In this document: piece by piece, positions 1-64,000 of the stretch
Position numbering within the stretch: position 1 is the stretch's first letter
How the letters are laid out: each line of letters begins with the position of its first letter
Assembly: GCA_964022095.1 (NCBI GenBank)
Contig: CAXHZO010000003.1
Span: 96,001 to 160,000, forward strand
Direction: 5' to 3'
Origin: an uncultured Arcobacteraceae bacterium
Lineage (GTDB): Bacteria > Campylobacterota > Campylobacteria > Campylobacterales > Arcobacteraceae
DNA length: 64,000 nt
Notes under the pieces: generated by a model
Databases searched by the model: none
What the model saw: only the letters and a program-made list of their open reading frames with translations
Told to the model about the DNA's origin: nothing
Position numbers and translations under genes: made by a program

Positions 1-4
1 AGGC

Positions 5-673
5 ATGACAAAACTAGTTAAAAATCGAATTTTAAAACAATTACACTACATGAAATCTATAGGATATAATTATCATGAAACCTTAGATCTATTCACTTCT
101 GATATTAAAAATTTCACATTACCAAATTCTATTGATGAATTGCGTAATATTTGTGAGCATTGTCATTTGTGTGAACTTTCTAAAAGTAGAAAAAATGTCT
201 TGTTTGGATATGGAAACAGATATTCTGATATTATGTTCATATCTGATGAACCAACTAATAGTGAAGATGAATTAGGTGAGTTTTACAGTGGAAAAGCGGG
301 TGAGCTTTTAAAAAATATGATTGAAAATGTTTTAAAAGTTCAAAAAGAAGATGTATATTTAACAAGTTTAGTAAAATGTAAAAGTTCAACAGGTATAAAT
401 ACTTCTAGTGTTGATACTTGTAATGACTATTTATTAAAACAAATTGAGTTAATAAAACCAAAACTTATAGTTGTTTTAGGTGATAAAGCGTATTCACATC
501 TACTTAAAAATAGTAATGATTTTTCTCAAGTTAGAGGTAAAGAATTACTTTTTAATAATACAAAATTAATAACTACATTTTCTGCATCATTTTTATTAAG
601 AAATCCTTCTTCAAAAAAAGATGCATATTATGATATGTTAAAAATTAAAAACATTATGGAGAATTTAGTTTGA
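5..673 (+). CDS. Uracil-DNA glycosylase family 4-like Fe-S protein, catalytic motifs divergent
   Basis: CxxCxLC..RKNVLFGYGN, FxGKAGELL, LVKC and LLRNP segments typical of family-4 UDG. Confidence 0.8.
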   Translation: MTKLVKNRILKQLHYMKSIGYNYHETLDLFTSDIKNFTLPNSIDELRNICEHCHLCELSKSRKNVLFGYGNRYSDIMFISDEPTNSEDELGEFYSGKAGELLKNMIENVLKVQKEDVYLTSLVKCKSSTGINTSSVDTCNDYLLKQIELIKPKLIVVLGDKAYSHLLKNSNDFSQVRGKELLFNNTKLITTFSASFLLRNPSSKKDAYYDMLKIKNIMENLV

Positions 674-1785
674 GATATTTATTAAGTTTTATAATTGCTG
701 TATTTATATTTACAGGTTGTTCTCAAAAAGAACAAGTTATTGATATGAAAATTCCTAATGAAAATTTAGGTACACCTATTGAAAAACCAGAATCAAAAGT
801 TACTGAAATTATTGAAGGTCTTGAAGAGCTTGAAATTGAAGAAGAAGTTGTTCCTTTTTTAGATTCACAAGAGAAGGTAAAGGTAGCTTTTATTTACCCT
901 TCTAAATATGTTGCAAAATATGCAAAACGTGCTATGGCAACAATTTTAGGGTACTTGTCTTTTAAAGATGTAGATTATGATTTAAAAGTTTTAGATACTA
1001 AAGATGAATCAATAATAAATATTCAAAGTGCATTTGAGACTTTAAAGCAGCAAGAATACAATAATGTAATTGCACTTTTTACACCAAGAGTTAATGCGCA
1101 ACTACAACAGTTAGATTTAAATGATATGAGAGTGTATTTGCCATTAGTTGAAAAAAATGATTTAATTGATACTAAGAGCAATTTTATATATGGTTCTATT
1201 TCATATGATGAACAAATCAAAAAACTTATTGAGTTCTCTCCTAGTGTAAAAAATACAATGTTTTATCAAGACTCTTTTTTAGGGAAAAGACTAAAAACAA
1301 AGTTTGAGTCTTTGGGTGTGAGTATTTCTGTTGAAAAAATGATTAAGAAAAAAAGGAACTATTTTAGAGGTTTAGTTAAAGATTATAGATTAAACAACTC
1401 TACAGTATTCTTAAATACAGATATTGTAAAAACTTCACTTATTCTGTCTCAAATGACTGCATATAGGGTTAATCCTAATTTAGTAATGTCAACACAGAAC
1501 AACTATGACCCAAAATTAATTTCATTAACACAAGCTAAAGATAGAGAAAAATTTGTTGTTGCAAACTCTATTGATGATATTGATGAAAAATTAGAAGATA
1601 GTATTGAAACATTTGGTGCAAATGTAAAGTATGAATGGGTTGATTATTCAGTATTAGTTGGTATAAATTATCTATTTGATTCAAACAATAGTGGATTGAT
1701 TCTTACTAAAGTTGAAGATAATAAAGTAGTATATGAACCAAGACTATTTAAAAGTACTGCATTTGGTTTTATTGAAATTAAGTAA
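670..1785 (+). CDS. Lipoprotein of unknown function
   Basis: Signal peptide with lipobox FTGC; 371 aa; overlaps upstream stop. Confidence 0.7.
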   Translation: MRYLLSFIIAVFIFTGCSQKEQVIDMKIPNENLGTPIEKPESKVTEIIEGLEELEIEEEVVPFLDSQEKVKVAFIYPSKYVAKYAKRAMATILGYLSFKDVDYDLKVLDTKDESIINIQSAFETLKQQEYNNVIALFTPRVNAQLQQLDLNDMRVYLPLVEKNDLIDTKSNFIYGSISYDEQIKKLIEFSPSVKNTMFYQDSFLGKRLKTKFESLGVSISVEKMIKKKRNYFRGLVKDYRLNNSTVFLNTDIVKTSLILSQMTAYRVNPNLVMSTQNNYDPKLISLTQAKDREKFVVANSIDDIDEKLEDSIETFGANVKYEWVDYSVLVGINYLFDSNNSGLILTKVEDNKVVYEPRLFKSTAFGFIEIK

Positions 1786-1829
1786 GATTTAGATAAAATC
1801 GCGAATATTTATGTAAACGGAGTTAAGAA

Positions 1830-3584
1830 TTGAGAACACATTATTGTACTGACGTAACTGAAAAAAACATTGGTGAGACTGTAACTGTTGCTGGTTGGGT
1901 AAACAGTAGAAGAGATCACGGTGGAATTATATTTATTGACTTAAGAGACAAAGGTGGTTTAGTTCAGCTAGTAGCTGATCCACAAGATAGTCAAGAAGCA
2001 TTAAACATTGCAGAGACTGTAAGAGACGAGTTTGTTTTAGTAGCAACTGGTAAAGTAAGAGCTAGAGGTGAAGGTTTAGAAAACCCTAATTTAGTAACTG
2101 GGAAAATTGAAATTATTTTAGATGAATTAGTAATTGAAAATAAATCTAAGCCTATGCCATTTGATTTAAATGATGAAAAAGTTAATGATGAAATTAAATT
2201 AAGAAATAGATTCTTAGAATTAAGATCAAGAAAATCTTATGAAATTTTTCAATTAAGATCTAAAGCAGCTATCCAAGTTAGAAATACTTTAGATGAATTA
2301 GGTTTCTTAGATGTTGAAACTCCAATATTAACTAAATCAACTCCAGAAGGTGCTAGAGATTATCTTGTACCATCAAGAGTACACCCAGGTGAATTTTACG
2401 CATTACCTCAATCACCTCAATTATTTAAACAATTATTAATGGTATCAGGATTTGATAAATATTTTCAAATAGCAAAATGTTTTAGAGATGAAGATTTAAG
2501 AGCTGATAGACAACCTGAATTTACTCAAATAGATGTTGAAATGAGTTTTTGTGATCAAGAAGATGTAATTAAAGTTGCAGAAAAATTAATTTACGATGTA
2601 TTTAAAAAATGTGGTAAAGATGTTCCTGAAACATTCCCTAGAATGAGATATTGGGATGCAATGGAAACTTATGGTAGTGATAAACCAGATACTAGATTTG
2701 AAATGCCATTAGTTGATGTAATTGATATTTTTGCTAACTCAACAAATGAAATTTTTGCTGATATTGCAAAAGATAAGAAAAACAATAGAATCAAAGCACT
2801 TAAATGTCCAAATGGAGATAATATTTTCTCAAAAAGACAAATGAAAGGTTTTGAAGATTACGTTAGAAAATTTGGAGCTAAAGGTTTAGGTTACTTCCAA
2901 ATGAAAGAAGATGGTCTTAAGGGTCCATTAACAAAATTCTTCAGTGAATCAGATTTAGAAGAGATTGTCAAAGCTACAGAACTTGAAGTAGGTGATGTTG
3001 TATTCTTTGGTGCTGGTGAGAAGAAAACTGTATGGGATTACATGGGAAGATTTAGACTTTATTTAGCTGAAACTATGGATATTATTCCTGCTGATACTTT
3101 TGAGTTTTTATGGGTAGTTGACTTCCCAATGTTTGAAACTGAAGATGGTAAAACAAAAGCACTTCACCATCCATTTACAATGCCTAAGTCATTAGAAGAT
3201 ACAAGTGATTTAGAAGCTATTGAATCAATCGCTTATGATATTGTATTAAATGGAACTGAGCTAGGTGGTGGATCAATTAGAATTCATAAAGAAGAGATTC
3301 AAGCAAAAGTATTTGAACTTATGGGAATATCTGATGAAGAAGCTAGAGAAAAGTTCGGATTCTTATTAGATGCACTTCAATATGGTGCTCCAAGTCATGG
3401 TGGATTTGCTATGGGACTTGATAGAATGATTATGTTACTTGCAGGAACTGATTCTATTAGAGATGTAATTGCTTTCCCTAAAACTCAAAAAGCACAATGT
3501 TTATTAACTCAAGCACCATCAGAGATTGATGCTGAACAATTAAAAGAGTTAAGTCTAAGAGTTAGAAAACCTATTACTGAGTAG
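1830..3584 (+). CDS. aspS: Aspartate--tRNA ligase
   Basis: [46 protein letters not shown] motifs; TTG start. Confidence 0.98.
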
Positions 3585-3609
3585 TAGAAAATTTTTATAG
3601 GTAGGTAGT

Positions 3610-4389
3610 ATGAAAAAGATAGCTTTATTTTTACTCCTGCCTATTATATTACTTGCTAAATTTCAAGTAACTACATATTTCCCTTTAGAAACCTACATAG
3701 CTAAGTATATTGGCAAAAAACAAATTAGAGTAAAACAAATAAATAATAGATATTTAGCTGAAAAAAGAGAGATATCTGAATTTGAACTATCTAAACTAGC
3801 TGATGTAAAAACTTATATATATTTAGGGTTAGATCCTGAAAAACATTATATTGAAATTTTTAAAAAATATAATCCTTATATTAGAATTTTAGATTTATCA
3901 AAAAATGTAAAACTTATGAATGACAATCCTTACTATTGGATGGATCCTTTTAACTTAAGAGTTGTAGCAAAAAATATTTATGAAGAATTTTGTTCTATTG
4001 ATAGGTATAATTGTCATTTTTATAAAAAGAATTATGATTTATTTCTAGGTGAAATTGATAAAACATTCTTGATCATAAAGAATAAATTGCTAAATTCAGA
4101 AGTTCAAAACTTATATGTAATGGGTAATTATTGGGACTATTTTGCAAAAAGATTTAGACTAAGATTACATGATAGAAAGAAAGATCATATAAAAGCAGAT
4201 GAACTAAATAATTTTTTAAAAGAGACTCAAGAAAAAAATATTTTAAAACTCATTTATTTAATGGGTGATTCATATGAATTGGCAAGTGCAATTTCTAATA
4301 GTGTAGGAATAGGCCTTATTGAGCATGATCCTTTTGAAGAAAAAATATTTTTTAATCTTAAACTACTTTCTCAGGAAATATCTAAATAA
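3610..4389 (+). CDS. ZnuA/TroA-like ABC substrate-binding protein, orphan and divergent
   Basis: Signal peptide, VTTYFPL, NPYYWMDP, WDYFAKRF pattern of cluster A-I SBPs. Confidence 0.65.
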   Translation: MKKIALFLLLPIILLAKFQVTTYFPLETYIAKYIGKKQIRVKQINNRYLAEKREISEFELSKLADVKTYIYLGLDPEKHYIEIFKKYNPYIRILDLSKNVKLMNDNPYYWMDPFNLRVVAKNIYEEFCSIDRYNCHFYKKNYDLFLGEIDKTFLIIKNKLLNSEVQNLYVMGNYWDYFAKRFRLRLHDRKKDHIKADELNNFLKETQEKNILKLIYLMGDSYELASAISNSVGIGLIEHDPFEEKIFFNLKLLSQEISK

Positions 4390-4493
4390 ATTATAAAATC
4401 TAATTGTTTATAAAGTAAACAGCTGTATATCTAAAAAATAACTCAAAAGTGATAATATTACTCTATATAAAATAAACACTTATAGAGGTTATT

Positions 4494-7067
4494 ATGACTA
4501 TGAATTATAAAGGTATAAATATCAAATCAGTTTTATACCCAATGATAAAATATATTGAAGATGTAGATAAATACAGAGAAGAGTTAGGAAGACTTAGCTC
4601 ATCTTGGGATATTTTAGCACTTTTAGGGCAGCTTGGTGATATCAATATTGATATTGGAAAAACAAAAGAAAACTTTTTAAACCTAACTTCTACACTATTA
4701 AATCACTTGAGTGAACAACAAGTAAATAAAGTAAAAAGTGAAATGACTTTTAAATCACAAGTTGCAATTGATATTGTAATTAGAAACTTATTTGAAAGAA
4801 CAGCTGATATTGGATTTTTAGCAACAGATGATGATATTAGAGATTTTGTAAGAAATTACAAGTCTAAGTATGATGATGAATCAAAAGAGTTAAAAAAAGT
4901 AATAATAGAAAGATTTAAAGAGTATGTAGCTAAATATTCTGTTTATTTTGATATTGTTTTATCAGACACAAAAGGAAATATTTTAGCAAGACTAAATGAG
5001 TCCTCAACAGTTGAAAAAATTGATAATAACTACATAGAAAAAGTTTTAAATACAAATGATGAGTATGTTGAAACATACAAGTATCATAATTTTTTACCAG
5101 AATATAAAAAGTCATTAGTTTATTCATATAAAGTAAGCCAATCAAATAATTCCAATTCTGAAAATATAGCTGTTTTATCTTTGTGTTTTAGATTCACTGA
5201 TGAAATGAAAGGCATATTTGAAAATCTTGTTGATACATCCAATAAAGAGTGTCTTACTATCTTAGATGAAAAAGGTTTTGTAATTGCATCAAGTGATAAA
5301 TATCATATTCCTCTTGGTGTTGAGCTGCAAATCATTGAGAATGAAGATTATAAAATTGTATCTTTTGCAGGAAGAGATTATATTGCTAAAAGTTGTAAAA
5401 CAAATGGATATCAAGGTTTTCATGGACTAAATTGGTATGGACATGTAATGATTCCTTTGGAGTATGCTTTTTTAAGTGATATGTCTTCTGAAACTATTGA
5501 TAATGAAGATATTTTACAAGCTATGATGAATAATAAAATACACTTTCCAAAAGAGCTAAAAGATGTATTTCAAAAAAGTAAATCTATACAAGATAATCTT
5601 CAAAGAGTTATTTGGAATGGTAATATTGTTCAAAGTAAGTTAAACTCAACTAATAAAGAGTTCTCTAAATCTTTATTATCAGAAATTGGAGTAACAGGAA
5701 CTAAAGCAAACTCTTCTTTAGAAAATTTAAATCAAACAATTATTAGTTCAATTTTAAATGAAAGTGAATTTTTATCTTCATTGGCAATTGATATTATGGA
5801 TAGAAATCTTTATGAAAGAGCAAATGATTGTAGATGGTGGGCATTAACTTCATATTTTAGAGAAACTTTTGATGATACTAATAGTTTAATAAGTAAAAAA
5901 AATGAAATCACATCAATTTTAAAATATATCAATGACTTATATACAGTATATACAAACCTTTTAATTTTTGATAAAAATGGAAAAGTAATTGCTGTTTCAA
6001 ATGACAGCCAAGAGTATTTAGTTGGCAAGATTCTAAATGATGAGTGGGTAGATAGAACTTTAACTTTAAATGATACTTCAAAGTATTGTGTATCAAATTT
6101 TGAAAAAACTACACTTTACAATAATGAGTCAACTTATATTTATTGTGCAGGTATTAGATCACTTAAAAATCAAAATTTAATAAATGGTGGAATAGCAATT
6201 GTTTTTGATTCTACTCCTCAATTTAGTTCAATGTTAGAAGATACACTTCCAAAAAATGAGCTATTAGAAAGAAATGATGTATTTGCAATTTTTGCAAATA
6301 GAAATAAAAAGATAATATCTTCTACTAATGATAAACTTCTTATAGATGCAACTTTAAATTTAGATGATGAATTTTTTGAAATAAAAAATGGTGAAAATAG
6401 AAGTAAAATAGTAGAACTTGGAAATAGTTATTATGCAGTTGGTGTTAAGTGCTCTTCAGGCTATAGAGAATTTAAAAGTAGTATTGATGATTATAGAAAT
6501 GATGTGCTTTCTATTGTTTTTATAAAAATAGGAAATAAGCAAGAAAAAATTACTCTTACAAGAGACGATAATCCATTTATACAAAATTTAAAAAAGAAAA
6601 AAAGTGATACTAATATCGAATTAGCAACATTTTATATTGGAAATAAATTCTTAGCAGTTAAAGCTGAAAATGTAGTTGAATCAATTGGTATTGATGAGTT
6701 AAAAGAATCAATTGATATGGATAAGAACAATCACTTCAAAGGAATGGTGTTACATAATGATAAACTAGTTGCTATTTTAGATATTAGAGATTTTATAAAT
6801 GAAGAGATTACAAATGAAGATTTAACAAATATAATACTTATGCAGTATGATAAAGATAATATTGAACACTGTGTTGGAATATTAGTTTCGTCATTGGAAA
6901 ATATATCATTGGTTGAAAAAAAATCTATTCAAAATATACAACAACACTTTTTAGGAGCAGGGACATTAGTAGAGAGTTTAGTTGATATTGATGATTATGA
7001 AAAGTCAAAACCTGCAATGCTTTTAAATATCAAAAAGATTGATGATAATTTAACTCAAAAGGTTTAA
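4494..7067 (+). CDS. Soluble protein with duplicated Cache-like modules and C-terminal CheW domain
   Basis: Two AIDIxxRNLxERxxD repeats; C-terminal ATFYIG..VVES..KGMV..VAILD..GILV CheW-like pattern; no TM segment. Confidence 0.75.
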   Translation: MTMNYKGINIKSVLYPMIKYIEDVDKYREELGRLSSSWDILALLGQLGDINIDIGKTKENFLNLTSTLLNHLSEQQVNKVKSEMTFKSQVAIDIVIRNLFERTADIGFLATDDDIRDFVRNYKSKYDDESKELKKVIIERFKEYVAKYSVYFDIVLSDTKGNILARLNESSTVEKIDNNYIEKVLNTNDEYVETYKYHNFLPEYKKSLVYSYKVSQSNNSNSENIAVLSLCFRFTDEMKGIFENLVDTSNKECLTILDEKGFVIASSDKYHIPLGVELQIIENEDYKIVSFAGRDYIAKSCKTNGYQGFHGLNWYGHVMIPLEYAFLSDMSSETIDNEDILQAMMNNKIHFPKELKDVFQKSKSIQDNLQRVIWNGNIVQSKLNSTNKEFSKSLLSEIGVTGTKANSSLENLNQTIISSILNESEFLSSLAIDIMDRNLYERANDCRWWALTSYFRETFDDTNSLISKKNEITSILKYINDLYTVYTNLLIFDKNGKVIAVSNDSQEYLVGKILNDEWVDRTLTLNDTSKYCVSNFEKTTLYNNESTYIYCAGIRSLKNQNLINGGIAIVFDSTPQFSSMLEDTLPKNELLERNDVFAIFANRNKKIISSTNDKLLIDATLNLDDEFFEIKNGENRSKIVELGNSYYAVGVKCSSGYREFKSSIDDYRNDVLSIVFIKIGNKQEKITLTRDDNPFIQNLKKKKSDTNIELATFYIGNKFLAVKAENVVESIGIDELKESIDMDKNNHFKGMVLHNDKLVAILDIRDFINEEITNEDLTNIILMQYDKDNIEHCVGILVSSLENISLVEKKSIQNIQQHFLGAGTLVESLVDIDDYEKSKPAMLLNIKKIDDNLTQKV

Positions 7068-7158
7068 TAAATTTATTTATAGTAGTGTTAACATATATTT
7101 GGGCAAAATACGAAAAAGTATTATAGATTTTATAAATTATTAAAAAGAAGAAAATATT

Positions 7159-8931
7159 ATGAGTAATGTAAATAAACCAAATAGATTTTTACCTACTACT
7201 AGAAAAGAGATGGAAGAGCGTGGTTGGCACGAACTTGATGTTATTTTAATAACAGGTGATGCATATATTGATTCACCTTTTATGGGAATAGCAGTTGTAG
7301 GAAGAATATTAGAAGACATGGGTCTTAGGGTTGGAATAATTGGCCAACCTGATGTTGATAGTGATGTTGATGTAAAAAGATTAGGTGAGCCTAAACTATT
7401 TTGGGGAGTTAGTGGTGGAAGTATTGATTCTATGGTTTCAAACTACACTGCAACTAAAAAGTTTAGAAACTCTGATGATTATACTCCAGGTGGAAAAAAT
7501 ACTAAAAGACCAGATAGAGCTACTTTAGTATATACAAACTTAATTAGAAGATATTATAAAGATACAGTTCCTATTGTATTAGGTGGTATTGAAGCTAGTT
7601 TAAGAAGACTTACTCACTATGACTACTGGACAAATAAATTAAGAAAACCAATTTTATTTGATTCAAAAGCTGATTATATGGTTTATGGTATGGGTGAACA
7701 AGCTATTATCGATCTTGGTAATTATCTAAAAGAGGGTAAAGATCCAAGGGAGATTAGAGGACTTTGTTATATCTCAAAAGAAGCACCTCAGGGTGAAGAT
7801 TTTAAAGAGATACCATCTCACCAAGAGTGTTTAGATGATAAAGAAAAATATATAGATCTTTTCAAAGAATTTTATGATAATAATGATCCAATGTACTCAA
7901 AAGGTCTTTATCAAAAAATTGATAGTAGATATTTAGTTCAAAATCCACCAAGTCGTCATATGGAAGAAGAAGAGATGGATAATATCGCTTCATATCCATA
8001 TCAAAGAGATGCACATCCAATTCATGCAAAAGAGGGTAAGGTTAAGTGTTTAGAGACTATTAAATTCTCTATTATGACTCACCATGGATGTTGGGGAGAG
8101 TGTAACTTCTGTGCAATTGCAGCCCACCAAGGAAGAACAATTAGAACAAGAAGTGAAGATAATATCTTAAAAGAAGCAAAACACTTTACGACTATGAAAG
8201 ATTTTAAAGGAATTATTTCAGATGTTGGAGGTCCAACTGCTAATATGTATGGATATGAGTGTAAAAAGAAAATGAATCTTGGAACTTGTGTTGACAATAA
8301 AAGATGTGTTGATGCTCATAGACTTTGTAGAACAATGAAAGTTGACCATAGTAGAAACATACAACTTTTAAAAGATATTAGAGCAGTACCTGGTATTAAA
8401 AAAGCTTTTGTAGCATCAGGTGTACGGTATGATTTAATTACTGCTGATAAAAAACATGGGAAGCAGTACTTAAAAGAGATGGTTGATCATCATATCTCAG
8501 GACAGATGAAAGTAGCTCCAGAGCATACAAATGATGAGGTATTACATCACATGGGTAAACCAGGTAAGCAAACTCTAATTGATTTTAAAAAAATGTATGA
8601 TGATTTAAATAAAGAATCTGGCAAAAAACAGTTTTTAACATACTATTTAATTGCTGCACATCCAGGATGTGAAGATAAGCATATGCATGAGTTAAAACAG
8701 TTTACAACTCATGAATTAAAAATGAACCCAGAACAAGCACAAGTATTTACTCCAACTCCAGGAACTTACTCTGCTGTTATGTACTATACTGAAATGGATC
8801 CATTTACAAAGAAAAAAATCTTCGTAGAAAAAGACCAAAGAAGAAAAGAAAAACAAAAAGAGATTGTAATTGAGAAAAAAAGATTTGGTGGAAAAAATAA
8901 AAAGAGTTATAGTTCTGGAATGCAGGGTTAA
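7159..8931 (+). CDS. YgiQ (UPF0313) family radical SAM protein
   Basis: FLPTT, GDAYIDSP, GGIEASLRR, GCWGECNFC (CxxxCxxC), APEH, AAHPG. Confidence 0.93.
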   Translation: MSNVNKPNRFLPTTRKEMEERGWHELDVILITGDAYIDSPFMGIAVVGRILEDMGLRVGIIGQPDVDSDVDVKRLGEPKLFWGVSGGSIDSMVSNYTATKKFRNSDDYTPGGKNTKRPDRATLVYTNLIRRYYKDTVPIVLGGIEASLRRLTHYDYWTNKLRKPILFDSKADYMVYGMGEQAIIDLGNYLKEGKDPREIRGLCYISKEAPQGEDFKEIPSHQECLDDKEKYIDLFKEFYDNNDPMYSKGLYQKIDSRYLVQNPPSRHMEEEEMDNIASYPYQRDAHPIHAKEGKVKCLETIKFSIMTHHGCWGECNFCAIAAHQGRTIRTRSEDNILKEAKHFTTMKDFKGIISDVGGPTANMYGYECKKKMNLGTCVDNKRCVDAHRLCRTMKVDHSRNIQLLKDIRAVPGIKKAFVASGVRYDLITADKKHGKQYLKEMVDHHISGQMKVAPEHTNDEVLHHMGKPGKQTLIDFKKMYDDLNKESGKKQFLTYYLIAAHPGCEDKHMHELKQFTTHELKMNPEQAQVFTPTPGTYSAVMYYTEMDPFTKKKIFVEKDQRRKEKQKEIVIEKKRFGGKNKKSYSSGMQG

Positions 8932-8948
8932 ACTTTTTTAGAAGATAT

Positions 8949-8986
8949 AAAAAAAGGGACAACTAATATTTAGTTGCCCCTTTTTT
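8949..8986. terminator. Bidirectional intrinsic terminator
   Basis: AAAAAAAGGGACAACTAA-TAT-TTAGTTGCCCCTTTTTT hairpin between convergent genes. Confidence 0.8.
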
Positions 8987-9003
8987 ATAAGTAAATTTAA
9001 AAT

Positions 9004-9630
9004 TTACGATAATGAGTCAATCATATCTTTTGTAACTTCAGAAACATCTTTCGTTCCATCAAGTTCAACATATACACCCATATTTTTATAAAAATCAATA
9101 AGTGGAGTAGTTTGCTCATGGTATGCTGATAATCTTTTTGTAACAGTTTCTTCTGTATCATCAGCTCTTTGGATTAAATCTTCTTCTTTTTCATCAACTG
9201 GTGGGTTGAATTTAATATGATAAATTTTCCCAGTTTTTTTAGAAGTTCTTCTTCCTGTAATTCTCTCAACTATCATTTCATCTGGAACATTTAAAGATAT
9301 TACTTTATCTAAAGATATTTCCATATTTGCCATTAATTCACTTAAAGCTTCAGCTTGTGCTAACGTTCTTGGAAAACCATCTAAGATGAAACCTTTTTTA
9401 CAATCATCTTGAGCAAGTCTATCTTTGATAATACCAATGATAGTTGAATCAGGAACTAATTTTCCTTCATCCATAAATTTTTTTGCTTCCATACCCATAT
9501 CTGTTTTATCTGCAATTGCAGCTCTTAAGATATCTCCAGTTGAGATTTGTGGAATGTTGTATTTTTCAATTAAAAACTTTGCTTGAGTTCCTTTACCAGC
9601 ACCAGGTGCTCCAAATAGCATTAAATTCAT
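9004..9630 (-). CDS. adk: Adenylate kinase (LID-containing)
   Basis: GAPGAGKGTQA, ISTGDILR, LDGFPRT, QRADD; start set at MNLML with RBS AAGGA. Confidence 0.95.
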   Translation of the reverse strand: MNLMLFGAPGAGKGTQAKFLIEKYNIPQISTGDILRAAIADKTDMGMEAKKFMDEGKLVPDSTIIGIIKDRLAQDDCKKGFILDGFPRTLAQAEALSELMANMEISLDKVISLNVPDEMIVERITGRRTSKKTGKIYHIKFNPPVDEKEEDLIQRADDTEETVTKRLSAYHEQTTPLIDFYKNMGVYVELDGTKDVSEVTKDMIDSLS

Positions 9631-9778
9631 ATTGCGTTTCCTTAGTTTTTTCGTATTGTATTCAAAAACCATTTAATAATACATAAGTTTAAAACTATAC
9701 AAAAGTTTTTAATATTACATAAAGAATTTAAATGATTTTTGATACAATTGCGGCAAATAAATTCAACTAAGGTCATAA

Positions 9779-10363
9779 ATGAAGAAATTATTTCTAATTA
9801 TTGGAGCACCAGGAAGTGGAAAAACTACAGATGCCCAACTAATTGCCGCAAAACATAAAAATATAACTCATTATTCAACGGGAGATATGTTTAGAGCTGA
9901 GGTTGCAAGTGGTAGTGAACGAGGAGCTGTAATTGATAGTTATATTAGTAAAGGTTTGATTGTACCAATTGATATTGCTATTGAGACTATATTAGGAGCT
10001 ATTAAAAATACTTCTACAAACACAGTTATAATTGACGGTTATCCAAGAAGTAATGAACAAATGACTGAATTAGACAAATACTTATCAAAAGAAAAAGAAG
10101 TTGAATTAGTAAATGTAATTGAAGTTGAAGTTTCTCAAGATACTGCTTTTAAAAGAGTTCTAGGAAGAGCAGCAGATGCTTTAGAAGTTAGAGCTGATGA
10201 TAATGAAGAAGTATTTTTAAATAGAATGAAACTATATACCGAGCCATTAGAGGATATTAAATCATTTTACACACAAAAAGATTTATTAAAAGTAATAAGT
10301 GGAGAAGCTACTATTAAAGAAATAGTAGATGAAATGGATACATTTATTCAATCAAAAATTTAA
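9779..10363 (+). CDS. adk: Second adenylate kinase (short-LID type)
   Basis: GAPGSGKTTDA, YSTGDMFR, IDGYPRS, RADDN. Confidence 0.9.
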   Translation: MKKLFLIIGAPGSGKTTDAQLIAAKHKNITHYSTGDMFRAEVASGSERGAVIDSYISKGLIVPIDIAIETILGAIKNTSTNTVIIDGYPRSNEQMTELDKYLSKEKEVELVNVIEVEVSQDTAFKRVLGRAADALEVRADDNEEVFLNRMKLYTEPLEDIKSFYTQKDLLKVISGEATIKEIVDEMDTFIQSKI

Positions 10364-10368
10364 ATCTA

Positions 10369-11124
10369 ATGAGTCAAAAAGTAAACTTTTATTCAGTAAT
10401 TATTGGAACTGAATTATTAAATGGGCGAAGAAAAGACGCTCATTTTTCCTTTTTAAATGAACAACTACTAAAAAGAAACTGGGAGCATAAAGCTTCATTT
10501 GTTATTGAAGATGACCCAAAACTTATGTTTGATATTTTTAATTTAATAAAATTAGATGAAAACTCAGTAATGTTTTGTTTTGGTGGAATTGGTTCAACTC
10601 CTGATGATTATACAAGACAAACAGCTGCACGTGCTTTTACAAACTATAAAATGGAATTTCATCAAGAAGCAAAAGATTTGATTTTAACTCAATTTGGTCA
10701 GGAAGCCTATCCTCATAGAGTGAATATGGCCTATCTTCCTATAAATGCAAAGCTACTTAAAAATGTAGTAAACAATGTTGCAGGGTTTTATTTAGAAGAT
10801 AGATTCTTTTTTACACCAGGATTTCCTTCTATGAGTCAATCAATGGTTATTGAAGCTTTAGAAAAGCACTATCCTATTTCAAAAGAAAAGTACAAAAGAG
10901 TAATGACTATTGATGCAAGTGAAAATGATTTAATAGAAACTATGAAAAAAATGCCAGAGCATTTGGCTTTTGCTTCACTTCCTAAAATTATTGATGATAA
11001 AAGAAAAGTAGTAATTAGTCTTGCTGGATATGACAAAGATGAGGTAGATGAGTATTTTAATTTATTTATAAAATATTGTATAGAAAATAAAAAAGAGTAT
11101 ATTTTAAAAGATATTAATTTTTAA
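10369..11124 (+). CDS. CinA N-terminal / molybdopterin-binding domain protein
   Basis: IIGTELLNGRRKD, GGIGSTPDDYT, PGFP motifs. Confidence 0.85.
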   Translation: MSQKVNFYSVIIGTELLNGRRKDAHFSFLNEQLLKRNWEHKASFVIEDDPKLMFDIFNLIKLDENSVMFCFGGIGSTPDDYTRQTAARAFTNYKMEFHQEAKDLILTQFGQEAYPHRVNMAYLPINAKLLKNVVNNVAGFYLEDRFFFTPGFPSMSQSMVIEALEKHYPISKEKYKRVMTIDASENDLIETMKKMPEHLAFASLPKIIDDKRKVVISLAGYDKDEVDEYFNLFIKYCIENKKEYILKDINF

Positions 11125-11715
11125 TTATTTAATAGGTTTTAAGTAGTCTCCAATTTTCCAACTATTATCCTTTGGATATTTTGCTAAATTATAATCTTTC
11201 CAAACTTTTTTGCAAAGCTTATTTCCTCTTTTGTATTCATCTTTAGCAAAAACATGGGCTCTTCCAAAGTTTGGAAAAACACCTTTGCCACTTGCATACA
11301 TATATGCTATATAACAGTTTGCCTCATATAATTTTTGTTTTGATGCCTCTTTGAAGTAATAAATCGCTTTTTCATAATCTTTATTTACAACTTTTCCATG
11401 AAGAAGAAATTTACCTAGTAAAAGCTGAGATTTATTATGGTTTTTATTTGCTGTTTTAACAATAAGATTATATGCTTCTATTTCATTGTGATATGAAGTT
11501 ATTTTTGATAAGTAGAATTTAGCTAAAACATATGAAGCTTCCAAATCTCCATTGTTTGATAAGTTTAGTAATATTTTATGTGCATTATCAAGACTTTTTT
11601 TATCTTTTATTAACTCAATTGCTTTTTTTAATTGGTCACTTATTTGAGTAGGTCTATTTAATGTTGTACTATTTACAAGACTGATAAAGAATATAATTAA
11701 AAAAACTATTTTCAT
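11125..11715 (-). CDS. Secreted Sel1-like repeat protein
   Basis: Signal peptide; LG.xxxG.GV.KD.EKA type repeats. Confidence 0.85.
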
Positions 11716-12737
11716 TCTTCAATTACTCTTTGTATATTTGTACTTAGTGTAGTTACTATTTCATATGTAATTGTATCATGAACTTTTGCTAAAGGTTTCG
11801 CATCATCAAATATACAAACTTCTTCTTTATCAGTGTTTAAAGATAGATTATCCATAGATACCCTTCCTAAAACTTTATATCCATTTGGCGTTGTGAAGTT
11901 TTTTCTTTCATTTAGTCTTAAAAAGCCATCTCCATATCCAACATCATATGTAGAAATAATCATCTCTTCTTTTGCTTTATATGTTCCTCCATATCCGAGA
12001 CTTTGACCTGGTTTTAAAATTCTTGTTGAAATTTTATTTCCCCAAAGAGATAAAACAGGCTTTAAATTTGGAAATTTAAATACATTTGCATTGTCTAAAT
12101 ATCCATAAGTAGCTATTCCAACCCTTGCAAAATCTTCATTAAAATTTGTATGTCTAAATAGACCTGCTGAGTTGCATGAGTGAAAGCTAGGAATATCTAG
12201 TTTAAGTTGTTCACATATTTCACTTACACTTGACTTAACCCTAGAAAAAACTGACTTTTGCCAATAAAAATCGGTAGTTAGTTCATCTGCACTTTTGTAA
12301 TGAGTAAAGATACCAGTTATTTCTATATTTTTCTTATGAAGCCCTAAAATAGCCTCTTGTAGATTTTCTGGTTTAATTCCATTTCTATGCATTCCAGTAT
12401 CCACTTTGATGTGAACTTTACATCCAAGTGGCAAATAATCAATATCATCAATTGAATTTAAAGCGATGTGAAAAGTATGTGAATAAGTGTGAAAATTTTT
12501 GTGTGCAAGGATTAAGATATAGTCAAATAATTTTTCTATAGCTAAAGCTTCATCTAGTGTTCTAACTACTGCTTTTTTTATTCCAAATTCATTTGCTAAT
12601 TTTGCAATTTCTACTAAACCATGACCGTACGCATTGTCTTTTAAAACAACTGCAACTTTTTCTTTCCCACCTGCATGATTTGATATTTTTTCTAGGTTAT
12701 AAAACAAATTGTTTTTATTTAGTTTAATTAGTGCCAA
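11712..12737 (-). CDS. alr: Alanine racemase
   Basis: [13 protein letters not shown] motif, [21 protein letters not shown]. Confidence 0.95.
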
Positions 12738-12739
12738 AT

Positions 12740-14590
12740 CTATTCCTCTATGTTATTAAAATAATTATATATAACTATTGCATCTTTTTCATTTAAAACA
12801 TTTTTTAATTCTTCTGCTGATGCATTTTTGATTTTTTCAAACTCACCAAAGTAAAGAAGTAGTTTTTTTACTTTTGCTTCACCTATACCTTTTATTTGTA
12901 AAAGTGAAATTTGCTTGTCTTCTTTTCTTTTTTGTTTCTTATGATAGTTTATTACAAATCTATGAGACTCATCTCTTTGTCTTTGTACAAATTGTAATCT
13001 TTGATCACTAGGAAGTAATTTTAGTGATTTAAATTCACCACTTGACGTTTTATAGTGAACTATATCATTTGCTTTACCTTTAGCTCTGTGAGCTTTAGCA
13101 TCAACTTTCTCTTTTGCTATTGCAATTATATCTAAATTTACTCCGACAGATTGGACAATATCATATGCTAATTTTAATAAAGTCTCTCCCCCATCAATCA
13201 CCCATAAATCTGGTGCAGGGTTCTTTTCAAAGCTTTCAACTCTTCTCATTAGCATCTCTCTCATTTGAGAGTATTCATCTTTTGATTCTAAATTATAATG
13301 TCTAAACTGCTTTTTATCCCAACCATTTACTTGTTCATTCCAAACTACCATTGCTCCAACGGTTGCTTGTCCCATCATATGTGAGTTATCAAAACTCTCT
13401 ATTAAATATGGATTTACATTTAGATTAAATAGTTTTTTTAATTCATCATAAATTGAAGTTTGGTTTTTTGTTGAGTCGATTCTTAGAAGTTCATTACAGT
13501 TGTTTATTGCAATTTGAACAATATCTTTTTTCTTGTCTTTTTTTGGATTAGTAATTTTTATTTTTTTACTAAATCTAGCATATAAAAAATCTTCTAATTC
13601 TTCTTTATCTTCTAATTCAATTGCCGTTAAAACTTCTTTTGGAAGTAGGGGAATTTCATTATCATAATAGTTTATTATTGCTCTTTTATATGCTTCTTGG
13701 TAGTCAAAGTCACTATTGTCTTCTAGATTATCAATTCTTAAAAAATCATGGCTTGAAGAAGTTAATTTTCCATCTCTAATAAACATTCTAACTACAACTG
13801 CTTTTTTATTTGAAGTTGTAATTGCGAAGATATCGATATTTTCATTTGTAGCTAAATCCATACCTGACTTGATTTGGGACTTTTCTATAGTTTTAATTCT
13901 ATCTCTTAATTTCATGGCATCTTCAAATCTAAACTCTTCTGAGTCTTGCATCATCTTTTCATTTAGTTTTGTGATTAGTTTGGATTTGTTATAGATATAA
14001 CTTAGTGCTTCTTCAACTATTTTTGAATATTCACTAGTTGATATTTTACCTTCACAAGGAGCATGGCATCTTTTTATTTGGTGAAAAAGACAAGCTTTTT
14101 TCTCTTTTATACAAGATTTTTTTTGAACCAAAGGTACTATCTCATAAATACTATCTAACATATCTCTAGCACCAGTTGAGTATGGCCCAAAATATTTTAG
14201 ATTTTTGTTTTTATGAACACGTCTTGTTATTTCAAGTCTTGGAAATAGTTCATTATTATCTAAATAAATATATGGATATGTTTTATCATCTCTTAATAAT
14301 ATATTGTATTTTGGTTTTAATTGTTTTATCAATGAATTTTCAAGTATAAGTGCATCATGTTCATTTGGAACTACAATCCATTCTAAGGTTTGAACTTCAC
14401 TTATCATTTTATAAATTCGAGGGCTTAATTTATCTGAGGGTAAAAGTTTTGGAGTAAATTTGAAGTATGATTTAACTCTATTTTTTAATACTTTAGCTTT
14501 TCCTACATATAATAAATGCCCATCTTTATTAAAATATTGATAAACACCTGCATCATTAGGTAGTTGCTTTAACTTTTCTTCTATATTCAT
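12740..14590 (-). CDS. uvrC: Excinuclease ABC subunit C
   Basis: GVY..YVGKAK GIY-YIG, DDKTYPY, FDNSH, IDGG, RDESHRF, HhH GIGE. Confidence 0.97.
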
Positions 14591-14689
14591 TTTGGAATAT
14601 TACCCTAATATCTTTTAAATATAATAATATTAATAAAAAGTTGTTTATTGTAAAATGATATTTAAAATAAAATTAACTAAGAGATTTAA

Positions 14690-15376
14690 ATGCCAGGAAG
14701 ATTAGCAATATTTGATGATAAACAATTTAAACAAGATGTAGTAGAATTCATTAAGCATGATATGGTTAATGAATTGAATCCAAAATATAATATTCCTCCT
14801 ACTATGCCAATTCCAACATTACTAAATTCTGGGGATTATTTATATGCTCACTTTGGGTATTTACCTTCATGGGCAAAAGATAAAAAAAGTATGAATATAA
14901 ATGCAAGAAGTGAGTCTATTTATGAAAAAAGAACTTTTAGAGACTCTTTTAAATTTAAGCGTTGTATTATTCCCATAAATGGATTTTTTGAATGGGAAAT
15001 TGAAGATAAAGAAAAAACGCCGTATTTTATAAAAGATAGTATAAATGATTATTTAGCAGTTGGTGGAATTTGGGATGAGTATTTTGATAGTGAATTAAAT
15101 ATGAATATCGTTACTGTTGCATTAATTACATGTGATGCAAATGAAAAGTTAGGGAAAATACATCATCGTATGCCAATTGTTTTAGAAAAAAAAGATTTTA
15201 AAACATGGCTGTATAGTGATGATTTAAAAGAACTTAATTCTTTGTTTAATATTTACCCAAGTGAGAAACTTGAACTTTTTACTGTCTCATCAAATGTTAA
15301 TAAAGTTTCATTTGATGAGATTTCTTGTATTTCAAAAGTTCAAGAAGTTAAAGTTGGACAACAATCTCTTTTTTAA
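14690..15376 (+). CDS. SOS response-associated peptidase (SRAP/YedK/HMCES family) with N-terminal MPGR
   Basis: YNIPPT, INARSE, RCIIPINGFFEW, IHHRMP, VSSNVN motifs. Confidence 0.92.
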   Translation: MPGRLAIFDDKQFKQDVVEFIKHDMVNELNPKYNIPPTMPIPTLLNSGDYLYAHFGYLPSWAKDKKSMNINARSESIYEKRTFRDSFKFKRCIIPINGFFEWEIEDKEKTPYFIKDSINDYLAVGGIWDEYFDSELNMNIVTVALITCDANEKLGKIHHRMPIVLEKKDFKTWLYSDDLKELNSLFNIYPSEKLELFTVSSNVNKVSFDEISCISKVQEVKVGQQSLF

Positions 15377-15918
15377 TTGTTTAATAGTTTTAAAATATCA
15401 TCTTCTATTGACATAGGATTAGTTGTACTTCCAAATCTATCAACAACATTACCCTTTTTATTTATTAAAAATTTTGTAAAATTCCATTTAATATCTTCAG
15501 TACCTAAAATACCTGGTTGTTTCGTTTTTAAAAATGTATAAAGTGGCGATTCGTTTTCTCCATTTACATCAACTTTTGAAAACATATCAAAGTTTACACC
15601 ATAAGTTAGTCTACAAAACTCTTTTATTTCTTCATTTGTTCCTGGTTCTTGGTTTGCAAATTGATTTGAAGGGAAACCTAAAATCATAAACTCTTTATCT
15701 TTATGCTTTGCATAAAGATTTTCTAAATCTTTGTATTGACCAGTAAAACCACATTTACTAGCAACATTTACAATAAGCAATACTTTACCTTTATATTTAG
15801 AAAGACTTATTTCTTTTCCATCTATATCTTTTACTGAAATATCATATAAATTCATACTTTTTTCCTTTGAAATTAAAGAAGTTACTAACAGAAAAATAGA
15901 AACTATAATTTTGAACAT
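15373..15918 (-). CDS. Glutathione peroxidase (Cys type), probable signal peptide
   Basis: VNVASKCGFT, GFPSNQF, KWNFTKFL. Confidence 0.95.
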   Translation of the reverse strand: MFKIIVSIFLLVTSLISKEKSMNLYDISVKDIDGKEISLSKYKGKVLLIVNVASKCGFTGQYKDLENLYAKHKDKEFMILGFPSNQFANQEPGTNEEIKEFCRLTYGVNFDMFSKVDVNGENESPLYTFLKTKQPGILGTEDIKWNFTKFLINKKGNVVDRFGSTTNPMSIEDDILKLLNN

Positions 15919-15997
15919 ATTAATCCTTTTTTATTATAATAATTATTTTAGCTTGATATTTGATATTTTGGTAGTAAAAAAATGAATATTTAAGGTT

Positions 15998-16879
15998 TTA
16001 TATCTCTTCTGTTAGAGTATATTTTTCTATTAACTCTTGAAATCTTTCATCATCAATAATATCAAAGAAGAACTTATCTTTTTGAAGTTTTTCAACATAT
16101 TGTTCACTTAACTCAAGAGCTTTTCCTAAGTCTTCAATACAGTAATCAATTTGTGCTAAAGTATAGTGAACTTTTGCTCTTTGGTAAAATGCATTTGAGA
16201 ATTGATCATCAATTTTAATAGCTTGATTTACTAAGCTTAGTGCCCAATTCGCTTCATCTAATTTTAAAACAGCTTCTGCTTTATAAGTAAGTGCTTCAAC
16301 ATCATCAGCACTTAAATTTAAAATTTCATCATAAATTTCAATTTTACCTAGTGTTGTTGACTCTTTAGATGCTCTCATCCAAAGTGAATAAATAGTATTT
16401 GTTCGTTCAATATTTTTTTGATTTTCTACTACTTGTCTTGATCTTTTTTCTAAGTCTTCTTCAAAAAGGTTTAATCTATCTTCATAATTAGAAATAGTAT
16501 CAGATATTTTTACATCAATATCTGCTCTTACTTTTTTATTAATATCTTTGATTGAACTCCAACCCATTAAAACTAAAAAAGATGAAGCAGCTGCAATAAT
16601 ATAAAACATATTATTGATTGTTGAAGTTGCATAGTTGATTACATTATTTGACATTTCAATCTCTTTTTTTGCTAAAGTTTGATGTAATTCAACTTTTAAA
16701 TTTCTATTCTCTTCTCTTAATGTTTTTAATTCATTTAAAATGTAGTTTTCTACAAATGGGTTGTAAAGTGGTTTTTCTAAACTATTTAATTTTTTATCAA
16801 TCTTATCTTTTGTTGTTGTTTGGTTTGCAAATATAAATTGCACAGACAGGATTAATAAAATCATAAATAGTTTTTTCAT
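15998..16879 (-). CDS. Membrane-anchored coiled-coil TPR protein
   Basis: Signal peptide, coiled coil, one TM, C-terminal TPR helices; 1 bp from ask stop. Confidence 0.8.
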   Translation of the reverse strand: MKKLFMILLILSVQFIFANQTTTKDKIDKKLNSLEKPLYNPFVENYILNELKTLREENRNLKVELHQTLAKKEIEMSNNVINYATSTINNMFYIIAAASSFLVLMGWSSIKDINKKVRADIDVKISDTISNYEDRLNLFEEDLEKRSRQVVENQKNIERTNTIYSLWMRASKESTTLGKIEIYDEILNLSADDVEALTYKAEAVLKLDEANWALSLVNQAIKIDDQFSNAFYQRAKVHYTLAQIDYCIEDLGKALELSEQYVEKLQKDKFFFDIIDDERFQELIEKYTLTEEI

Positions 16880-16880
16880 A

Positions 16881-18236
16881 TCAAAGGAGCTCTTCTTTCA
16901 GTGTTTTTAGTGCTATATCTGAAACATTTTGAGAAACACCTATATGAAATGAAATCTTTGATGGACTCATATCAAACATTTCAAAAGGAATATTCTTTTG
17001 CTTTAGTGCAGTTATAGCATCAACAATAGCGAATGAATTTTGTTTTAATCCAATACCAACTAGTGTTAAAATTGAGATATTATAGTTAACATTTACTTCA
17101 TCGGTTTTTAATCTTCTCTCAATTTGTCTTCTAAGATTGTTAATTTTACCTTTTAAGTCCTCTTGATCAACTAATATTGCAATATCATCTTTATCCGTTG
17201 GGTAGTGATAAGTATTAATATTAAAATCTTGAAATATCTTAAGTAGTTCTGCGCTAAAGCCAACTTCTTCGCCTAACATATCTTTTTGGATATGAATTGA
17301 AGCCATATTATCAAGTTTTGCAATTCCTACTAAATCTTCCATTGGAACTCTTTCACTTAAAATTAGTGTTCCTTCATGAGCAGGATTATTTGTATTTCTA
17401 ATATTAATTGGAATTTTACTTTTTTTACAATTTAACATTGCATTAAAATGGAATACATTAAAACCTTTTGAACTAAGTAATCTTAATTCTTTAAAAGTTA
17501 GTCTTGGAATTACTTTTGAATCTTCAACAACTCTTGGATCTGTTTCATAAACACCATTTGTATCAGTCCAGTTTTCATAAATATCAGCATCAAGTGCATA
17601 AGCTAACTCTCCACCTGTTAAGTCACTTCCTCCTCTACTCATAACTGCAATTTTATCTTGTTCATTTATTCCATAAAAACCTGGAACTAAATATATTTCA
17701 TCTTTATCAAAAGTGAAGCTATTTTCAATATTTTTGTGTGTTTTATATGTTACTTTTCCATTTGTTAAACAATCACTTAAAATAAAACCAAACTCTTCAG
17801 GTAACATAAGTTTTGTTTTTAATCCAACACTATTCATGTAAGATGTAATAACTTTAGAATTAAAGTGCTCACCTCTTGATAAAAAAAATGCCACTCTTTC
17901 TTTATCTTTTAATTTACAACTTTCTAAATCTTTTTTTAAAGTCTGTACTATGTCTTTTTTATCAATATTTAAATCAGTACAAAGTTTCTCAAATTTTTTA
18001 AGTATTGCTTCTTGTGACTCTTTTGGTGAAATTAATATCTTTTGACTCTCAAAATGTTCACCATAAGTTGCAAGGTTTAATAAGTGATCTGTAATTTTTT
18101 CTTGATGTGTTTCATCTCTACCAGGAGCTGATACTACTATTACTTTTCTTTGTTCATCACTTTTTATAATGTTCACTATTTTTTTTATTTGTAAGGCATC
18201 TTTTACTGAACTTCCTCCAAATTTACATACTTTCAT
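16881..18236 (-). CDS. ask: Aspartate kinase (ectoine cluster-associated)
   Basis: KFGGSSV, VVSAPG, SRGGSDLTG, WTDTNGVYETDPR; in ect operon. Confidence 0.93.
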   Translation of the reverse strand: MKVCKFGGSSVKDALQIKKIVNIIKSDEQRKVIVVSAPGRDETHQEKITDHLLNLATYGEHFESQKILISPKESQEAILKKFEKLCTDLNIDKKDIVQTLKKDLESCKLKDKERVAFFLSRGEHFNSKVITSYMNSVGLKTKLMLPEEFGFILSDCLTNGKVTYKTHKNIENSFTFDKDEIYLVPGFYGINEQDKIAVMSRGGSDLTGGELAYALDADIYENWTDTNGVYETDPRVVEDSKVIPRLTFKELRLLSSKGFNVFHFNAMLNCKKSKIPINIRNTNNPAHEGTLILSERVPMEDLVGIAKLDNMASIHIQKDMLGEEVGFSAELLKIFQDFNINTYHYPTDKDDIAILVDQEDLKGKINNLRRQIERRLKTDEVNVNYNISILTLVGIGLKQNSFAIVDAITALKQKNIPFEMFDMSPSKISFHIGVSQNVSDIALKTLKEELL

Positions 18237-18251
18237 TTAATCTTTTCCTCT

Positions 18252-18905
18252 TTATTTGTTACTAATCTTATAACCTCTATTTCTGATAGTTGTTATAAGG
18301 TCTGTATTAAAATTCTTTTTTAATTCACTTCTAATTTGATTGATATTTACTTCAATAACATTGTGACAAATGAGCTCAGGCTCATCCCAGATGGCATTAA
18401 CCAGCTCTTCTTTTGAAATAATTGACTTATTTCTATTTTTAATTAGATAAGATAGAACTTCATAGGATTTACCTTTGATATTTAATTTATTGTCATTATT
18501 ATCTAAAATGGATTTCTCATCATTATTGATTGTTAGATAGTTTTTGAATTTTAATTTACTTGCGAAGTTTTCTCTATGAATTGATTCTATTTTTGCTAAA
18601 ATTAGTTCATAATCAAAACAATCTTTTATTACACTAATTGCTCCATTTTTTAATAAGTCAATTTCAAAATCTTTTGATTGGTTTGAAGTAAGTATTACCA
18701 CTGCACTTTTAGAATTTAATCTATTTTTTAATAACTCTTTACAAGATTTAATATCATCTTCATATATTAAAATCAAACTATAAAGTCTAACTTGTGCATG
18801 ATAAACTGCATCATTTAAATCTTCAGCTACATCACAAATATAAAGATTATTTGATTCAATTTCTTCAATAAGTTTTTTATCTATATTTAAAGCTAATAAA
18901 CGCAT
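18252..18905 (-). CDS. OmpR-family atypical response regulator, HsrA/CosR-like
   Basis: wHTH KGKSYEVL..SKEELVNAIWDEPE..NVIEVNINQIR..TIRNRGY; degenerate receiver. Confidence 0.85.
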   Translation of the reverse strand: MRLLALNIDKKLIEEIESNNLYICDVAEDLNDAVYHAQVRLYSLILIYEDDIKSCKELLKNRLNSKSAVVILTSNQSKDFEIDLLKNGAISVIKDCFDYELILAKIESIHRENFASKLKFKNYLTINNDEKSILDNNDNKLNIKGKSYEVLSYLIKNRNKSIISKEELVNAIWDEPELICHNVIEVNINQIRSELKKNFNTDLITTIRNRGYKISNK

Positions 18906-18926
18906 TTAAACTCCTTTTAGAAGACC

Positions 18927-19322
18927 TTAGTCTTCTAAAGGATAAACTCCATTTTCATCGTGATGTTCAGTTCCTTTTATGGGAGGATTAAATACACAAA
19001 TTAGTCTCATATCTTCAGTGCCACCATATAAGTTATGGTCATCATGGTTATTTAGTGCATACATAACACCGTCATATATTTCATGAGTTTCACCCGTTGC
19101 TAAATCTTCAATCTTACCATTTCCTGCTACACAATAAACAGCTTCTAAGTGATTTTGATAGTGAATGTGAGTTTTTGTATTTGCTTTAATAATTGTTTCA
19201 TGAAATGAAAATCCCATCCCTTCATCTTTTAAAAGCATTCTTCTACTAACCCATTGTCCACCCTCGGCAAAAACTTCTTTATCTGTTCCTATCACATCTT
19301 TTTTAATATCTTTTACGATCAT
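18927..19322 (-). CDS. ectC: Ectoine synthase
   Basis: WVSRRMLL, GMGFSFHET, HYQNHLEAVYC, CVFNPP..G.E.HD..GVY. Confidence 0.97.
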   Translation of the reverse strand: MIVKDIKKDVIGTDKEVFAEGGQWVSRRMLLKDEGMGFSFHETIIKANTKTHIHYQNHLEAVYCVAGNGKIEDLATGETHEIYDGVMYALNNHDDHNLYGGTEDMRLICVFNPPIKGTEHHDENGVYPLED

Positions 19323-19325
19323 CTA

Positions 19326-20606
19326 CTAAAATTCCTCTGTTAATTTTTTCTTTTTATCTGTTGCTAGTTTTGTTATAGCTCTTTCAAATCTATTTAGACC
19401 TTCATTTAATGTCTCTTCATCTATTATTAAAGGTGGTAAAAATTTAACAACTTGACCTTCTGAACCACACGTTTCAATAATTAGTTGTTCTTCAAAAGCA
19501 TATGATGAAATTTCACCTGCAACTGTTGGGTCATTTTTTATTTCAAAACCATAAGCAAGACCTCTACCTCTAACTTCAATATCAAATACATCACTGTGTT
19601 TTTGGGCAATTTCTTCAAGTTTTTTTCTTAATACTTTTTCTTTATAGAAAACAGCATTTGTTAGATCTTCATTTTGCCAATAATTTTCTAAACTTACTTT
19701 TGAAGCAACAAATGCTAAGTTATTACCTCTAAATGTACCTGTATGTTCACCTGGTTTCCATTGGTCTAAATCAGGTTTAAATAGTAATAATGCCATTGGT
19801 AAACCACCACCAATTGATTTTGAAAGAGTTACAATATCAGGATTAATATCTGCAAATTCAAATGAGAAAAACTCACCAGTTCTACCATTACCAACTTGAA
19901 TATCATCAATAATTAATAAAATATCATACTCTCTACAAATATTTTCTAACTCTTTTAACCATTTTGCACTTGAAACATTAATTCCACCTTCACCTTGAAT
20001 CGTTTCAACAATAATTGCAGCAGGTAAATCAACACCACTACTTCCATCACTTAAAAATTTTCTTAAGTAATCTAATGTATTAAAGTCACCAAAATATCCA
20101 TCAAAAGGCATAAATGAAGCATTTAATCTACTAATATAACTCTCATCTCTATAATCATTATTACCAGTAACTGCAAGTGACCCTTGTGATAATCCATGGT
20201 ATCCATTAGTAAATGCAATAATATTACTTCTACCTTTTACTAATCTTGCAAGTTTTAATGCAGTCTCAACACAGTTTGTACCAGTTGGTCCTGTAAATTG
20301 CATTTTGTATTCTAAATTTCTAGGCTTTAAGATTAACTCTTGAAATGTTTCCATAAACTCTTTTTTAGCAGTAGTTGCCATATCAAGACCATGTACAACT
20401 CCATCATTTTGTAAGTATTCAATTAAAGCTTTTGATATTAAATCATTATTATGACCATAGTTTAATGTCCCTGCACCTGCAAAAAAATCAATATAATCAA
20501 CATCTTGCTCATCTGTTAAAATAGCACCTTTTGCGCTTTTAAAAATTGTTGGGAAACTTCTTATGTATCCTCTTACTTCTGATTCAAAATTTTCAAATAT
20601 TCTCAT
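19326..20606 (-). CDS. ectB: Diaminobutyrate--2-oxoglutarate transaminase
   Basis: ESEVRGY, DFFAGAGTLNYGHN, DDIQVG, LSKS, PGEHTGTFRG. Confidence 0.97.
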   Translation of the reverse strand: MRIFENFESEVRGYIRSFPTIFKSAKGAILTDEQDVDYIDFFAGAGTLNYGHNNDLISKALIEYLQNDGVVHGLDMATTAKKEFMETFQELILKPRNLEYKMQFTGPTGTNCVETALKLARLVKGRSNIIAFTNGYHGLSQGSLAVTGNNDYRDESYISRLNASFMPFDGYFGDFNTLDYLRKFLSDGSSGVDLPAAIIVETIQGEGGINVSSAKWLKELENICREYDILLIIDDIQVGNGRTGEFFSFEFADINPDIVTLSKSIGGGLPMALLLFKPDLDQWKPGEHTGTFRGNNLAFVASKVSLENYWQNEDLTNAVFYKEKVLRKKLEEIAQKHSDVFDIEVRGRGLAYGFEIKNDPTVAGEISSYAFEEQLIIETCGSEGQVVKFLPPLIIDEETLNEGLNRFERAITKLATDKKKKLTEEF

Positions 20607-20607
20607 T

Positions 20608-21117
20608 TTATTTTTTTCCTTTTAATTTAAAAGAACCAATTGTAAACATTGGCTCATCTTCATGTGCATTAGTAAAATCTTTCATTTTTAAAAACTTAGA
20701 TTTTTTAATTTTTGTTTTTAACTCATTTGCAACTTTTTCAAATACTCTAATTGATGAAGAGTTACTTGGACTTACTGTAGTTTTTATGAAATTAATATCT
20801 CTACAGGTTTTTCTTTTTGCAATTTTTAAAATTAATTTTTGAGCTAATCCTAAACCTCTGTAATTACTGTCTACTGCAACTTGCCATATAAATAGTGTGT
20901 TTTCATTTGGAACTAAGTAACCAGAAACAAATCCAATAACCTTATTCTTTTTTTCATCAATTGCAACACAACAGTAATCTCTAAAATGAATTGATTGTAA
21001 GTAATATAGATATTCAGAATTTACATCTAAGACTTTTGTGTCTTTAACTAGTTTTATTATCTCTTTAGTATGAGATTTATTGGGTTTTACCAATTTGATT
21101 TTGGTGGCCAAAATCAC
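20608..21117 (-). CDS. ectA: Diaminobutyrate acetyltransferase (start GTG 21117 or TTG 21111)
   Basis: LDVNSEY.Y, LFIWQVAVD..YRG.GLA, TTVSPSN..S, HEDE. Confidence 0.95.
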   Translation of the reverse strand: MILATKIKLVKPNKSHTKEIIKLVKDTKVLDVNSEYLYYLQSIHFRDYCCVAIDEKKNKVIGFVSGYLVPNENTLFIWQVAVDSNYRGLGLAQKLILKIAKRKTCRDINFIKTTVSPSNSSSIRVFEKVANELKTKIKKSKFLKMKDFTNAHEDEPMFTIGSFKLKGKK

Positions 21118-21152
21118 TCCTTTTGTATTTTTTGTTTAATAATTTTGTTTTA

Positions 21153-21216
21153 TATATACAATTAATTTGTATATAATTTACATTAACTATGTAAAAATAT
21201 TACATAAACTGTGTAA
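21153..21216. promoter_or_regulatory. Three phased palindromic boxes (core TACA-N7-TGTA) in the ectA/proV divergent promoter
   Basis: ATACAA-TTAAT-TTGTAT (21156-72), TTACAT-TAACT-ATGTAA (21178-94), TTACAT-AAACT-GTGTAA (21200-16); centres 22 bp apart. Confidence 0.65.
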
Positions 21217-21338
21217 ATATAACATATAAAAATAAGAAATAGCTTAATAATTTTATGTAATATAATAACTGAAAATAACTAACAATTTATCTAAAATTAA
21301 GAAAAGATACTATATTCTTTAATGTAACAAAATTACAC

Positions 21339-22553
21339 ATGGAGTTAAACATCAGTAACAGAAAGAAAAAACTAACAGTAAAGAATGTTTTTAAGGTTTT
21401 TGGGGATAATCCAAAAAAAGCTTTAAAAATGTTGGACGAGGGTCTTTCAAAAGAAGAGATATTTTCAAAAACTGGTATGACTATTGGAGTTCAAGATGCA
21501 AGTTTTGAAATATACGAAGGTGAAATCTTTGTAATAATGGGATTATCAGGTTCTGGAAAATCCACTCTTGTAAGGTTACTTAACAGACTTATTGAACCTA
21601 CATCAGGTGAGATATTAGTTGATGATACAGATGTAACAAATCTATCAGACAAAGAACTTATAGATATCAGAAGAAAAAAAATATCAATGGTATTTCAATC
21701 TTTTGCATTAATGCCTCATATGAATATAATTGATAACACATCTTTTGGACTTGATTTAAGTGGTGTATCAAAAGAACAAAGATATGCAGCTGCAAAAAAT
21801 GCACTAGAGCAAGTTGGATTAAAAGGTTATGAAGAGTCTTACCCAGATGAGTTAAGTGGTGGTATGCAACAAAGAGTTGGTCTTGCAAGAGCCTTAGCAA
21901 ATAATCCAGATATTATGCTTATGGATGAAGCTTTCTCTGCTCTTGACCCTTTAATTAGAACAGAAATGCAAGATGAATTAGTTGAATTACAAAGTAATGA
22001 TAAAAGAACAATTGTCTTTATTTCTCATGATTTAGATGAAGCAATTAGAATTGGTGATAGAATTGCAATTATGCAAAATGGAGAGATATCTCAAATAGGA
22101 ACTCCTGAAGATATTATCAATAATCCTGCAAATGATTATATTAGATCATTCTTTAAAGGTGTAGATGTGACTTCTGTTTTGACTGCTGGTCATATTGCAA
22201 AAAAACTTAGACCTACTATTATTAACAAAGATAGTACAGGTATAAAATCAGCATTACAATATATAGGTGATTTTGATGAGGATTACGCTTACTTTGTTGA
22301 AAAAAGTGGAAAATATCTTGGTATTTTAACTTTAGAATCTTTAAAAGAACAAAAACAAAAGGGCGGGACTTTATATGATGCAATTTATTGTAATAAATCA
22401 ATTGTTGAAGATACTCAAATAGCTGATTTTATTACAGACGTTGCAGAGTATGATTTTCCTTATCCAGTTGTAGATAATAATGGAAAGTATAAAGGAACAA
22501 TCTCAAAAAGTAGATTACTAAAAGTGTTTGATGAAGGAGTTGAAAATGAGTAA
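21339..22553 (+). CDS. proV: Glycine betaine/proline ABC transporter ATPase
   Basis: [37 protein letters not shown]-terminal CBS-like region. Confidence 0.95.
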
Positions 22554-23568
22554 TGATCCATGGGGAAACGCTTCAACCGCACAAGAAAATAAAAGCTCTT
22601 CAGTAGATTGGACTAGTGAAGCAGCTTCTGCTCCTGTTGAAGAAACTAAATTCGATATATTAAATCCATTTCAAGATGCTATTATTCCTTTTGATGATTG
22701 GACAAATAATGGTATTGATTGGCTAGTAACAAATTTTAGAGAAGTATTTTTAGCTGCAAAAGCACCTATTGATATAGTATTAAAATCTATTGAATCTTTT
22801 TTACTATTTTTAAATCCATATGTTGTAATTGTATTTTTTATTCTTTTAGCTTTACAGTTCTCAACAAAAAAACTAGCAATTGGAACACTAATTTCATTTT
22901 TTATAATTGGATTTATTGGGGCTTGGGAAGAGTCGATGATTACACTAGCCTTAGTTCTAACAGCAGTATTATTCTCAATAATTATTGGACTTCCATTAGG
23001 TATATGGAGTGCAAAAAGTGATAGAGTAGATAAGTTTTTAAGGCCAGTTTTAGATGCAATGCAAACTACACCAGCCTTTGTTTATCTAATTCCTATTGTA
23101 ATGCTATTTGGTATTGGTAATGTTCCAGGTGTTATTGTAACAATTATATTTGCACTTCCACCATTAATTAGACTTACAAACTTAGGTATTAGACAAGTAC
23201 CTGAAGATTTAATTGAAGCTTCAAGATCCTTTGGTGCAAGTTCAAAACAGATGTTATGGAAAGTACAAATTCCAGTAGCCATGCCTACAATTATGGCAGG
23301 GATTAATCAAACACTAATGCTTGCTCTTTCAATGGTTGTAATAGCTTCAATGATCGCAGTTGGTGGATTGGGTCAAATGGTACTAAGAGGAATAGGAAGA
23401 TTAGACATTGGTCTTGCTGCAGTTGGTGGTTTAGGTATTGTTTTACTAGCAGTTATTCTTGATAGATTAACACAAGCTATGGGACAAAAAGATAAATCAG
23501 ACAAAACTAAATGGTTTCAAAAAGGGCCAATAGGTTTTGTATTAAAATTACTAGGAAAAGGAAAATAA
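22546..23568 (+). CDS. proW: Glycine betaine/proline ABC transporter permease
   Basis: [35 protein letters not shown] after GGAG RBS. Confidence 0.95.
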
Positions 23569-24743
23569 TGAAAAAATTACAAAAATTAAGTTTAGTTGCA
23601 TCACTTGCACTAATTTCAACACAAGCATTTGCTGCAGATACTTTAGCTGAGGCATTTTCAGAAGGTAAAGTAAGTGGTGAGATTAAATCTCAATATTATC
23701 AAAAAGAGAGTAATACTTCTAAAACAGTAAATATTTGGACAAATGGTGGAAACCTTTCTTATGAAACTGGAGCTTTTAATGGTTTAAGTGCTGGAGTAAC
23801 TTTTCAAGTTGCAAGTACAACTGCAGAAGATTTAGATGAAAATCCAACTGCATATGATTCTGACCAGAATGTTTCAGGTGCTGTTATGTCTCAATCATAT
23901 TTACAGTATACAAGAGGAAATACAACAGCAAAAGTTGGTAGACAATATATCTCAACTCCATTAGTTGCAGGATCTGGTAGTAGAATTTTTCAAGAATCAT
24001 TTGAAGCTTATACTTTAAAAAATACAGATTTACCAAATACTACAATTACAGCTGCATTAGTAACTAAGTTTCAAGGTAGAACAGATGGAAATGAAGGTCC
24101 TTCAGATTTCAATAAATTAGGTGATGGTGTATATTCTATTTATGTAACAAATAATTCAATTGAAAATTTAAGTTTAGCAGCTCAATATGTTCAAGCTACA
24201 AAATTTACAAATGATGATAAAGATATTACTCTTTATTATTTAAATGGTTCATACGATTTTGGTGCATTTAAAGTAGGTGCTCAATATTATGGTTCTGATG
24301 ATGAAAATACTACAGATACAGATTATTATCTTTCTAATAGAGATGGATACTTATATGCTTTAAATGCTTCTACTAGTATTGGTAATTTATCATTAGGGGC
24401 ATCATATAGTGAAGTTTCTGAAGATGGTGGAGTTTCTGCATACAAATTAGGAAACGGAGCTGATTATATTTATACATGGACTTGGATGTATGGTGGAGTA
24501 TATGATGCTGATACAAAAGCTTACAGTATAAATGGTTCTTATAAGTTTACTGATAAATTATCTGCAAGCTTTATTCATGCTAATTGGGAAATTGGAAATA
24601 GTGGAGATAGTAAAGAAACAGATGTTATTGTAGATTATAAATTTACAAAAGCACTTTCTGCAAGGTTATTATATGCTGATTTAAATGATAATGCAGGATT
24701 TGGTAAGTATAAATCAAGACTTTATGTATCTTATAAATTTTAA
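23568..24743 (+). CDS. Outer-membrane porin (OprD/Campylobacter MOMP-like)
   Basis: Signal peptide, TLAEAF..GKVSG, KVGRQ, C-terminal RLYVSYKF beta-signal. Confidence 0.88.
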   Translation: MKKLQKLSLVASLALISTQAFAADTLAEAFSEGKVSGEIKSQYYQKESNTSKTVNIWTNGGNLSYETGAFNGLSAGVTFQVASTTAEDLDENPTAYDSDQNVSGAVMSQSYLQYTRGNTTAKVGRQYISTPLVAGSGSRIFQESFEAYTLKNTDLPNTTITAALVTKFQGRTDGNEGPSDFNKLGDGVYSIYVTNNSIENLSLAAQYVQATKFTNDDKDITLYYLNGSYDFGAFKVGAQYYGSDDENTTDTDYYLSNRDGYLYALNASTSIGNLSLGASYSEVSEDGGVSAYKLGNGADYIYTWTWMYGGVYDADTKAYSINGSYKFTDKLSASFIHANWEIGNSGDSKETDVIVDYKFTKALSARLLYADLNDNAGFGKYKSRLYVSYKF

Positions 24744-24757
24744 GGAGAATTAGAATT

Positions 24758-25732
24758 ATGAATTTAAAAAAATTACTAGTAAGTGGATTAGCATCAGTTG
24801 CTGTATCAACTACATTATTTGGAGCAAATGTAACTGCTGTTAAAACAAATATTGCTGAAGAGGCATTCCAAATGGAAATTGTATCAGAAATCCTAAAGAA
24901 AATGGGACATGAAGTTACAACTACAAATGACGTAAACTATGATATTGCATATCAAGAGATTGCAAATAATGCAAAGGGTGAGAATGTTTATTTTCTAGCT
25001 TCATCTTGGGATCCATTACATAATGGTAAAATTGATGTTGTTGGAAAAGATAAGGCAGTTAAATTTGAAAATAATTTTATTGCAAATTGTGCTCAAGGTT
25101 ATTTAATTGATAAAAAAACTGCTGATAAGTATAATATTAAATACTATAATGATTTAAAAAAGCCAGAAATTGCTAAATTATTTGATTTAGATAATGATGG
25201 TAAAGCAGACTTAACTGGTTGTAATGCAGGTTGGGGATGTGAAAAAGTTATTGAACATCAATTAGATGCATATGGTATGAGAGATATTGTTGAGCATAAT
25301 CAAGGTGAGTATTCAGCACTTATTGCAGATACAATTGCTAATTATAAAACTGGTAAATCAATTCTTTACTATACATGGACTCCTTATTGGGTAAGTGGTA
25401 AATTAGTTCCAGGTAAAGATGTAACATTTTTACAAGTGACACATAGTGCTAATCCTAATACTAAGTCTACTAAATTAGGAAATGGTGCAGATTATGGATT
25501 TAATGTAAATCATCAAAAGATTGTTGCAAGTGCAAATGTAAAAGATCATAAAGATATCTCAAGATTATTTGAAATTATCAAATTAGATGTTAATGATGTA
25601 TCTGGTCAAAACATGCTTATGGCAAATGGTCAAAATAAAGAAAAAGATGTTAAAAGACATGTTCAAAAATGGTTAGAAAATAATAAAAAACAAGTTGATA
25701 CTTGGATTAAAGAAGCAAAATCTGCTAAATAG
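24758..25732 (+). CDS. proX: Glycine betaine/proline ABC substrate-binding protein
   Basis: EEAFQ, WDPLH, QGYLIDKKTA, GCNAGWGC, YYTWTPYW. Confidence 0.93.
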   Translation: MNLKKLLVSGLASVAVSTTLFGANVTAVKTNIAEEAFQMEIVSEILKKMGHEVTTTNDVNYDIAYQEIANNAKGENVYFLASSWDPLHNGKIDVVGKDKAVKFENNFIANCAQGYLIDKKTADKYNIKYYNDLKKPEIAKLFDLDNDGKADLTGCNAGWGCEKVIEHQLDAYGMRDIVEHNQGEYSALIADTIANYKTGKSILYYTWTPYWVSGKLVPGKDVTFLQVTHSANPNTKSTKLGNGADYGFNVNHQKIVASANVKDHKDISRLFEIIKLDVNDVSGQNMLMANGQNKEKDVKRHVQKWLENNKKQVDTWIKEAKSAK

Positions 25733-25736
25733 GTTA

Positions 25737-25760
25737 AATAGGGGAACTTTCCCTTATTTA
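25737..25760 (+). terminator. Probable intrinsic terminator after proX
   Basis: AAATAGGGGAA-CT-TTCCCTTATTT hairpin. Confidence 0.55.
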
Positions 25761-25825
25761 AAACTCTTTTAAAATATAAACTCTAAATATAAAAATAGTA
25801 TAATTGTTAAAAAGGAAATATTTAA

Positions 25826-26164
25826 TTGGCTTTATTAAATAATGACAAAGACATACTACCTTTAAGTAGTATCGCTGAATTACTTACTGCAAAAGTAAGA
25901 ACACTAAAAATGTATGAAGATAAGGGATTATTTCCTCCTAAAAAAGAAACAAAAAAACTTTACTCTATTAACGATGTAAAAATCATATCATTTGTTCACT
26001 ATTTAGCTAGTGTAAAAAAAATAAATGCAAATGGAATTAAGTATATTTTAGAAATACTGTATACAAATATGGATGAAAAAAATCGTCAAGAATTTTTAGA
26101 TATAGTTGAAATGAAAATGGAAAAGCTTTCTGGATCTGAAATTAGGGATATTGAAAGTTTTTAA
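25826..26164 (+). CDS. MerR-family regulator, HspR-like
   Basis: LSSIAELL..VRTLKMYEDKGL..LYS..D, INANGIKYIL; TTG start, AAGGA RBS, upstream TATAAT. Confidence 0.8.
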   Translation: MALLNNDKDILPLSSIAELLTAKVRTLKMYEDKGLFPPKKETKKLYSINDVKIISFVHYLASVKKINANGIKYILEILYTNMDEKNRQEFLDIVEMKMEKLSGSEIRDIESF

Positions 26165-26177
26165 TTTGTGATTTAAG

Positions 26178-26255
26178 TGGTCGGGGCGAGAGGATTCGAA
26201 CCTCCGGCCCCCTGGTCCCAAACCAGGTGCGCTAACCAGACTGCGCTACGCCCCG
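26178..26255 (-). tRNA. tRNA-Pro(TGG)
   Basis: CGGGGCG acceptor stem, anticodon arm CCTGG-TTTGGGA-CCAGG, GGTTCGAATCC, encoded CCA. Confidence 0.98.
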
Positions 26256-26306
26256 AACTAAATAGGGCGCAATTATATTGGATTTTTACTCATTTGTCAA
26301 GGATAT

Positions 26307-26777
26307 TTAGTCATTTTTTGAAATTTCTATATTATTTATATTTTCAACTAATTTAATTAGTTTTCCCTCTTTCATAATAAAGTAACCATTACTTTTTATT
26401 TTACCTTTTGAAGTATAAGTGAACTTATAATTTTTATCAAATTTTACATCTATGTATTTATCTTTCTTTAACTGAATTCTTTCATCTTTTATGTTGTTAT
26501 TTGAAGCTCTTTTCAGTATCTCTATAATTGCATATTTGTCTTTTTTGTATTTAATGTTTTCAGTATCTTTTTTTAGTGAAAAGTTTTCATCATAGAATAC
26601 AAAAGTATCTTTTCCTAACAAAAATCTTGCTATTGAATTTGTAACTTCAGCTTTTAAGTAGTTATCTTTTAATGTATCAAAGTTTTTTGCAACACCAAGT
26701 TTAATCCCTGTAAAATATACTGAATAATTAGCAAATGATACACTTATAAAAAGCATTAGTGTTATAATTAATTTCAT
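26307..26777 (-). CDS. Exported hypothetical protein
   Basis: 156 aa ORF with signal peptide and AAGG RBS. Confidence 0.7.
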   Translation of the reverse strand: MKLIITLMLFISVSFANYSVYFTGIKLGVAKNFDTLKDNYLKAEVTNSIARFLLGKDTFVFYDENFSLKKDTENIKYKKDKYAIIEILKRASNNNIKDERIQLKKDKYIDVKFDKNYKFTYTSKGKIKSNGYFIMKEGKLIKLVENINNIEISKND

Positions 26778-26832
26778 TTGTATAAACCTTTTTTATTTTA
26801 GTCTAATTTATTAATGTGTAATTATTGTAGAT

Positions 26833-27303
26833 TTATTCAACTGTTTTAATTAAAACATCTCTAAAGTGATTAAGCTCTTTCATTTTTGTATCATTGCCTT
26901 CATTTATATCTGGATGGTACTTTCTTGCAAGCTCTTTATATCTTTTTTTTATCTCTTCTTTTGTAGGAGAATGAGTAAACCCAAAGAACTCTTTTGCTTG
27001 TTGAACTTCATCAAATCTAGGATTATTTGCAAACCCTGAAAAGTCTTGTTGATTAAAGCCTCTAAAGTCATTGAAATTAAAATTTTGGCCATTTTGAAAT
27101 GAACTGTTGTCAAATTTAAAATGAAAACCACTTGTTTTCATCTTTTTCTTAAAGTTATAAATTAAAAAGGCAATAACCGCAAAGATTACACCTAGTATCA
27201 TTAAAAATGTTCCAAAATTTGTAAAAATTAGATATAAAATAAAAAATAGTATTGCTAATCTAACTAATCTATTAAAAATATATATAAATGTATTATTTGT
27301 CAT
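26833..27303 (-). CDS. Membrane-anchored J-domain protein
   Basis: Two N-terminal TMs, F/N-rich linker, IKKRYKELARKYHPD. Confidence 0.85.
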   Translation of the reverse strand: MTNNTFIYIFNRLVRLAILFFILYLIFTNFGTFLMILGVIFAVIAFLIYNFKKKMKTSGFHFKFDNSSFQNGQNFNFNDFRGFNQQDFSGFANNPRFDEVQQAKEFFGFTHSPTKEEIKKRYKELARKYHPDINEGNDTKMKELNHFRDVLIKTVE

Positions 27304-27497
27304 AAAAAAATAAATCCTAATTAAAATTTCACGTATTATAGTATTTTTACACTATAAGTACATTAAGCAAAAAGATTTAACCAATTCTTAACATATAAAA
27401 TATGAATTTGCTATTTTATTGCTACTTTTTACTGTTTATCATACGAATTTCATTTTTTAGTTCTAATCTTATTGTATTAAAACTAGGAGGATGTATT

Positions 27498-29186
27498 ATG
27501 AGTTTAGGCTTACAAGCATTTTATGCTGCTTTACCTATTCTTTTAGCTGGATTTTTATTAGTAGGAATGAGAATCTCAGCTAAAAAAGCAATGCCATTGG
27601 TTTATATTTCAACAGTTGTCATTGCATTATTTATTTGGGAGGTATCTCTTAATAGGGTATTTGCTTCAACAATACAAGGTTTATTAATTACTATTGCAGT
27701 GTTATGGATTATTTTTGGTGCAATATTATTACTTAATACTTTGAAGCACTCAGGAGCTATTGCAATTATTAGGCAAGGGTTTAATAATATAAGCCCAGAT
27801 AGAAGAGTTCAAGTAATTATTATTGCTTGGCTATTTGGATCATTTATTGAAGGTGCTTCAGGATTTGGAACACCTGCTGCTATTGCAGCACCACTGTTAG
27901 TTGCTATTGGATTCCCTGCAATGGCAGCAGTTATGGTTGGAATGATGATTCAAAGTACTCCTGTATCTTTTGGAGCAGTTGGAACACCAATTTTAATTGG
28001 AGTAAATAAAGGACTTGATTCTGAAGGTATTGGAGCAACTCTACAAACTATGGGTAGTTCTTGGGATGTTTATTTACAAACTATTACTTCACAAGTTGCT
28101 ATTACCCATGCAATTGTTGGAACATTAATTCCTTTATTTATGGTAATAATGCTTACAAGGTTTTTTGGTGAAAATAAATCATGGAGTGAAGGTTTAAATA
28201 TTTTACCTTTTGCAATTTTTGCAGGACTTGCATTTACTATTCCTTACGCTTTAACTGGAGTATTTTTAGGGGCAGAATTTCCATCACTAATTGGTGCACT
28301 TGTAGGATTGCCTATTGTTATATTTGCAGCTAGACATGGCTTTTTAATTCCTAAAAAATCTTGGGATTTTCCTTCAGTTGATAAATGGCCTAGTTCTTGG
28401 ATTAGTAAATTAGAGATTAAGCTTGATGCAATGAGTCCAAAAGAGCCAATGTCAATTGCAGTTGCTTGGATACCTTATATCTTAGTTGCTTTAATTTTAG
28501 TTTTAACTAGAGTTAGTTCTGACGCAAAAGCATTTGTAACTTCTATTGTAATACCATTTAAAGATATTTTAGGCGAGGGTGTTGGATATACAATTTCACC
28601 ACTTTATTTACCTGGTGGAATTTTAGTATTTGTAGTAATAATTACTTACTTTTTACATAAAATGGAGTTTAAAGAATTAAAAGAAGCCCTAAGTGAGTCT
28701 TCAAAAGTAATGATTGGTGCAGGATTTGTACTTATATTTACAATTCCTTTAGTTAGAATTTTAATTAACTCTGGAATTAATGCTTCAGGATTTGAGTCAA
28801 TGCCTGTTGCAATGGCTAATTATGTAGCTGCAAACGTTGGAGATATTTATCCTTTATTTGCTCCAATGGTTGGTGCTCTTGGAGCATTTATTGCAGGGAG
28901 TAATACTGTATCAAATATGATGTTAAGTCAATTCCAATTCGGTGTTGCTGATGCCCTTGGAATTTCAACAGCGTTTATGGTTGCACTTCAAGCAGTTGGA
29001 GCAGCAGCAGGTAATATGATTGCTATTCATAATGTAGTTGCAGCAAGTGCTACAGTTGGTTTACTTGACCAAGAAGGTGAGACTTTAAGAAAGACAATTA
29101 TTCCTACAATTTATTATTGTTTAGTAGCTGGAATTATTGGTCTTATTGGAATGTATGGTTTAAGTTTAGTTGATCCATTGATGTAA
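27498..29186 (+). CDS. lctP: L-lactate permease
   Basis: [43 protein letters not shown]; start after AGGAGG. Confidence 0.9.
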
Positions 29187-29194
29187 TAGTTTAG

Positions 29195-29218
29195 ATAAAG
29201 AAGTTTATACTTCTTTAT
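29195..29218. terminator. Hairpin between convergent genes
   Basis: ATAAAGAAGT-TTAT-ACTTCTTTAT. Confidence 0.55.
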
Positions 29219-29826
29219 TTAACTAAATCATTAATATGATTTAACATTTCCTTACTATTGTTGTATTTTATATGAATAGGGTATAACTCTTGTTTATATT
29301 CTAAAACTAATGAAGGAAAGGCTCTAATATTTAGAGACCTTCTTAGATTTAACTCATCTTGTAAATCTTCTTCAATTTTTTCACTATTTAAATCTTTTAG
29401 AAACTTTTCTTTATTCATTCCTATTTCTTGGGCTAAAGTGGCAAGAGTCTCTTTATTACTTGGATTCATAGCTCTTTGATAATATGCATTTTGTATTGCA
29501 TTTAACATTTCATCTTCTTTATTGTCTTTTCGAGCTAATATTGTTGCTTGGCAAGAGCTATATGTAGATCTTCTTGGTTTACAAACTTTCCAAAAATCAT
29601 GATTAAATTTTGTTCCAACTTGATTTTCTATTTCGTACCAAATATTTTCAATTTTTTCTTTCATTGATTTTGGCATTATTTCATCACTGTGTTTAGCTAA
29701 TCCCCCAACTACATATTGTAGTTTTATCTTTGGGTTTAATTGTTTTCTTATTTCATCTAATGTTGGTTTAAAAGCATAACACCATGAACACATAGGATCA
29801 TGAACATAATATAGTGTATATTCCAT
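29215..29826 (-). CDS. DsbA family (FrnE-like) thioredoxin-fold protein
   Basis: HDPMCSWCY, FPSL; start set at MEYTL. Confidence 0.88.
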   Translation of the reverse strand: MEYTLYYVHDPMCSWCYAFKPTLDEIRKQLNPKIKLQYVVGGLAKHSDEIMPKSMKEKIENIWYEIENQVGTKFNHDFWKVCKPRRSTYSSCQATILARKDNKEDEMLNAIQNAYYQRAMNPSNKETLATLAQEIGMNKEKFLKDLNSEKIEEDLQDELNLRRSLNIRAFPSLVLEYKQELYPIHIKYNNSKEMLNHINDLVK

Positions 29827-29959
29827 AACTATCCTTGGATTATTTATTGTTTCAAAATATAGCATTATTAAATTTATATTACTTTAAAACCCTATTTTAA
29901 ACAAATAAAGTAAATATTCAACATACTTAAGTAAAATAATAAAGTTATTAAGGATTATT

Positions 29960-30226
29960 ATGGATTACGAAGAGTTTGAGAAAGCAGTTGATACTTTAGG
30001 TATCTTAACTAAAACATCAAAGAAAGATTTAAAAAAAAGATATCTAAAGCTATCAAAAAAATATCATCCTGACATGCCACAAGGTAGTCAAGAGAAGTTT
30101 TTAGAGTTGAGAAAATCTTACGATATTTTAGTTTCATATATGGATTCTTATCAATATAATTTTGATAAAGATGAATTCAAAGATCAAAATCCTGTTTTTA
30201 CAAACTATAAAAATTGGAATAAATAA
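29960..30226 (+). CDS. Small stand-alone J-domain protein
   Basis: LKKRYLKLSKKYHPD..EKF.EL..SY.IL; 88 aa. Confidence 0.85.
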   Translation: MDYEEFEKAVDTLGILTKTSKKDLKKRYLKLSKKYHPDMPQGSQEKFLELRKSYDILVSYMDSYQYNFDKDEFKDQNPVFTNYKNWNK

Positions 30227-30292
30227 TAGGGCATATTATATATGTTTTGGTAGAATACAAAAATTATAATTTTTTTAGTCTTGGAGAAAAAA

Positions 30293-31150
30293 ATGTTTGA
30301 TCAAAAAAAAGTAAAAGAATTAATATTAACTTCATTTGTTGCGGATTCATACTCACTTGGTAGTCATTGGGTTTATGATGAAAGTCAGTTAGCAAAAAAT
30401 ATTTTAAACTGGGAAGTTTTAAATGCACCATTAGCAATATGGCATAAAGGAAAGGTTGCAGGTGAGTTTACTCACTATGGTGATCAAACTATATGGCTAT
30501 ATGATTTTATAAAAGAAAACAATAGCTTTGATGAAAAAGAGTTTGCTAAATATTGGTACGAAAAAATGAAAACATATGATGGTTATTTAGATGGTGCATC
30601 AAGACAGAGTATGCAAAATATTGCAAATGGAATTTTCCCATCAGGTTCTTTATCAACTGATATGTCAATAGTTGGAAGAATAGCACCATTGCTAATGGTT
30701 TCAAAAGATAAAAACGACTTTTTACAAAATGTAGAGAAGTTAATAAGAACAACACATAATAACTCTAAAACAGTTAGATGTGGAAACTTTTTTGCTAAGT
30801 TATTACTTATGGTAATGGATGGTAAAAATGTAATTGAATCTATTGAGTTTTTAAAAGATGAGTTTGATACTTCAATTCAAAAAATGATTACAAGAGGTTT
30901 AGAATCAAAAGATAGTGACACATATGATTCATTACGAGATTTTGGTCCTGCTTGTGATATTGATGAAGGTTTTAGTGGAATAATTCATCTTTTATGTAAA
31001 TATAACAACTTAAAAGATTTATTAATTCAAAATGCAAAAGTAGGTGGAGATACAAGCTCAAGAGCAATGATAGCCTCAATAATTTTTATGGCAAATAACT
31101 CAATTAGTCAGATACCTCAAGAGTGGTTAGCAATAAAAGTTAAAATTTAG
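30293..31150 (+). CDS. ADP-ribosylglycohydrolase family protein
   Basis: ADSYSLG.HW.YD, THYGDQ, RIAP, TTH, GGDTSSR. Confidence 0.82.
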   Translation: MFDQKKVKELILTSFVADSYSLGSHWVYDESQLAKNILNWEVLNAPLAIWHKGKVAGEFTHYGDQTIWLYDFIKENNSFDEKEFAKYWYEKMKTYDGYLDGASRQSMQNIANGIFPSGSLSTDMSIVGRIAPLLMVSKDKNDFLQNVEKLIRTTHNNSKTVRCGNFFAKLLLMVMDGKNVIESIEFLKDEFDTSIQKMITRGLESKDSDTYDSLRDFGPACDIDEGFSGIIHLLCKYNNLKDLLIQNAKVGGDTSSRAMIASIIFMANNSISQIPQEWLAIKVKI

Positions 31151-31162
31151 TTTAGGGTAATT

Positions 31163-31582
31163 ATGAAAAATACAATTATACGGTTTTTTAAAGATAAGTT
31201 TTATATTGAAATGGCAATTGCGTCAACTCTATTTCTAATTGCATTAGCTACAAATATGCTAATGGAGTTTATTATATATATGCTTTATTTCATAATCTTT
31301 TTAGAAATTGTAAGAGCAGTTGTAAATTATATAAGAGAGCAAAGAGTTACTATGAGTTTACTTGTAGATGCTTTTATTATTTTAGCATTAAGAGAGTTTA
31401 TTGTTAATGTTGTCAAAATTAATGTTGAAGAATTAAACTCAATTGAAGCAATTTTTGCAAGTTCTGTGAACTATAATTTAATGATACTATCTGGAGTGAT
31501 TTTATTTTTACTTTTAGTTAGATATTTATCTGTTAAGTCTTCTCAAAAATATCTTTTAAAAGATATCGAAAAACCTGAATAA
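31163..31582 (+). CDS. PsiE-family membrane protein
   Basis: Four TMs, FIIFLEIVR, DAFIILALRE. Confidence 0.75.
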   Translation: MKNTIIRFFKDKFYIEMAIASTLFLIALATNMLMEFIIYMLYFIIFLEIVRAVVNYIREQRVTMSLLVDAFIILALREFIVNVVKINVEELNSIEAIFASSVNYNLMILSGVILFLLLVRYLSVKSSQKYLLKDIEKPE

Positions 31583-31585
31583 TAT

Positions 31586-32479
31586 ATGATTTTATATCAC
31601 GAACCTTTATATAGGCCTCCTGCTGAGGCCTATTCTGTAATAGTACAAGCAACACTAGGTTGTAGCTTTAATAAATGCACTTTTTGTACAATGTATGAAA
31701 CTAAAGAGTTTAAAGTTAAAGCTTTAGATGAAGTCTTCTTAGATATAGATAAATTATCTTCTATTGATATAAATGCAACAAAAATGTTTTTAGCCGATGG
31801 TGATGCCCTAAGTTTACAAACAACTCATTTAATAGAAATTTTAAAATATGCATACAAAAAATTTCCAAAACTAAGAAGAGTGAGTATTTATGCAAGTGCT
31901 TTTAACTTATATGATAAAACACTGGAAGAATTAACTTTACTTAAACAAAATGGTTTAAGCTTGATTTATTATGGAATAGAATCAGGTAATTATAATATTC
32001 TTAAAAAAATCCAAAAGCCAATAAGCAATCAAAAAATGATTGATGGCTTAAATAAAGTATCAAAAGCAAATATTAAAATATCAGCAACTGTTATTTTAGG
32101 TATAGCAGGCAAAGAGTACTCATCTGAACATATAAAAGATAGTGCAGATATAATAAACAATACAACTATTACTTATTTATCTACCTTGCAATTAATGTTA
32201 ACTGATTATACATATGAGAAATTTCAAAAAAGATTTGAAGGTAAATTTCAAATGCTAAATGAGCTAGAGATGCTAAAAGAACAAAAACTTTTTTTAGAGA
32301 ATTTAAATCCTAAAAACAAAGTAATATTTAGATCCAACCATGTATCAAATTCATATGCCTTAGCAGGGACATTAACTAAAGATAATAATAGGTTAATAAA
32401 TGAAATAGATGAGGTAATATCTTATTTACAAAAAAATCCTCATCTTATTAATACTTATTCAAATAAGATGAAATTATAA
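31586..32479 (+). CDS. Radical SAM protein
   Basis: YRPPAEA.S..Q.T.GCSFNKCTFC, FLADGDAL, FRSNHVSN. Confidence 0.9.
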   Translation: MILYHEPLYRPPAEAYSVIVQATLGCSFNKCTFCTMYETKEFKVKALDEVFLDIDKLSSIDINATKMFLADGDALSLQTTHLIEILKYAYKKFPKLRRVSIYASAFNLYDKTLEELTLLKQNGLSLIYYGIESGNYNILKKIQKPISNQKMIDGLNKVSKANIKISATVILGIAGKEYSSEHIKDSADIINNTTITYLSTLQLMLTDYTYEKFQKRFEGKFQMLNELEMLKEQKLFLENLNPKNKVIFRSNHVSNSYALAGTLTKDNNRLINEIDEVISYLQKNPHLINTYSNKMKL

Positions 32480-32498
32480 ATAAAAATAAAGAGGCAAA

Positions 32499-33578
32499 AT
32501 GTTAAAAAAATTAATTCTACCAATACTTCTTATATCAGTACTAGGTGCAAATGAAAATTATACTAAAGAAAAAATTGAAAAAATGATTGCAAAGATGGTT
32601 GTTTTAGGTTTTAAAGGTGAAAGTATTAATAGTACTGACAAAATATATAATGATATTAATTTAGGTTTAGGTGGTGTTATTCTTTTTGATAAAGATCCCA
32701 CAAATAAGAAGAAGATTAAAAATATCAAAAATCCCCAACAGCTTAAGAACCTAACTTCGCAACTTCAGTCAATTACACAAAGAAAACTTTTAATTGCAAT
32801 TGATCAAGAAGGTGGAATAGTGCAAAGAATGAAAAAGTCAAATGGCTTTGAAAATACTTTAAAAGCAAAAGAAATAGGTACAAAAGGTATTGCTTTTGCA
32901 AAAGAGTCTTACTCCTCTTTAGCAACGATGTTAAGCTTTAATGGAGTAAATCTTAACTTTGCACCAGTTGTTGATTTGGCTGTAAATAAAAACAATACTG
33001 TAATTTATAAACTTGGAAGATCATATGGCAAAAACCCAAGAAAAGTTACTCAATATGCCTCAGTTTTTGTAGATGAGTTAAAAAAACAAGATGTAATTTC
33101 TGTTTTAAAGCACTTTCCAGGTCATGGTTCATCTTTGGCTGATTCACACAAAGGATTTGTTGATATTACAAATACTTGGAATAAAAAAGAGCTGGAGCCA
33201 TATAAAGAGTTTATCAAAAACAAAAATGTAGATATGATTATGACTGCTCATGTTTATAATAAGAATTTAGATTACAGATACCCTGCAACACTTTCTTATA
33301 ATATTAATACAAAGTTATTGAGAAAAGAGTTAGGATTTAAAGGTGTACTTATAACTGATGATCTACAGATGTACGCAATCTCAAAACATTATGATTTAAA
33401 AACGACTTTAAAACTTGCTATTAATTCAGGTGTTAATATGCTTTTATTTGCTAATCAACAAGCAAAAGAAATAAGTTTAGAAAAGATTATAAATACAGTT
33501 TATTCATTAATTTTAAGTGAAGAGATTAATTTAGAAAGAATAATAAGTTCAAATAAAAAAATAGATAAGTTACTTTAA
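32499..33578 (+). CDS. GH3 beta-N-acetylhexosaminidase (NagZ-like, exported)
   Basis: IDQEGG.VQR, APVVD, KHFPGHGS..DSH, ITDDL. Confidence 0.9.
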   Translation: MLKKLILPILLISVLGANENYTKEKIEKMIAKMVVLGFKGESINSTDKIYNDINLGLGGVILFDKDPTNKKKIKNIKNPQQLKNLTSQLQSITQRKLLIAIDQEGGIVQRMKKSNGFENTLKAKEIGTKGIAFAKESYSSLATMLSFNGVNLNFAPVVDLAVNKNNTVIYKLGRSYGKNPRKVTQYASVFVDELKKQDVISVLKHFPGHGSSLADSHKGFVDITNTWNKKELEPYKEFIKNKNVDMIMTAHVYNKNLDYRYPATLSYNINTKLLRKELGFKGVLITDDLQMYAISKHYDLKTTLKLAINSGVNMLLFANQQAKEISLEKIINTVYSLILSEEINLERIISSNKKIDKLL

Positions 33579-33679
33579 ATCTCATAAGACTATATATCTA
33601 TAGATTTTTCTAAAAATACTATGCAATTGCTACTTTAAAAGATTAAAATATACTTAATAATAATTTAAAAGGATTGATT

Positions 33680-33976
33680 ATGAAGAAACTTCTTTTGTCT
33701 TTAGTAGCTGTGTGCAGTATTTCTTTTGCTGCAGATTATGACCCTGTAAAAGGTGAAATGTTATCCCTTTCATGTGCTTCATGTCATGGAACAGATGGTA
33801 AATCAGAAGCAATCACTCCATATATTGCTGGTATGAGTAAAGCTGTTATGTATCAAACTTTGTTAGATTATAAAAATGGTAAAAAAACTGGAACTATGAT
33901 GCAAAAGCATGTTAAAGGTTTTACCGATGCTGAATTAGAACAAGTGTCGTACTATTTTTCTAAGATAAAAAGATAA
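33680..33976 (+). CDS. fccA: Monoheme cytochrome c, FccA-like subunit
   Basis: Signal peptide, CASCHG, GTMM; directly upstream of fccB. Confidence 0.75.
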   Translation: MKKLLLSLVAVCSISFAADYDPVKGEMLSLSCASCHGTDGKSEAITPYIAGMSKAVMYQTLLDYKNGKKTGTMMQKHVKGFTDAELEQVSYYFSKIKR

Positions 33977-33987
33977 AGGAGTCGATT

Positions 33988-35265
33988 ATGTTAAATAGAA
34001 GAAATTTTAATAAATTACTTGTGGGAACTTTTGCTTTATCTCTTACAGCATGTAACTCATTGACATCTGTAGGTTTACCTAAAAATAAAAAAAGAGTTGT
34101 TGTTGTAGGTGGTGGTTTTGGTGGAGCAACTGCTGCTAAATATCTTAAAAAGTTTGACTCAGAAGTTGAAGTAGTGTTAATTGAACAAAACAAAGAATAC
34201 TATACATGTCCTTTTGGAAATACAGTTATTGCTGGAATTAATGATATCGATTATATTAAGCATGATTATAAAACATTAGAAAAAAAATACAATATTAAAG
34301 TTATTCATGAAAGAGTAAAAAAAGTTGATGGAAGTATTAATAGTGTAATTTTAGAAAATGGTCAAGTTATTGCATATGATAGAGCTATTGTTTCTCCTGG
34401 AATTGATTTTAAATATGAAAAGGGTTATGAAAAAGACTCAGAGCTTTATTCTCCTCATGCATACAAAGCAGGTGCACAAACTTCATTGTTAAGAGAACAA
34501 CTTGAAAAAATGAAAGATGGAGGAACATATGTAATGGTACCTCCTGAAAATCCATTTAGATGTCCTCCTGGACCATATGAAAGAATATCTTTAGTTGCCC
34601 ATTATTTAAAAACAAATAAACCTAATTCAAAAATTATCATTTTAGATCAAAAAAATAAATTCTCTAAACAAGGTCTATTTACTGGTGGTTGGGAAGAACT
34701 ATATGGTGATATGATTGAGTGGCGAAGTGCAGAATTTGGTGGAAAAGTTTCAAAAGTTGATCCAAAAAATAGAGTTTTAACAACGGAAGATGGAGAAATT
34801 AAAGCTGATGTTTTAAACTATATTCCTAATCAAAAAGCTGGACAACTTGCATTTGATTCAGGTTTAACAGATGGTGATTGGTGTCCTATTAATACTAAAA
34901 CATTTGAATCTAAATTAGCGAAAAATGTTCATGTTATTGGTGATGCTTCAATTTCAGCATCTATGCCAAAATCTGGTTTTTCTGCAAATTCTCAAGGTAA
35001 AATTGCTGCACTGCAAATTACAAGATTACTAAAAAAACAAGCACCAGTTAATCCTCCAAAATTAGCTAACACTTGTTATAGTTTAGTCTCTCCTTCATAT
35101 GGGATTTCAGTTGCAGCTGTTTATGAAGCATTTGAAGATAAAATTGTAAAAGTTAAAGGTTCAGGTGGATTAAGTCCAACTAATGCAGATGCTAGTTTCA
35201 GACTTCAAGAAGCAGAGTATGCAAAAGGTTGGTATAAAAATCAAATGGCTGACATCTTCTTATAA
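33988..35265 (+). CDS. fccB: Flavocytochrome c sulfide dehydrogenase flavoprotein
   Basis: Tat NRRNF, GGGFGG, RCPPGPYER, MPKSGFSANSQ, NTCYS. Confidence 0.9.
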   Translation: MLNRRNFNKLLVGTFALSLTACNSLTSVGLPKNKKRVVVVGGGFGGATAAKYLKKFDSEVEVVLIEQNKEYYTCPFGNTVIAGINDIDYIKHDYKTLEKKYNIKVIHERVKKVDGSINSVILENGQVIAYDRAIVSPGIDFKYEKGYEKDSELYSPHAYKAGAQTSLLREQLEKMKDGGTYVMVPPENPFRCPPGPYERISLVAHYLKTNKPNSKIIILDQKNKFSKQGLFTGGWEELYGDMIEWRSAEFGGKVSKVDPKNRVLTTEDGEIKADVLNYIPNQKAGQLAFDSGLTDGDWCPINTKTFESKLAKNVHVIGDASISASMPKSGFSANSQGKIAALQITRLLKKQAPVNPPKLANTCYSLVSPSYGISVAAVYEAFEDKIVKVKGSGGLSPTNADASFRLQEAEYAKGWYKNQMADIFL

Positions 35266-35267
35266 AA

Positions 35268-35291
35268 GATTATAGGGACTCCCTATAATCT
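35268..35291 (+). terminator. Hairpin after fccB
   Basis: GATTATAGGGA-C-TCCCTATAATC. Confidence 0.6.
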
Positions 35292-35398
35292 GCTAAATTT
35301 AAATTATTTTTTTTTAAAAACACTAATTTGTTAGACTTGCTATAGTTATTTGATTCTTTTTATGATATTATAAGGTTAGAAAAACATAGGAATTGAAA

Positions 35399-37666
35399 AT
35401 GAAAAAGAAATCTAGCTTTGGGAAAAAACTTTTAGTTAATATTTTAGGAACAGTTTTTGTAGTTGTAGGATTAGCTTCTTTTGCTATCGTAAAATTTTCA
35501 TATGATGCTGCACAAAAAGATGCAGAACACTTTAGAGAAGCATTTGCTGCAAAAAATGCTATGACGATACAATCTGAATTAAATGTAGCCATTTCAGTTG
35601 CTCAGTCATTTGCTTCTAGAGTTCAAGCTGCAGCTGTTAATAATAGCAAAATAAATAAAGATGAGATGATCTCTTTACAAAAGTCTATTTTAAATAATAA
35701 TGATACTATTAATGGTATTTGGTATAGTCCAAAGTATGGAGAAAAACTAACACCAAAAGCTGAAGGTTCTAATGCTGGAGATCTATATGATAATTTAGGA
35801 ATTTTTCATCCATTTATTTCAAAATCAAAAAATGGTTTTGAAATTGTTTCTGGTGCTCCATATGATGAGTCAAAAGGATGGATTAAAGGACCTAAAGATG
35901 CGGGAAAAACTTTTATAACCGCACCTTACTTTTGGGAAATTGCTGGAGTTAATCAATTACTTGTATCTGTTACAGTTCCTATGTATAAAGATGATGAGTT
36001 TATTGGTTCTGTAGGTGTAGATTTTCTTTTAAAAGGTTTATCTAACTTAGCCTCTCGTATTAAGCTATATGAAAATGGATATGGCTTTATTGTTGATAAT
36101 AATGGAATAATAATTGGACATCCTAAAAAAGAACTTCAAAATAAAAAATTACTTGATGTGATAAAAAATGATAAAGATTATGTAGCAATGCTTGAAAAAA
36201 GTAAAAAAGGGGAAAACCATTTTTTCTTTAAAGATTCATCTACTACAGGAGAAATATCTCTTTACTATTCTCAACCATTTAACTTAAAAGATACAGCTAC
36301 GAATTGGACTTTTGTAATTTCTGCACCAAAAGAAGAGTATTTAGCTAATGCTAACTTTATTAGAAATGTTTCTATTATATCTTCAATTCTAAGTTTAATT
36401 GTTATTGCATTGATAATTTTAATTTCTTTAAAACAGTTAAATACTTATTTAGAAAAAATATCTAATGGATTAGAAAGTTTCTTTGAGTTTTTAAATACAA
36501 AAAAATCTGAAACAAAAGAGATTGATATTAATACAACTTGTGAGTTTGGTGTCATGGCACACTCAATAAATGAAAACGTTGATAAAATTAGAATATCTAC
36601 ACAGCAAGATATGGGATTAATTGATGATGTTAAAGATGTAGCTCAAACAATTTCTCAAGGTAAATTTGATAAAAGAGTTAGTAAATCTACTACTACAGAT
36701 TCATTAAATGAATTAAAAGATATTTTAAATCATATGTTAGACCAACTTCAAACACAAGTTGGTAAAGACTTAAATAATATTATTAGTGCTTTAGAGAGTT
36801 ATTCAAATAGAGATTTTACTGTAAAACTTGGTTCAGATTCAGGAAAAGTTGGAACTGAAATAATGCATATGAATGATATGATTACTAAAATGCTTCAAGT
36901 TAGTCAAAACGATGGGCTTTCATTAAAACATAGTGCTAATAATTTATCAAGTAGTGTAAGAACTATCACTAGTAATGCAACTAAACAAGCAGCTTCGTTA
37001 GAAGAAACAGCTGCTTCTATTGATGAGATTACAAGTAATATTGAACAAACAAATATTAAAGCTCAACAAATGAGTTCAATATCAAATGAGACTAGAAATT
37101 CATCAGAAAAAGGTAAACAACTAGCAAGTGATACAGCAAGCTCTATGGATGATATTAATAACACAGTATTAGATATAAATGAAGCTATTACTATGATTGA
37201 TCAAATTGCTTTCCAAACAAATATCTTATCACTAAATGCAGCTGTTGAAGCAGCAACTGCAGGTGAAGCTGGAAAAGGTTTTGCTGTTGTTGCACAAGAA
37301 GTTAGAAATTTAGCAGCAAGAAGTGCAGAAGTTGCAAAAGATATCAAAGATTTAGTTGAGACTGCAACTCAAAAGGCTAATAGTGGTAAAGCTATTAGTG
37401 CAAATATGATTGAAGGCTTTGCAACATTAGAAAGTAAAATTATAGATACAAGTAATTTAATTGATGATGTTGCAACAGCAGCAAATGAACAAAGTTTAGG
37501 AATACAACAAATTTCAAATGCAGTAAGTATGTTAGATAAATTTACTCAAGAAAATGCATCAATAGCAGAAGAAACAAACGATATTGCTATTAAAACTCAA
37601 AAAATATCAGAAGATGTTGTAAATGGTGTAAACCAAAATAACTTTGATGGTAAAAACTTAGGATAA
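35399..37666 (+). CDS. Methyl-accepting chemotaxis protein with dCache sensor
   Basis: Two TMs, Cache region, IAFQTNILSLNAAVEAATAGEAGKGFAVVA. Confidence 0.95.
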   Translation: MKKKSSFGKKLLVNILGTVFVVVGLASFAIVKFSYDAAQKDAEHFREAFAAKNAMTIQSELNVAISVAQSFASRVQAAAVNNSKINKDEMISLQKSILNNNDTINGIWYSPKYGEKLTPKAEGSNAGDLYDNLGIFHPFISKSKNGFEIVSGAPYDESKGWIKGPKDAGKTFITAPYFWEIAGVNQLLVSVTVPMYKDDEFIGSVGVDFLLKGLSNLASRIKLYENGYGFIVDNNGIIIGHPKKELQNKKLLDVIKNDKDYVAMLEKSKKGENHFFFKDSSTTGEISLYYSQPFNLKDTATNWTFVISAPKEEYLANANFIRNVSIISSILSLIVIALIILISLKQLNTYLEKISNGLESFFEFLNTKKSETKEIDINTTCEFGVMAHSINENVDKIRISTQQDMGLIDDVKDVAQTISQGKFDKRVSKSTTTDSLNELKDILNHMLDQLQTQVGKDLNNIISALESYSNRDFTVKLGSDSGKVGTEIMHMNDMITKMLQVSQNDGLSLKHSANNLSSSVRTITSNATKQAASLEETAASIDEITSNIEQTNIKAQQMSSISNETRNSSEKGKQLASDTASSMDDINNTVLDINEAITMIDQIAFQTNILSLNAAVEAATAGEAGKGFAVVAQEVRNLAARSAEVAKDIKDLVETATQKANSGKAISANMIEGFATLESKIIDTSNLIDDVATAANEQSLGIQQISNAVSMLDKFTQENASIAEETNDIAIKTQKISEDVVNGVNQNNFDGKNLG

Positions 37667-37711
37667 ACCTTTCCTAAGTTTTATGATTAGAAAAAAGAAA
37701 AAAGGTTAGAT

Positions 37712-40072
37712 ATGAAAGAGAAATTTTTAAAAAAGATACTATCCACTCATTTTATAAAGTTCTCATTAATTCCTATATTAGTAGTTGAGATTACACTTAT
37801 AATTTTATACTTTTCTATTAATAAATATATTGCTTCGAAAAATACTGATTTAATGCTTCAAGAAGCAAAAAATAGTAGTCAAAGTATCCTTAAAAATGAA
37901 GCTGACAAAATTAGCGAAAAATTAAAACAAATATCTGAATATGCAACAATTTTGCAAAAAGAACATGAGTTGGTTTTTGCAAATAGTCAAAATACTTTTT
38001 TACCAAATGGAAAGCCAAGTTTTGATGTAGCACCTAATGGTGTTTTTTATAAAACAAATGAAATTGGCTCAAGTTTATATTATTCTTCAAATACAAAAAT
38101 GACTCAAAAAGAGAAAGATAAAGCAATCTTTACAGAATCAATGGATACAAATTTAAAAAGTATAGTTGATACGAATCCTTTAATTATGGCATCATATTTT
38201 AATAGTTGGGATGATATGAATAGACTTTATCCTTTTATTCCAAAAGTTTATGAGCAGTACGGTCCACATATAAATATGGAAGATTATAATTTTTATTATT
38301 TAGCAGATAAAAAGCATAATCCTGAAAAGAAACCAGCTTGGACTAGTGCATATTTAGATCCTGCAGGAAATGGTTGGATGTTATCTTGTGTGGTACCTAT
38401 TTATAATAATGACTTTTTAGAAGGTGTAACAGGACTTGATATTACAATAGATTCTTTTGTGAAAAATATTTTAGATGCAAAACTTCCTTATGATGCAAGT
38501 CTTTTTCTGGTTGATCAAGAAGGTATGATTATAGCAATGCCTGAAAAAATTGAAAAGCTTCTTGGCTTAAATGAGTTAAAAGAACACCTTTACACAGATG
38601 TATTATTAAAAACAATAGAAAAACCAGAAGAGTATAATATTTTTAAAAATAAATCTCCATTTGCTTCTCACTTTAAAGGTTTAAGTGAAGATAAAGCTCA
38701 AGAGTTAATAATTGATAATACTAAATATTTAACTTTAATGGAAAATGTTGAAGAAACAAATTGGAAAATGATGATATTAGTAGATCAGGATAAATTGTTT
38801 AGTTCAATTGAAGAATTAAAAAGTTTGACTGATAAAATTGGATATCTAGCAATTGGATTACTATTTATATTTTATGTTGTTTTCTTCTATTTTTTACTTA
38901 AAAGAATAAACTTGTTTTCTGATGAAATAACAAAACCAATTGAAGACTTATCTGAACAAACTACACTTTTAACAAAAAGTGAAATTGACTTTGAACCTAT
39001 AAAAAGTGATGTAAAAGAAATTTCACAATTAAGTAGTAATTTTGATTATATGATTAAAGAGTTAACACAAAAAGCTCAAAGTTTAGATAATGCTAGACTT
39101 GCAGCTGAAAGTGCAAATAAATCAAAAGATGAATTTTTGGCAAATATTAGTCATGAACTAAAAACACCATTAAACTCAATAAATGTAATTAGTCAAATTA
39201 TGTGTGGAAATAAAAAAGAAAATTTAAATTTACAAGATATTAAAAACTTAACTATTATCAACAAGTGTGGTAAAGATTTACTAACTTTAATTAATGATAT
39301 TTTAGATTATTCAAAGTTAAATGCAGGGAAACTGCAATTAGATATCCAAGAAGTCAATTTAAAACAGTTAGTTGAAAATATATCTAATAGTTTTGAAAGT
39401 CAATTTAAAGCGAAGAATATCAACTTTGAAGTAAGTATTGATGAAACTTTAGATTTTGTTGATACTGATGAAAAAAGAGTTTCTCAAATCATAAATAACC
39501 TTTTAAGTAATGCTAGTAAATTTACACCTGAAAATAAAACTGTATATTTTAGTATTTTAGATGAAAATGAGTATTTTAAAATTAAAGTTGAAGATCAAGG
39601 AATTGGAATTCCATCGAATAAATTAAAAACTATTTTTGATAGATTTAGTCAAGTTGATGCAACAACAACAAGAAAATTTGGTGGTACAGGATTAGGTTTA
39701 ACTATTTGTAGTGAGCTATCTACTTTATTTGGTGGACAAATAAAAGTAAAAAGTCAAGAGGACAAAGGCTCTATTTTTGAAGTTATATTACCTAAAACAA
39801 TCGGTTCAATAAAAGAAGATATTAAGAATGAAGAAACTCTTATTTTCTTAAATACTAATCCTCTTTCTTTTATTCAACAAGTTGTAGAATTAAAGAAAAC
39901 TTATCATTTAAAACAGGTATTTAAGAAAAAAGAGTTAATTGATTCTTTACAGCAAAATGCATATGATAAAGTCTTAGTAGATAAAGAACATTTATCTACT
40001 GAAGAACTTGAAGAGTTAAATAGACTTATTCCAGATAAATTAGTTTATATACAAAATCTTTTTAGTAAATAA
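37712..40072 (+). CDS. Cache-HAMP sensor histidine kinase with degenerate C-terminal receiver-like tail
   Basis: ANISHELKTP, NLLSNASKFT, DQGIGI, GGTGLGL. Confidence 0.92.
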   Translation: MKEKFLKKILSTHFIKFSLIPILVVEITLIILYFSINKYIASKNTDLMLQEAKNSSQSILKNEADKISEKLKQISEYATILQKEHELVFANSQNTFLPNGKPSFDVAPNGVFYKTNEIGSSLYYSSNTKMTQKEKDKAIFTESMDTNLKSIVDTNPLIMASYFNSWDDMNRLYPFIPKVYEQYGPHINMEDYNFYYLADKKHNPEKKPAWTSAYLDPAGNGWMLSCVVPIYNNDFLEGVTGLDITIDSFVKNILDAKLPYDASLFLVDQEGMIIAMPEKIEKLLGLNELKEHLYTDVLLKTIEKPEEYNIFKNKSPFASHFKGLSEDKAQELIIDNTKYLTLMENVEETNWKMMILVDQDKLFSSIEELKSLTDKIGYLAIGLLFIFYVVFFYFLLKRINLFSDEITKPIEDLSEQTTLLTKSEIDFEPIKSDVKEISQLSSNFDYMIKELTQKAQSLDNARLAAESANKSKDEFLANISHELKTPLNSINVISQIMCGNKKENLNLQDIKNLTIINKCGKDLLTLINDILDYSKLNAGKLQLDIQEVNLKQLVENISNSFESQFKAKNINFEVSIDETLDFVDTDEKRVSQIINNLLSNASKFTPENKTVYFSILDENEYFKIKVEDQGIGIPSNKLKTIFDRFSQVDATTTRKFGGTGLGLTICSELSTLFGGQIKVKSQEDKGSIFEVILPKTIGSIKEDIKNEETLIFLNTNPLSFIQQVVELKKTYHLKQVFKKKELIDSLQQNAYDKVLVDKEHLSTEELEELNRLIPDKLVYIQNLFSK

Positions 40073-40080
40073 TTAAAACT

Positions 40081-40746
40081 TTAGTCAATAGACACTAGTT
40101 TATATCCAACTCCTCTAAGGTTTATTATCATCCCATTTTTAAGCTTCTTTTTTAGTTTATGAACAATACTTCTCATACTAACTGCTTCCATTTCTTTACT
40201 ATCCCATACATATTCATGAATCATTTCATTTGTAACAGTATTATTTATGTTTCTAACAAGTAAAGTTAAAAGATGTTTTTCTTTTAATGTTAATTCTATT
40301 TCATGAGTATGTTTAAAAAGTTTTTCTTCTATTAAATCAAAACTAAACTCATATCCTAAGTTTATTGTTTCTGATGAGCTTTTAGTTGTTAAGTGACTTA
40401 ATAAATATTGTACCTTTAAATATAACTCTTCAAAATCAAATGGCTTTTTTATATGATCATTACAACCTAATGCATAGGACTTTTTAATATTTTCAATATC
40501 AATCTCTGCACTAATCATAATAACAGGAACATCTTTATCATTAGATCTAATGATTTCCAATACTTTATGTCCATCAAAGCCTAAAACATTTATATCAAGT
40601 ATGTATAAATCATATTTGCTATTTAAAACTATATCTATAGCTTTATATCCATCACTATAGCTATCAACAAAAAAACCTTTGTTTGATAGGGAGTTTTTTA
40701 TAACTTTATTTAAAGAAAAATCATCTTCAAGCAAAAATATTTTCAT
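40081..40746 (-). CDS. OmpR-family response regulator
   Basis: LLEDD, ILDINV, ISA, KKPF, C-terminal RGVGY. Confidence 0.93.
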   Translation of the reverse strand: MKIFLLEDDFSLNKVIKNSLSNKGFFVDSYSDGYKAIDIVLNSKYDLYILDINVLGFDGHKVLEIIRSNDKDVPVIMISAEIDIENIKKSYALGCNDHIKKPFDFEELYLKVQYLLSHLTTKSSSETINLGYEFSFDLIEEKLFKHTHEIELTLKEKHLLTLLVRNINNTVTNEMIHEYVWDSKEMEAVSMRSIVHKLKKKLKNGMIINLRGVGYKLVSID

Positions 40747-41792
40747 TAGTTCTCTTTTTTTATTAAGTTTTCTGGGAAGTTGTATTTAAAGGAAGTTCCT
40801 TCTTCATCAGATTTTAGTTCTATTTTTATTTTGTAATTATCACAAATGTCTTTTACAATACTCAATCCCAATCCTAAGCCAACATTAGCTTTTTTTTGTT
40901 GATAGTATGCATTGAAAACTGATTCCACATCTTTTATTCCAATTCCAAAATCTTTTATTTCAATATAATGTTTTTCTAATATTATATCTATAATTGAGTC
41001 TTCTTTTGAGTATTTTATTGCATTTGAAATTGTATTATCAATAACTCTTTCTAAATCATTTTTATCCATTGTTACACTAAACTCTTCATGTATATCAAGT
41101 CCCATATCTATGTTTTTGATATTTGCCATTTCATCAAAGAACATAACCCTTGAAGATAGAAAATTTACTAAATTTATTGTTTGTAAATCTTGGTTTCTTT
41201 GCTCTTTTTTTGTTAGATAGTATAAGTCATTATATATTGATGATAGTGATTTAGATGAAGCTTTTATAGCTTCAAATTGTTCTTTTGGCCCAAGTTGTGA
41301 TTCTAGATTATCGATATTTAGTGAAATAATACTTAGTGGTGTATTCATTTCATGAATGATCTTTTTTAAAAAGAAATCTTGTTGAGTCAGTAGTTTTTCA
41401 ATTGTTTGTTGCTTTTCAAATATTTTTAGTTGAGTTTTTATTCTAGCTTTAATTTCTTCTTTTTCAAAAGGTTTTGTTATATAATCAACTCCACCTACAC
41501 TTAAAGCTTTTACTTTACTTTCAATGTCATCTAAGGCACTAATAAAAATAATAGGGATTTCTTTTAATAATTCATCTTTTTTTAATATATTACATACTTC
41601 AAACCCACTAATCTCAGGCATTTTAATATCAAGCAATATTAGATGAGGAGGATTGAGTTTTGATGATTCTATTGCAAAGTTTGCATCAGTTGTTGCCTTT
41701 ATTAAATAGTTCTCATCTTTTAAAATTTCATTTAGATATTTTAGATTCTCTTTTTTATCATCTATAATTAAGACTGTATATTTTTTATCCAT
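40746..41792 (-). CDS. Receiver-histidine kinase hybrid (cytoplasmic)
   Basis: IIDD, LLDIKMP, TKPF; HEMNTP, NAIKYS, GLGLGL. Confidence 0.92.
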   Translation of the reverse strand: MDKKYTVLIIDDKKENLKYLNEILKDENYLIKATTDANFAIESSKLNPPHLILLDIKMPEISGFEVCNILKKDELLKEIPIIFISALDDIESKVKALSVGGVDYITKPFEKEEIKARIKTQLKIFEKQQTIEKLLTQQDFFLKKIIHEMNTPLSIISLNIDNLESQLGPKEQFEAIKASSKSLSSIYNDLYYLTKKEQRNQDLQTINLVNFLSSRVMFFDEMANIKNIDMGLDIHEEFSVTMDKNDLERVIDNTISNAIKYSKEDSIIDIILEKHYIEIKDFGIGIKDVESVFNAYYQQKKANVGLGLGLSIVKDICDNYKIKIELKSDEEGTSFKYNFPENLIKKEN

Positions 41793-41868
41793 GTGTTTAT
41801 TCTTTTATATTAGCTGGTTTGGTTAAGATTATAGAATAATTGATATAAAAACAAATTTAGGATTTTTA

Positions 41869-44169
41869 GTGAATTTAAAAAGACTTTTCATGTTACTGTT
41901 TATTTTAAATACAGTTTCATTTATTTTCGTTGCAGTTGTAATTAATAAGTACCAAAATGCCACTATAAAACTAGAAGATGCCTATCAAATGCAACATAAA
42001 TCTTTGATTTTAGCACAAGAGTTAAGGCAAAGTAGTGATGATTTGACGAGAATGGCAAGAACATATGTTGTAACTGGAAATCCTAAGTTTGAGAAACAGT
42101 TTAAAACTACTTTTGATATTAGAAATGGAGATAAGCCAAGACCAAAAAGATATAATGGAATTTTTTGGGATTTCTATACTTTAGGGCAAGGGGAGCCAGA
42201 GTTTTTAGGTGAAAAAGTAGCTTTACAAGAACTTATGAAAAGAGCTAACTTCCCTCAATCAGAGTTGAATTTACTTTTCAAATCCAAAAAAGAATCAGAT
42301 GATTTAACAAATTTAGAACATAAAGCTATGAATGCAGTTAAAGGTATATTTCAAGATGAAAATGGTCAATATACAATTTATGGAAAGCCTAATTTAAAAC
42401 TAGCAAGAGATATTATGCACTCTGATGAATATCATGAAGCAAAAATCAGAATTATGAAACCACTTGATGAGTTTTATAAAGCTTTTGAATCAAGAACAAA
42501 ACAAAAAGTTGATGAAGCAAGAGCTGTTGTAAAAGAGCAAGAGTTTAATGTAAATGTAATTGTGTTATTTTCAATAATTCTTTTCTTGTTATCTTTTTTT
42601 ATTATATTATTTAGAATTGTTTATCCTATTGATTTACTAAGAGTTGTTATGATGAAATTATCATCAAATGATATGAACGTAGACTTAGAGAAGAACAAAT
42701 ATCAAGATGAAATTGGAGATATGATAGGTTCAGTTAAAATTTTTAAAGAAAATACTGAAAAACTAATACAAAGCGAACAACAAATTACACTTGCTATGGA
42801 AGAAGCAACAAGTGCAAATAAAGCAAAGTCAATTTTTCTTGCGCGTATGAGTCATGAGCTAAGAACACCTTTAAATGCAATCTTAGGTTTTGCAGGACTT
42901 CTAAAAAAATCAAAAAATTTAGATAATCAAGAAAAGAAAAATCTTGATGTAATTAAGAGAAGTGGAAATCACTTATTAAATATTATAAATGAGATATTAG
43001 AGCTTTCAAAAATTGAAGCAGGAAAAATAGAACTTGTTCCTAAAACTTTTGATTTTTATGAATTAATAAAAGACATAGAGTCTATGTTTGCATTTAGATG
43101 TGAATCAAAAGGTTTAGAGTTTAATCTTAGTGTTGACTCAAATGTTCCAACGATCATAAGAACAGATGAACAAAGATTAAAACAAATTCTTATCAATTTA
43201 CTTGGAAACTCTTTGAAGTTTACAAAACAAGGGAGTATTTGTTTAAATATCTATGAACAAAAAGGAAAGCTATTTTTTGAAGTAAAAGATAGTGGTATAG
43301 GAATAGATAAAAAAGATATAAAAAAGATTTTTAAACCATTTGAACAAATAAAGAAAGATGATTATCATTCCCAAGGAACAGGGCTTGGATTATCTATTAC
43401 TAAAGAGTTGATTTCTTTAATGGGTGGAAATATATATGTAAAAAGTATATTAAATAAAGGAAGTGAATTTTATTTTAGTATAGATTATAAAAAGTCATCT
43501 AAATCAAAATTAGAAGATAAAATACTCTTAAAAGATGTAATTTCAATTAGTGATAAAAATGATGATAAAACAATTTTAGTAGTTGATGATATAAAAGAAA
43601 ATAGAGATCTAGTAGTTCAAATATTAATGCAATATGGGTTTAAAACTTATGAAGCAAGTAGCGGGAAACAAGCCATAGATATTTTCAAAGCCCATAGCAT
43701 TGATTTGATTTTCATGGATATTTTAATGACAGGTCTTGATGGCTTAGAGACAACAAATATTATAAGAGCAGATTTAAATAAAAGGGATATTCCTATTATT
43801 GCTCTATCTGCTAATGTTTTTGAAGAAGACAAACAAAAAGCATATAGAAGTGGTGCAAATGATTTTTTAGCGAAACCAGTTGATGAAAAAGAACTAATTC
43901 AACTACTTCAAAAGTACTTAGATTTAAATGTTTCATTTAATGAAGATAAATCACAAATTACAGATGAAGTTCTATTTGAAAATTTATCAAAAGAATTTTT
44001 TGATAAACTTATGCACTTTTGTTTACAAATGGATAATGACTCAATAAAAGAGTTGCTAAAATCAAAAGAGTTAGATAAAAGCAGTAAAAAACATATTGAA
44101 GAATTAGTAGAAGATTATGATTATCAACAAATATTAAGAATATGTGAAAATAAATTAAAACTATTTTAG
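41869..44169 (+). CDS. Membrane hybrid sensor histidine kinase
   Basis: Two TMs, HAMP, MSHELRTP, GTGLGL, receiver VVDD..FMD..KP. Confidence 0.93.
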   Translation: MNLKRLFMLLFILNTVSFIFVAVVINKYQNATIKLEDAYQMQHKSLILAQELRQSSDDLTRMARTYVVTGNPKFEKQFKTTFDIRNGDKPRPKRYNGIFWDFYTLGQGEPEFLGEKVALQELMKRANFPQSELNLLFKSKKESDDLTNLEHKAMNAVKGIFQDENGQYTIYGKPNLKLARDIMHSDEYHEAKIRIMKPLDEFYKAFESRTKQKVDEARAVVKEQEFNVNVIVLFSIILFLLSFFIILFRIVYPIDLLRVVMMKLSSNDMNVDLEKNKYQDEIGDMIGSVKIFKENTEKLIQSEQQITLAMEEATSANKAKSIFLARMSHELRTPLNAILGFAGLLKKSKNLDNQEKKNLDVIKRSGNHLLNIINEILELSKIEAGKIELVPKTFDFYELIKDIESMFAFRCESKGLEFNLSVDSNVPTIIRTDEQRLKQILINLLGNSLKFTKQGSICLNIYEQKGKLFFEVKDSGIGIDKKDIKKIFKPFEQIKKDDYHSQGTGLGLSITKELISLMGGNIYVKSILNKGSEFYFSIDYKKSSKSKLEDKILLKDVISISDKNDDKTILVVDDIKENRDLVVQILMQYGFKTYEASSGKQAIDIFKAHSIDLIFMDILMTGLDGLETTNIIRADLNKRDIPIIALSANVFEEDKQKAYRSGANDFLAKPVDEKELIQLLQKYLDLNVSFNEDKSQITDEVLFENLSKEFFDKLMHFCLQMDNDSIKELLKSKELDKSSKKHIEELVEDYDYQQILRICENKLKLF

Positions 44170-44177
44170 GATATAAA

Positions 44178-44780
44178 ATGAAAGCAATTTTAATTTTTTT
44201 AATTGCAATAAATCTCTTTGCAAATGATGTAGATAAAGCACTTGAACTAAGAAATAATGGAAAGATAAATGAAGCTATAAAACTTTTTAGCAAGACTTGT
44301 GGTAAATATGATGGTAGAGCTTGTTATAACTTAGCAGTTTTATATGATGAGGGAAAGTTAATAAATCAAAACTATGAAAAAGCTAAAAAACTTTACAAAA
44401 GAGCATGTGAGTTAAGCCATGGTTTTGCTTGTTATAATCTTGGAATAATTTATGACAATGCAAAGGGTGTAAAAAAAGATGAATTAAAAGCAAAAGATTT
44501 ATTTGAAAAGTCTTGCAAGTTGGGTGATAGTTTTGGTTGTTATAATTTTGGTTCAATCTTTTATGAAGGAAAAATTGTAAAACAAGATTATAAGAAAGCA
44601 AAAAAATATTTTGAAATTGCGTGTAAAGCAAAAGACGGTCAAGCATGCAATATGCTAGCTGTTATGTATTATAATAGCTATGGTATTAATTATGATATTG
44701 ATAAGATAAAAGAGTTATTAAAAAAAGGATGTTCATATGGTTATGATGCATCTTGTAGAAATTATAAAAAAATAAATTAA
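44178..44780 (+). CDS. Secreted cysteine-rich Sel1 repeat protein (Hcp-like)
   Basis: Signal peptide; ~36-aa repeats with C-x7-C pairs. Confidence 0.88.
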   Translation: MKAILIFLIAINLFANDVDKALELRNNGKINEAIKLFSKTCGKYDGRACYNLAVLYDEGKLINQNYEKAKKLYKRACELSHGFACYNLGIIYDNAKGVKKDELKAKDLFEKSCKLGDSFGCYNFGSIFYEGKIVKQDYKKAKKYFEIACKAKDGQACNMLAVMYYNSYGINYDIDKIKELLKKGCSYGYDASCRNYKKIN

Positions 44781-44799
44781 AAATTTTAAGGTTTAAATT

Positions 44800-45198
44800 A
44801 TGGATATAGAAATATCAACTCCAGCACTATTATTTCCAGCAATATCGCTATTGCTTTTGGCATATACAAATAGATTTTTAACAACAGGACAACTAATCAG
44901 ATCAATAAGTCATCAAGCTAGAACTCATGGTGGACATGAATTATCAGGTCAGATAGAAAACTTAAAAAAAAGACTAGAACTAACAAAATGGATGCAGTTT
45001 TTTGGAGTGGTTTCAATCTTACTTTGTACTATCTCTATGTTTTCACTTTTTTTAGGATTTTACACTTTAGGAAGGGATATTTTTGGCCTTAGTTTAGGTA
45101 CTATGTGTATATCACTTGTCCTATCTCTTTGGGAGGTTTATATCTCATCAAATGCCTTGAATTTAGAGCTTAAGGACTTACATGATAAGTGTAAGTAA
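44800..45198 (+). CDS. DUF2721-type membrane protein
   Basis: TPALLFPAISLLLLAYTNRF, three TMs. Confidence 0.8.
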   Translation: MDIEISTPALLFPAISLLLLAYTNRFLTTGQLIRSISHQARTHGGHELSGQIENLKKRLELTKWMQFFGVVSILLCTISMFSLFLGFYTLGRDIFGLSLGTMCISLVLSLWEVYISSNALNLELKDLHDKCK

Positions 45199-45217
45199 AA
45201 GCTTTATTTAAATTTTT

Positions 45218-45727
45218 TTATATTACACCTTTTACTTTATATGCAATAACCTTATAAGCTTTTTCTCCTAAATGAAGACCATCTGTTGTCAAGTCTTCTC
45301 TTAGAAGTTGTTCGTTATCTTCAAAAGCACTATTTAAATTTATAAATTCTATTTTATTTTCATGTGCATATTCTTTTATCATTTTATTAAAAGTTGCAAC
45401 TTTTTTATTTACTGCAGGCATTCTAGTAATAAGAGTTGCATTTAGGATTAGTTTAGTTTTTGTTGATTTTAATTTTTCAACTATTTTTATATAGGTTTCA
45501 AAAACTTTTTCTATGGGAATAGAAATACATAAGTCATTTATTCCTGCCATCAAAACTACAGTTTTGGGTTCTATTTGAATAACTTTATCAACTCTTTTTA
45601 ATATACCTGAAGTTGTATCTCCATCAATTCCAAGATTTAGTATGCATTGAGTTTCTAGTAGTTTTTTCCAATCAGCTCGACGTGTTATTGAATCTCCAAG
45701 CATTACTATATCGATATTGTTTTTCAT
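45218..45727 (-). CDS. GDSL/SGNH hydrolase
   Basis: GDSIT, GIDGD, GIND, DGLH. Confidence 0.92.
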   Translation of the reverse strand: MKNNIDIVMLGDSITRRADWKKLLETQCILNLGIDGDTTSGILKRVDKVIQIEPKTVVLMAGINDLCISIPIEKVFETYIKIVEKLKSTKTKLILNATLITRMPAVNKKVATFNKMIKEYAHENKIEFINLNSAFEDNEQLLREDLTTDGLHLGEKAYKVIAYKVKGVI

Positions 45728-45787
45728 ATTAAATAAATCCTTTGCAGTATTAAACCAAAAATAAAATTATAAAGCAAATATGAAGTA

Positions 45788-45804
45788 TGTATACTTTTTA
45801 TACA
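45788..45804. promoter_or_regulatory. 17-bp palindrome upstream of urtA
   Basis: TGTATA-CTTTT-TATACA; near-identical copy upstream of ureD. Confidence 0.65.
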
Positions 45805-45906
45805 AATAACTTCAATAGTTACTAGCAAAAACAACACTTAAACAACACTTCTATTTTATACTTCCAATCAGAAGTCAAAAGGACTTAAATAAAAAGGAGC
45901 ACAAAC

Positions 45907-47184
45907 ATGAAGAAGACGTTTGCAAAAGCAGTAGTAGCATCTGCTTTAATCGGAGGAATGTTAGCACATGCAGCTGATACAATTAAAGTTGGTGTATTAC
46001 ACTCATTATCAGGAACAATGGCTATTTCTGAAACTACATTAAAAGATACAGTTTTAATGTTAATCGAAGAGCAAAATAAAAAAGGTGGGGTTTTAGGTAA
46101 AAAATTAGAGCCTGTAGTTGTTGACCCAGCTTCAAATTGGCCTTTATTTGCAGAAAAAATGAGATCATTATTGACTAAAGATAAAGTAGATGTAACATTT
46201 GGTTGTTGGACATCAGTATCTAGAAAATCTGTTTTACCAGTTGTTGAAGAGTTAAACGGACTATTATTCTACCCAGTACAATATGAGGGTGAAGAATCTT
46301 CTAAAAATGTATTTTATACTGGTGCGTCGCCAAACCAACAAGCAATCCCAGCAGTTGATTACTTAATGAATGAAATTGGTGTTAAAAGATGGGTTTTAGC
46401 TGGTACTGACTACGTATATCCTAGAACTACAAACAAGATTTTAGAGTCTTACTTAATTGCTAAAGGGGTAGCAAAAGAAGATATCATGATTAATTATACT
46501 CCTTTTGGACACTCTGATTGGCAATCAATTGTATCTGATGTTAAAAAATTCGGAAATGCTGGTAAGAAAACAGCAGTTGTTTCTACAATCAATGGTGATG
46601 CAAACGTACCATTTTATAAAGAGTTAGGTAACCAAGGTATTAGTGCTGAAGATATTCCAGTTGTTGCTTTCTCAGTTGGGGAAGAAGAACTTTCAGGTCT
46701 TGATACTAAACCATTAGTTGGACACTTAGCAGCATGGAACTACTTCCAAAGTGCAGAGTCTCCTGAAAATGATAAATTTATTTCTTCATGGAAAACATTT
46801 GTTAAAGATGATAAAAGAGTTACAAATGACCCAATGGAAGCTACTTATATCGGATTTAACTTATGGGTAAAAGCTGTTGAAAAAGCTGGTACTACTGATG
46901 TAGATGCTGTTTCTAAAGCGATTATTGGTCTTTCTGTTCCTAACTTAACTGGTGGAACTGCAACAATGCTTAAAAATCACCACTTAACAAAACCAGTATT
47001 AATTGGTGAGATTCAAGAAGATGGACAATTTGAAACTGTTTACTCAACTGAAGGTGAAGTAGCAGGTGATGCATGGTCTGATTTCTTACCATCATCTAAA
47101 GATGTAATTTCAGATTGGACAGCACCAATCAATTGTGGTAACTACAACACTATTACTAAAAAGTGTTCTGGTCAAAACTACTAA
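45907..47184 (+). CDS. urtA: Urea ABC transporter substrate-binding protein
   Basis: LHSLSGTMAISE, GCWTSVSRK, YPVQYEG, DYVYPRT. Confidence 0.95.
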   Translation: MKKTFAKAVVASALIGGMLAHAADTIKVGVLHSLSGTMAISETTLKDTVLMLIEEQNKKGGVLGKKLEPVVVDPASNWPLFAEKMRSLLTKDKVDVTFGCWTSVSRKSVLPVVEELNGLLFYPVQYEGEESSKNVFYTGASPNQQAIPAVDYLMNEIGVKRWVLAGTDYVYPRTTNKILESYLIAKGVAKEDIMINYTPFGHSDWQSIVSDVKKFGNAGKKTAVVSTINGDANVPFYKELGNQGISAEDIPVVAFSVGEEELSGLDTKPLVGHLAAWNYFQSAESPENDKFISSWKTFVKDDKRVTNDPMEATYIGFNLWVKAVEKAGTTDVDAVSKAIIGLSVPNLTGGTATMLKNHHLTKPVLIGEIQEDGQFETVYSTEGEVAGDAWSDFLPSSKDVISDWTAPINCGNYNTITKKCSGQNY

Positions 47185-47257
47185 TAAAATCTAAAAAATA
47201 AAAGAGAGACTCTTCCTCTCTTTTATATTCTCAATCTATTCAAAACAGGACTACTAA

Positions 47258-48859
47258 ATGAAAACAATATTCAAAATGATTTTTCTTAATTTATTAATCC
47301 TATCATCTGTTTTTTCTGCTTCATTTGAAGAAGATATTAAAGCTTTAGATACAAAAAGTTTTAAAACAAAACAAAAAGTAGTTGAGCAGTTAGCTTTAAA
47401 CTATGCAGAAGATGATAGATTAACAACACTTTTTTCTAAGATGGTTCAAGGTGACTTATACTATACAAAAGATGATAAGACTTTTGTAGTTTTAGAAAAA
47501 AAAGAAGGAAAACAATACTTTACTAAAAACTTTTTAACAAATAGTGCTTTAGAGCCTATGGATAAATATAGTTTTAAAAAGGTAAAAACAAACAATAAAT
47601 TAAGAAGTGTTATTAAAAACTTACTTGCACAGATAAATCTATTTTCAAAAAATAAAGAAAAAAGATTAAAATCTGCAAAAAATATCTTAGATAATGTTTC
47701 AAAAGATGATGAAGTGATTATCGATAAAGTTTTAAAAACTGAAAAAGACTCTTCAATCATAGAAGTTTTACAAGAAGCAAAATATATTATTGTTGCAAAT
47801 AACTATACAGGTGATGTACAGTTAGATGCAGTTAAAAACCTAGGAGATTTTATCTCTTCAAAGTCACTTGCAACACTAAAAGCTATCGAAAGTAAGGATT
47901 CTTCAAGCGATGAATTAAAAAAAGTTGCAGCTAAATCAATAGCATCAGTAGAAAGCTCAAGAAGTTTTTATGCTGTATTAGAAACGGCATTTTTTGGTTT
48001 ATCTCAAGGATCAGTTTTACTTTTAGCTGCAATTGGACTTGCTATTACATTTGGTGTTATGAAAGTAATTAATATGGCTCATGGTGAGTTAATCATGATT
48101 GGAGCGTATACAACATATACAATCCAACAAATCATGCCTGGACTTATTGAATACTCAATTATCATTGCTATTCCAGCAGCATTTATTGTAAGTGGTATTG
48201 TTGGTATTTTAATTGAAAGACTAGTAATTAGACACTTATATGGAAGACCACTTGAAACACTTTTAGCAACATTTGGTATTAGTTTAATTTTACAACAATT
48301 AGTAAGAAGTATTTACTCTCCATTAAACCAAGAAGTAAAAACTCCTGATTGGATGAGTGGGGCACTTGAAATCAATAGTGCATTATCACTTACATATAAT
48401 AGACTTTATATCATCATTTTTGCACTGATTGTTTTCTTTGCAATTTTATATGTGATGAAAAAAACAAGCTTAGGTTTAAAGGTGAGAGCAGTTTCTCAAA
48501 ATAGACCAATAGCAAGAGCTATGGGTATTAAATCAAGTTATATTGATGCAGCTACATTTGGTATTGGTTCTGGTATTGCAGGAGTTGCTGGTGTTGCATT
48601 ATCTCAGCTTACAAATGTAGGACCAAATTTAGGACAAGCATATATTGTAGATTCGTTTATGGTTGTTGTATTTGGTGGAGTTGGTAACTTATGGGGAACA
48701 CTAATAGCTGCATTCTCTCTTGGAGAAATCAACAAATTTATCGAGCCAGTTGCAGGAGCAGTTCTTGCTAAAGTTATTATCTTAGTATTTATTATCTTAT
48801 TTATACAGAAAAAACCAAGAGGACTTTTCCCACAAAAGGGAAGAGATGTGGAGGACTAA
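47258..48859 (+). CDS. urtB: Urea ABC transporter permease with long N-terminal soluble domain
   Basis: GLAITFGVM.VINMAHGE, RPLETLLATFG, FPQKGR. Confidence 0.93.
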   Translation: MKTIFKMIFLNLLILSSVFSASFEEDIKALDTKSFKTKQKVVEQLALNYAEDDRLTTLFSKMVQGDLYYTKDDKTFVVLEKKEGKQYFTKNFLTNSALEPMDKYSFKKVKTNNKLRSVIKNLLAQINLFSKNKEKRLKSAKNILDNVSKDDEVIIDKVLKTEKDSSIIEVLQEAKYIIVANNYTGDVQLDAVKNLGDFISSKSLATLKAIESKDSSSDELKKVAAKSIASVESSRSFYAVLETAFFGLSQGSVLLLAAIGLAITFGVMKVINMAHGELIMIGAYTTYTIQQIMPGLIEYSIIIAIPAAFIVSGIVGILIERLVIRHLYGRPLETLLATFGISLILQQLVRSIYSPLNQEVKTPDWMSGALEINSALSLTYNRLYIIIFALIVFFAILYVMKKTSLGLKVRAVSQNRPIARAMGIKSSYIDAATFGIGSGIAGVAGVALSQLTNVGPNLGQAYIVDSFMVVVFGGVGNLWGTLIAAFSLGEINKFIEPVAGAVLAKVIILVFIILFIQKKPRGLFPQKGRDVED

Positions 48860-48862
48860 TTT

Positions 48863-49972
48863 ATGAAAAGACAACCTTTAATATTAAAAATTATGAAAAA
48901 CGATAAAGGTGGAAAGATAGTTCTTTGCGCTCTAGCAGTTGTTGTATTTGTAGTTGCATTTTGTAATTTATTTGTACCATCAGATTCAGTGTTTTATATC
49001 TCAACTTTTACAGTTACGATTTTAGGTAAATATTTAGCATTTGCTCTTTTAGCACTTGCACTTGATTTAGTTTGGGGATATTTAGGAGTACTTAGTCTTG
49101 GGCATGGAGCATTTTTTGCTCTAGGTGGATATGCTTGGGCTATGTATCTTATGAGACAAATTGGGGATAGAGGTGTTTATGGAAACCCAGAGCTACCAGA
49201 TTTCATGGTATTTATGAACCTAAAAGAGTTACCATGGTTTTGGTATGGTTTTGATAATCCTATTTTTGCATTTTTAATGGTGGGATTAGTTCCTGGTATT
49301 TTAGCATTTGTATTTGGATGGTTTGCATTTAAATCAAGAGTTACTGGGGTTTATCTATCAATTATCACTCAAGCGATGACTTATGCACTTATGTTAGCAT
49401 TCTTTAGAAATGACATGGGGTTTGGTGGAAACAATGGTCTTACAGACTTTAAAGATATTTTAGGATTTGATTTACAAGCTGATACTACAAGAGTAGGGCT
49501 TTTAATCATCACTTTTTTATCTTTAACTTTAGGGTATTTACTTTGTAGATTTATCATAAATTCAAGATTAGGACGTGTTGTAATATCTATTAGAGATGCT
49601 GAGAGTAGAGTTAGGTTCTTAGGATATAAAGTTGAGCAGTATAAACTATTTATATTTATAGTATCAGCTGTACTTGCTGCAATTGCAGGGGCTTTATATG
49701 TACCTCAAGTTGGTATTATTAATCCTGGTGTATTTAGTCCACTGTTTTCAATTGAACTTGTTATTTGGGTTGCAATTGGTGGAAGAGGTACTTTATATGG
49801 AGCAATTATTGGAGCTATGATAGTAAGTTTTGCAAGCACATATTTTACTTCAGCTCTTCCAGAAGTTTGGTTATACGCACTTGGTGCACTATTTGTTGTA
49901 GTTACTTTATATCTACCAAAAGGTGTAGTAGGGCTTATCTCTCAAATTAATTCAAAAGTTAAAAAGGCGTAG
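48863..49972 (+). CDS. urtC: Urea ABC transporter permease
   Basis: LDLVWGY.G.LSLGHG, LPDFM, GGNNGLTDFK, GGRGTL. Confidence 0.93.
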   Translation: MKRQPLILKIMKNDKGGKIVLCALAVVVFVVAFCNLFVPSDSVFYISTFTVTILGKYLAFALLALALDLVWGYLGVLSLGHGAFFALGGYAWAMYLMRQIGDRGVYGNPELPDFMVFMNLKELPWFWYGFDNPIFAFLMVGLVPGILAFVFGWFAFKSRVTGVYLSIITQAMTYALMLAFFRNDMGFGGNNGLTDFKDILGFDLQADTTRVGLLIITFLSLTLGYLLCRFIINSRLGRVVISIRDAESRVRFLGYKVEQYKLFIFIVSAVLAAIAGALYVPQVGIINPGVFSPLFSIELVIWVAIGGRGTLYGAIIGAMIVSFASTYFTSALPEVWLYALGALFVVVTLYLPKGVVGLISQINSKVKKA

Positions 49973-49974
49973 AT

Positions 49975-50763
49975 ATGAAACTATTAAAACACGAAAATGA
50001 ACAAAGATTTGGTGATATTAAAAAAGGAGATAGAATCCTTTTAGTAGATGGTGTTAGTGTTAGTTTTGATGGATTTAAAGCTTTAAATAACTTAAGTTTT
50101 TCTATTAATTATGGTGAGTTAAGATGTATCATTGGAGCAAATGGTGCTGGAAAATCTACTATGATGGATGTAGTTACTGGAAAAACAAAACCAGATGAGG
50201 GGCATGTTGTATTTGGTGAAGCAGTTGATTTACTAGAAATGGATGAGCCAAGTATTGCACAAATTGGTATTGGAAGAAAATTTCAAAAGCCAACAGTTTT
50301 TCAAAATCACACAGTATTTGAGAACTTAGAGCTTGCGATGAAAGATGATAAAAGATTTTTCAAAACACTTTTTTCAAAACTAAATGGAGAGCAAAAAGAC
50401 AAAATCGAAGAGACTATGAAATTAATTGGTTTGCAAGAACTTTATAAACAAAATGCAGGAATCTTATCTCATGGTCAAAAGCAGTGGTTAGAAATCGGTA
50501 TGTTAATTATGCAAGAGCCAAAGCTATTATTAGTAGATGAACCAGTTGCTGGTATGACTCCACAAGAGGTTGAAAATACTGCAGAGATTTTAACGAATCT
50601 TGCAAAAGATAATGCAGTTGTAGTTGTTGAGCATGATATGGAATTTATTAGAAGTATCGCAAAAAAAGTAACAGTACTTCATGAAGGGTCAGTATTAGCA
50701 GAAGGTAGTATGGATTCTATTCAGAACAATGAAGATGTTAGAAAAGTATATTTAGGTGAGTAA
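49975..50763 (+). CDS. urtD: Urea ABC transporter ATPase
   Basis: GANGAGKST, GRKFQKP, LSHGQKQWLEIGM. Confidence 0.93.
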   Translation: MKLLKHENEQRFGDIKKGDRILLVDGVSVSFDGFKALNNLSFSINYGELRCIIGANGAGKSTMMDVVTGKTKPDEGHVVFGEAVDLLEMDEPSIAQIGIGRKFQKPTVFQNHTVFENLELAMKDDKRFFKTLFSKLNGEQKDKIEETMKLIGLQELYKQNAGILSHGQKQWLEIGMLIMQEPKLLLVDEPVAGMTPQEVENTAEILTNLAKDNAVVVVEHDMEFIRSIAKKVTVLHEGSVLAEGSMDSIQNNEDVRKVYLGE

Positions 50764-50764
50764 T

Positions 50765-51460
50765 ATGTTAAAAATAGAAAAAGTAAATCAATTTTATGGA
50801 CAAAGTCACACCCTGTGGGATTTGGATTTAGAGTTTAAAAAAGGTAGATGTACTTGTGTTATGGGAAGAAATGGTGTTGGGAAAACAACACTTAGTAAAG
50901 TAATTATGGGATTACTTCCTATCAAAGATGGAGGATTGATTTATAATGAAAATGATATTTCAAAACTACCAGATCATAAAAGAGCAAGTATAGCTATAGG
51001 ATATGTTCCGCAAGGAAGAGAAATATTTTCACAACTTACTGTTTTAGAAAACCTTCAAATAGGTGTATTATCAAATAGAAATAAAATCAAAGAAGTTCCT
51101 TCTAAAATCTATGATTTATTTCCAGTTTTAAAAGATATGAGTCATAGAAAAGGTGGGGATTTAAGTGGTGGTCAGCAACAACAACTTGCAATCGCAAGAG
51201 CACTTTGTATCGACCCAGATTTTTTAATACTTGATGAACCAAGTGAAGGAATCCAACCAAATATTGTAGCTCAAATTGGTGAGGTAATAGACTACCTTAC
51301 AAAAGAAGAAAATATCACAGTGATGTTAGTAGAACAAAAACTACCATTCGCTAGACGTCATGGTGATGACTTTTATGTTCTAGATAGAGGTAGTGTAGTT
51401 GCAAATGGTGAAATCAGCCAGTTAAGTGATGATATTATTAAGAAGTATATGTCAGTTTAG
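50765..51460 (+). CDS. urtE: Urea ABC transporter ATPase
   Basis: GRNGVGKTT, YVPQGREIF, LSGGQQQQLAIAR, EGIQP. Confidence 0.93.
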   Translation: MLKIEKVNQFYGQSHTLWDLDLEFKKGRCTCVMGRNGVGKTTLSKVIMGLLPIKDGGLIYNENDISKLPDHKRASIAIGYVPQGREIFSQLTVLENLQIGVLSNRNKIKEVPSKIYDLFPVLKDMSHRKGGDLSGGQQQQLAIARALCIDPDFLILDEPSEGIQPNIVAQIGEVIDYLTKEENITVMLVEQKLPFARRHGDDFYVLDRGSVVANGEISQLSDDIIKKYMSV

Positions 51461-51543
51461 TTTTTATTTAAATAAAATATATCACAAGTAGTTGAAATTG
51501 AATTATCTATTAAAGAAGCTTCATAAATAGTTTTTTTAATAGA
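51457..51543 (-). pseudogene. 3' fragment of IS-interrupted Ntn/proteasome-beta-like gene
   Basis: Reads SIKKTIYEASLIDNSISTTCDIFYLNKN*, in frame with 54873-54407 once the element is removed. Confidence 0.75.
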
Positions 51544-51642
51544 GAGACTGTTTAGAGTTTTGTGTCAAATCCTGATAGTTGAATAAAACTATATCATATT
51601 CATAATTATTTGTAAATTTAATTCCACTAATAATAAATCAAC

Positions 51643-51684
51643 TTGACAAACATATTTTATTATATTAGAATATTCTAATATAAT
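51643..51684 (+). promoter_or_regulatory. Sigma70 promoter with overlapping ArsR-type operator
   Basis: TTGACA-17bp-TAGAAT; perfect 26-bp palindrome ATTATATTAGAATATTCTAATATAAT at 51659-84. Confidence 0.8.
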
Positions 51685-51699
51685 TATATTGGAGTTTAT

Positions 51700-52059
51700 A
51701 TGAGTGAAGAATGTTATAGAGAGTCAAGTAATATCAGTGAAGTTGAAAAAGCTAAGAGTTTTATTTCTGATAATCATTTAGAGATAGAAAAAGAATCAGA
51801 AAAATTAGCACTACTGTCAAATAGTGTTAGACTAAAAATTGTATTACTACTTAAAAACTTCAATAAACTTTGTGTATGTGACATTGGTGAAATATTAGAA
51901 GTTAATCAATCTGCAATTTCTCAACACCTTAGAAAATTAAAAGATGGTGGGATATTGAATAAATCAAGAGAAGGGTTAACTATTTACTATTTTATTGATG
52001 AAGTGAATAACCCTGATTTAATAGGCTTATTAGAAAAAATATTTTTATTCAAGGAATAA
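51700..52059 (+). CDS. ArsR/SmtB family metalloregulator
   Basis: RLKIV..L, LCVCDI, QSAISQHLRKLK, REG..IYY. Confidence 0.93.
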   Translation: MSEECYRESSNISEVEKAKSFISDNHLEIEKESEKLALLSNSVRLKIVLLLKNFNKLCVCDIGEILEVNQSAISQHLRKLKDGGILNKSREGLTIYYFIDEVNNPDLIGLLEKIFLFKE

Positions 52060-52061
52060 CT

Positions 52062-53105
52062 ATGGAATTTATATTAAATTTTTTACAAAACTTTTGGGAA
52101 CTATCAGTAATGATAGGATTATATGTTTTAATTGGATTAATTTTTGTAGGAATAATCCACCTATATATTTCAGAAGATTGGATTAAAAAACATTTAGGTG
52201 AAGATAATAAATATAGTGCTTTAAAAGGGGCATTATATGGTATTCCTCTTCCTCTTTGTTCTTGTGGTGTAATACCTTTGGCTACAAGTTTAAGACAAAA
52301 AGGTGCTTCTAAAAAAGCTGTGACAAGTTTTTATATTACTACTCCAATGACTGGAATTGATTCAATTATAGCTACATATGGAGTATTTGGTCTTCCAATG
52401 GCAATAATTAGAGTTATTTCAAGTTTCATTAGTGGAGTTGTTGCTGGTAGTTTTGTAAAAGAATCATATGATGACATTCAAGAAGAAGAGAAAAAGTCTT
52501 GTTGTAGTTCTTCTTGTTGTGGTTCTTCTTCTAATGAAGTAGTAAAAGAGAGTCAATTTAAAAAAGCATATGATTATGCAATGAATGAAGTTTTTAGTGA
52601 TTTAGCCAAACCAATGTTTTATGGGCTAATATTAGCAACTTTATTTTTACTTTTAATTCCAAATAATGGGGTTGAATTTTTAAATGATAATTTGTTTATC
52701 GCTTATGCATTAGTTTTTTTAGTTGCATTACCTTTATATGTATGCTCTATTTCAGCCATTCCTATTGCTTTATCAATGTTAGCAGTTGGAGTAAGTCCTG
52801 GAGTAGCTTTTATTTTTTTAGCAGCAGCACCAGCAACTAATATCATTACAGCAGGGATTATAAAGAAAATTCTTGGAAATGATGTCTTAATAATATATCT
52901 TATCTCAATTATTGTAGTCACTGTTTCATTTGCATTAATGATTGATTTTGCATTTCCAAAAGAATGGTTTGTTTATACATTAGATAGTTTAGAAAGTGAA
53001 TCAAAATCAATACTTGATATAGGTGGTGCTATTATATTTTTAGTCACTATGTTTTATTTTGTTGGTAAGCAATGGATTAAGTCTATATCTTCAAAAAAGA
53101 ATTAA
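52062..53105 (+). CDS. DUF318/ArsP-like permease (SO_0444-like metal efflux)
   Basis: GIPLPLCSCGVIP, LYVCS, PGVAFIFL..PATN, Cys-rich linker. Confidence 0.87.
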   Translation: MEFILNFLQNFWELSVMIGLYVLIGLIFVGIIHLYISEDWIKKHLGEDNKYSALKGALYGIPLPLCSCGVIPLATSLRQKGASKKAVTSFYITTPMTGIDSIIATYGVFGLPMAIIRVISSFISGVVAGSFVKESYDDIQEEEKKSCCSSSCCGSSSNEVVKESQFKKAYDYAMNEVFSDLAKPMFYGLILATLFLLLIPNNGVEFLNDNLFIAYALVFLVALPLYVCSISAIPIALSMLAVGVSPGVAFIFLAAAPATNIITAGIIKKILGNDVLIIYLISIIVVTVSFALMIDFAFPKEWFVYTLDSLESESKSILDIGGAIIFLVTMFYFVGKQWIKSISSKKN

Positions 53106-53107
53106 AG

Positions 53108-53130
53108 TAGCCATCTAAAAAAGATGGCTA
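53108..53130. terminator. Hairpin between permease and transposase
   Basis: TAGCCATCT-AAAAA-AGATGGCTA. Confidence 0.6.
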
Positions 53131-53144
53131 TTATACTTATAGTT

Positions 53145-54347
53145 TTAAATACTCAATTGATTATCTAACCTACCTTCAAAAAATATTGTAAGTTGAGAGA
53201 TTGTAAGAGACCAATTCCTAACTGGCATAGTCCATTTTTTATTTGCATTCTGAATTCCCATTTACAATAGTTTTAAAAGTGAATTTTCATTTGGAAAAGC
53301 TCCTTTAGTTTTAGTAAGCTTTCTAAATTGCCTATGTATTGATTCAATAATATTTGTAGTATAGATAATTCTTCTAATATCTTCAGGATATTTAAAATAG
53401 GCAGATAAGTTTTCCCACTTGTTTTTCCAAGATTGAATTACAATAGGGTATTTTTTACCCCACTTATTTTCAAGTTGAACTAATGCTTCTTCTGCTGATT
53501 CTTTTGAAATAGCTTGATAAATAAGTTTTAAATCTTTCATAAACTCTTTTTGGTTTTTTGAAGCAACATATCTAATTGAATTTCTAATTTGATGAACAAT
53601 ACATAGTTGTATTTCAGTATTAGGAAATATAGCATTTATAGCTTCTGGAAATCCTTTTAAACCATCTATTGAAGCAATAAGTATATCTTCTACTCCTCTA
53701 TTATTTAAATCAGTTAAAACCTGTAACCAAAAATTAGCTCCTTCATTTTCTGACAGATATAATCCTAATATCTCCTTTTTACCATTTAATCCAACTCCTA
53801 AAACAGTATAAACAGCTTTAGATATATATCTTCCATTATCTTTAATCTTATAGTGTATTGCATCAAGCCACACAAAGGGGTAGATTGATTCAAGTGGTCT
53901 TTGTTGCCATTCTTTTAATAATGGTATAACTTTATCAGTAACAGCACTTATTGTAGCTTTAGAAAAACTCATTCCATACATTTCTTCAATATGTTCAGAT
54001 ATTTGACTATAACTATTTCCTAAAGCATACAAAGATAGAATTTTTTGTTCTATATTATCTGACATATGAGTTTGATGTTTTTTAACTATTTGAGGCTCAT
54101 AAGAACCATTTCTATCTCTTGGAACATCAAGTTCAAATTCACCAACACTACTTTTCATAGTTTTAATAGATTTACCATTTTTTCTGTTTTTATTTATCTC
54201 AGAAGTTAAATGAGACTCAAGTTCAGCTTGTAATACAGCTTCTGTAAGTTGTTTAATAAGAGGAGCTAAGACTCCATCTTTACCATCTATTTTTGAACCT
54301 GCTTTTATTTGTTCAAGTGCTTCATTTAAATCAAATGTTTGATTCAT
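53145..54347 (-). pseudogene. IS256-family transposase with premature in-frame stop at 53262-64
   Basis: PRDR, WLDA, SIDGLKG, QLCIVHQ, YTTNIIES; frame continues past TAA as MGIQNANKKWTMP..EGRLDNQLSI*. Confidence 0.88.
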
Positions 54348-54406
54348 TGTTCAATCCTTTAGAATTATAAATTCTATCAGACTGACACAAAATTTCTAAC
54401 ACTCCC

Positions 54407-54873
54407 TTAATAGATTCAACAATGTCTCCAGTTTCTTTTATATTTTTAGTAAAATATTCATTAAATAAATCGATATTGTCTGTTGATGCAATACTGAAAG
54501 CAATTCCACCATCAATTTTAGGTTCATATTGAATTGTACTTTCTCCTGAATTATTTTTTTGCCAAATAAAGAATTCATTAAATTCATTAACTCCAATAAT
54601 ATTTACTGTATTAGTAATTTCAGTTTGTTTAAATAATTTGTCAGATTCTTTTATTAAGTCATTACTAACTTCATATGAGGATTTAATTTTTTCTACTAAT
54701 TCTAAACCTTCTTTTGTTTTTCCTGTTATTCCAATATATCCAGATTTAGTTTCATTTAATCGAAAAATTTTTTGAAAATTATCACTTAGTACTGAACCAT
54801 CTTCATTACAAATTCTTTTATCTGAAGCCATAAATACACTACCATTTATTAATACAGAAATGACAATACTCAT
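54407..54873 (-). pseudogene. 5' part of IS-interrupted Ntn-hydrolase/proteasome-beta-like gene
   Basis: MSIVISV...GSVFMASDKR..QKIF.L..IGITG; the ORF-track C-terminus is IS-derived. Confidence 0.7.
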
Positions 54874-54934
54874 TAAATCTCCTTATAAATAATTCTTTTT
54901 ATTATATCATGAAAAAAAGGTGATAGGAACCTTT

Positions 54935-55243
54935 TCATTCAAACCCATAAATCAAAAAATCAATAGAGTTTTTTATCTCTTCTTTTTCATTTTCTAAACT
55001 TATAACTTTTTGTTTTAATTCACTTATCACTACTGCACCCATTTGGGCAGTTGTTAGATATACTTTTTCATCATTTATTATAAACTCTTTTGTTAGTCCT
55101 TGTACACCTTTTAAATCTCTAACTAAAGGTATTACAACTCTTGTATTTAATGATTTTAAAATATCATTTTGAACATCTAGTAAGTATGGTACTCTTTGAT
55201 TTGTTTGATTATTTTCATTTATATATACATCAAATTGAGCCAT
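54935..55243 (-). CDS. ccdB: CcdB family toxin
   Basis: MAQFDVY.N, PYLLDVQ, TRVVIPL, IDFLIYGF. Confidence 0.92.
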   Translation of the reverse strand: MAQFDVYINENNQTNQRVPYLLDVQNDILKSLNTRVVIPLVRDLKGVQGLTKEFIINDEKVYLTTAQMGAVVISELKQKVISLENEKEEIKNSIDFLIYGFE

Positions 55244-55485
55244 TAAAACATCCTAGAACTTTTTAAAATAAGTCCATCTTCTTCTACCATTTTATTATAT
55301 GAGTTTATTGCTTCTTTATTTTCTTTTTCCCATGCTTTTATTTTCTCTTCTTTTGAGCTGATATTTAGGTATGAGTTCAAAGCTTCTCTAATGATTTGTG
55401 TTTTCTTTTTGCCACTTTTTAAAGCTTCATTATCAAGTGATGCTAATAATTCTTCTTCCAGTGTAATAGTCATTTTTCTAGTCAT
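55243..55485 (-). CDS. ccdA: CcdA family antitoxin (RHH)
   Basis: RHH MTITLEEELL..IIREAL; WEKENKEAINSYN; overlaps ccdB start. Confidence 0.88.
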   Translation of the reverse strand: MTRKMTITLEEELLASLDNEALKSGKKKTQIIREALNSYLNISSKEEKIKAWEKENKEAINSYNKMVEEDGLILKSSRMF

Positions 55486-55863
55486 GAAAACTCCTTTACC
55501 ATATTTTACCATACTTTGTACTTCAGTCCAAATAGACTACTTCATAAAATGAAATAAAAGGTATAAAAATATTTTCGATTTTTAATATTAAGTCATTTTA
55601 TTGAACTATATTTAAGATATATAACATTATGTATTTCATACATTTTAAATTATAGGTATTCTTAATAACTTATATATTACTTCAACAAATAACCACATTA
55701 TATTATTATTAAAATTATAAAATTACATGTTGTAGGGCTATTTACAAATTATAAAATATCTGATATAGTTCCATTATGTAAAATAATAATTTTAATTAGG
55801 GAGTTATTATTTGTTTTGTACTTATTTTTATAAGGAATATAGATAAATCAAAAAGGATAAATA

Positions 55864-56748
55864 ATGAAAAATATTAGTTTATTTTTAGTAATTTTTATTA
55901 CTACTGTATTTTTTACTGGTTGTGTACCAACTGAAAAGAGAGTTATTGAAAAATCTCCAAAATTTACTGAGGTAAATGTTATTGACAATGGATGTGGAAC
56001 ACAATTAAATGAAGCTTCTGATTTAGCATTCAATGACAAGGATAATATTCTTTATATAGTAGGAGATAAAGGGAAGTTTTATAAATGTAGTGTGGATTTA
56101 AAAGAAGATTCAATTACTTTAGATTTTATTTCTTCTGAATCAATTATTCATGATTTTGCATCTGTTGATGCTGAAGGTTTAAGTATGAATTCACAAACAA
56201 ATGAATTGATACTTTCAACAGAAGGTAATGATGGAAATATCTATCCTTTAAGTAAATATGGTGTAATAAATGGAAAATATGAATTACCTGACATTTTAAA
56301 AGATGCAAGTTATAAAAGTGCTAATAAAAAATTTGAAGCACTAACATATCATAATGACTTAGGTACTTTAACTGCAGTTGAACAACCAATAAATGGAATA
56401 AAAAATATTGATCAAACTATATATAATATGCATGGTGATTCTTGGAGTTTCAAAGCTGAGAACTATAGAGAGGCTTCAGTAACTGCAATAGAAACAACAA
56501 GTGATGGAAACTTATTAGTTTTAGAAAGAGCAGTATATAAATCAGTAAATTTTTATATAACAATAAAAAAACTAATCCTTAATGAAGAATGTAAAAATAA
56601 AAGTGTTTGTAGTGATGAGGTTTTATATAAAGCTTTCTGGGAAGGTGGAAACTTTGAAGGAATGACAAAAATAAATGACACTTACTTGATTGTAAATGAT
56701 GGACAAGCTCGATTTGATAGCGTATTTAAAGCCTTTAAAATTGATTGA
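55864..56748 (+). CDS. Beta-propeller lipoprotein (esterase-like phytase / SdiA-regulated-like)
   Basis: Lipobox FTGC, EASDL, DAEGL, FEAL, LVLER, NFEGM repeats. Confidence 0.72.
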   Translation: MKNISLFLVIFITTVFFTGCVPTEKRVIEKSPKFTEVNVIDNGCGTQLNEASDLAFNDKDNILYIVGDKGKFYKCSVDLKEDSITLDFISSESIIHDFASVDAEGLSMNSQTNELILSTEGNDGNIYPLSKYGVINGKYELPDILKDASYKSANKKFEALTYHNDLGTLTAVEQPINGIKNIDQTIYNMHGDSWSFKAENYREASVTAIETTSDGNLLVLERAVYKSVNFYITIKKLILNEECKNKSVCSDEVLYKAFWEGGNFEGMTKINDTYLIVNDGQARFDSVFKAFKID

Positions 56749-56773
56749 AAATAAATTCTATTTCCTTTAAAAG

Positions 56774-56811
56774 AAGAAGTTAAAAACTCTATTGAGTTTT
56801 GACTTCTTTTT
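56774..56811 (+). terminator. Intrinsic terminator
   Basis: AAGAAGTTAAAAACTC-TATT-GAGTTTTGACTTCTT followed by T run. Confidence 0.6.
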
Positions 56812-56882
56812 TATACTTTGTTGCTTTAGTGTTGCTTCCATAAGACAATTTATCAAAAAATGACTATTTACACTCTTTTATT

Positions 56883-56899
56883 TGTATACTTTATATACA
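56883..56899. promoter_or_regulatory. 17-bp palindrome upstream of ureD
   Basis: TGTATA-CTTTA-TATACA, 16/17 identical to the urtA box. Confidence 0.65.
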
Positions 56900-56969
56900 G
56901 GTGAAGAAAAAATAGGCTAATCATTTTTGTTAAAATTATTAACAATTAATTACAGAATATAGGAAAAAT

Positions 56970-57719
56970 ATGAGTATATCATTCAATTTTAAAGATGATA
57001 AATTTAGTTTAGATAAATTAAACTTACCATCTCGTCACTACTATTTTAACGATGATGAAAACTATATAAAGTTGTTAAATATTGGTGAAGGGATTTTTCC
57101 TAAAGATAGAGTAAAAAACTCATTTAGTTTAATTAACTCAAATCTTATTATTACAACAGAATCAGCTACAAAAATCTATCCATCAAAAAAAGAGTATGGA
57201 ATAAACTCAATAAAAATCAATCTAGAAAATTCAAATTTAGAGTTTATAAATGATGAATTGATTTTATATAAAGACTCAAAATTTATTCAAACTTTCAGAA
57301 TGAGTTTTGATGAAAAATCAACATTTTTTTATACAGATATTTTAAGTAGTGGTAGAAGTTTTGAAAATTTTGACTTCTCCTCAATGCTAATTAAAAACTC
57401 TTTTTATGAAAACAAAGATTTAGAGTATTGTGAAAAGTTTGAAATACAAGGTGATGAGTTAAAATATTATATTGAAAGAAAATCTTCTTTAAATAAAATA
57501 TTTGCAAAGATCTATATCAAAGCCCAAAATAGTGATGAGTTTATGAATATTTTATATAAAGAGGATTTTGAAAGTTTTACATTTAGTAAAAGTAAAAAAA
57601 TTATTATTGGAGTAATTAGTTCAAATAGCATGTATGAACTAAAAGACAAAATCTTTAAAGTATGGGAACTATACAGAACACAATTAAACAAATCAAAATT
57701 TGTTTTAGGAAAACAATAA
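56970..57719 (+). CDS. ureD: Urease accessory protein UreD/UreH
   Basis: GEGIF..D, TTESATKIY, DIL.SGR; first gene of ure cluster. Confidence 0.85.
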   Translation: MSISFNFKDDKFSLDKLNLPSRHYYFNDDENYIKLLNIGEGIFPKDRVKNSFSLINSNLIITTESATKIYPSKKEYGINSIKINLENSNLEFINDELILYKDSKFIQTFRMSFDEKSTFFYTDILSSGRSFENFDFSSMLIKNSFYENKDLEYCEKFEIQGDELKYYIERKSSLNKIFAKIYIKAQNSDEFMNILYKEDFESFTFSKSKKIIIGVISSNSMYELKDKIFKVWELYRTQLNKSKFVLGKQ

Positions 57720-57743
57720 AAATCTAAAGGAGGCATTAACCAT

Positions 57744-58421
57744 ATGTTTTTAACAAATAGAGAACAAGAGAAGCTACTTATTTATACTGCTTCAAAACTT
57801 GCATTAGAAAGGAAAGATAGAGGTTTACAACTAAACTATCCAGAAGCCGTTGCAATTTTAAGTTCATATATACTTGAAGGTGCAAGAGATGGCAAAAGTG
57901 TAGCTCAACTTATGGTAGATGCTACAAAAGTATTAAAAGAAAATGACGTTCTTCCTGGCGTTGCATCTATGATGCATATGGTTCAAGTTGAAGCTACTTT
58001 TAATGATGGCACCAAACTAGTAACTGTTCATGACCCAATTCCTTATGATAAAAATGATATTGCTCCTGGTGAGTATTTTATAAGTGATGGAGAAATCAAC
58101 TTAAATGATTCAAGTGAAATTACAGTGATTGAAGTTGAAAACTGTGGAGATAGACCGGTTCAAATAGGTTCTCACTATCACTTCTTTGAAGTAAACAAAG
58201 AATTGAATTTCAATAGAGAGCAAGCTTATGGAAAAAGATTAGATATTCCAGCTGGAACTTCTGTTAGATTTGAACCAGGTAGTAAAAAAAGTATTGACTT
58301 AATAAATTTTACAGGTAAGCGGTATATGAGTGGATTTAATGGTTTAGTTGAAGGTTTTTTAGATGATGTTGAAACTAAAACAAACGCAATGAAAAATTTA
58401 AAAATGTTTTTAGGAGAATAG
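57744..58421 (+). CDS. ureA: Urease gamma/beta fusion subunit
   Basis: [39 protein letters not shown]. Confidence 0.96.
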
Positions 58422-58423
58422 TG

Positions 58424-60124
58424 ATGAAAATATCAAAACAAAAATATGCATCAATGTATGGACCAACAACTGGTGATAGATTTAGACTTGCAGATACTTC
58501 ACTTATCGCTAAAATAGAAAAAGATTATACAACATATGGTGAAGAGAGTAAGTTTGGTGGTGGTAAGACTATTAGAGATGGTATGGCTCAAAGTCCAACT
58601 GCAACAATTGTAGCAGATCTTATTATTACAAATGCAGTAATTATAGATTATACTGGTATTTATAAAGCTGATATTGGTATCAAAGATGGTGTTATCAGTG
58701 CTATTGGAAAATCAGGAAATCCAAATCTTTGTGATGGAATCACTGAAGGTTTAGAAATTGGAGCAAATACTGAAATTCTTTCAGCTGAGGGGAAAATCAT
58801 CACTGCTGGTGGGATTGATTCACATATTCACTTTATAAGTCCTGGTCAAATTGATGAGGCTTTAAGTAGTGGAGTTACTACTATGGTAGGAGGAGGAACT
58901 GGTCCAAATACTGGTACAAATGCTACTACTTGTACACCAGGAGAGTGGAATATAGGAAAAATGATTCAAAGTGTTGATGATATTCCTATGAACTTTGGTT
59001 TTATGGGTAAAGGAAATAGTTCATCTTATGAAGCTCTTAAAATGCAAATAAAAGCAGGAGCAATGGGACTTAAACTTCACGAAGACTGGGGAAGTACACC
59101 AAATGCAATTGATACTTGTCTAAAAGTTGCAGATGATTTTGATGTGCAAGTTGCAATTCATACAGATACTTTAAATGAGTCAGGATTTGTTGATAACACA
59201 GTTGATAGTTTTAAAAATAGAACTATTCACACATTCCACTCAGAAGGTGCGGGTGGTGGTCATGCACCTGATATTATGAAAGTTGCAGGATTGGCAAATA
59301 TTTTACCATCAAGTACTAATCCAACTTTACCATATACAAAAAATACTATTGAAGAGCACCTTGATATGCTTATGGTTTGTCACCACTTAAGTCCAAAGAT
59401 TCCAGAGGATGTAAGTTTTGCAGAATCTAGAATTAGAGGAAATACAATTGCAGCTGAAGATGTACTTCATGATATTGGTGCTATTAGTATTACTAGTAGT
59501 GATTCTCAAGCTATGGGTAGAGTTGGTGAAGTAGTTATCAGAACTTGGCAAGTTGCAGATTCTATGAAACAACAAAGAGGTTCATTAGAATCTGATGAAG
59601 CTAATAATGATAATGAAAGAATCAAAAGGTATGTTGCAAAATATACTATAAACCCTGCAATTGCTTGTGGTATTGATAATCATGTTGGTAGTGTAGAAGT
59701 TGGTAAGATGGCTGACTTAGTTTTATGGACTCCAGCATTTTTTGGAGTTAAACCTGAGATTGTATTAAAAGGTGGATTTATAGCTTTAGCAATGATGGGA
59801 GATTCAAATGCTTCGATACCAACTCCAGAACCAAATATGTATAGACCTATGTTTGGAAGTTTAGGAAAAGCAAGTGCTAAAACAAGTGCAATTTTCACTT
59901 CAAAAGTAGCAAGTGGAGATTTAAAAGAGAAACTTGGAATTGATAAAAAAGTATTACCAGTTAAAAATACAAGAGATATTGGTAAAAAAGATATGAAATT
60001 AAATGATTTCATAGGAGATATTCAAGTTGATCCAGAAACTTATGATGTAACTGTAAATGGAGAGTTAATTACTTCAAACTATGTTGAAACAGTGCCAATG
60101 GCTAAAAAATACTTTTTATTTTAG
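58424..60124 (+). CDS. ureC: Urease alpha (catalytic) subunit
   Basis: [37 protein letters not shown]. Confidence 0.98.
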
Positions 60125-60132
60125 GAGAAAAT

Positions 60133-60579
60133 GTGAGTGCAAATAATATTAAAAAAATGGTTGAAATAAAAAGAGATATTCCATTTGATGATGAGGTTGA
60201 GTTATCATGGTTTGATATGCAAAAACCAAATTTAACTGCTGTTTCAAAAGAGGGCGTAAATTTTATTATGAAAGTGAAGTTTACACATCTTCATGAAAAT
60301 GATGTTTTATCTGATGAATCTGGATATGCGATAAAAGTTAGTAAAAGTGAAGATGAGATTTTTACTTTAGAGTTTAATGATGCATTAACTTTTGCAAAAA
60401 CAGCTTATGAAATAGGAAATCGTCATCAACCAGTTATGATTGAAGATTTTAAAATTACAGTTTTAGATGATATTTCTTTAAGTGATATTATCAAAGACTG
60501 TTATTCAAATGATGCAATAAAAGTTGAAAAAACAAAAGGGTACTTTAAACCAAATGGTAAAGCACATCACTCACACTAA
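60133..60579 (+). CDS. ureE: Urease accessory protein UreE
   Basis: AYEIGNRH, short C-terminal HHSH. Confidence 0.92.
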   Translation: MSANNIKKMVEIKRDIPFDDEVELSWFDMQKPNLTAVSKEGVNFIMKVKFTHLHENDVLSDESGYAIKVSKSEDEIFTLEFNDALTFAKTAYEIGNRHQPVMIEDFKITVLDDISLSDIIKDCYSNDAIKVEKTKGYFKPNGKAHHSH

Positions 60580-61270
60580 TTCTTTTACAAAATCGAACCT
60601 AAAAAGTCTTAGTCGATTTTTACAAATCCTTGATGGAAGTTTTCCATCGGGTGTTTTTGTTCACTCTTTTGGACTTGAACCTCATGTTATAAAAGAAGAA
60701 GTAAATAATATAAAAAGTTTAAAAGTCTATCTAGAGAATTTAATAATAGATCAATATTCTCAAATGGAGTTTGTTTATATTAAAAAAGTTTATAAAGCAC
60801 TAGAAGATAATAAATTATCAATTATAAAAAGATTAGATAAAAATTATGGAGCATATTTAACTTATGAGTATGCAAAAGCTTCAAAAGATATAGGCCAAAA
60901 TTATTATGCACAAATAAAAAACTTACCTACAAGTGACATTGTAAAACAGTATTTTAAAACAATTGATCAAAAAAAGTGTGAAGCAAATGAAATTATAGTT
61001 TTATCTTGTTTATCTTATGATTTAGATATTAGCTTAGAAGATTTTATAGTGATGTGGACAAAGAAAAATCTTATAAATATAGCAGTTACAACTCTAAAAA
61101 TATCAAGAATAAAACCAAGTGAGATACAACAAATGTTATTTGAATTTGATGATATTTTACAAAACTATGGTTTTGTAAATATTAATGAAAAAATTACAAA
61201 TTTCAATCCACTTTTTGAAGAAGTGATTTTCTCACATAGAAATTTAGAACCAAAAATGTTCGCAACTTAA
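60554..61270 (+). CDS. ureF: Urease accessory protein UreF (start uncertain)
   Basis: DGSFPSGVFVHSFGLE, C-terminal H..L..KMFAT. Confidence 0.92.
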   Translation: MVKHITHTNSFTKSNLKSLSRFLQILDGSFPSGVFVHSFGLEPHVIKEEVNNIKSLKVYLENLIIDQYSQMEFVYIKKVYKALEDNKLSIIKRLDKNYGAYLTYEYAKASKDIGQNYYAQIKNLPTSDIVKQYFKTIDQKKCEANEIIVLSCLSYDLDISLEDFIVMWTKKNLINIAVTTLKISRIKPSEIQQMLFEFDDILQNYGFVNINEKITNFNPLFEEVIFSHRNLEPKMFAT

Positions 61271-61282
61271 AGGAAGAAAAAA

Positions 61283-61870
61283 ATGGCATTAAAAATAGGA
61301 ATTGCAGGACCTGTAGGAAGTGGTAAAACCTCACTAATTGAGTCTTTAACAAACTTACTAAAAGATAAGTATTCTTTAGGAATAGTAACAAATGATATAT
61401 ATACAACTGAAGATGCAAATTATCTTAAAAAAACACTAGACCTAGATGAAGATAGAATCTTAGGTGTTGAAACTGGAGGTTGTCCACATACAGCAATTCG
61501 TGATGATATCTCCATGAATCAAAAAGCAGTAGTAGAACTAGAAGAAAAGTTCAATCCTGATATTGTATTTGTTGAAAGTGGTGGAGATAATCTTAGTGCG
61601 ACTTTTTCTTATGAGTTAATTGATTATTATGTATATGTTATTGATGTTGCACAGGGTGCTGATATTCCTAGAAAAAAAGGTGCAGGGCTATTGTTTAGTG
61701 ATTTACTAATAGTGAATAAAACTGACCTTGCACCTTATGTTGATATTGATTTAGCTGATATGGAAAATGATGTGAAAAATAGTAGAAAAAGTAAACCTTA
61801 TGTGTTTATCTCTAAAAAGCAACCTAATAGTTTAAATGGAGTTGTAAACTGGATTGAAGCACTAATTTAA
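61283..61870 (+). CDS. ureG: Urease accessory GTPase UreG
   Basis: GPVGSGKT, ETGGCPHTAIR, ESGGDNL, NKTD. Confidence 0.97.
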   Translation: MALKIGIAGPVGSGKTSLIESLTNLLKDKYSLGIVTNDIYTTEDANYLKKTLDLDEDRILGVETGGCPHTAIRDDISMNQKAVVELEEKFNPDIVFVESGGDNLSATFSYELIDYYVYVIDVAQGADIPRKKGAGLLFSDLLIVNKTDLAPYVDIDLADMENDVKNSRKSKPYVFISKKQPNSLNGVVNWIEALI

Positions 61871-61886
61871 TAAAAAAGTATAGAGT

Positions 61887-63998
61887 CTATTTAAAACAAA
61901 TTTTGTTTCTACCAGACTCCTTTGCTTCATAAAGAGCTTCATCTGCTCTTTTAATAATTGAGTTTATATCATCATCTTTTTTAAAAACAGTAGCTCCAAC
62001 ACTAATCGTTTTTTTACCAACTTCTTTAATAGTATCTTCTTCAACAGTTTTTCTGATTTTTTCTAGAATAGTTAACATATCTTCTTTTTTTGTTTCAGGA
62101 AGAATTACTAAAAACTCTTCTCCTCCCCATCTTCCAATGAAGTCAGTTTTTCTAATATTATTGCTTATTAAAGAGCTAATATGTTTTAGAACTTCATCAC
62201 CGACTAAATGCCCACAGCTATCATTTACTTTTTTAAAATAATCAATATCAATAATTGCACAAGCAAATATATGGTTATATCTTTTATTTCTTTGTATTTC
62301 ATTGTTTGTTATTTCATCGATTTTTTTTCTATTGTAAATACCAGTTAGCTTATCTATTGTTGCAAGTATTTGGAGTTCTTTATTTTGTTTTTCTATGATT
62401 TTTTTTGCTAAAGATATTTTTCTATTCCAATAGATAACAAAGATTAATAATATTATTGCCAGAATTGAAATTTTTATAACTAAACTATAATCAGCAGCTT
62501 GTTCATATTTTACTGATAACCATTTGTTTAAAATACTTTTATGAATTTCAGGGGGAATTTGATCTAAAACTTTTTGTAAAATATTTGATAAAATAAGTTC
62601 ATCTTTTACTACAGCAAGTCCTAGTGTTAATTTATCATCTAATTTCCCAGAGATTTTTAATTGACCATAATAGTTTTTTTGAATTTGATTTCCTACAGTA
62701 GCTAATGTTCCTACATAAATATCAATTTCTCCAGAATTCACTTTTTGTAAACCATCTTTTATACTATCAACTTCAATTAAATTAAAATATGGATATTTCT
62801 TTTTGAAAACCTCATAGTATGCATAGCTTTTGACAATACCTATTTTCTTATTGTATAAATCATTAATATCTTCAATAAATGGCATACTAAGTGTTGTAGT
62901 TAAAACTAAGGGTATAGTTAGATATGATTCCGAAAAATTTAGGTATTCATCTCTTTGATTTGTTCTCATAGCTAATAGTAAAACTTCACATTTTTTTGAT
63001 TTAGCATGTTCTAATGATTCATACCATGATTTAGTTCTTATTAAATTAAATGATTTATCAAGTCTTTTTTCTAAAATATTTAAATAGTCTTTAGTAATAC
63101 CACTGTGATTGTTTTCTTTATCTATATATTCAAATGGCTCCCAACTAGGATCCACACAGTAAGAAATACTCTTTTTGTTTTTTAAGTAATTTATCTCTTT
63201 ATGAGTAAATTTATATTTGTGATTAATATCTTTATAAATGTAATCATCTAGATTTATATTAGGTTTAGTTAATCCAAGAACTTTATACATATCATAAGTT
63301 TTCATTAGTTTGTCTGTACTAATTGAGCCAATAAGTCCATTTTTATCATAAATTAGTTTTTTTAATTCATTTGCTTCAAAAGTTAGAGCTTCTTTACTTT
63401 TATTTAAACTATTATATTTAAGTTTAATTAAATTTACAGTCTCCTCAATATTTGAAAAAGCATAATTAAAACCTTTTAATGTAGCTTCTCTAAATTTCTT
63501 TACTAGTTCTGGATTGTTTTTTTCAAAATTTTTACTAGTAGTTAGTAGATCATTATAAAAATTAAATCCAAAATCTTGAGAGCTAAAAGTCTTAGGTTCA
63601 AATCCTAATTCTTTTAAGGTATAAGGTTCATTAGATATGTATGAAACCATTAAATCTGTATTATTATTTGCTAGGTCTTCTATGTTAAATGAGTGTTTTA
63701 ATATTTTCATATCATCTATTTTTATTTTATTTGAAGATAATATTGATGCTATAGAAGAATCTTTTATATGATCCTCAATTATCATTATTCTTTTATTTTT
63801 AAAATCTTCTACAGAATTAATACCTGATTCTTTTTTTGCTAAAACTACTAATGGACTTGATTGATAAATTGCAGCTAAGTATAATATGTTTTTTTCTTCT
63901 GAAATATCAATTACGGATGAAGGTCTAACAATTGCAAATTGGGATTTATTTGAAATAAGATCATTAATAATATTTATTGTGTGATTCCATTCTTTTAT
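61887..63998 (-). CDS. Diguanylate cyclase with NMT1/THI5-like and amino-acid-SBP-like periplasmic domains (5' partial)
   Basis: DIDYFK, RKTD.IGRWGGEEF; frame stays open upstream of 63785 to the window edge (..AAIYQSSPLVVL..). Confidence 0.9.
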   Translation of the reverse strand: MKEWNHTINIINDLISNKSQFAIVRPSSVIDISEEKNILYLAAIYQSSPLVVLAKKESGINSVEDFKNKRIMIIEDHIKDSSIASILSSNKIKIDDMKILKHSFNIEDLANNNTDLMVSYISNEPYTLKELGFEPKTFSSQDFGFNFYNDLLTTSKNFEKNNPELVKKFREATLKGFNYAFSNIEETVNLIKLKYNSLNKSKEALTFEANELKKLIYDKNGLIGSISTDKLMKTYDMYKVLGLTKPNINLDDYIYKDINHKYKFTHKEINYLKNKKSISYCVDPSWEPFEYIDKENNHSGITKDYLNILEKRLDKSFNLIRTKSWYESLEHAKSKKCEVLLLAMRTNQRDEYLNFSESYLTIPLVLTTTLSMPFIEDINDLYNKKIGIVKSYAYYEVFKKKYPYFNLIEVDSIKDGLQKVNSGEIDIYVGTLATVGNQIQKNYYGQLKISGKLDDKLTLGLAVVKDELILSNILQKVLDQIPPEIHKSILNKWLSVKYEQAADYSLVIKISILAIILLIFVIYWNRKISLAKKIIEKQNKELQILATIDKLTGIYNRKKIDEITNNEIQRNKRYNHIFACAIIDIDYFKKVNDSCGHLVGDEVLKHISSLISNNIRKTDFIGRWGGEEFLVILPETKKEDMLTILEKIRKTVEEDTIKEVGKKTISVGATVFKKDDDINSIIKRADEALYEAKESGRNKICFK

Positions 63999-64000
63999 TT

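Follow-up and report, generated by a model that had tools for sequence, protein, structure and literature searches.

In the window (by which we mean the whole stretch of DNA that was analysed, 64,000 nucleotides from an uncultured Arcobacteraceae bacterium), positions 14690..15376 of the forward strand hold a gene of 228 codons plus stop that the list of open reading frames and Pfam (PF02586) assign to the SRAP domain, in a variant with proline at residue 2. Its 5' end reads ATG CCA GGA AGA, i.e. MPGR, and in an alignment with E. coli YedK the CCA codon (14693..14695, forward strand) falls on the site of the nucleophilic Cys2 of YedK and HMCES. An in-frame TAA (14687..14689, forward strand) directly abuts the ATG, so that an N-terminus further upstream is impossible and Met1-Pro2 is fixed as the beginning of the protein. 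The other motifs of the family are all present in the frame, as had been described in an earlier reading made from the letters of the DNA (hereafter the sequence-only reading): on the forward strand, NARSE at 14900..14914, with Asn71 (14900-14902; YedK Asn75), Arg73 (Arg77) and Glu75; GFFEW, with Glu101-Trp102 at 14990..14995 (Glu101 at 14990-14992; YedK Glu105-Trp106); and IHHRMP, with His158-His-Arg160-Met-Pro162 at 15161..15175 (His158 at 15161-15163; YedK His160, Arg162 and Pro164). Between the last two, Leu145-Ile146-Thr147-Cys148 at 15122..15133 (forward strand) includes the counterparts of YedK Ile147 (Leu145) and of YedK Thr149 (Thr147, part of both the phosphate anchor and the pocket), as well as a cysteine that is typical of the clade described below. 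The same reading had considered a point sequencing error unlikely, and we agree, since CCA mismatches the Cys codons TGT and TGC at all three positions, Pro2 is found throughout a clade, and 14557-15257 is spanned with 0 differences by a contig assembled in another study's DNA run (X4), one not flagged as a possible source of the window.

The protein matches PF02586, and no other Pfam domain, with an E-value of 9.4e-53 and 179.3 bits (cut-off 27.1), its residues 1-206 aligning to positions 1-214 of the 214 in the profile. Against the NCBIfam model NF007413 (PRK09951, the YedK-like subfamily) it scored 62.8 bits, far under the cut-off of 349. The nearest solved structures by sequence are BT_1218 (2f20; E 2e-25), HMCES (5e-16) and YedK (1.6e-12), and this SRAP gene is the only one in the genome from which the window comes (99.99% complete). 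The gene product is a full-length SRAP-fold protein, clearly homologous to SRAP proteins but lacking the feature by which the YedK/HMCES class is functionally defined.

An AlphaFold2 model built from a 61-sequence alignment (mean pLDDT 94.7) superposes on BT_1218, HMCES and YedK with Z 25.5-28.5 and rmsd 2.1-2.5 A over 208-215 residues, and among the structures superposed are 6nua, which shows YedK cross-linked, and 8d2m (Z 25.6), which shows the Schiff base of C2A. In these superpositions the aligned range begins at residue 2 of the model and residue 2 of the chain. Every structure matched at a Z of at least 8 was an SRAP protein (Z 20.7-28.5), with Foldseek E-values down to 6e-21.

The gene lies head-to-head with uvrC (12740..14590, reverse strand; Pfam GIY-YIG, UVR and two UvrC RNase H domains) across an A+T-rich intergenic region of 99 bp (14591..14689), an arrangement already noted in the sequence-only reading and confirmed here; AAGAG occurs 8 nt 5' of the ATG. 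At the other end, a convergent glutathione peroxidase gene (gpx, 15373..15918, reverse strand; PF00255, E 1.9e-46) overlaps the SRAP gene by 4 bases at its stop codon. Upstream and divergent uvrC genes were seen in 7 of 14 loci from the family (with 1.5-kb flanks); for the named loci, taken with 2.5-kb flanks, the figure is 10 of 15. They are directly adjacent to the SRAP gene in some loci and 0.6-1.9 kb away in others. Since uvrC also stands beside both of the Pro2 subtypes described below (as at locus L013), the two genes seem to have kept an old place on the chromosome and not to form a functional unit. We set aside the linkage to uvrC as a functional clue: the two genes are divergent, only some members of the clade have them side by side, and inserted DNA often lies between them. 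A promoter scan of 14400-15600 gave 8 consensus matches against 9.1 +/- 2.6 in shuffled sequences, i.e. no excess, and a terminator scan of the same interval found none. None of the sequencing runs listed as containing this DNA is on record as RNA; in two that were presumed to be RNA (X10 and X12), contigs cover the 5' part of uvrC and gpx and not the SRAP gene, a pattern that speaks neither for nor against expression of the latter.

Proline 2 among relatives and its origin

Among the best 120 database proteins (67-100% identity), 108 begin with MPGR and seven with LPGR (an alternative start codon), three were annotated with a longer leader that precedes x-PGR, and two are truncated at the N-terminus. 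Thus all 118 readable N-termini in this set are x-PGR and none has cysteine at residue 2. The pattern is the same at the genome level, where 17 of 17 same-family genomes that have an SRAP gene encode x-PGR (two genome samples pooled), and no second, Cys2-type SRAP was found in the Pro2-bearing genomes examined. The gene itself is patchily distributed. Of 37 genomes sampled from the family to which the window belongs, 14 have it, as against none of the 24 other families of the order when one genome per family was sampled; in a wider sample of 401 Campylobacterales genomes it was found in 12 of the 40 from the family, while 380 of the 401 had no SRAP match. With 14/37 and 12/40 of the sampled family genomes carrying it, the SRAP gene is dispensable. 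Intact SRAP genes from other families of the order (five loci, L016-L020) all encode MCGR, four more genomes of such families contain SRAP fragments or genes with stops only, and in the one other genome of the same genus as the window (G001) an in-frame deletion has removed the His motif.

The Pro2 proteins come in two forms. The one resembling the protein of the window has Pro2 in 15 of 15 readable named loci, under the titles Halarcobacter, Poseidonibacter, Arcobacter sp. and uncultured Campylobacterales, and a second subtype, 43-47% identical to that protein, has it in seven of seven, under the titles Arcobacter, Arcobacteraceae, Campylobacterota, Sulfurovum and Sulfurimonas; the Sulfurimonas-titled records fall in the same Pro2 clade as the gene of the window. 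Over 38 Pro2 loci, representing 35 distinct proteins because three loci are the same gene from two collections, all four proline codons are used (CCT 22, CCA 13, CCC 2, CCG 1), and the start codon is ATG in 29, TTG in seven and GTG in two. One of these loci lies at a contig edge; of the 37 that could be read to the upstream stop, 33 have no in-frame ATG, GTG or TTG between that stop and the Met-Pro start. In total we collected 145 distinct Pro2 proteins, 143 of them full-length, and every full-length member has proline at residue 2. A residue common to so large a clade can be ascribed neither to chance nor to sequencing error.

Outside this group the picture is reversed. In a cluster survey, restricted to the best 150 of 20,064 matches (representatives of 50%-identity clusters), 134 representatives have Cys2, eight have M/V-C-G/A-R behind a called leader, six lack the N-terminal segment, and Pro2 occurs only in the closest two (P0121 and P0122). 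When a Cys2 protein from Campylobacterales was used as query, none of the 80 loci retrieved, a small sample although drawn from many phyla, had proline at the SRAP N-terminus; by eye, these loci have cysteine right after a start-type residue (M; I or V in two), near profile positions 1-2, with the profile match beginning further in for 11 of the 80.

We examined the origin of the proline with two maximum-likelihood trees. In a quick tree of 98 rows, from which the first four alignment columns were left out, all 40 Pro2 rows lie on one side of a single branch (SH-aLRT 99). A more careful tree of 62 rows placed its 27 Pro2 rows in one clade with UFBoot 100 and SH-aLRT 98, values to be read with the bootstrap not fully settled (correlation 0.963). 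MPGR is thus the mark of a conserved, monophyletic clade and not of one strain, as emerges from the N-terminus alignment over Campylobacterota that the sequence-only reading had proposed. In the quick tree the Pro2 clade is nested within a Campylobacterota SRAP subfamily (SH-aLRT 99) whose remaining members, L020, L060, the Sulfuricurvum-titled L093, P0125, P0141 and P0123, all have Cys2, as do all tree sequences from other phyla. The tree itself infers no root; with the root placed outside this subfamily, the simplest reading of the sequences is that cysteine was replaced by proline once, in a Campylobacterota SRAP lineage that is now found mainly in marine Arcobacteraceae.

Residues kept and residues changed

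Apart from Cys2, every residue of YedK with an assigned role is kept in the Pro2 clade, in an alignment that took E. coli YedK (NC_000913) as reference. The active-site residues Asn71, Glu101 and His158 align with YedK Asn75, Glu105 and His160, and the anchor for the phosphates of single-stranded DNA (YedK Arg77, Thr149 and Arg162) is kept as Arg73, Thr147 and Arg160. These six, together with Glu75, Trp102 and Pro162, are each found in 143 of 143 full-length Pro2 proteins, and the same is true of Gly3 and Arg4, which correspond to Gly3 and Arg4 of YedK.

In contrast, six positions are fixed in the Pro2 clade and differ in the 11 nearest Cys2 relatives: Leu145, Asn69 (YedK Leu73), Cys148, Ser67, Lys153 and Asn183. 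At the first of these, the position of YedK Ile147, leucine is found in 42 of 42 aligned Pro2 rows and isoleucine or valine in all 11 relatives; over the 143 full-length Pro2 proteins the counts are Leu 140, Ile 2 and Val 1. This position is of interest because, in cross-linked YedK, Trp103, Ile147, Thr149 and Pro164 line the pocket that holds the thiazolidine (PMC6821365). The counterparts Phe99, Thr147 and Pro162 match what most Cys2 SRAPs have while Ile147 has become Leu145, so that the switch of nucleophile was accompanied by a change at one of the four pocket positions. A further difference from YedK, the phenylalanine at the position of Trp61, predates the switch, as it is shared by four of the 11 nearest Cys2 relatives, namely those adjoining the Pro2 clade.

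One may also ask whether Cys148 is a relocated thiol. We consider this unlikely, since it is present in 133 of the 143 full-length proteins and absent from the other 10. Moreover, residue 148 adjoins the pocket-lining residues 145 and 147 on the same modelled beta-strand (E138-149), and its side chain should therefore, according to the model, face away.

Pairwise dN/dS over the 15 closest genome pairs was 0.09-0.24, with dS values of 0.5-1.6 that are partly saturated. By this measure the Pro2 SRAP gene is under purifying selection.

Proposed chemistry and its alternatives

In YedK, an aminopeptidase first takes off Met1. Once the sugar ring of the AP site has been opened, a step catalysed by Glu105 and His160, its C1' is attacked by the alpha-amine that residue 2 now exposes; Glu105 also catalyses this formation of a Schiff base, which becomes the thiazolidine when the Cys2 thiol closes the ring (PMC9436759). 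In the same study, the mutants C2A and C2S form no stable cross-link; borohydride traps the Schiff base that they make through the N-terminal amine (structure 8d2m), and they cleave AP-DNA by beta-elimination, the printed rate constants for C2A being 0.05 for the lyase against 1.7 for Schiff-base formation, with the lyase rate down about 25-fold in C2A/E105Q (PMC9436759). An ITC table gives a Kd for single-stranded DNA of 0.12 uM for YedK E105A against 2.2 uM for the wild type (PMC6821365). That Glu101 is invariant in the Pro2 clade, although the equivalent glutamate costs YedK affinity for DNA, argues for catalysis and not for mere binding. Since YedK C2A and C2S lose cross-linking and become Schiff-base AP lyases, the best reading of the Pro2 protein appears to be that of an enzyme that cuts DNA at AP sites through an iminium on its N-terminal proline, a proposal in which our confidence is evenly divided.

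Such an enzyme might work as follows. Methionine aminopeptidase as a rule accepts proline as the second residue, and M24 peptidases are encoded in the genome of the window; by this rule Met1 would be removed, leaving Pro2 as the N-terminal residue. An AP site in single-stranded or junction DNA would, as conservation suggests, be bound through the retained SRAP channel and the anchor of Arg73, Thr147 and Arg160, and Glu101 and His158 would open the sugar ring in the manner of YedK. The secondary amine of Pro2 could then attack C1' to give an iminium ion, by analogy with the N-terminal amine of YedK C2A and with Fpg, where an N-terminal proline exposed by removal of methionine is the nucleophile on C1' of DNA. 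With proline rather than cysteine at residue 2 there is no thiol, and a stable thiazolidine cross-link of the YedK/HMCES type is chemically impossible. Iminium ions formed from secondary amines withdraw electrons strongly and so favour beta-elimination; the adduct would be expected to resolve in this way (strand cleavage, i.e. AP lyase activity) and then by hydrolysis, so that the protein turns over. The Pro2 protein probably cuts, or just transiently binds, damaged single-stranded DNA without locking onto it. The sequence-only reading had suggested a natural proline-nucleophile SRAP that cuts AP sites, a suggestion that the clade, the invariant active site, the fixed start and the YedK C2A/C2S data partly support.

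An alternative that we consider possible, though clearly less probable than cleavage, is that the protein acts as a transient shield or sensor, binding AP sites in single-stranded DNA through a reversible carbinolamine or iminium, or through no covalent bond at all, and not cleaving them, in other words as a YedK-like shield that lasts only briefly and lets go by itself. The retention of all DNA-binding and ring-opening residues would fit this scenario, but the iminium expected here should, as noted, favour beta-elimination, and it would be puzzling that a stable shield was exchanged for a leaky one with proline specifically kept in 143 of 143 proteins. The data on YedK can be read in both directions: its cross-link is itself reversible and the lyase step of C2A is slow relative to the Schiff-base step, so that cleavage may not be the selected outcome, yet the thiol-less Schiff-base adducts of C2A do end in cleavage (PMC9436759).

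Somewhat more doubtful is a role in base excision repair as an end-processing lyase, in which the Pro2 amine would remove the 5'-deoxyribose-phosphate left after incision by an AP endonuclease, or process 3' unsaturated aldehyde ends. The genome (99.99% complete) has no match to PF01149, the Fpg/Nei N-terminal domain, and has two HhH-GPD and three Exo_endo_phos (Xth-type) matches, a repertoire in which such an activity could find a place. YedK moreover binds a 3' junction (Kd 0.18 uM) and not a 5' junction (PMC6821365), and it reacts with 3'-PUA ends (PMC9436759). On the other hand, the idea is arrived at purely by reasoning, in the SRAP structures described it is chiefly the DNA on the 5' side of the lesion that is held (PMC9436759), and a 5'-dRP end has none. 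Most Campylobacterales genomes sampled, moreover, contain neither Fpg/Nei-type substitutes for an SRAP nor an SRAP itself (no SRAP match in 380 of 401), which implies that the activity is not generally needed.

One could also imagine that loss of the nucleophile left an inactive remnant, either a non-catalytic binder of single-stranded DNA or a decaying gene. The patchy distribution, the internal deletion in the same-genus genome G001, and the SRAP fragments and pseudogenes in other Campylobacterales are all compatible with decay, but decay would not preserve the catalytic Glu and His in 143 of 143 proteins across lineages that are only 43-47% identical, nor keep Pro2 invariant through synonymous codon changes, and the dN/dS of 0.09-0.24 points the same way; we therefore regard this scenario as very unlikely. 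Marginally less likely again is a bifunctional glycosylase, with Pro2 attacking C1' of a damaged nucleotide in single-stranded DNA, so that the base is removed and the strand then cut. The analogy with the N-terminal proline nucleophile of Fpg/Nei and the clade-specific substitutions near the active site (Asn69, Leu145 and Cys148) speak for it; against it, the residues with which YedK reads the AP site are unchanged in the Pro2 clade and, to our knowledge, no base-binding pocket is known for the SRAP fold. Finally, an artefact, i.e. a sequencing error or a wrong start codon that masks a normal Cys2, deserves practically no credence, being refuted by the stop directly 5' of the ATG, the identical contig from another study and the 145 distinct Pro2 proteins.

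Comparison with known systems

Cys2 of SRAP proteins has been termed "absolutely conserved" (PMC3765255) and "invariant" (PMC9436759). A full-text literature search, with the supplementary alignments of PMC3765255 and PMC6821365 outside its range, found no description of a natural Pro2 SRAP. Cys2 underpins the whole functional model of the family, in which AP sites at replication forks are shielded by a stable thiazolidine. A large natural clade in which Cys2 alone among the catalytic residues has become proline, the rest being kept under selection, implies a second SRAP chemistry, most simply AP-lyase turnover, so far seen only in the engineered C2A and C2S mutants. Our fuller proposal, to which we give belief and doubt in equal measure, is that the SRAP fold was converted from a single-use suicide cross-linker into a proline-iminium AP (or dRP) lyase that turns over on single-stranded or junction DNA, replacing the canonical shield lineage-wide in marine Campylobacterota, independently of Fpg/Nei. 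If this is true, the use of N-terminal-proline catalysis in DNA repair evolved independently of Fpg/Nei. It would bear on whether one residue sets the outcome of AP-site capture, to protect or to cut, and on how AP sites in single-stranded DNA are dealt with in bacteria that have neither Fpg/Nei nor a canonical SRAP.

With YedK and HMCES the protein of the window shares the same domain over its full length, as a single domain of about 225 amino acids, the same fold (Z 25.5-26.7, rmsd 2.3-2.5 A), the Asn/Glu/His residues, the Arg/Thr/Arg anchor and Gly3-Arg4, whereas residue 2 is proline here and cysteine there, the pocket residue Ile147 of YedK is leucine here, and identity to YedK is about 24%. 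The closest solved structure by both sequence (E 2e-25) and fold (Z 28.5, rmsd 2.1 A, 215 residues) is BT_1218 of B. thetaiotaomicron (2f20), an uncharacterised structural-genomics protein that is counted among the Cys2 SRAPs (PMC3765255). The nearest relatives of the Pro2 clade in the tree, the Cys2 SRAPs of other Campylobacterales (L020, L060, L093 and P0125), share with it the N-terminal extension "GR-x-x-x-F/Y-D/S-D" and phenylalanine at the position of YedK Trp61, and differ in having Cys2, isoleucine or valine at the position of YedK 147, and proline, methionine or alanine instead of asparagine at position 69 of the window's protein.

Fpg and Nei use an N-terminal proline nucleophile, and here proline is encoded at residue 2 with the start fixed by the upstream stop; these H2TH enzymes, however, have an unrelated fold, and the protein of the window matches only SRAP, with no sign of a base-recognition pocket. 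The engineered YedK C2A and C2S (8d2m) are likewise SRAPs with an N-terminal amine and no thiol, and act as Glu105-dependent AP lyases via a Schiff base (PMC9436759). In the Pro2 clade, by contrast, the thiol was lost naturally and long ago and its loss has been selected, second-shell residues have changed along with it, and the secondary amine of proline would give an iminium rather than a neutral imine.

Altered and interrupted SRAP genes within the order

The genus to which the window belongs has just one further genome, G001. There the Pro2 SRAP gene (locus L014, at about 1501-2076 of G001:C1) has lost approximately 41 codons through an in-frame deletion, which removes the IHHRMP motif with its histidine as well as the helix that follows; the frame stays open and encodes 192 aa. 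The gene appears to be altered or in decay here. SRAP fragments, and copies interrupted by TGA, TAA or TAG codons, were observed in four Campylobacterales genomes belonging to other families (G239, G086, G358 and G078; loci L024-L030), and the SRAP family seems to have been lost repeatedly within this order.

The 3' side of the SRAP gene in the window

In the window, the stop codon of the SRAP gene overlaps the end of the convergent glutathione peroxidase gene by four bases (15373-15376), and no terminator-like hairpin was found between the two at this junction. An ORF of 293 aa lies nearby on the reverse strand (15998-16879); its product is hydrophobic at the N-terminus, resembles a coiled coil in its middle part, and matched no Pfam family at E 1e-5.

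SRAP variants in Krumholzibacteria- and Bacteroidota-titled records

In a record titled as Krumholzibacteria (L094), the SRAP is divided over two long open frames, one covering profile positions 1-90 and the other positions 90-221, which points to a frameshift or else to an error in the assembly. Many SRAPs from Bacteroidota-titled records (among L086-L139) retain Cys2 but lack the Gly3-Arg4 that usually follows it, starting instead with MCYT, MCYQ, MCFH or MCYN; they represent another N-terminal variant of the family.
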